Shown here one piece after another: positions 1 to 26,185 of a stretch of DNA of 26,185 nt; position 1 is the stretch's first letter; each line of letters opens with the position of its first letter. The stretch is taken from positions 1 through 26,185 of the IMG/VR virus record IMGVR_UViG_3300017913_002299; one strand, written 5' to 3'. Position numbers and translations under genes: made by a program. The notes beneath the pieces were generated by a model. That model had not been told where the DNA came from, ran no database searches, and worked only from the letters and a program-made list of their open reading frames with translations. The stretch is from a virus (Duplodnaviria; Caudoviricetes).

Positions 1-2
1 CC

Positions 3-146
3 CCTGACGGAATAGCTTTCCCATTAGACTTTAATAACAGTAGAGAATTATTTACGGGACTACTGGAGATACTAAGTTTGGCAGAAAGTAAAGAGCTGAT
101 AGAGGAACATTTTTCCGACATTCTACAGGACATTTATAGAAAATAA
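3..146 (+). CDS. 3' end of a gene truncated by the window edge; probable T5-type PC4/p15-like ssDNA-binding protein
   Basis: Frame 3 reads PDGIAFPLDFNNSRELFTGLLEILSLAESKELIEEHFSDILQDIYRK* (TAA 144-146). The P.GI.FP...L.EILS.AE pattern and the position just upstream of ligA match the PC4 homolog of T5 as recalled. Confidence 0.65.
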   Translation, partial: PDGIAFPLDFNNSRELFTGLLEILSLAESKELIEEHFSDILQDIYRK

Positions 147-182
147 TTCTTGACTTTCATTCCTTTTTTCAGTATAATATAT
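140..182 (+). promoter_or_regulatory. P1: strong sigma70-type promoter upstream of ligA
   Basis: TTGACT 150-155, 17-bp spacer, TATAAT 173-178, A-rich sequence upstream (AAAATAATTC). Confidence 0.9.
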
Positions 183-202
183 GTTCTGAGTGAGGATACT
201 AA

Positions 203-1150
203 ATGAAAGATTTTATTGAAAAAGCTGCAACTGCGTACTACTCTGGCTACCCGATAATCTCGGACGAAGAGTTTGACTCTATTGTAGCAAAGTATAACTA
301 CGATCAAGTCGGTCATCAGGTTACTGATGGCGTACCGCACCTGTATCGTATGTACTCCCTTCAAAAAGTTTTTAGTATAAATGATATTCCTACCCCCAAC
401 ATAGATTACGTTTGTACTCCTAAGTTGGACGGGGCTGCTGTGTCTTTACAATATGTAAACGGACACTTTGCGCTCGGATTGACACGAGGTGATGGTAATC
501 TTGGCCGAGACATTACCCTAAAACTAGAAGAACTGGTGCCTGCAACAATCCCTATGAAGGGAGAAGTGCAGATTACTGGCGAAGTAGTTTGCCCCTCGTC
601 TGTCCCCAATGCTCGAAACGTGGCATCTGGATCGTTAAACCTCAAAGACATACACGAGTTTAGGGCGAGAGCCAAAGACTTGGTCTTTGTTGCTTACGAC
701 ATGCAGTTTGCAGGTGACTACGCAAACTACATGGATGCAATGAAAGCGTTGGCCCATGAAGGCTTTAATGTTGTTACCGAGTTCGACTACACAGACTATC
801 CAACAGATGGTTCGGTGTATCGGATAAATAACCAAAAAGCCTTTAAAAAAATGGGATATACAGCTCATCATCCTCGCGGCGCTTTTGCTCTCAAGGAGCA
901 AAAAGAGGGTGTACATACAGAATTACTCGATGTTGTGTGGCAGGTTGGTAAGTCGGGCACAGTCAGTCCGGTTGCCATCCTTTCTCCTGTCGAAGTAGAT
1001 GGTGCTGTTGTGAGCAGAGCAACACTGCACAATATCGAGTACATTCGCAGCTTGGAACTAGAAATAGGCTGCGAGGTAGAAGTTATAAGAAGTGGTGAGA
1101 TCATTCCGCGAATCGTTCGCAGAGTAGACCTGCCAAAAAATAGTTCTTGA
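203..1150 (+). CDS. ligA: NAD-dependent DNA ligase, N-terminal subunit (Ia + adenylation + OB domains)
   Basis: YY..G.P.ISDEEFD (NAD-binding Ia domain), KLDG adenylation motif, TRGDG..G.DIT, GEV, NARN.ASG, TDG, WQVGKSG.V.PVA, RATLHN, RSGEIIP. SD GAGGA at 192-196. Confidence 0.95.
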   Translation: MKDFIEKAATAYYSGYPIISDEEFDSIVAKYNYDQVGHQVTDGVPHLYRMYSLQKVFSINDIPTPNIDYVCTPKLDGAAVSLQYVNGHFALGLTRGDGNLGRDITLKLEELVPATIPMKGEVQITGEVVCPSSVPNARNVASGSLNLKDIHEFRARAKDLVFVAYDMQFAGDYANYMDAMKALAHEGFNVVTEFDYTDYPTDGSVYRINNQKAFKKMGYTAHHPRGAFALKEQKEGVHTELLDVVWQVGKSGTVSPVAILSPVEVDGAVVSRATLHNIEYIRSLELEIGCEVEVIRSGEIIPRIVRRVDLPKNSS

Positions 1151-1179
1151 CTTTTACCTCAGTTTTTCGTATAATATAT
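1135..1179 (+). promoter_or_regulatory. P2: sigma70-type promoter at the ligA/ligB junction
   Basis: TTGACT 1147-1152 (contains the ligA TGA stop at 1148-1150), 17-bp spacer, TATAAT 1170-1175, upstream AAAAAATAGTTC. Confidence 0.9.
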
Positions 1180-1202
1180 TCTACATTTTCGGAGAAGTCT
1201 AA

Positions 1203-1979
1203 ATGCTAAGAGAGATCGTGCCACCAACGGTATGCCCGTCATGCAGTGGTGAGCTTACTTTTGTCCGCGATATTTTATACTGCCATAACAGCAGTTGTGC
1301 GGCACAAAAGGCTAAAAAGATTGAACACTTTGCAAAAACTCTGAAAATTAAGGGCTTAGGCCCAGCTACTATCGAGAAGCTAGAGATAGATGACTTTGAC
1401 CAAGTTTATCTGTATGATGAGATATTACTGTGTGAGAGGCTGGGCGAAAAGCTCGGCACAAAGTTACACGCAGAAATTCAAAACTCTGCCTCTGCCCCTC
1501 TCGAAATGGTACTACCTGCTTTTGGGATTCCTTTAATCGGAAAAACGGCAACGAAGAAGCTGTCTGAGACTATTACGTCCATTACTGAAATTACACCAGA
1601 CACTTGTGAGCGTGCCGGATTAGGCCCAGTAGCAACACAGAATCTATGCAACTGGATGGATGAAGAATTTTATTGCTTCTACGATGGGTGCCTTCCATTT
1701 GATATGAAGTTTTCATCCCGGGCTTCAACTCCCGCTCCGCAGTTAGATGATGTTGTTTGCATCAGTGGTAAGTTAAAGAGTTTTAAAACTAAAGCTGAAG
1801 CAACTGATCGTCTAGAACTTCTTGGTTACAAAGTAAAGACGAGTCTAACCAAAGATGTTACGATTCTTGTGAATGAAAGTGGTATTGAATCAGCTAAAAC
1901 TAAAAAGGCCAGAGAATCTGGCGTAAACATTGTCACGGATTTAAAATCCTATTTGGAGAAAATATATGGCACTTCCTAA
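1203..1979 (+). CDS. ligB: NAD-dependent DNA ligase, C-terminal subunit (Zn finger, HhH, BRCT)
   Basis: PTVCPSC...YCHNSSC Zn finger, IKGLGPATIEKL and FGIPLIGKTAT HhH motifs, VCISGKL...VKTSLTKDVTILV...SAKTKKARESGV BRCT. SD GGAG 1191-1194. Confidence 0.93.
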   Translation: MLREIVPPTVCPSCSGELTFVRDILYCHNSSCAAQKAKKIEHFAKTLKIKGLGPATIEKLEIDDFDQVYLYDEILLCERLGEKLGTKLHAEIQNSASAPLEMVLPAFGIPLIGKTATKKLSETITSITEITPDTCERAGLGPVATQNLCNWMDEEFYCFYDGCLPFDMKFSSRASTPAPQLDDVVCISGKLKSFKTKAEATDRLELLGYKVKTSLTKDVTILVNESGIESAKTKKARESGVNIVTDLKSYLEKIYGTS

Positions 1980-2685
1980 GTGGACAGAGGAGCGTACTGA
2001 CCAGCTCACTCTTTTTGTGGGCTCAGAAAGCCCCGTATCTCAGGCGACTGTTGCAGAAGCAGCAGAGCGTCTCGAAACTTCTGCTCGTTCCGTCTCTAGC
2101 AAACTGCGAAAGATGGGCTTCGAAGTAGAACTGGCTTCTGCCGCAGCAGGCAAGTCTTTTACCGAAGACCAAGAAGCTACATTGTCTGCCTTCGTTACTT
2201 CCAACTCTGGTGAGTACACTTATGCTCAAATCGCTGAGCACTTTGAAGGCGGCGCATTCTCTGCTAAGTCTATTCAGGGCAAGATCCTGAGCATGGAGCT
2301 GACTGACCATGTCAAGCCTGCTCCCAAGGTTGAGAGTGTTCGTACCTACACTCCCGAAGAAGAAGCTACTTTCATCTCTATGGTGAATAATGGCGACTTC
2401 GTAGAAGCTATCGCTGAAGCTCTTGGCCGTTCGGTCAACAGCATTCGTGGTAAGGCTCTGAGCCTTCTCCGCTCTGGCGATATTGCTGCTATTCCTCGTC
2501 AAGAGACTACTAAAGGCCCAGCTAATGCTGATCCTCTCGCTGAAGTTGACGTTGCTTCTATGACTGTAGAAGCTATTGCTGAAGCTATTGGTAAGACTGC
2601 TCGTGGCGTAAAGACTATGCTGACTCGTCGTGGCTTGACTGCCGCTGACTATGACGGTGCTGCTAAGGCCGCTAAGTCTCAGTAA
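1966..2685 (+). CDS. D5: T5 D5-like DNA-binding protein / transcription regulator with tandem HTH-like repeats
   Basis: Repeats starting KWTEE/SFTED/TYTPE with ..IAE..G.S..S+.GK helices, position after ligB as in T5, codon usage typical of high expression (GCT, ACT, CGT, TTC). Confidence 0.85.
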   Translation: MALPKWTEERTDQLTLFVGSESPVSQATVAEAAERLETSARSVSSKLRKMGFEVELASAAAGKSFTEDQEATLSAFVTSNSGEYTYAQIAEHFEGGAFSAKSIQGKILSMELTDHVKPAPKVESVRTYTPEEEATFISMVNNGDFVEAIAEALGRSVNSIRGKALSLLRSGDIAAIPRQETTKGPANADPLAEVDVASMTVEAIAEAIGKTARGVKTMLTRRGLTAADYDGAAKAAKSQ

Positions 2686-2702
2686 TTCTTTTTGTTGTAG
2701 GC

Positions 2703-2734
2703 GGCTGGCCTCCCTTGGGGGCTGGCCTTTTTAT
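2703..2734 (+). terminator. Intrinsic terminator after D5
   Basis: GC-rich stem GGCTGGCCTCC / GGGGGCTGGCC (with G-U pairs) at 2703-2727, followed by TTTTTAT. Confidence 0.8.
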
Positions 2735-2748
2735 GTTCGGGGGAACAG

Positions 2749-4104
2749 TTGAATATCTCTAGTGCTTTGATAAAGCAGTGTATTTCTGTGGGAGACTTTG
2801 AGACGTGGAGCTATCTACGTAAAGAGTATCTTCCTAATGAGTATCACCTGATTTATGAAGCAATTGATAATCATTGTGAAAAGTTTCACCAGTTTCCCTC
2901 TTTTGATGATCTAAAACTAAGCATTCGACACCCTGCTACTAAGGACAAGGTGTTTGCTCTAGAGTCTGTGGATGTAGACATAGAGCCCGCTACGTTGTTA
3001 GAGTATCTAAAAAATGAATATGCTCAGAAGGAGATACTTAACTCTCTTGACAAGTATATTGATAACTCTGTATTATTTGCAAGTGCCGATGAGTCAGTAC
3101 AGGAGCTACATCAGATAGTTCTTGATATTGAAGATAAAGTGGACCTTGAGGTTCCTCAAGAAAGTATGCAGCGCATACATCTAATGGAGCCTGAGGAGGA
3201 GTTATCTAAGCACATTGGCCTGGGCCTCAATACTTTGTATGATGAGGACATTACTTTCAGCCCTCGAGATTTGATTCTTGTAGGCGGAAGGCGCGGCTCA
3301 GGTAAGTCTATTACCTGTGCAAATGTTGCAAATAATGTGTTTCAGTCTGGTCGTTCAGCTATCTATTTCACTATTGAGATGGATAGTCGAGCGATACTGC
3401 AACGGTGTTGCTCGATCGCCACTGGCGTGCCCTTTTCTCGTATCCGCAATGGAAATCTTACGAACGTAGAGTGGGAGAAGATAGCCGGTTGGCAGGCTGC
3501 TAGATTTGTCAATGGACAAGAGCGGCTATTAGAATACAAAAAGAGCCAAGCACGAGACTATAACGAGTTTCATAAAAAATTAACATCAGAGCATGAGCTT
3601 CTCCCGACTCAGCAGCTTGATGTTATTTATGATCCTAGTCTAACTATTGCCAAAATACGAGCAGAGTTGGACAAAAAAGTTAGTAGAATCGGAGCAAGTG
3701 TTATTATTGTAGACTACATAAACCAGGTTAAACGTTCTCACCTCCCTTCCCGAGGTGGGCAATATGACTGGACAGAACAGATTGAAGTATCTAAAGCGTT
3801 GAAATCTATGGCTCAAGAGTATGAGTGTGCCGTTTTCTCTCCGTATCAAACTGATGCTACAGGAGAGGCGAGATTTGCTAAAGGCATCCTAGATGCGGCA
3901 GATGCGGCATACGCTCTTGAGACATGGGATCAAGAAGATCAGTGTATTTCTTTTAATTGTGTGAAGATGCGTTCTGCTAGTATGAAGTCTTTTACTTCTA
4001 CTATGGATTGGGAAACTTTAAAGATCGGGCCGGAAACTGCCTTGACTCCCAAAGAACGTGATGAAACTTCACACAAATCGGATGAAGAAATTCACGACCT
4101 CTGA
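2749..4104 (+). CDS. D6: DnaB-family replicative helicase (T5 D6-like)
   Basis: Walker A GGRRGSGKS, YFTIEM, IIVDYINQ (Walker B), SKALKSMAQE, PYQ, KMR. TTG start preceded by GGGGGA. Confidence 0.92.
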   Translation: MNISSALIKQCISVGDFETWSYLRKEYLPNEYHLIYEAIDNHCEKFHQFPSFDDLKLSIRHPATKDKVFALESVDVDIEPATLLEYLKNEYAQKEILNSLDKYIDNSVLFASADESVQELHQIVLDIEDKVDLEVPQESMQRIHLMEPEEELSKHIGLGLNTLYDEDITFSPRDLILVGGRRGSGKSITCANVANNVFQSGRSAIYFTIEMDSRAILQRCCSIATGVPFSRIRNGNLTNVEWEKIAGWQAARFVNGQERLLEYKKSQARDYNEFHKKLTSEHELLPTQQLDVIYDPSLTIAKIRAELDKKVSRIGASVIIVDYINQVKRSHLPSRGGQYDWTEQIEVSKALKSMAQEYECAVFSPYQTDATGEARFAKGILDAADAAYALETWDQEDQCISFNCVKMRSASMKSFTSTMDWETLKIGPETALTPKERDETSHKSDEEIHDL

Positions 4105-4105
4105 T

Positions 4106-4150
4106 AAAAATAATGCTTGACACTCCCGTCGATTTGGTGTATAATATATG
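4106..4150 (+). promoter_or_regulatory. P3: consensus sigma70 promoter after the helicase
   Basis: TTGACA 4117-4122, 17-bp spacer, TATAAT 4140-4145, upstream AAAAATAATGC. Confidence 0.92.
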
Positions 4151-4174
4151 CTTAATCACGGGAGTTTTTTATTT
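4122..4174 (+). terminator. Terminator-like hairpin overlapping P3
   Basis: ACTCCCGT(C)GATT 4122-4134 pairs with AATCACGGGAGT 4154-4165, followed by TTTTTATTT. Confidence 0.65.
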
Positions 4175-4471
4175 ATGGGAATGATTTATGGATCTTTACG
4201 CTACACTACCACCGGAAGAAAGAAAAAAGGTTTTGGCAGAAAAACTAAGACTGTCACGAGAGGGGATTTACATGCACCTCAGCGAAATAGTTGCCGCAGG
4301 AGTACCCCTGAGTACCCCTCGCGTCCCGATACAGTTGGAGTTGCCGCTCGGGTCGAAAGCCCGCGTTATACGGGAACCCTCGTCAGAGGTATCAGTACGA
4401 TGCATAAAAGCAATGCCGTACCTGTTATAAATGAGGAAGAAATGAAAGATATTGCGAGGATGAGAAGATAA
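4175..4471 (+). CDS. Small basic phage hypothetical protein (YTGTL..GI.TMHKSNAVPV motif)
   Basis: The ORF track starts at 4148, but that ATG lies only 2 nt after the -10 box. ATG 4175 has SD GGAG at 4161-4164. The C-terminal motif is recalled from many environmental phage proteins. TAATG coupling to the next gene. Confidence 0.75.
   Translation: MGMIYGSLRYTTTGRKKKGFGRKTKTVTRGDLHAPQRNSCRRSTPEYPSRPDTVGVAARVESPRYTGTLVRGISTMHKSNAVPVINEEEMKDIARMRR
4188..4430 (+). CDS. Possible overprinted +1-frame protein containing QLELPL
   Basis: 80-codon open frame nested in the previous gene, GGGA 7 nt upstream of the ATG, helical-looking N-terminus, QLELPL at 4332-4349. Confidence 0.3.
   Translation: MDLYATLPPEERKKVLAEKLRLSREGIYMHLSEIVAAGVPLSTPRVPIQLELPLGSKARVIREPSSEVSVRCIKAMPYLL
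4300..4319 (+). repeat. Tandem 10-bp direct repeat GAGTACCCCT x2
   Basis: Read directly at 4300-4309 and 4310-4319. Confidence 0.9.
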
Positions 4472-4698
4472 TGCACGACGCACTTATGGAACATTGGAAT
4501 ACCCCTGATACTTGTCCAAACTGTGGAGAGACATTACAGGGAGATGGGTACACAATACCTTATCACTGCCTTAATGCATATGAGGAAGATTGGTGGTACT
4601 CTGAGCCAGATAGCGGCCCTTGGCTTTGTAGTATTGATGCTGACTACGATGAGCCTACTGAGATGGACGAATGGGCATCTTTTGATCCGGACTGTTAA
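4471..4698 (+). CDS. Small acidic Cys-rich, putative Zn-binding hypothetical protein
   Basis: CPNCGE..GDGY..PYHC...EPDSGPWLC, D/E-rich tail. TAATG stop/start overlaps at both ends. Confidence 0.75.
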   Translation: MHDALMEHWNTPDTCPNCGETLQGDGYTIPYHCLNAYEEDWWYSEPDSGPWLCSIDADYDEPTEMDEWASFDPDC

Positions 4699-5531
4699 TG
4701 AACGTAGAAGACTTACTTAATACAAAAAATATACCGTTTACTCCTAAAGGCAAAGATTATGTTGTTCGGTGCTTGAACCCAGAGCATGACGACAATAATC
4801 CTAGTATGAGAATAGATCAAGTAACTGGTGTATTCAACTGCTTCTCTTGTGGATACAAGGGAACAGTTTTTGCACATTTTGGACAAAGAGCTGATCGCAT
4901 GGAAATGCGTAGGCAGATGTTAAAGAAAAAAATAAAACAAGTAAGAGAAGAGAGCGTAGGAATTGAACTCCCTATAGATGCTACTCCTTACATCGGTAAC
5001 TGGAGAAGTATTCGTCCAGAGACCTACAAAAACTTTGGTGCTTTTCTAAGCGCAGCAAAAGAGTTTACGGGCAGAGTGTGCTTTCCCATTTATGATAGAA
5101 CAGGGAAGATAGTAGCAATACAAGCCCGTACTCAAACAAATCAAATGCCAAAATATTACAACGCTCCCATGGGTGCAAAGATGCCTTTGTTTCCTGTGGT
5201 TGAGCCAATACAAAGTAGTATACTTTTGGTTGAAGGAATTTTTGATGTTCTTAATCTACATGATAAAGGACTTACAAACGCAGTCTGCTGTTTTGGGGTG
5301 CGTAATTTTAATGAGCAAAAAGCAGAAATGCTGTCTGTTCAAGGCGTCACAAATGTCGATATATTTCTAGACAATGATGAAGCTGGTCAAACAGGAGCAA
5401 AAAATATAAAAGAGATATGTGAAGGAATTGGCCTTACCACTCGCAATTGGACCATGGGCGATAAGTACATGGATGCGGGTGCTCTATCTCAACAACAAGT
5501 AGACAAGCTACGGAGTAATTTATATGCCTAA
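4698..5531 (+). CDS. pri: DnaG-like DNA primase
   Basis: Zn-binding CLNPEH.D..PS...FNCFSCG, TOPRIM VEGIFD and FLDNDEAGQ. Confidence 0.93.
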   Translation: MNVEDLLNTKNIPFTPKGKDYVVRCLNPEHDDNNPSMRIDQVTGVFNCFSCGYKGTVFAHFGQRADRMEMRRQMLKKKIKQVREESVGIELPIDATPYIGNWRSIRPETYKNFGAFLSAAKEFTGRVCFPIYDRTGKIVAIQARTQTNQMPKYYNAPMGAKMPLFPVVEPIQSSILLVEGIFDVLNLHDKGLTNAVCCFGVRNFNEQKAEMLSVQGVTNVDIFLDNDEAGQTGAKNIKEICEGIGLTTRNWTMGDKYMDAGALSQQQVDKLRSNLYA

Positions 5532-7797
5532 GGTTGCATTAGTAGAAACCAAACCAAGTAAAACGAATTTCGCTAGAGAGTTTGAAGAGGCCTTTGAGTT
5601 TGATCAATGTCAGCTCTGTTCAGACCCCGGGGTTAAAAAAGTTCTAAAGCGAGATTGCGATATTGATATGAACCCAGATGACTACGACTGGGTTGTACTT
5701 GTGGGCAGCGATGCCTTAAAATATTACACCAAGATTAATTCCGTTACAGAGTACTCAGGTAAGAAGGTAGAAGATAAGTTCTTACCTGTAATCAATCCGT
5801 CAATGCTGGCATTTAAACCAGAGGCGCGACGTACTTGGGAAGAGTCAAAAGACAACATTATTAAGTATATCTCTGGAGAGATTGAAGATGTAGTAATCAA
5901 CGAAGAGATTGCTTTCGGGATACAAGATACGGAGCAAGCAAATGAATTTATTCGGGCTGCCATCAAAGCAGAATGTGGATATGTTGCACTCGATTCTGAA
6001 ACGACTGGGCTCTACCCTCGTGATGGTTATATGTTGGGCATTAGCCTTAGTTATGATGGTAAGTGCGGTGCTTATATTGTTACCGATTGCTTTGATTATC
6101 AAACTGAAGCACTTCTTCAGCAGTTATTTGATGAGAAAAAAGTAATCTTTCATAACGCTAAGTTTGATATGGCGTTTTTTGAGTATCACTTTAATTTTAA
6201 GTTTCCTCAGTTCGAAGACACCATGCTTCTTCACTATCTCATTGATGAGAACCCTGGAGGGCACGGACTAAAAGCGCTATCTCTAAAGTATACTCCCTAT
6301 GGAGACTACGAGAAGCCAATGTACGATTGGATAGATCAGTACAGAAAAGAAACAGGAATACTAAAAGCAGACTTTCAGTGGTCTTCAATTCCTTTTGATA
6401 TTATGAAAACATATGCTGCAATGGATGCGGTCTGTACATTCTTGCTTTACGAAAAGTTTGTAAAGATTAAGCAAAATAAAAAGCTATGCAGTGTGTACGA
6501 TAATCTCTTGATCCCAGGCACTAGATTCTTGATTGATGTTCAAGACAATGGTGTTCCTTTTGATAGAGAAAGATTATATGTGGCGCAAGACTCTATGCAG
6601 ACAGATATTGATGCTGCAATTGCTACATTGTATGAGAACGATAAAATACGGAGGTTCGAGGAAATAAATGCAAAACCTTTTAATCCTAACAGCACTGTTC
6701 AGTTGCGTAGCCTTCTATTTGACCATCTTGGCCTCACGCCCACTGGAAAGAAAACTGGAACGGGCGCAGAGTCTACTGACGCGGAAGTGCTCAAGGAACT
6801 CTCGGCTCAATCGGATGTACCGCAATTCATCTTGGATATACGACAAAAATCTAAAATCAAGAATACTTATCTTGATAAGATCATACCACAGCTGGATCGA
6901 GATTCTCGCCTTCGTACAGGCTTCAATCTTCATAGTACTACTAGTGGTAGGTTGTCTAGCTCTGGCAAACTTAATATGCAGCAGCTTCCCCGAGATAATC
7001 CCACTGTTAAGGGGTGCATAAAAGCAGCCCCAGGCAATAAAATTGTTGCAATGGATTTAACTACAGCAGAAGTATATGTGGCCGCAGTATTGGCAAAAGA
7101 TGAAGCACTTATGGATGTATTTCGTAGTGGCGGAAACTTCCACAGTACGATTGCTCACAAAGTATTTCGACTGCCATGCGAAGTAGAGGAGGTAGCAGAG
7201 CTATACGCAGACCGTAGGCAGGCGGCAAAAGCTGTAACATTTGGTATCATGTATGGTGCCGGACCTGCAAAGATTAGTGAGCAGGTAACAAAAGATAGTG
7301 GAAAGTATTTTTCCCGAAATGAGGCCCAAGAAGTAATTGATGATTACTTTGACGCCTTTAGCAACCTAAAAGCATGGATTGAAGATAGACAAAAGTTTAT
7401 TTCACAAAATGGATTTGTCTATAGTTTTTTTGGTAGAAAAAGGAGATTACCGAATGTCGAAAGCTCAGACAAGGGCATCCAATCTCATAGCATTCGCTCT
7501 GGTCTTAATTTTCTGGTACAGTCTACTGCTAGTGATATTAACCTTCTCGGGGCTATAGAGATGGGAAATTTTATTAAGTCTAAAAACTTAAACTCTAGAA
7601 TTTTTGGTCTTGTGCACGATTCTATTCTTGCAGAAGTACCAGAAAAAGAAGTGACTTTCTACTGTCAAATGTTGCAGAAGTTTGTTCAAAAAGATAGGGG
7701 TGTATATATCCCTGGGGCTCCTATTGGTTGTGATTTTGAAATAGGGGAAGATTACTCAATGGGTAAATTTACGAAATTATATGGTAATACAGTATAA
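5524..7797 (+). CDS. pol: Family A DNA polymerase with 3'-5' exonuclease and an N-terminal extension (T5 Pol-like)
   Basis: Exonuclease motifs DSETTG, HNAKFD, YAAMD. TTSGRLSS..NMQQLP. Motif A AMDLTTAE, motif B RQAAKAVTFGIMYG, motif C VHDS. Confidence 0.96.
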   Translation: MPKVALVETKPSKTNFAREFEEAFEFDQCQLCSDPGVKKVLKRDCDIDMNPDDYDWVVLVGSDALKYYTKINSVTEYSGKKVEDKFLPVINPSMLAFKPEARRTWEESKDNIIKYISGEIEDVVINEEIAFGIQDTEQANEFIRAAIKAECGYVALDSETTGLYPRDGYMLGISLSYDGKCGAYIVTDCFDYQTEALLQQLFDEKKVIFHNAKFDMAFFEYHFNFKFPQFEDTMLLHYLIDENPGGHGLKALSLKYTPYGDYEKPMYDWIDQYRKETGILKADFQWSSIPFDIMKTYAAMDAVCTFLLYEKFVKIKQNKKLCSVYDNLLIPGTRFLIDVQDNGVPFDRERLYVAQDSMQTDIDAAIATLYENDKIRRFEEINAKPFNPNSTVQLRSLLFDHLGLTPTGKKTGTGAESTDAEVLKELSAQSDVPQFILDIRQKSKIKNTYLDKIIPQLDRDSRLRTGFNLHSTTSGRLSSSGKLNMQQLPRDNPTVKGCIKAAPGNKIVAMDLTTAEVYVAAVLAKDEALMDVFRSGGNFHSTIAHKVFRLPCEVEEVAELYADRRQAAKAVTFGIMYGAGPAKISEQVTKDSGKYFSRNEAQEVIDDYFDAFSNLKAWIEDRQKFISQNGFVYSFFGRKRRLPNVESSDKGIQSHSIRSGLNFLVQSTASDINLLGAIEMGNFIKSKNLNSRIFGLVHDSILAEVPEKEVTFYCQMLQKFVQKDRGVYIPGAPIGCDFEIGEDYSMGKFTKLYGNTV

Positions 7798-8275
7798 GAG
7801 TATTAATAAAATTAAGTTCCCAGTCTATGAGCTTCCTAGCTCAAACTGGGAACGATCAGATGGGTTATTATTTTTAGATAAACAAGTAGTAGATGATATG
7901 AATCAAAGAGGAGATACGTTAGGTGCAAGACGTCTACAAACTCCTCATAAAAATCTATTACCTCTAAAAGCTCAGATCGATACGTTCAGAGGCATACTAA
8001 AAAGTGACCACAAGTATTTTATAGACACAAATGGATTTTGTTTTATCTATGAAAAAACAGAATTTTGTAAATTAAAATACTTTAAAATAAAGGATATAGT
8101 ACAAAGAGAAACTTGCTCTCTTCTAAAACTAGATGGAGTAAAGAATCCTTTTGTAATTCCTAGGCCTCCAGCTATGGATATAGGCTATGCAGGTATAATC
8201 TTATGGAATAATTTACCTTGGGTTCTATATGATTATGCAGAAGAAAAATTGAAAGATACCAGAAGGAAAGTATGA
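7781..8275 (+). CDS. Conserved T5-like hypothetical protein between pol and D10
   Basis: 164-aa ORF overlapping both neighbours. FPVY...V+DD.N..G.TLG.RRLQ pattern and synteny match the T5 gene downstream of pol as recalled. Confidence 0.75.
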   Translation: MVIQYKSINKIKFPVYELPSSNWERSDGLLFLDKQVVDDMNQRGDTLGARRLQTPHKNLLPLKAQIDTFRGILKSDHKYFIDTNGFCFIYEKTEFCKLKYFKIKDIVQRETCSLLKLDGVKNPFVIPRPPAMDIGYAGIILWNNLPWVLYDYAEEKLKDTRRKV

Positions 8276-9555
8276 AAGCTGTATTAAGCAATCGTATTTT
8301 TATGGATGCATCTCCAGAGCTTAGAGAAAAGCTCTCGAAGGAGTTAACCTATAAAATCGCGCCTCAAAATCCAAATGATCCTCCTCAGATTATTAAGAAT
8401 CTGCAGCGGGTGCGCGACAATCTGGTATCCATACCAAGCGGTCGAGAGGATTTAATACCAAATGAATATGAAATTGTCGACAAGAGGATTATGGTTCCTG
8501 TTGATTTTCCTGATTTTAAGTTTGTACTCAGAGACTCTCAACAAGCCGTCTACGATGATATCTCAAGCAGTAGTATCATCAATGCGTGGGTAAGTTGGGG
8601 AAAAACGTTTACAGGTCTTGCAATCGCTGGAAAACTGGGACAAAAAACATTAGTTATTACGCATACAGTACCGCTGAGAAATCAGTGGGCAAAAGAGGTG
8701 GAAAAAGTCTATGGTATCACTCCCGGAATTATTGGTTCTGGCACTTGGAATACCGATCCTTGTATTGTGGTTGGTAATACCCAAACCTTATATAGAAACA
8801 TCGAACGAATTAGAAAAATTTTTGGAACAATTATCTTGGACGAAATGCACCACGTATCTTCGCCAACTTTTTCAAAAATCATCGACACAAGCCACGCAAG
8901 ATACAAAATCGGACTAAGTGGCACAATTGAGCGAAAAGACGGAAAACATGTAGTTTTTCGTGACTACTTTGGAAACAAGCTATACCAGCCGCCAAAAGAA
9001 AACTTTATGACGCCGAGTATTGATATTTATCGTTCCGAGGTGCGCTTTATGGACGGTGCAAATATTCCATGGGCAAATCGAGTAAACAATCTAGCAAACA
9101 ATGAAGAATATGTACATAGTGTCTCGTTGCTTGCATCATACTATGCGGCCAGAGGGCACAAAGTATTAGTAGTATCAGATAGAGTGCACTTTCTAAAAAC
9201 TTGTGCGCAGTTAGTAGGAGACAAAGCAATTTGTGTAACAGGAGAGGTTCCTCACGAAGAGAGAGAAACCCTTATTGATGAGATAAATTATGGTGATAAA
9301 GAAATACTTTTTGGCACTCAAGCAATATTTAGTGAGGGCATTTCAGTTAATTCCCTCTCTGTCCTTATACTCGGTACCCCTATCAACAATGAACCCCTTC
9401 TCACCCAGCTCATCGGAAGAGTCATTCGAGAACAAGAAGGAAAGCGAGACCCTGTAGTTGTAGATATCCATCTAAAAGGTAAAACTGCAACACGCCAAGC
9501 GTCTAATCGCATGGGGTACTACATGAAGCAAGGGTACAAAATAAATCAAATATAA
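8272..9555 (+). CDS. D10: SF2 DExH helicase (T5 D10 / UvsW-like)
   Basis: Q motif LRDSQ, Walker A AWVSWGKT, DEMHH, GLSGT, SEGIS, QLIGRVIR. Confidence 0.92.
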   Translation: MKAVLSNRIFMDASPELREKLSKELTYKIAPQNPNDPPQIIKNLQRVRDNLVSIPSGREDLIPNEYEIVDKRIMVPVDFPDFKFVLRDSQQAVYDDISSSSIINAWVSWGKTFTGLAIAGKLGQKTLVITHTVPLRNQWAKEVEKVYGITPGIIGSGTWNTDPCIVVGNTQTLYRNIERIRKIFGTIILDEMHHVSSPTFSKIIDTSHARYKIGLSGTIERKDGKHVVFRDYFGNKLYQPPKENFMTPSIDIYRSEVRFMDGANIPWANRVNNLANNEEYVHSVSLLASYYAARGHKVLVVSDRVHFLKTCAQLVGDKAICVTGEVPHEERETLIDEINYGDKEILFGTQAIFSEGISVNSLSVLILGTPINNEPLLTQLIGRVIREQEGKRDPVVVDIHLKGKTATRQASNRMGYYMKQGYKINQI

Positions 9556-9559
9556 CATA

Positions 9560-9603
9560 GAAAAATAGTTCTTGACATTAGCTGGAGTTTCGTGTATAAT
9601 AGT
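9560..9603 (+). promoter_or_regulatory. P4: consensus sigma70 promoter after D10
   Basis: TTGACA 9572-9577, 17-bp spacer, TATAAT 9595-9600, upstream GAAAAATAGTTC. Confidence 0.9.
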
Positions 9604-10011
9604 ATGTTCTTATATGATTGGAAAAAGATTTATGAAAAGGCTGGAGGCGATGCCTCCTCTATTTTCACTATCTTTAAAATGATGGTAAACAATGAGATAC
9701 CCAAGAACCGTTGGGATAAGACGTATAAATACTCTAATATACGTTTTATCGGCGAGTCGTTCTTGGCACATCCTGACGTACTCCTTTTTAATTCGTATAA
9801 GTATAGCCATGTTGAGGTAGCCCAGTACCTTGCCTTGGCTTCTTTACGTCCGCTTTCGGACTATTTAGTATCTGGGAAAACCATTCTAGACAGTAATTTA
9901 CTTGAGCTAGATAAATCACTTTTTGAAGACAATAGGCTACTTGATATCAATGATGACAGAGTTATCTTTGAATATGAAGAAGTCCCACAGGAGAAAACAC
10001 AATGGCATTAG
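9604..10011 (+). CDS. Conserved T5-like hypothetical protein between D10 and D11 (start ATG 9604 or GTG 9592)
   Basis: Open frame MFLYDWKKIY...QYLALASLR, syntenic with the T5 gene preceding D11. Start codon uncertain. Confidence 0.75.
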   Translation: MFLYDWKKIYEKAGGDASSIFTIFKMMVNNEIPKNRWDKTYKYSNIRFIGESFLAHPDVLLFNSYKYSHVEVAQYLALASLRPLSDYLVSGKTILDSNLLELDKSLFEDNRLLDINDDRVIFEYEEVPQEKTQWH

Positions 10012-10631
10012 ATTTTAACCAAGCCGCTGGCGGCGCTAAAAAATCATCAATCACTTCGTTCTCTTATCGCGACGGCGAAAACGAAGTACGACTAGTCGGT
10101 GACGTACTTGCACGTTATGTGTATTGGCTAGAAGGTAAGAATGGTAAGAACATTCCTTTTGAGTGTTTGTCATTTGATCGCAATGAAGAGCGATTCAATA
10201 ATAAAGAAAAAGATTGGGTTCGTGAGTACTACCCCGATCTGAAGTGTGGCTGGAGCTACGCTATGCAGTGCTTGGATCAAGGCGAAGTAAAGATCATCAA
10301 CTTGAAGAAGAAGCTGTTCGAAGCTATTCTTCAAGCCGCACAAGACGGTCTAGGAGACCCTACAGATCCAGAGAATGGCTGGGATGTTAAGTTCAAGCGA
10401 GTAAAGACGGGTCCTCTTCCGTACAATGTAGAGTATCAACTTCAAGTCTTGAAGTGCAAGCAGCGCGCACTGACCGAAGACGAAATGGCTGCTATTGCAG
10501 ACCTAAAGTCTATGGACGATGTTATGCCTCGTCCAACCCCCGACGCACAGAAAACTCTTCTCGATGAGATTCGTGAAGAAAATTCTGGAGATATGGATGA
10601 AGCACTAGAAGCTGAGTTTAAAATGTCATGA
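10002..10631 (+). CDS. D11: Single-stranded DNA-binding protein (T5 D11-like)
   Basis: GEN.VRLVG, DPTDP..GWD..F.R.KTGP..NVEY, acidic C-terminal tail, SD AGGAG, T5 synteny. Confidence 0.85.
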   Translation: MALDFNQAAGGAKKSSITSFSYRDGENEVRLVGDVLARYVYWLEGKNGKNIPFECLSFDRNEERFNNKEKDWVREYYPDLKCGWSYAMQCLDQGEVKIINLKKKLFEAILQAAQDGLGDPTDPENGWDVKFKRVKTGPLPYNVEYQLQVLKCKQRALTEDEMAAIADLKSMDDVMPRPTPDAQKTLLDEIREENSGDMDEALEAEFKMS

Positions 10632-11587
10632 TTTTATTTACGGCAGACTGGCACATAAAGCTAGGTCAAAAGAATGTACCACGAGAGTGGGCCCTTAACA
10701 GATATAAAATGTTTTTCGAGCAAGTACATAGCCTCGAAAAAGAATGCAATATGCACATTATTGGAGGGGATCTTTTTGACCGTCTGCCGACCATGGAAGA
10801 GCTGGAACTTTACTTTGCGTTTATTCGTGAAGTAAAGATTCCAACTCTTGTTTATGACGGTAATCATGAAGCAACAAAGAAAAATAAAACTTTTTTCACA
10901 CAACTTAAACAAGTCTCTAGGGACATAAATCCTCTTGTAAAAGTAGTCGATATGTCTTATTACGACAATGACTACGGATTCGGAGTGTTGCCATATGCTG
11001 ATCTTCACCGTAAAAATGCTATCGAACTGTTTGATACAAAGAAGCCTTTGTTTACTCATGTTCGGGGAGAGATACCTCCACACGTCAAGCCAGAGGTGGA
11101 CTTAGACAGGTTCGAGGACTTCCCAGTAGTATTTGCAGGAGACTTACACGCACACAACAACACACAACGAAATATTGTATATCCCGGGTCTCCTATGACA
11201 ACCTCGTTCCATAGAACTGAAGTTCAGACTGGATATCTTCTTATAAACCCAGAAAACTGGGAATGGATGTGGGAGCCTTTCGAGCTGCCTCAGCTAATTA
11301 GAAAAACTGTTGTTGATCCAAGTGAGATGATACCAACAGACTTTCACCATACTATCTATGAGATAGAAGGGGACATGCAAGAACTTGCAAATGTAAAGAA
11401 TAGTGAGTTGTTGGATAAGAAAGTCATAAAGCGAAGTTCAGAAGCTACTTTAGTTATTGACAAAGATATGACTATACAGGACGAGCTTGTAGAATATTTG
11501 ACATATATTCTGGAAATACCAGAAGCCAGAATACCTAACATAATGAGCATATTTAATGATTACGCTACGAAAATTGAAATGGAGTAA
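10628..11587 (+). CDS. D12: SbcD/Mre11-like metallophosphoesterase nuclease (T5 D12)
   Basis: ADWH, GGDLFD, GNHE, FTHV, AGDLH, YPGSP motifs. Confidence 0.93.
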   Translation: MILFTADWHIKLGQKNVPREWALNRYKMFFEQVHSLEKECNMHIIGGDLFDRLPTMEELELYFAFIREVKIPTLVYDGNHEATKKNKTFFTQLKQVSRDINPLVKVVDMSYYDNDYGFGVLPYADLHRKNAIELFDTKKPLFTHVRGEIPPHVKPEVDLDRFEDFPVVFAGDLHAHNNTQRNIVYPGSPMTTSFHRTEVQTGYLLINPENWEWMWEPFELPQLIRKTVVDPSEMIPTDFHHTIYEIEGDMQELANVKNSELLDKKVIKRSSEATLVIDKDMTIQDELVEYLTYILEIPEARIPNIMSIFNDYATKIEME

Positions 11588-13349
11588 TTGTTTTAGTTAT
11601 GGGGAAAACAATGAGCTGAATTTAGAAGAGAATACTGTAACTCAGCTTGTTGGCACTAACGGGATGGGGAAGTCCTCCATCCCGTTAATTATAGAAGAAG
11701 CCCTATTTAACAAAAACTCCAAAGGAATCAAAAAGGCAGATATTCCGAATCGTTATAATAATGCGGGATATCACATTCACTTAGAGTTTACCAAGGATAG
11801 CAAACAGTATGATGTCATTATTGATCGCAAGTCTAGTATTAAGCTTCGTCTTTTGGAAGATGGAGAAGATATTAGTTCTCATACAGCGACCAATACATAT
11901 AAGACACTCCAAGCTATTATTGGAATCGATTTCAAAACCTTCTCTCAGTTGGTATACCAAAACACAAATAGCAGTTTGCAATTTCTTACTGCAACGGATA
12001 CGAACCGCAAGAAGTTTCTTATTGACCTTCTCCACTTAGAAAAGTATGTAGAACTATTTGATATATTTAAGAATGAATCAAAAACACACTACTACAATCT
12101 AACAGGCATAGAATCACAGATAGCAACCGTAGAAAAATGGTTGAATGATAATAAATTGAGTGATACATCCATACTGCCACTCGAAAATCTTACAATCGAG
12201 ACGGAAGAAGATGAGAAAGAAGCCGCCAGGCTTACGATGGAAATTAAAAATATTTCCGAAAAAAATAAAAAAATTCAACAGAACAATACATACAAGAAGC
12301 TGCTATCATCCATTGATATACAATCAGCACGAGAGTGTTCTGTAACAGAAAAAAAGTCCTACGATGATTTACAGTCAGAGCTAGGCAGTCTCAACGGGGT
12401 CGTAGCGGGGTCAAAGAAGCTACTAGAAAAGCTAAACAAACTAGGAGATCATTGCCCCACTTGTGAGCAAGATGTAGACTCAGAGTTCAAGCAAGAACTT
12501 ATTTTAAATGAGTCAATGAAAATCGCAGACGCGAGGGAAAAACAAGATGAACTTGAAGCAAGAATACAAGAAATTAGACGAGATAATGAGCTCTTCGCCA
12601 GTGCTGAAAAAACTCAGCAAGAATGGCAAGAAATTTATCGAAGTATTGACACCGCACTGCCGTCGAGCCTACTGGACAAAGAGGAGCTTGATGGCCGCTT
12701 GTCAGAGGTCCGTGAACGACTTAATGACGCGCAAAACAGATTAAACGAAGTAGCAAAAAAGAACGAACAAATAACAAAAAGAAACACACGAATTCAAGTA
12801 ATCCTGGAGCAAACTGAAGAATTTCAACAACAGTTGGAAGAGGGACGTGTCGCCCTTGAAGAAGAGCAAGAAATTGCAAGCCACCTTGAAGTGTTAAAGA
12901 AAGCGTTCAGCACAAACGGATTAATCGCCTATAAGATCGAAAATCTAGTAAAAGAGCTAGAAGAATTAACAAACTACTACCTTGCAGAGTTATCAGACGG
13001 TAGATTTACTTTAGAGTTTGTCGTTACAAATGACAAGTTAAATGTACAAATTACCGATAATGGTAGCATAGTGGATATTCTTGCGCTTTCTAGTGGAGAG
13101 TTAGCAAGAGTAAATACAGCTACATTGATTGCTATTCGAAAATTAATGAGTAGTATATCAAAGTCAAGAATCAATGTACTTTTCTTGGATGAAGTAATTA
13201 ATGTACTAGATGATGCCGGTAGAGAAAAAATGGTAGAAGTTTTACTTGGAGAAGATTTAAACACATATGTAGTAAGTCACGGGTGGACACACCCCTTGCT
13301 AGAAAAAATAGAAGTGGTTAAATCAGGAAATATATCGAGGTTAGAATGA
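11556..13349 (+). CDS. D13: SbcC/Rad50-like SMC ATPase (T5 D13)
   Basis: Walker A GTNGMGKS, coiled coils flanking a CPTC Zn hook, signature LSSGE, Walker B LFLDE, VVSH. Confidence 0.95.
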   Translation: MITLRKLKWSNCFSYGENNELNLEENTVTQLVGTNGMGKSSIPLIIEEALFNKNSKGIKKADIPNRYNNAGYHIHLEFTKDSKQYDVIIDRKSSIKLRLLEDGEDISSHTATNTYKTLQAIIGIDFKTFSQLVYQNTNSSLQFLTATDTNRKKFLIDLLHLEKYVELFDIFKNESKTHYYNLTGIESQIATVEKWLNDNKLSDTSILPLENLTIETEEDEKEAARLTMEIKNISEKNKKIQQNNTYKKLLSSIDIQSARECSVTEKKSYDDLQSELGSLNGVVAGSKKLLEKLNKLGDHCPTCEQDVDSEFKQELILNESMKIADAREKQDELEARIQEIRRDNELFASAEKTQQEWQEIYRSIDTALPSSLLDKEELDGRLSEVRERLNDAQNRLNEVAKKNEQITKRNTRIQVILEQTEEFQQQLEEGRVALEEEQEIASHLEVLKKAFSTNGLIAYKIENLVKELEELTNYYLAELSDGRFTLEFVVTNDKLNVQITDNGSIVDILALSSGELARVNTATLIAIRKLMSSISKSRINVLFLDEVINVLDDAGREKMVEVLLGEDLNTYVVSHGWTHPLLEKIEVVKSGNISRLE

Positions 13350-13582
13350 GCGAACCAGAAATGACATTTACCACCGCACATCTTATGTGTGAAAATATGA
13401 AAGAATACTTGCTTGGTAAATGTAAGTATCACGAAACAAATATTAAAATTTACTTTCAAAGTCCTGTCGGTATCGGAGAACACCCAGATATTCTTGGAGC
13501 AATCGAAGATGAGCTAGGAAAGCTCGCAGAGTATAAAGAAAAACTGGATATACTTCGAGAGATAGAGAGGAGCTTGTGGTAG
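13346..13582 (+). CDS. Small helical hypothetical protein (PVGIGEH motif)
   Basis: 78-aa ORF overlapping both neighbours (ATGA overlap with D13). The NI.IY..SPVGIGEH.DI..AIE.EL pattern is recalled from marine phage proteins. Confidence 0.75.
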   Translation: MSEPEMTFTTAHLMCENMKEYLLGKCKYHETNIKIYFQSPVGIGEHPDILGAIEDELGKLAEYKEKLDILREIERSLW

Positions 13583-14025
13583 ACAGTAGAGCAAAAGGTG
13601 CTCGGGGGGAATATTTAGTTAGAGACCTTTTAAGAGAACACACCGGCCTTCAGTTCGAAAGAGTCCCTAATTCAGGGGCTCTTGAGTATTTAAAGGGAGA
13701 TTTATATATCCCACATGAAAAGAATAAATACTGTATTGAAGTAAAAAACTACGCGGACTCTCCTCTTACCGATAAAATCTTCACCGCACCTAGAACAAAT
13801 AATTTAATTAAGTGGTGGAAAAAACTAGAAAAACAAGCGGCTCAGGGTAATCAAGAGCCTCTACTGTTTTTTAAATATAACAGATCTCCTATATTTGTAG
13901 TTACAGGAGACACTCCAGAGCATACAGAAGATTACATATTTATACGCTTTTTACAATGTTTTGTACTTTTAGCTGACGTATGGCTGGAGCATGAAAAGGA
14001 TGTAAGGTTTATTCATGGCATTTGA
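13576..14025 (+). CDS. D14: Holliday junction resolvase, PD-(D/E)xK fold (T5 D14)
   Basis: SRAKGARGE, RVPNSGA, GDL, IEVK. GTG start with GAGGAG upstream. Confidence 0.88.
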   Translation: MVDSRAKGARGEYLVRDLLREHTGLQFERVPNSGALEYLKGDLYIPHEKNKYCIEVKNYADSPLTDKIFTAPRTNNLIKWWKKLEKQAAQGNQEPLLFFKYNRSPIFVVTGDTPEHTEDYIFIRFLQCFVLLADVWLEHEKDVRFIHGI

Positions 14026-14857
14026 TTTCAATGAAAAAATACCTACAGAAAAAATAACCCTTGTAGTAGACGCTCTTAATCTAGCATTTAGATGGAAACA
14101 CCAAGGCAGAACAGACTTTAGGTACGAGTATCAAAAAACAATAGAATCGCTTGCAAACTCATATTCTTGTAGAGAAATTATTATTGCAGCAGACTGGGGC
14201 TCTTCTTCATATAGAAAAGCTATTTCCCCAGACTACAAGCAAAATAGAAAAGAAAAGTTTGCAGAGCAAAGCGAAGAAGAAAGAATTGCTTTTGAAGAGT
14301 TTTTCGAAGAATTCGAAGCCTCTCTGGAAGTACTGGCCGAAGAAGGTTACCCCGTGCTTCGCTACAAGGGCGTAGAAGCGGATGATATTGCAGCACACTT
14401 GGTAAAGCATAAAAATACTTACGAACTAGAGAGTATATGGCTAATATCAAGCGATAGGGATTGGGATCTACTAATTCAAGAAGGAGTTGGCAGATTTTCT
14501 TATGTGACGAGGAAGGAAGTCACTTTAGATAACTGGTCGGATCACTACGATGTAGAGCCAGATCAATATATTTCTCTAAAATGTTTAACGGGCGATAAAG
14601 GCGACAATGTTCCAGGAATACCTGGAATTGGGCCTAAAAGAGCTCAGCAGCTTATAGAGCAATATGGAAACGCATTTAGTATTTATGACGCAACTCCAAT
14701 AGATAGTAGATATAAGTTTATTCAATCTTTAAACGAGAATGCAGATCAAATACTTACAAATTATGAACTTATGGATTTAATAGCTTACTGTGATGAGGCA
14801 ATAGGCAGGGATAATATTTCAGATATTAGGTGTAAAATAGATGGCTATAGAAATTGA
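14015..14857 (+). CDS. D15: 5'-3' exonuclease / flap endonuclease (T5 D15)
   Basis: VDALN, YKQNR, EADD, SSDRDW, GDKGDNVPGIPGIGPK (H3TH). Confidence 0.95.
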   Translation: MAFDFNEKIPTEKITLVVDALNLAFRWKHQGRTDFRYEYQKTIESLANSYSCREIIIAADWGSSSYRKAISPDYKQNRKEKFAEQSEEERIAFEEFFEEFEASLEVLAEEGYPVLRYKGVEADDIAAHLVKHKNTYELESIWLISSDRDWDLLIQEGVGRFSYVTRKEVTLDNWSDHYDVEPDQYISLKCLTGDKGDNVPGIPGIGPKRAQQLIEQYGNAFSIYDATPIDSRYKFIQSLNENADQILTNYELMDLIAYCDEAIGRDNISDIRCKIDGYRN

Positions 14858-16616
14858 TTTTCGTAGAGATCGCTATCTTTCAGAGTTTAGTATTAAAACT
14901 CTTCGAGATAGGTATTTAGTAAACGGAGAAACGTCTCCTCAGCAAGCCTTTGCCCGAGCAGCAGAAGCCTTTGCTGATGATGAAGCACATGCTCAAAGAC
15001 TATACGACTACGCTAGTAAACTATGGTTTATGTTTAGTACGCCTATTTTATCAAACGGAGGAACAAAACGTGGTTTACCTATTAGTTGTTTTCTTAACTA
15101 TGTTGAGGATAGCCGACTTGGTATTACAGGACACTATACCGAGAATGCTTTTCTTAGCTCTGTTGGTGGTGGAGTGGGCGGTTATTGGGGCGATGTTCGG
15201 TCTGTCGGTTCACGAACTTCGAACGGCTCCGAGTCTACAGGAGTTATTCCATTCATGAAAGTAGTTGACGCCGAAATGCTTGCATTCTCACAAGGCGTTA
15301 CACGACGAGGCAGCTATGCGTCATATTTGCCTATAGATCACCCAGAGGTAGAAGAGTTTCTAGATATTAGAAAGCCCACTGGTGGAGACGTAAATCGCAA
15401 GTCTACAAATCTTCATCACGGAGTTGTCATATCTAACAAATTTATGGAGATTATAGAAAATGCGTCATTAACTCCCGGGTTTGATGACGGATGGGACTTG
15501 ATTGACCCGCATAGTGGTAAAGTTACAAAAACAGTTTCTGCAAAAACACTTTGGGTGAAACTCATACAGAATCGAGTAGAAACCGGAGAGCCCTACATTA
15601 TGTTTGGGGATACAGTACAGGACGGATTACCTGAGTGTCAAAAGAACTTAGGGCTAAAAGTGCATCAGTCCAACTTGTGCAGTGAGATTACTTTACCTAC
15701 AAACGAAACCAGAACAGCAGTATGTTGTCTATCTAGTGTAAACTTGGAAGAGTATGATGAGTGGAGTAATGATCCTAATTTTATTCCAGACTTAGTTCGA
15801 ATGCTAGACAATGTATTGACTTATTTTATTGATAATGCACCTCCAGAGCTTTCCAGAGCAAAGTATAGTGCAGAGCAAGAACGAAGCATCGGATTAGGAG
15901 CAATGGGATTCCATGCGTATTTACAACGTCACAACGTACCGTTTGAATCGCCTATGGCCAAGGGGCGGAATATGGCAATCTTTTGGCACATCAAGTCTTG
16001 TGCAGAAGCAGCGAGTGAGCAGCTGGCTAAAGAACGAGGTGAGGCCCCTGATGCCGTGGGTACCGGTAGGCGTAATTGCCATTTATTGGCTGTTGCTCCA
16101 AACGCTTCTTCTAGCATCATCTGTGGTAACACTAGTCCTAGTATCGAGCCTTACCGTGCTAACGCATACACACAGAAGACTAAAAGCGGAAGCTCGTTAC
16201 AGAAAAACGAATATCTCCAAGCGATTCTCCAAGATTTGGAGTTGGACACTGAAGAGGTATGGAAAGACATCGTTACAAACGGAGGATCAGTACAACACCT
16301 TGAATTCTTAGACGACTGGACAAAAGATGTATTTAAAACGGCTGTAGAGATTGATCAAAGATGGGTCATTGATATGGCAGCAGATAGACAAAAGCATATT
16401 TGTCAAAGTCAGTCTCTAAATGTGTTTTTCCCCGCTAACGTATCCAAACAAGAACTTCATGCTACCCACATGATGGCATGGAAAAAGAAAGTAAAAACTC
16501 TATACTACTTACGAAGTGAGGCGTACAGAAGAGCAGAAACTGTTTCAGATCAAGTTCTGAGACAAATGGTAGTCGACAGTGCCGACGAGAGCGCGTGTTT
16601 AGCGTGCGAAGGATGA
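14841..16616 (+). CDS. nrdA: Class I ribonucleotide reductase alpha subunit, short form without ATP cone
   Basis: STPILSN, ISCF, QG.TRRGS, GEPY, SNLCSEI (thiyl Cys), CCLSS, APNASSS, TLYYLR, C-terminal CLAC. Confidence 0.95.
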   Translation: MAIEIDFRRDRYLSEFSIKTLRDRYLVNGETSPQQAFARAAEAFADDEAHAQRLYDYASKLWFMFSTPILSNGGTKRGLPISCFLNYVEDSRLGITGHYTENAFLSSVGGGVGGYWGDVRSVGSRTSNGSESTGVIPFMKVVDAEMLAFSQGVTRRGSYASYLPIDHPEVEEFLDIRKPTGGDVNRKSTNLHHGVVISNKFMEIIENASLTPGFDDGWDLIDPHSGKVTKTVSAKTLWVKLIQNRVETGEPYIMFGDTVQDGLPECQKNLGLKVHQSNLCSEITLPTNETRTAVCCLSSVNLEEYDEWSNDPNFIPDLVRMLDNVLTYFIDNAPPELSRAKYSAEQERSIGLGAMGFHAYLQRHNVPFESPMAKGRNMAIFWHIKSCAEAASEQLAKERGEAPDAVGTGRRNCHLLAVAPNASSSIICGNTSPSIEPYRANAYTQKTKSGSSLQKNEYLQAILQDLELDTEEVWKDIVTNGGSVQHLEFLDDWTKDVFKTAVEIDQRWVIDMAADRQKHICQSQSLNVFFPANVSKQELHATHMMAWKKKVKTLYYLRSEAYRRAETVSDQVLRQMVVDSADESACLACEG

Positions 16617-16619
16617 TAA

Positions 16620-17579
16620 ATGAATTTATTAACTGAAAGAGAGTACTATAAGCCCTTCAACTACCCTTGGGCTTATGAAAAATATAAAGATCAACAGCAC
16701 ATGCATTGGCTTCCTGATGAGGTTAATCTTGCAGATGATCTTAAAGATTATCGAGAAAAACTAACACCTGGGAATCGTAAACTAATTAATCAAATCTTTC
16801 GATTCTTTACTCAAGCAGATGTAGACGTATGCTGTGGCTATGCTAAACATTATCTGCCAACATTTAAGCAGCCTGAAGTGCGTATGATGCTATCTGCATT
16901 CGCAGCAATGGAAGCAGTGCACCAAGAAGCCTATTCACTTTTACTAGAGACTCTTGGCTTTGGGGACGATGAGTACCAAAAGTTTTTTGAGCACAAAGAG
17001 ATGATGGATAAGCATGAGCATCTATCTGACTTTGGAATGGATAGTCCTATGAATATTGCAAAAACTCTTGCAGTATACAGCGGATTTACAGAGGGAGTAC
17101 AATTATTTAGTAGTTTTGCAATTTTACTTAATTTCCCTCGTCACAACCTTATGAAAGGTATGGGACAAATTGTAACATGGAGTATTCGAGACGAAACCCT
17201 TCATGTAGAAGGCATGTCACAGTTATTCCGTACATTTATTCAGGAAAACCCTGAACTATGGAATGACGATCTTAAATACGAAATTTATTGTGCTGCAGAA
17301 CGCACAGTAGAATTAGAAGATGCTTTTATTGATCTTTGCTTTGAGGGAGCTGAAGTCCCTGATCTAACAGCAAAAGAAGTAAAAGAGTATATTCGTTATA
17401 TTGCAGATAGAAGGCTTCTAGGTCTTGGATTGAAAAAAATCTTTCATAGTAAAGAGAATCCACTGCCTTGGCTGGACTATATGTTAAATGCAGTTGAGCA
17501 TACCAACTTTTTTGAGAACCGTGCTACAGAGTATGCTAGAGCTAGTACGACTGGTAATTGGCAAGATGTTTTTAAATAG
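16620..17579 (+). CDS. nrdB: Class Ia ribonucleotide reductase beta subunit
   Basis: W.PDEV, FFTQAD, EAVHQEAY (radical Tyr), EGVQLF, DETLH, NFFENRATEY. Confidence 0.95.
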   Translation: MNLLTEREYYKPFNYPWAYEKYKDQQHMHWLPDEVNLADDLKDYREKLTPGNRKLINQIFRFFTQADVDVCCGYAKHYLPTFKQPEVRMMLSAFAAMEAVHQEAYSLLLETLGFGDDEYQKFFEHKEMMDKHEHLSDFGMDSPMNIAKTLAVYSGFTEGVQLFSSFAILLNFPRHNLMKGMGQIVTWSIRDETLHVEGMSQLFRTFIQENPELWNDDLKYEIYCAAERTVELEDAFIDLCFEGAEVPDLTAKEVKEYIRYIADRRLLGLGLKKIFHSKENPLPWLDYMLNAVEHTNFFENRATEYARASTTGNWQDVFK

Positions 17580-17587
17580 GAGATTTT

Positions 17588-17857
17588 ATGCAAATCATCA
17601 ATCCAGATAATCCCACCGTCGTATTAGACGGAGAAGAACATGAAATTGAAAAGCTGAATGAGAACTGTAAGTATTATATTGATCAATACACAGATTTAAA
17701 TGCTCAGCTTACACAACTTCGTGCAAAAATGCACCAAATTGAGGTTGCACGTGCAGGTTTTATTAGTCTTTTAAAGGGAGAGATTGCTGCACAAAATAAT
17801 GTGTTCAAAGACGAGGCTACCATAGATGAAGCAGCAGAGGAAGAAGTCGAAGGGTAG
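17588..17857 (+). CDS. Small beta-hairpin + coiled-coil protein (DUF6447-like)
   Basis: TVVLDGEEHEIEKLNE followed by a heptad helix. SD AGGAG. DUF assignment is from memory. Confidence 0.7.
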   Translation: MQIINPDNPTVVLDGEEHEIEKLNENCKYYIDQYTDLNAQLTQLRAKMHQIEVARAGFISLLKGEIAAQNNVFKDEATIDEAAEEEVEG

Positions 17858-18089
17858 TATAGAGGATGCGATTGAGCTTCGCCCAGAAAGTGAGTGGGAA
17901 GACGAAAATCGTAGGCCAGTAGAAGATGTCAGTGCTACTGATCTATCTGATACAGCTATTCATTATTTGGCACAAATACAAGACCTGCAAGATCAGCTAG
18001 AGCAAGAGTATTTAAAAGTACAACGGCTGGAAATGGCTATAAAAGGGTTTAGTATGGCACTACAGGAAGAAATAGAAAAGGGGCAATAA
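17826..18089 (+). CDS. Small coiled-coil protein, probable paralog of the preceding gene
   Basis: DLSDTAIHYLAQIQDLQDQL...RLEMAIKGFSMALQEEI aligns with KLNENCKYYIDQYTDLNAQL...QIEVARAGFISLLKGEI. Confidence 0.7.
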   Translation: MKQQRKKSKGSIEDAIELRPESEWEDENRRPVEDVSATDLSDTAIHYLAQIQDLQDQLEQEYLKVQRLEMAIKGFSMALQEEIEKGQ

Positions 18090-18103
18090 GCCCCTTTTTT
18101 ATT
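18071..18103. terminator. Bidirectional intrinsic terminator between the convergent replication and structural blocks
   Basis: AATAGAAAAGGGGC-AATAA-GCCCCTTTTTTATT: GC stem with T-tracts on both strands. Confidence 0.9.
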
Positions 18104-20678
18104 ACCCATCTAATGCTGCTGTGGGCGGTGTGAAGTTTGCTGTGTATCTTGCTAGGCCTTTAGTAATGCGGAAGTCTGATATGTAGCCATTAAAATCATA
18201 GGCATTGGATTGATAATATCTGCCCAACCATATCAAATTATCATTAGTGAAATCAGTAGTTATACTAGCGGTGCCCTCCGATGTTCCATTTACCCAGAGA
18301 GTGCATGTGCCGGAATCTCTTGTAACAGCTACGTGATGCCATTGACTCGCAGAAAACGTGCTAGAACTTGTTATTTTAAAAGCAGAGTTTTGATAGAAAA
18401 TATATGTACCCGAAGTATAAGACCAGAAAAGTGCCATGTTGGCAGTATCGGAACCTGATCTAAAATCCCACGGGATGTACCAACTGGTAGAGGTCGGGTA
18501 AAACCACCCTTCTATAGTAAAATCTCCCGTACCAAAGTTAGTTAAACGATTACCCGCCGGTATTGTAATATAATCATCCGTCCCATCAAAATACATTGAT
18601 GTAGGCAAATACTTATACTGAGCAGTAGATGCTGTGGTATCTCCTGCAAGAGTTAATCTTTCTACTGACTGTGCCTTGTCAAGTATTTTTGCGCCTTGCA
18701 TATTAAGAAGTAAAGAAGTATTTGTAATTGCTGTGAGAGGTGCGGTTGGGGGCGTAAACTCTGCTGTATAAACTGCGGTGCCTTTTACCACACGAAGATC
18801 TGCAAGATGCCCTCTTATGTAGCTATTTGCTCCGTCCCAGTTGCCTCCGCCAATCTTTGCACCGGCATTATTATAGCTAAGATTATAGCTCGCATTATCA
18901 CTAGCTGAGCCATTGTTTTCGCCATTTACATAGAGTGTAACGGTTTGATTTCCAATTGCACCTGTTCTAACCAATGCAAAATGATTCCAAGTATCATATG
19001 GATACGTTTTGGAACCAACAATAATATTATTAGTTCCTGCATTGTTATAGCCATATTTAGCTACTTGGAACTTATTAGCATTTCCTGTATTATTAAAACG
19101 TAGTGAAAATGAGACACTATTATTCCATGTCGTACTACTAATAATACTTGGATAATTAGTAGTTGCTGCACTGCCATCTTGTCGGAACCAGCCTTCTATT
19201 GTAAAATTACCATCCAAGTCTAAAGTATTAGTTGAATCAATTGCTAAATAATCACCATTTCCATCAAAATATACGGAGCCCCCATGACTTGCTGCCGAGT
19301 ATTCTTGCGAATCATACGGTGTAAATGGTTCTGTTTTAACAGTACCGGATGTAGTGAGTGCATGACTATTAGAGGATTCATCTACTATATAAGGCTTTTG
19401 CCCTAGCAAAATTTTAGTATTTGTTACTTCTTCTAAGTCTTCGGACGGTGTTGTGATTGACGACGCACTAGCATCGTAAGGATGAGATCCATTTATAAAT
19501 CGTAAACTCTTAATATATTCTTCAGCTCCTTCAGTTCCATTTCCAGTATGTCCCACAAATAAATAAGTATTGCCTCCATCAATAGCACTAGTATATGAAT
19601 CATTTGAAGCTATTCGGGTTCCATTATAAAACAGACCAATACTATTTCCGGATCGTGCTACAAGAAGATGATTCCACTGTCCTTTATCAAACGTTGTGCT
19701 TGAAATTAATTTTCTACCTAAGCCGGAAGCATCGTCCCAGTAAACAGTTATATAATTAGAGTGAGCTCCATCGCTAAGAGTAAGTCCAAAAGATTTTGAG
19801 TTGTTATAGAACGGGCCAAGTCCAAAAGCTCTAGCATATGTGGCAAAACTATGAGATGACGGTACATACACCCAAGCCTCATATGCCCAATCCCCCGTGC
19901 CTCCTATATCAAAATCAGCACTAGTAGGAGACCTTACATACGACGTATTTGTAGCTAAATAAGTTGAGTACCCAGCGTGCCGATAAGGACTAAAACTGTT
20001 TTGAGTTGCATCTCCAGTTACACTTACAGTGCGAGAATTGCCAGAAGAGTCTGTAAATGAATTATTTGCGCCTGAATTTCCTGCAGTAGTAATTAATGCA
20101 GTTGTATAGTTTTGATTTTCTACAGTAAACTTCAAGGTAAACGAAGATATAGCACTTGCTACATTTACACCGTCACTTGCACGGAATGTAAGTGAGAATG
20201 TTCCTGCATCTGCAGTAGATGTAGAAGGAGTAATTGTAAATGTATTTACATTTGCTCCTGTGCCTTGAGTAACTGTTGCAATGTTCCCAGAAGTGTCAGA
20301 GGCAATACTATAAGTAATTGGAAGGCCTTCAGGGTCGGCAGCAACAATTGTAATTGTGGTTGCAGTGCCATCACTTGCAAGTGCATAAGAAGAATCAGGC
20401 TGAGTACTCCAAGTCGGAGTTGTATTAATTAAAGCAATATTATACCAACCGCTACCATTCCAAATATAAAGACGGTTTGTGCCGCTTACAAATGCTTGAT
20501 CTCCTGTCGTTGCACTTCCAGGAAGGTCATTTACGGTCGCATATACAGCAGCAGTTGGGCCCGCTACCTCTGTAGCAGTGGTATCCCACTTATTTTTTGC
20601 ACTATTGTATGTATACGTTCTTCCGCTGATTACTTGCGTTGCTCCATCTGCGGGACTGTCTGTAAAATTAATTGCCAT
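18102..20678 (-). CDS. Tail-fibre/adhesin-like virion protein: N-terminal module, cadherin/Ig-like domain, three LamG (ConA-like) domains
   Basis: MAINF.DSP..G N-terminus, DPEGLPITYSI Ig-like domain, three units with (F/W).(I/Y)E.W...W.H....R......L..NG ending ..LR....Y....TPP. SD AAGGAG. Confidence 0.8.
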   Translation of the reverse strand: MAINFTDSPADGATQVISGRTYTYNSAKNKWDTTATEVAGPTAAVYATVNDLPGSATTGDQAFVSGTNRLYIWNGSGWYNIALINTTPTWSTQPDSSYALASDGTATTITIVAADPEGLPITYSIASDTSGNIATVTQGTGANVNTFTITPSTSTADAGTFSLTFRASDGVNVASAISSFTLKFTVENQNYTTALITTAGNSGANNSFTDSSGNSRTVSVTGDATQNSFSPYRHAGYSTYLATNTSYVRSPTSADFDIGGTGDWAYEAWVYVPSSHSFATYARAFGLGPFYNNSKSFGLTLSDGAHSNYITVYWDDASGLGRKLISSTTFDKGQWNHLLVARSGNSIGLFYNGTRIASNDSYTSAIDGGNTYLFVGHTGNGTEGAEEYIKSLRFINGSHPYDASASSITTPSEDLEEVTNTKILLGQKPYIVDESSNSHALTTSGTVKTEPFTPYDSQEYSAASHGGSVYFDGNGDYLAIDSTNTLDLDGNFTIEGWFRQDGSAATTNYPSIISSTTWNNSVSFSLRFNNTGNANKFQVAKYGYNNAGTNNIIVGSKTYPYDTWNHFALVRTGAIGNQTVTLYVNGENNGSASDNASYNLSYNNAGAKIGGGNWDGANSYIRGHLADLRVVKGTAVYTAEFTPPTAPLTAITNTSLLLNMQGAKILDKAQSVERLTLAGDTTASTAQYKYLPTSMYFDGTDDYITIPAGNRLTNFGTGDFTIEGWFYPTSTSWYIPWDFRSGSDTANMALFWSYTSGTYIFYQNSAFKITSSSTFSASQWHHVAVTRDSGTCTLWVNGTSEGTASITTDFTNDNLIWLGRYYQSNAYDFNGYISDFRITKGLARYTANFTPPTAALDG
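18130..18155. repeat. 26-bp exact repeat (copy 1) encoding the shared C-terminal LARYTANFT
   Basis: GTGAAGTTTGCTGTGTATCTTGCTAG, identical at 23382-23407. Confidence 0.9.
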
Positions 20679-20688
20679 TCTTTACTCC

Positions 20689-22074
20689 TTAGAATGTAAT
20701 GCTACCATTGCCTGTAAATGAGTATACATAATATCCTGATCTACCGCTAGTATCTAGAGTATATGTTCCCGTTACTGTAGTCGCTGCTCGAGGCGCTGCA
20801 ATAATTACAACTCCATCATTTCCTGCTTTACTTACGAAACTATTATTATTCCAGATACCTCCATAACCTCCATTACCAATCACATTGTCTCCACCACCAG
20901 TACCATAAGAGCCTAAAGATACGTCGAAACCGCCGGAGTATCCACCACCTGCATAGTATGTTGCTGTTCCCGTAATTGAAGACTGTTTAGCATCTCCACC
21001 GTTACCTCCTAAAGTAGCACTGCCGTTTGTTCCTGCAGACCCAGCACCGCCACCGCCTCCAGCACCTTCATTTGAGTAGTCATCTCCGCCATCATTACCA
21101 AAACCTTTTCCGCCGTAAGAAGCCTGTAATCCTAATCCTGGGCCGTTGGAAGCACGTCCTGCACCTCCTCCGGAACCTCCATTGAGAGCTGTGGTCAGGT
21201 CAGTACCAGTAAAGTTGCCGACACCACCTCCGCCACCTCCTCCAGTAGCAACATAAATATCTGAGCCTCCAGACGCAATACTACTATTTCCACCCCTGGA
21301 ACCAAGTGCACCTTGTGATGGCGCTACAGCGCCTCCTGTACCCACTGTAATATCATATGTAGTTCCTGGAGAGAAGTCGTAGGAAGGATCTTCAACGTAG
21401 CCTCCGCCACCTCCGCCACCGCCAGCAGGATCATTACCCCCGCCTCCACCACCAACAAGTAGCATTTCTGCATTAACAAGGAATGTAAGAGAAAAGTTTA
21501 CAAAACGAGTAGAAGTCTGTACTCCGTCAGACGCGCTCAATCGTGCTTTAAAATTGCCCGCATTGCTAGATGTGGTTGTGGGGGTAAATGTATACGTTCC
21601 CGTAGTTTGATTTATAGTAGTAGCAGAGCCTAGTTGGTCTGGAAGAGCGTTTGTAGAGTTTGCATAAGCAATTCCATAAGTAATTGCAGTTCCTTCGGGA
21701 TCTACTGCTTGCATTTGTACAGTACTAGTGCTGCCATCACTATTTAACTCATGAGATGTGGGCGGCTCCGTATAGATAATAGGACTTTCACCGTCACCAG
21801 TTGAACCATCAGCACCGTCAGCACCGTCAGCACCATCTGATCCGCCAGAAGGATTTAGTTGTACCCATTGACTTGACGAGCCGTCATTATAGTAAATATA
21901 CGTTTTTGCTACGCTTGAGTCAAACCAAAGATCTCCTTGCGAAGGATTTGTAGGAGGACTGTCAGACATCGGAACTGAGGCCGCAGAAGCCTCCCACACT
22001 CCTTTTGTTGAGTTGTAAATAAATCCAGCATGAGCATCCCCATTGCTTGGACTATTTGGAAAATTAATTGCCAT
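20689..22074 (-). CDS. Fibre-like virion protein: N-terminal module, GDLW module, short collagen-like repeat, Ig-like domain, glycine-rich C-terminal domain
   Basis: MAINFPNSP, PSQGDLWFDS, GADGADGADG, DPEGTAITYGI, LLVGGGGGG...YDITVGTGG...YYAGGG...GNDGVVII...YSFTGNGSITF. Confidence 0.8.
   Translation of the reverse strand: MAINFPNSPSNGDAHAGFIYNSTKGVWEASAASVPMSDSPPTNPSQGDLWFDSSVAKTYIYYNDGSSSQWVQLNPSGGSDGADGADGADGSTGDGESPIIYTEPPTSHELNSDGSTSTVQMQAVDPEGTAITYGIAYANSTNALPDQLGSATTINQTTGTYTFTPTTTSSNAGNFKARLSASDGVQTSTRFVNFSLTFLVNAEMLLVGGGGGGNDPAGGGGGGGGYVEDPSYDFSPGTTYDITVGTGGAVAPSQGALGSRGGNSSIASGGSDIYVATGGGGGGGVGNFTGTDLTTALNGGSGGGAGRASNGPGLGLQASYGGKGFGNDGGDDYSNEGAGGGGGAGSAGTNGSATLGGNGGDAKQSSITGTATYYAGGGYSGGFDVSLGSYGTGGGDNVIGNGGYGGIWNNNSFVSKAGNDGVVIIAAPRAATTVTGTYTLDTSGRSGYYVYSFTGNGSITF
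21805..21837. repeat. 9-bp tandem repeat encoding collagen-like (GAD)n
   Basis: ACCATCAGC ACCGTCAGC ACCGTCAGC ACCATC on the + strand. Confidence 0.85.
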
Positions 22075-22083
22075 TTTTTACTC

Positions 22084-23349
22084 CTATCTGAAATCGTAAA
22101 ACTTACTGACCGCAGCAGCACTTACTGTGTTATTTACAAAAGTATATTGAGTTGAAACTAAATCAGATGCTGTATTTCCGCCTATATATGCTTGAACATA
22201 TCCAGTAGTCCAATAGTCAAAACCATTTGTAGCGTCTCCTGATATAAGAATTCCTTTAATTGTACGAGCTGTTGTCCATTTTAAATCAAAAGTGTCATTT
22301 GCAGTGCTTTCGCTCACGTAAGCATTATTAAAGCTTGATAAAGTTATTCCAAAAGTTGCCAAAGCTTCATCAACAAAAAACTTGCCATAGTAGCCTGTAG
22401 TGTTAGTGACAGCAGCATCTACATCATTTCCCCAACTTGGAGTAGGCGACCAGCTTGCTTCTGTTCCAAATCCCGTTTCGTCATGAATTGATCCATCCCC
22501 GCTAAGTATAACAGTGTTAAATACGGTATGATTATAAGAGTTACTCGTCTGTACAAATCTAAAGCCGTAAACATCCGCTAATCCAAATGATAAATTAAAA
22601 GGAATTGTTCGCACAGTAACTCGATTACCATCAGAAGCTGTTAACCTTGCATTAAAACTTCCCGCATTGCTTTCAGTAGTAGTGGGAGTAAACGTAAATA
22701 CCCCCGTTGACTGATTAATAGTAGTTGCTGACGCAAGTTGGGACGGAAGAGTGCCTCCTGAAGTATTATACTTAATACCGTATTCAATATTAAAACCTTC
22801 TGGATCTTCTGCGACCATAGTAAGAGTGCTTGTAGTACCATCACTATTTAAGTCATGAGAAGTTGCAGGTTCCGTCGTAACTCGAGGACTTTCATCACTG
22901 CCTGCAGCTATACGATCCCACTCTGTACCGTCCCATACATATAATGCTTTTGTGTCTTGAGCAATTGCAAAGTCGCCTAAGGTATTTCCAGATGAAGGAA
23001 ATGCTGCAAGATTTGTATATGATGTAGGGGTTGCATCTGCTCCCGCTGCTCCCGCTGCTCCAGCGGGGCCTGTTGATCCAGGAACACTTACGCTCACCCA
23101 CTGACTTGAATCAGTATCTTCATAGTAAACGTACATTTTACCGCCGTCAGAGTCCCACCACAAATCTCCGTCACTTGGGGAACTTGGAGCCGTATCATCT
23201 GTAGTCACCGAAGCGCCGCCTCCCCCGCCTCCGCCGGAACTTGCGGCTGCTGTCCAGTAGCCCTTACTCGAATTATAAGTATAAGTAATTCCACCAACAG
23301 TTTGTGTAGTGCCGTTGGCTGGATTATCTGGTAAATTTACTGCTGCCAT
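22084..23349 (-). CDS. Fibre-like virion protein: N-terminal module, GDLW module, collagen-like repeat, Ig-like domain, C-terminal beta-rich (possibly discoidin/F5-8C-like) head
   Basis: NLPDNPANG...YTYNSSKGYW, PSDGDLWWDS, GPAGAAGAAG, DPEGFNIEYGI, C-terminal FDLKWTTARTIKGILISG. Confidence 0.78.
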   Translation of the reverse strand: MAAVNLPDNPANGTTQTVGGITYTYNSSKGYWTAAASSGGGGGGGASVTTDDTAPSSPSDGDLWWDSDGGKMYVYYEDTDSSQWVSVSVPGSTGPAGAAGAAGADATPTSYTNLAAFPSSGNTLGDFAIAQDTKALYVWDGTEWDRIAAGSDESPRVTTEPATSHDLNSDGTTSTLTMVAEDPEGFNIEYGIKYNTSGGTLPSQLASATTINQSTGVFTFTPTTTESNAGSFNARLTASDGNRVTVRTIPFNLSFGLADVYGFRFVQTSNSYNHTVFNTVILSGDGSIHDETGFGTEASWSPTPSWGNDVDAAVTNTTGYYGKFFVDEALATFGITLSSFNNAYVSESTANDTFDLKWTTARTIKGILISGDATNGFDYWTTGYVQAYIGGNTASDLVSTQYTFVNNTVSAAAVSKFYDFR

Positions 23350-23353
23350 AATA

Positions 23354-25978
23354 TTATCCTTTTAAAGCTGCTGTGGGTGGAGTGAAGTTTGCTGTGTATC
23401 TTGCTAGACCTTTTGTGAATCTGACATCAGAGAAAAATCCTGTAAGAGTATATAGTGCTGAAGCTCCGCTATTGTATCTTGCTCCGATACGATAAGTTGT
23501 TGTTGTTTGAGTAAAATTAGACACAGTTGTATGAGTATCTGTTTGTAAAGTTCCGTCTACAAAAGCTCGTAACGTTGTTCCATCTGAAGTTACTGCAATA
23601 TGTACCCACGCATTTGTTGGACGAGTACTGTTCCAGCTAATCAGAGTAGTTTGAGTGTCTGAATAAATTTGATCATAAGACACACTAATCCCTCTTGCAT
23701 TTGAATTAGTGTTATTATTGCTTCCGGAGAAAAATCCTCCATAAGTATTATAATTTGTAACATAAAACCACCCTTCCATAGTAAATACGCTTCCAAGAGC
23801 TTCAGGTAGTTCAATTTGTACGTTTGGATTTGTTCCTGTGAGTTGAACAGAAGAATCAAGATACTTAGTCTGAGTTGTAGAAGCAGTAGAGCTTCCTTCT
23901 ACTTTAACAAATTCACACGACTGAGACTTATCAATAATTGCTGCATTCGTAGCGTGAAGTAAAAAGTCAGTATCGCTTGTCGCTGTAAGAGGCGCAGTTG
24001 GAGGAGTAAACTCTTGAGTCGGAGGGTTAGTAGGAGTATAAGACGATGATACCCCATAGATATCATGATCCGATACACGAACGTCTGACAGTAGCCCATC
24101 AAAATAGTTTCCAGGATTAAGAGAGCTTCCATCAAATTCACAGCCGATTCCAAAAGCACAACCAGCAAGAGCAGGTTGAGAAGCTGATGGGTTGTAGCTA
24201 TTTACATGATAACCATTTATATAGTATCTTAATCCGTTATAGCCTCTATGATAAACTAAAGCAACATGAGACCATTGCTTTGCTACTAAATCTGTGAGAT
24301 TTGTATAATCGGTTCCGTCTATTCGAATTTGCTTAGGTCCTAATGTAATTACATTAAGGCCGTCACTTGTTCTATTACAACCAAAAAACTCTTCACTTGT
24401 AGTGCCCGTTCCCCCCAAATTATTTGGGTATACCCAAGCTTCTAGTGTCCATTCTGTATCTCCTGAGGTCATAGAGTCAAGTGCAGTATCTGCGCGAAGA
24501 TAAGCATTTGTACCATTAAAGAAAATACTTCCTCCATCAGTAGAGCTCGTATACTCATTTCCATTATCATAAGGAGTAAAAGGCTCCATTGAAACATTAC
24601 CATTTGAAGTAAGTTTATGATTATTTGTAGAACCGTCAGCAAGATAGGGTAAGTTACCTAGCAGCAAGCTTGTATTTGTTATTGCTGTGAGTCGTTCTTC
24701 TGGAGGAGTAAAGGCTGCTGTATAAACTGCTGTGCCTTTTACAACTCGAAGATCAGTAATATACCCATCTAAATCAGAACCCGCTCCATTATCCCAGCTT
24801 CCTATTTCAAAGTTTTCTAATGCAGTAGAGAAATCAGTCGTATTTGTAAATGCTGCTCCTTCAGCTACTCCATCAATGTAAAGTTGACAAGAATTACTAG
24901 AATCTCTAACAAGTGCAATATGGTGCCATTCGCCTATGATATTTGTTGTTCCTACGCGTACTTCTGAGCCTCCCATCCATACTCGAACAACATTTGCCTT
25001 TGCTCCAAAAATAAATTTTTGATTACTTTGATATTGCCCAAGAAATGCATCTGTATAAGTTGAGCCTGTAGATCTTACATACGCCCAGCACTCAACAGTA
25101 AATGCACCACTTCCCATTAAATCTACTGCAGGGCCTTCAATGAAGTCATTGCTACTATCAAACTGCCAAGAATACCCACTTTGTCTAAACGGACTAAAGC
25201 TGCCTTGAGTTGCATCTCCATACGCAGTAATTGTATGAGAGTTTCCACTTGAATCTATAAAATCATTATTATCTGCATTATTTGCTCCTACTGAAGTAAT
25301 TAGAGCAGTAGTATACTTGCTATTTGTAATACTAAACGTAAGAGTAAAAGTTGATACTGAAGAAGCAATATTTACTCCGTCAGATGCGCGGAAAGTAAGA
25401 CTAAATGAGCCTCCATTTGCGTTATTTGTTGAAGGTGTAATCGTAAATACGTTACTACTACTTCCTGTACCTTGAGTAACAGTTGCAATGTTTCCAGAAG
25501 TATCACTAGCAATACTATAAGTAATTGGAACACCTTCTGGGTCTGTAGCAGTAATCGTTACGGTAGTTGCAGTGCCATCAGTTGCAAGAGCATAGCTTGA
25601 AGATACTCCTGATATAGTTGGATTTGTATTAATAAGTGCAATATTATACCAACCACTACCATTCCAAAGGTAGAGTCGATTTGTAGCAGTTACAAATGCC
25701 ATATCCCCTGCATTTGCAGTTCCTGGTAGCAGGTCTGCAGTTGCGTAAACTGTGACACCACTTGGGTCAGCAAATTCAAGAGCTGTAGCTCCTGAGTTTA
25801 CTTTTGCAATTTGTCCCGCAGTTCCCAGAGTCGAAGGAGTGTCTGATAATCCAGTAAACTCTGTTACACCAGAGCCTGAGCTATTCCACACACCCGCAGT
25901 CGCGTCATATGTAAATGTTTTTCCGCCTGCAGTATGCGTATCACCGTCTGAAGGACTATTTGGAAAATTAATTGCCAT
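23354..25978 (-). CDS. Tail-fibre/adhesin-like virion protein with three LamG domains, paralog of 18102-20678
   Basis: MAINFPNSPSDG, F.GLSDTPS..G.AGQ..KVNS, TNRLYLWNGSGWYNIALINT, DPEGVPITYSIASDTSGNIATVTQGTG, three LamG-like units, ends TKGLARYTANFTPPTAAL. Confidence 0.8.
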   Translation of the reverse strand: MAINFPNSPSDGDTHTAGGKTFTYDATAGVWNSSGSGVTEFTGLSDTPSTLGTAGQIAKVNSGATALEFADPSGVTVYATADLLPGTANAGDMAFVTATNRLYLWNGSGWYNIALINTNPTISGVSSSYALATDGTATTVTITATDPEGVPITYSIASDTSGNIATVTQGTGSSSNVFTITPSTNNANGGSFSLTFRASDGVNIASSVSTFTLTFSITNSKYTTALITSVGANNADNNDFIDSSGNSHTITAYGDATQGSFSPFRQSGYSWQFDSSNDFIEGPAVDLMGSGAFTVECWAYVRSTGSTYTDAFLGQYQSNQKFIFGAKANVVRVWMGGSEVRVGTTNIIGEWHHIALVRDSSNSCQLYIDGVAEGAAFTNTTDFSTALENFEIGSWDNGAGSDLDGYITDLRVVKGTAVYTAAFTPPEERLTAITNTSLLLGNLPYLADGSTNNHKLTSNGNVSMEPFTPYDNGNEYTSSTDGGSIFFNGTNAYLRADTALDSMTSGDTEWTLEAWVYPNNLGGTGTTSEEFFGCNRTSDGLNVITLGPKQIRIDGTDYTNLTDLVAKQWSHVALVYHRGYNGLRYYINGYHVNSYNPSASQPALAGCAFGIGCEFDGSSLNPGNYFDGLLSDVRVSDHDIYGVSSSYTPTNPPTQEFTPPTAPLTATSDTDFLLHATNAAIIDKSQSCEFVKVEGSSTASTTQTKYLDSSVQLTGTNPNVQIELPEALGSVFTMEGWFYVTNYNTYGGFFSGSNNNTNSNARGISVSYDQIYSDTQTTLISWNSTRPTNAWVHIAVTSDGTTLRAFVDGTLQTDTHTTVSNFTQTTTTYRIGARYNSGASALYTLTGFFSDVRFTKGLARYTANFTPPTAALKG
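23382..23407. repeat. 26-bp exact repeat (copy 2)
   Basis: Identical to 18130-18155. Confidence 0.9.
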
Positions 25979-25989
25979 TGTCTTATTCC

Positions 25990-26184
25990 TTATACGTTTT
26001 TAGTGCTTCCTTGGGTTATATTTGTCCATGTAGGATTTCCTGCCGTTTGAGCAGAGTTAAGAGTAGCATAAGTAACCCAATTACTTGTGCTATAATTACT
26101 ACCCAAAGCCCCATCATAGTACTGCAAGTATATTTGTTGAGGACATCTAGTGGGACGACCTCCCACAAAAGTTCTTAAATTTAC
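25990..26184 (-). CDS. 3' end of an upstream gene truncated by the window edge, probably another fibre/adhesin
   Basis: Minus-strand frame VNLRTFVGGRPTRCPQQIYLQYYDGALGSNYSTSNWVTYATLNSAQTAGNPTWTNITQGSTKNV*. Its TAA overlaps the AAGGA SD of the next gene, and it has the S/T/N/G-rich composition of the other fibres. Confidence 0.7.
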   Translation of the reverse strand, partial: VNLRTFVGGRPTRCPQQIYLQYYDGALGSNYSTSNWVTYATLNSAQTAGNPTWTNITQGSTKNV

Positions 26185-26185
26185 A

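Follow-up and report, generated by a model that had tools for sequence, protein, structure and literature searches.

Promoters nested in predicted hairpins over the ribosome site in a T5-like phage replication module: clear at P3, modest at P1 and chance-like at P2

The early promoters of T5 are a textbook case of strong promoters, and their spacers are mostly taken as neutral. Could the spacer of such a promoter also carry an RNA signal for the gene that follows it? The question is raised by a DNA of 26,185 nucleotides (IMG/VR record IMGVR_UViG_3300017913_002299; the window), which by its gene content comes from an uncultured T5-like phage and holds its replication module. The module is Demerecviridae-like: the T5 gene order is kept in the window (split ligase ligA/ligB, D5, D6, primase, polymerase, D10–D15), and the closest cultured ligA matches are 47% identical. 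An earlier note had proposed that three promoters of this stretch lie within hairpins directed against the Shine-Dalgarno (SD) sequence. Every segment that it quoted is present where it was placed, and all its pairings at P1–P3 exist, each being the minimum-energy fold of its own region, with differing strength. The genes and putative promoters concerned are as follows.

150–178, + strand: P1 promoter from consensus scan, predicted active (−35 TTGACT 150–155, 17-nt spacer, −10 TATAAT 173–178)
203–1150, + strand: ligA, NAD-dependent DNA ligase subunit A (phrog_3359, E 1.5e-107)
1147–1175, + strand: P2 promoter, TTGACT-17-TATAAT, from consensus scan
1203–1979, + strand: ligB, ligase subunit B (phrog_3498)
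1966–2685, + strand: D5-like transcription regulator (phrog_323)
2703–2737, + strand: terminator-like canonical hairpin and T run 3' of D5, from sequence scan
2749–4104, + strand: D6 DnaB-like helicase (phrog_19), putative source of the RNA entering P3
4117–4145, + strand: P3 promoter (TTGACA 4117–4122, TATAAT 4140–4145), from consensus scan, 12/12
4175–4471, + strand: orf5, basic 98-aa protein (phrog_27048)
9572–9600, + strand: P4, fourth consensus promoter, without hairpin, used as internal negative control (scan, folding)

P1, P2 and P3 all read TTGACW-17-TATAAT with a consensus score of 11–12/12, and sigma70-type boxes are present at every site in the consensus scan. The place of P1 holds a promoter of 11–12/12 in 194 of the 201 ligA-bearing loci examined. 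RNA of D6 likely reads through the terminator-like hairpin at 2703–2737, because no 11/12 promoter lies 5' of D6. The gene after P3, orf5, is the first in the run towards primase (4698) and polymerase (5524); a Pfam search with it gave no match, and its Atlas scores (at most 0.77, all below 0.8) are leads only. Rfam 15 family models gave no match at E ≤ 1 in positions 1–10100.

The hairpin at P3 is real.

4122–4165, + strand: P3 hairpin of 19 bp (4122–4129/4158–4165, with SD-like GGGAG 4160–4164; 4131–4134/4154–4157; 4136–4142/4146–4152), from folding and relatives

It folds at −21 to −21.9 kcal/mol, with a z of −4.7 against shuffled spacers and −3.9 (p 0.004) against dinucleotide-shuffled ones, and none of 306 real spacers of other promoter classes folds equally well. 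A pyrimidine-rich anti-SD near the SD and 5' of the predicted start, CTCCC 4123–4127, pairs with GGGAG 4160–4164. On long RNA the computed probability that the SD is unpaired is 0.00, and opening the ribosome site costs 14.3 kcal/mol compared to 4.1 on short RNA. As the earlier note had anticipated, the predicted fold is lost when the arm before the start is removed (P3, −21.9 to −0.9; P1, −14.3 to −0.6).

Relatives preserve this pairing. In the outer helix, both-side changes occur in 12 cells against 3.1 when shuffled, a level reached by 0 of 500 shuffles; of 17 changes that a tree infers for the outer 7 pairs, 16 leave the pairing intact, 5 of them on both sides. Outside the SD, G-U pairs outnumber A-C by 28 to 1. 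The core C-G pairs are not exchanged for G-C, which suggests that the G side is under constraint as an SD.

Directly 3' of the stem lies a further element, on which the earlier note was silent.

4165–4174, + strand: U-tract (T6-A-T3) separating the stem base from the AUG and resembling that of a terminator (alignment of variants)

Five of its T columns are invariant in 38 aligned variants, and 38 of 40 variants have five or more T within 8 nt. The tract accompanies all 38 hairpin-bearing P3 variants and none of the 3 hairpin-less ones. With a G+C-rich stem, a U-tract directly 3' of it and a position 3' of a stop codon, P3 resembles a class I intrinsic terminator; unlike such a terminator, it is an extended hairpin of 44 nt in which the following promoter takes up the 5' arm and loop, and the following SD the 3' arm. 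A terminator rule with a loop of 3–8 nt did not call this hairpin, which is extended and has internal mismatches. From its sequence, P3 thus looks like a terminator, a promoter and an SD nested in one element, and since the U-tract is invariant, read-through RNA may terminate before the AUG, beyond merely not being translated. Expression was taken from contigs of four metatranscriptomes, in which the RNA comes mostly from relatives. Contigs, which cannot show RNA ends, give zero cover of 4128–4184 in all four; they stop at 4120–4121 in X1, X2 and X4 and at 4113 in X3, a weak hint.

At P1, the sequence points weakly to a hairpin that is real but modest and patchy.

154–209, + strand: P1 predicted hairpin (154–160/203–209, AUG; 161–165/192–196, SD GAGG 192–195; 168–172/186–190), from folding, patchy in relatives

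Its fold of −14.3 kcal/mol stands out modestly from shuffled spacers (z −2.8, p 0.012) and dinucleotide-shuffled spacers (z −1.95, p 0.043), and 4 of 253 foreign spacers fold equally well. Shuffling the whole region gives a z of −1.9, with 8 of 200 shuffles equally good. CCTT 162–165, again pyrimidine-rich and 5' of the predicted start, pairs with GAGG 192–195; on long RNA the SD has a computed unpaired probability of 0.03, and opening the ribosome site costs 7.4 kcal/mol against 2.9 on short RNA. In relative G001 the P1 hairpin is non-significant (z −0.2). RNAalifold gave no consensus structure for P1 from the closest 46 of 94 variants, and both-side change is seen at just 3 of 17 pairs. The stop codon 5' of P1 mostly ends 3 nt ahead of the −35 box, and a ribosome that terminates there might open some of the arm.

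The P2 hairpin (1141–1208) was rejected as no better than chance, since it is significant in none of 60 variants and shows no compensatory change. It folds at −8.7 kcal/mol (z +0.5, p 0.66 against shuffled spacers). As many as 226 of 287 foreign spacers do as well in the region without the TAGT extension, and so do 72 of 200 whole-region shuffles. Opening the P2 site of the window costs 2.9 kcal/mol more on long than on short RNA, and the SD pairing in long RNA is non-specific. The 5' arm overlaps the final ligA codons and stop, with the TGA at 1148–1150 inside the −35 box. The proposed RNA-level, start-site-dependent hairpin over the SD is therefore supported clearly at P3 and more weakly at P1, and fails at P2.

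We then compared promoter classes among relatives, counting unique promoter variants, which are related to one another, so that counts are non-independent. A spacer-shuffle z of −2 or lower was found in 38 of 41 orf5/P3 variants, 22 of 57 for D3, 26 of 73 denV-like and 17 of 94 for ligA/P1, against 0 of 60 for ligB/P2 and 0 of 22 for P4. The D3 and denV-like promoters, which lie upstream of the window in relatives, thus carry the same design. Own arms outpair arms swapped among relatives in four classes, orf5, D3, denV-like and ligA, each with a permutation p of 0.0002; this advantage is absent in the same permutation for ligB (p 0.99) and P4 (p 1.0). On long as compared to short RNA, opening the ribosome site takes at the median an additional 11.2 kcal/mol for orf5, 4.5 for denV-like, 3.4 for D3, 3.2 for ligA, 1.2 for ligB and 0.8 for P4. 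Leaderless denV-like variants, which have no SD, carry the hairpin in 1 of 14 cases, against 26 of 59 others (Fisher p 0.012). G-U pairs, put forward as a sign of selection on RNA, bear this out at P3; outside the SD the G-U:A-C bias is weak for ligA (12:10), D3 (8:5) and denV-like (20:10), in sets pre-selected by RNA folding.

Coliphage T5 itself shows the design at 4–5 of its 33 annotated promoters: holin, T5.053, T5.058, T5.090 and also P31B, where the paired GAGGAG may differ from the SD in use. Seven T5 promoters have a z of −2 or lower; rnh and P31A form other folds and were left out of the count. The T5 ligA and D3 promoters are without the hairpin. We found no description of T5-like promoters with such a design in the open-access literature, older T5 papers being outside this scope.

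Related arrangements are known. Davis et al., in 1985, reportedly found for Tn10/IS10 that the insertion sequence is protected from outside transcription. IS200 is described as having a separate terminator and a 5'UTR hairpin (PMC4513863). As in these elements, RNA structure or a terminator would here shield a gene from impinging transcripts at a promoter of the host polymerase; in the insertion sequences as described, single transposase genes are kept low, whereas here the design is repeated at several strong promoters of a lytic phage. Another precedent is the hairpins of T4 that sequester the ribosome site and nest a late promoter (e, soc, 49, I-TevI/II/III, segB and Aeh1 mobE; PMC3014915, PMC2988022). 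There as here the promoter lies in the 5' arm region and long RNA pairs the SD or AUG, here by computation; locally started RNA lacks the arm in T4 and would lack it here. In T4 as reported, gp55 late promoters are nested downstream of promoters of the early or middle class, which makes a timing switch, whereas here all are TTGACW-17-TATAAT; unlike the T4 set described, the present one includes replication genes, and P3 adds a U-tract. For sigma54 promoters, Levy et al. (bioRxiv 10.1101/086108) proposed insulation by anti-SD sequences, in which untranscribed promoter sequence likewise pairs with the downstream SD in read-through RNA only. The motifs they describe are short scattered CT motifs (3–5 nt) on chromosomes, compared to a continuous covarying hairpin of 15–20 bp at phage sigma70-type promoters here. 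Hairpin-less class II terminators, as presented in 10.64898/2026.02.12.705533, have no bearing on the present design, and PMC6954556 and PMC2988021 likewise proved irrelevant to it.

Sequence, computed fold, covariation, strand bias and distribution together suggest that nested hairpins insulate chosen genes from upstream transcription and that P3 is likely also a terminator; we give this reading a probability of roughly 0.6. We infer promoter activity, start sites, folding in the cell, lower translation, termination and purpose as follows. A subset of the host-type promoters of this phage group have spacers that are complementary to the leader sequence and ribosome site immediately 3' of them. 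RNA arriving from upstream likely folds into the hairpin over the SD, and locally started RNA would have no 5' arm, so that its site would stay open; the arm would be absent with a start some 7 nt beyond the −10 box. The P3 hairpin and U-tract likely also end incoming helicase RNA just 5' of the orf5 AUG, and P3 would therefore be the main source of RNA for orf5, primase and polymerase. Insulation is the likely purpose: where strong, near-identical promoters follow one another head to tail, selected genes would be uncoupled from upstream transcription, and ligB, whose product is the partner subunit of ligA, would be left coupled to it. The switch of which the earlier note speaks would imply a change in timing like the early-to-late one of T4. 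Here upstream and nested promoters share one consensus, the nested class is not later and no timing logic is evident, so that an insulator is better supported than a timing switch.

In T7 early mRNA, RNase III cuts between genes. The hairpins could similarly be RNase III processing sites at which long early RNAs are divided into shorter ones at gene borders, and cleavage might free, not block, the downstream ribosome site. Stems of up to 17–20 bp with small internal loops in intergenic positions would suit this, and in three of the four runs the contigs of relatives stop where the P3 5' arm has its base, a weak hint that fits cleavage and termination alike. Processing leaves unexplained why stem base and SD coincide across four gene classes and again in T5, why hairpins are scarce in SD-less variants and why the P3 U-tract is invariant; many stems of the ligA and denV-like classes are either short or interrupted. 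We consider this explanation improbable, though the strongest of the rivals. Slightly less probable is a role confined to the upstream transcript, for which the stems would be a terminator, a pause site or a protection of the 3' end; the SD pairing would then be a by-product of fitting a stem into a 50-nt gap that has the SD as its sole G-rich stretch. The G+C stem and invariant U-tract of P3 speak for it, as does the T5 annotation, in which terminators overlap the upstream part of several promoters; against it stand the rarity of a U-tract at other stems (D3 0/55, denV-like 0/58, ligA 4/94), the fixed C-G orientation at the SD and the failure of the loop 3–8 rule to call P3. At P3 it overlaps the insulation reading and does not exclude it.

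Two further explanations appear very unlikely. Acting in DNA, the inverted repeats could control promoter firing, either through a cruciform with the AT-rich −10 box at its centre or through a dyad operator. The axis is indeed the −10 box in every case, and folding with DNA parameters is about equal on both strands (P3 class, −9.7 vs −9.3). The G-U excess at P3 speaks for RNA instead, perfect Watson-Crick arms are just 6–8 bp at median, and a sequence-specific operator sits badly with arm sequences that vary between promoters and flip among relatives. Equally improbable overall is that pyrimidine-rich spacers match purine-rich ribosome sites by chance. Chance accounts fully for P2 and, given the p near 0.04 under the stricter shuffle and the lack of a consensus fold, might with rather low probability explain P1 taken alone. 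It fails for P3, D3 and denV-like promoters, with z values down to −9, the arm-swap result and tree-level compensation; at P3, chance pairing is refuted by covariation.

The principle behind insulation by nested hairpins is known from T4 e, soc and I-TevI and from sigma54 promoters, and the variant suggested here by sequence and analogy would place it at host sigma70-type promoters. A broader version is tentative, with the odds somewhat against it: a promoter-in-hairpin insulator might be in general use among T5-like phages, T5 included, at host promoters of the same class, with the T5 holin, D3, denV-like and ligA translated from their own promoter only and P3 a single 55-nt terminator, promoter and ribosome-site element that is the sole feed of primase and polymerase. 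T5 itself carries the design, which is therefore directly testable in laboratory E. coli. P3 may offer a compact natural terminator-promoter-ribosome-site insulator for gene-circuit design. If the insulation reading is true, some T5-type promoter spacers would carry an RNA signal deciding translation or termination of incoming transcripts, and this would explain how dose-sensitive genes such as holin are separately controlled amid dozens of head-to-tail promoters of the same class.

The window carries ligA, ligB, a D5-like regulator, a DnaB-like helicase, primase, polymerase and more replication genes, in the order of T5 records. Its ligA shows ~47% identity to the best cultured matches, its nearest relatives are IMG/VR contigs, and related RNA is found in seawater and aquatic metatranscriptomes. 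At 17588-18089, two neighbouring small ORFs both match phrog_21153, which suggests a possible tandem duplication. A consensus scan for TTGACW-17-TATAAT gave four sites (11-12/12 match), putative promoters whose activity and start sites are deduced solely from the consensus:

150, P1, ligA promoter
1147, P2, ligB promoter
4117, P3, promoter of orf5 (ahead of primase and polymerase)
9572, P4, promoter of the next ORF

At P4 (9572-9606), the -10 box is followed after 3 nt by the likely ATG of this ORF (9604); most relatives have a gap of 0-3 nt there. P4-started RNA would probably lack this ATG, the hairpin design described below in mirror image.

The earlier note had proposed that at P1, P2 and P3 the promoter spacer pairs with the downstream Shine-Dalgarno (SD) site, silencing read-through RNA. 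All the quoted pairing segments are found in the sequence, and the predicted folds disappear without the pre-start arm. Compared to shuffled spacers, the fold is strong at P3 (-21.9 kcal/mol, z -4.7), modest at P1 (-14.3 kcal/mol, z -2.8) and no better at P2 (-8.7 kcal/mol, z +0.5), and P4 gave no comparable fold in the same test. Dinucleotide-preserving spacer shuffles gave p values of 0.004 (P3), 0.043 (P1), 0.75 (P2) and 0.998 (P4). Spacers of other promoter classes folded equally well in 0/306 (P3), 4/253 (P1) and 226/287 (P2) cases. The hairpin is real at P3 and probably genuine, if modest, at P1; at P2 the proposal fails.

For each gene, we collected the available loci, took the best upstream promoter with an 11-12/12 match and merged identical promoters into variants; loci lacking such a promoter were left out (D3 93/205, denV-like 21/137, ligB 16/177, orf5 11/95, ligA 7/201). 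Two of these genes, D3 and denV-like, have their promoters outside the window, on its upstream side, and were examined in relatives; D3 is named from phrog_1725 and T5 D3 matches, while "denV-like" is a working label from a Pyr_excise match under cutoff. A z <= -2 was reached by 38/41 orf5, 22/57 D3, 26/73 denV-like, 17/94 ligA, 0/60 ligB and 0/22 P4 variants. Own arms folded better than arms swapped between relatives at orf5 (-17.3 vs -13.1), ligA (-8.9 vs -7.4), D3 and denV-like (p 0.0002 each, a value that overstates independence as the variants are related). This advantage was absent at ligB (p 0.99) and P4 (p 1.0).

Compensatory changes are clearest at P3. In an alignment of its 38 hairpin-bearing variants (of 41), the outer helix has 12 both-side changes vs 3.1 in shuffles, none of 500 reaching this number, and RNAalifold retrieves 5 of its pairs. 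On a helicase-DNA tree (37 leaves), the outer 7 pairs kept pairing in 16 of 17 inferred changes, 5 of them both-sided. The stem is followed by five invariant T columns, with at least 5 T in 8 nt in 38 of the 40 orf5 variants scored; this U-tract is absent from all three hairpin-less orf5 promoters. Because the AUG lies 6-11 nt beyond the stem base, a transcript terminated in the U-tract would extend no further than the start codon. Together, stem, U-tract and AUG position suggest that P3 likely ends helicase RNA besides masking the SD; RNA contigs ending at 4113-4121 in four runs are a weak hint. The predicted SD pairing is supported here, and the U-tract, absent from the earlier note, adds likely termination. 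RNA begun within P3 would evade both.

Covariation at P1 is partial. Among the 46 closest of 94 variants, 71% of cells are paired and 29 both-side cells occur vs 20.6 (5/500 shuffles), confined to 3 of 17 pairs and with no consensus fold. At P2, 27 close sequences show no both-side change and 500/500 shuffles are equally good. With its z of +0.5, 0/60 variants and swap p of 0.99, the P2 hairpin was rejected; the pairing is explained by chance. The P2 arm overlaps the ligA stop, and leaving the ligase subunits coupled would be a sensible arrangement. The -35 box (TTGA; 1147-1152 in the window) often contains an upstream stop codon (31/59 ligB, 24/61 denV-like and 14/55 D3 variants).

In every hairpin class, the stem base sits at the SD. 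The median extra cost of opening this site on long (read-through) vs short (locally started) RNA is 11.2 kcal/mol for orf5, 4.5 for denV-like, 3.4 for D3 and 3.2 for ligA, vs 1.2 for ligB and 0.8 for P4 as controls; the window's own P2 costs 2.9 kcal/mol, which counts against insulation. The hairpin occurs in 1/14 leaderless denV-like variants vs 26/59 others (p 0.012, from rounded z and related sequences). Upstream of P1, a stop typically ends 3 nt ahead of the -35 box, near enough that the outer arm might be unwound by a ribosome. Because the near-identical contig L001 has no strong terminator call directly ahead of P1, read-through from the D3 promoter is plausible.

Among relatives' strong promoters, z <= -2 was found in 4/19 of the complete genome G001 (three with the hairpin design), 3/14 of G002 (all three), 8/23 of G003 (two), 0/6 of G004 and 1/8 of G005. 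Five G003:C1 promoters (3232, 5922, 6313, 9981, 18959) carry almost the same palindrome, which spans the -35 box, stays entirely upstream of the -10 and looks like a repeated operator. Divergent strong promoters cluster without obvious ORFs at G001:C1:93189-93632 and G002:C1:9700-10100; these stretches may be terminal repeats or encode non-coding RNA. On G001 locus L056, the D3 product (5161-5616) has ~20-30 N-terminal residues beyond T5 D3 matches, then a second Met, and may carry an extension or fused small ORF; ORFs at 336-857 and 1560-1940 may encode proteins of the small heat-shock and IscU-type scaffold kinds.

In coliphage T5, 7 of 33 annotated promoters tested (10-85 kb, boxes assigned automatically) have z <= -2, and at five (holin, T5.053, T5.058, T5.090, P31B) the spacer pairs with a downstream SD-like site. 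The fold is kept in close relatives at holin (7/9 variants) and T5.090 (18/18), sequences too similar for much covariation. At the holin promoter (NC_005859, L306:10999-11072, minus strand), the spacer pairs with the SD (z -3.1), paralleling T4 lysozyme gene e. T5's own D3, ligA and ligB promoters show no hairpin, suggesting a design gained or lost gene by gene.

We favor RNA-level insulation from read-through (probability about 0.6): read-through RNA would fold over the SD and occlude the ribosome site, and at P3 incoming RNA would additionally be terminated in the U-tract. Inverted repeats acting in DNA, as cruciform or operator, are highly improbable. DNA-parameter folds are alike on both strands, which is compatible with a role in DNA, but perfect arms are just 6-8 bp at median, and arm sequences vary between promoters and flip among relatives, unlike those of an operator. 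When G-T and A-C receive equal scores, P3 positions outside the SD hold 28 G-U vs 1 A-C. The G-U pairs taken in the earlier note as a sign of RNA selection find support at P3; the excess shrinks at denV-like (20:10), D3 (8:5) and ligA (12:10), sets pre-selected by RNA folding, and is reversed in the ligB control (22:78).

RNase III processes RNA in T7, and hairpins serving as its processing sites here are unlikely. That the stem serves upstream RNA alone is likewise unlikely, since the U-tract is scarce at D3 (0/55), denV-like (0/58) and ligA (4/94). Chance pairing is doubtful though conceivable for P1 alone, and scarcely credible overall.

Insulation from read-through, the reading we prefer, has counterparts. 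Tn10 reportedly follows a comparable logic. The logic is also shared by sigma54 anti-SD motifs (bioRxiv 10.1101/086108) and by IS200 (PMC4513863). In working, the window's hairpins resemble the RBS hairpins with a nested late promoter at T4 e, soc, 49 and I-TevI (PMC3014915; PMC2988022) but lack their defining late promoter. No description of a promoter-in-hairpin design at T5-like promoters was found in the open-access literature searched. The chief value of the finding lies in its testability in T5 and in the nested terminator-promoter-SD arrangement at P3.
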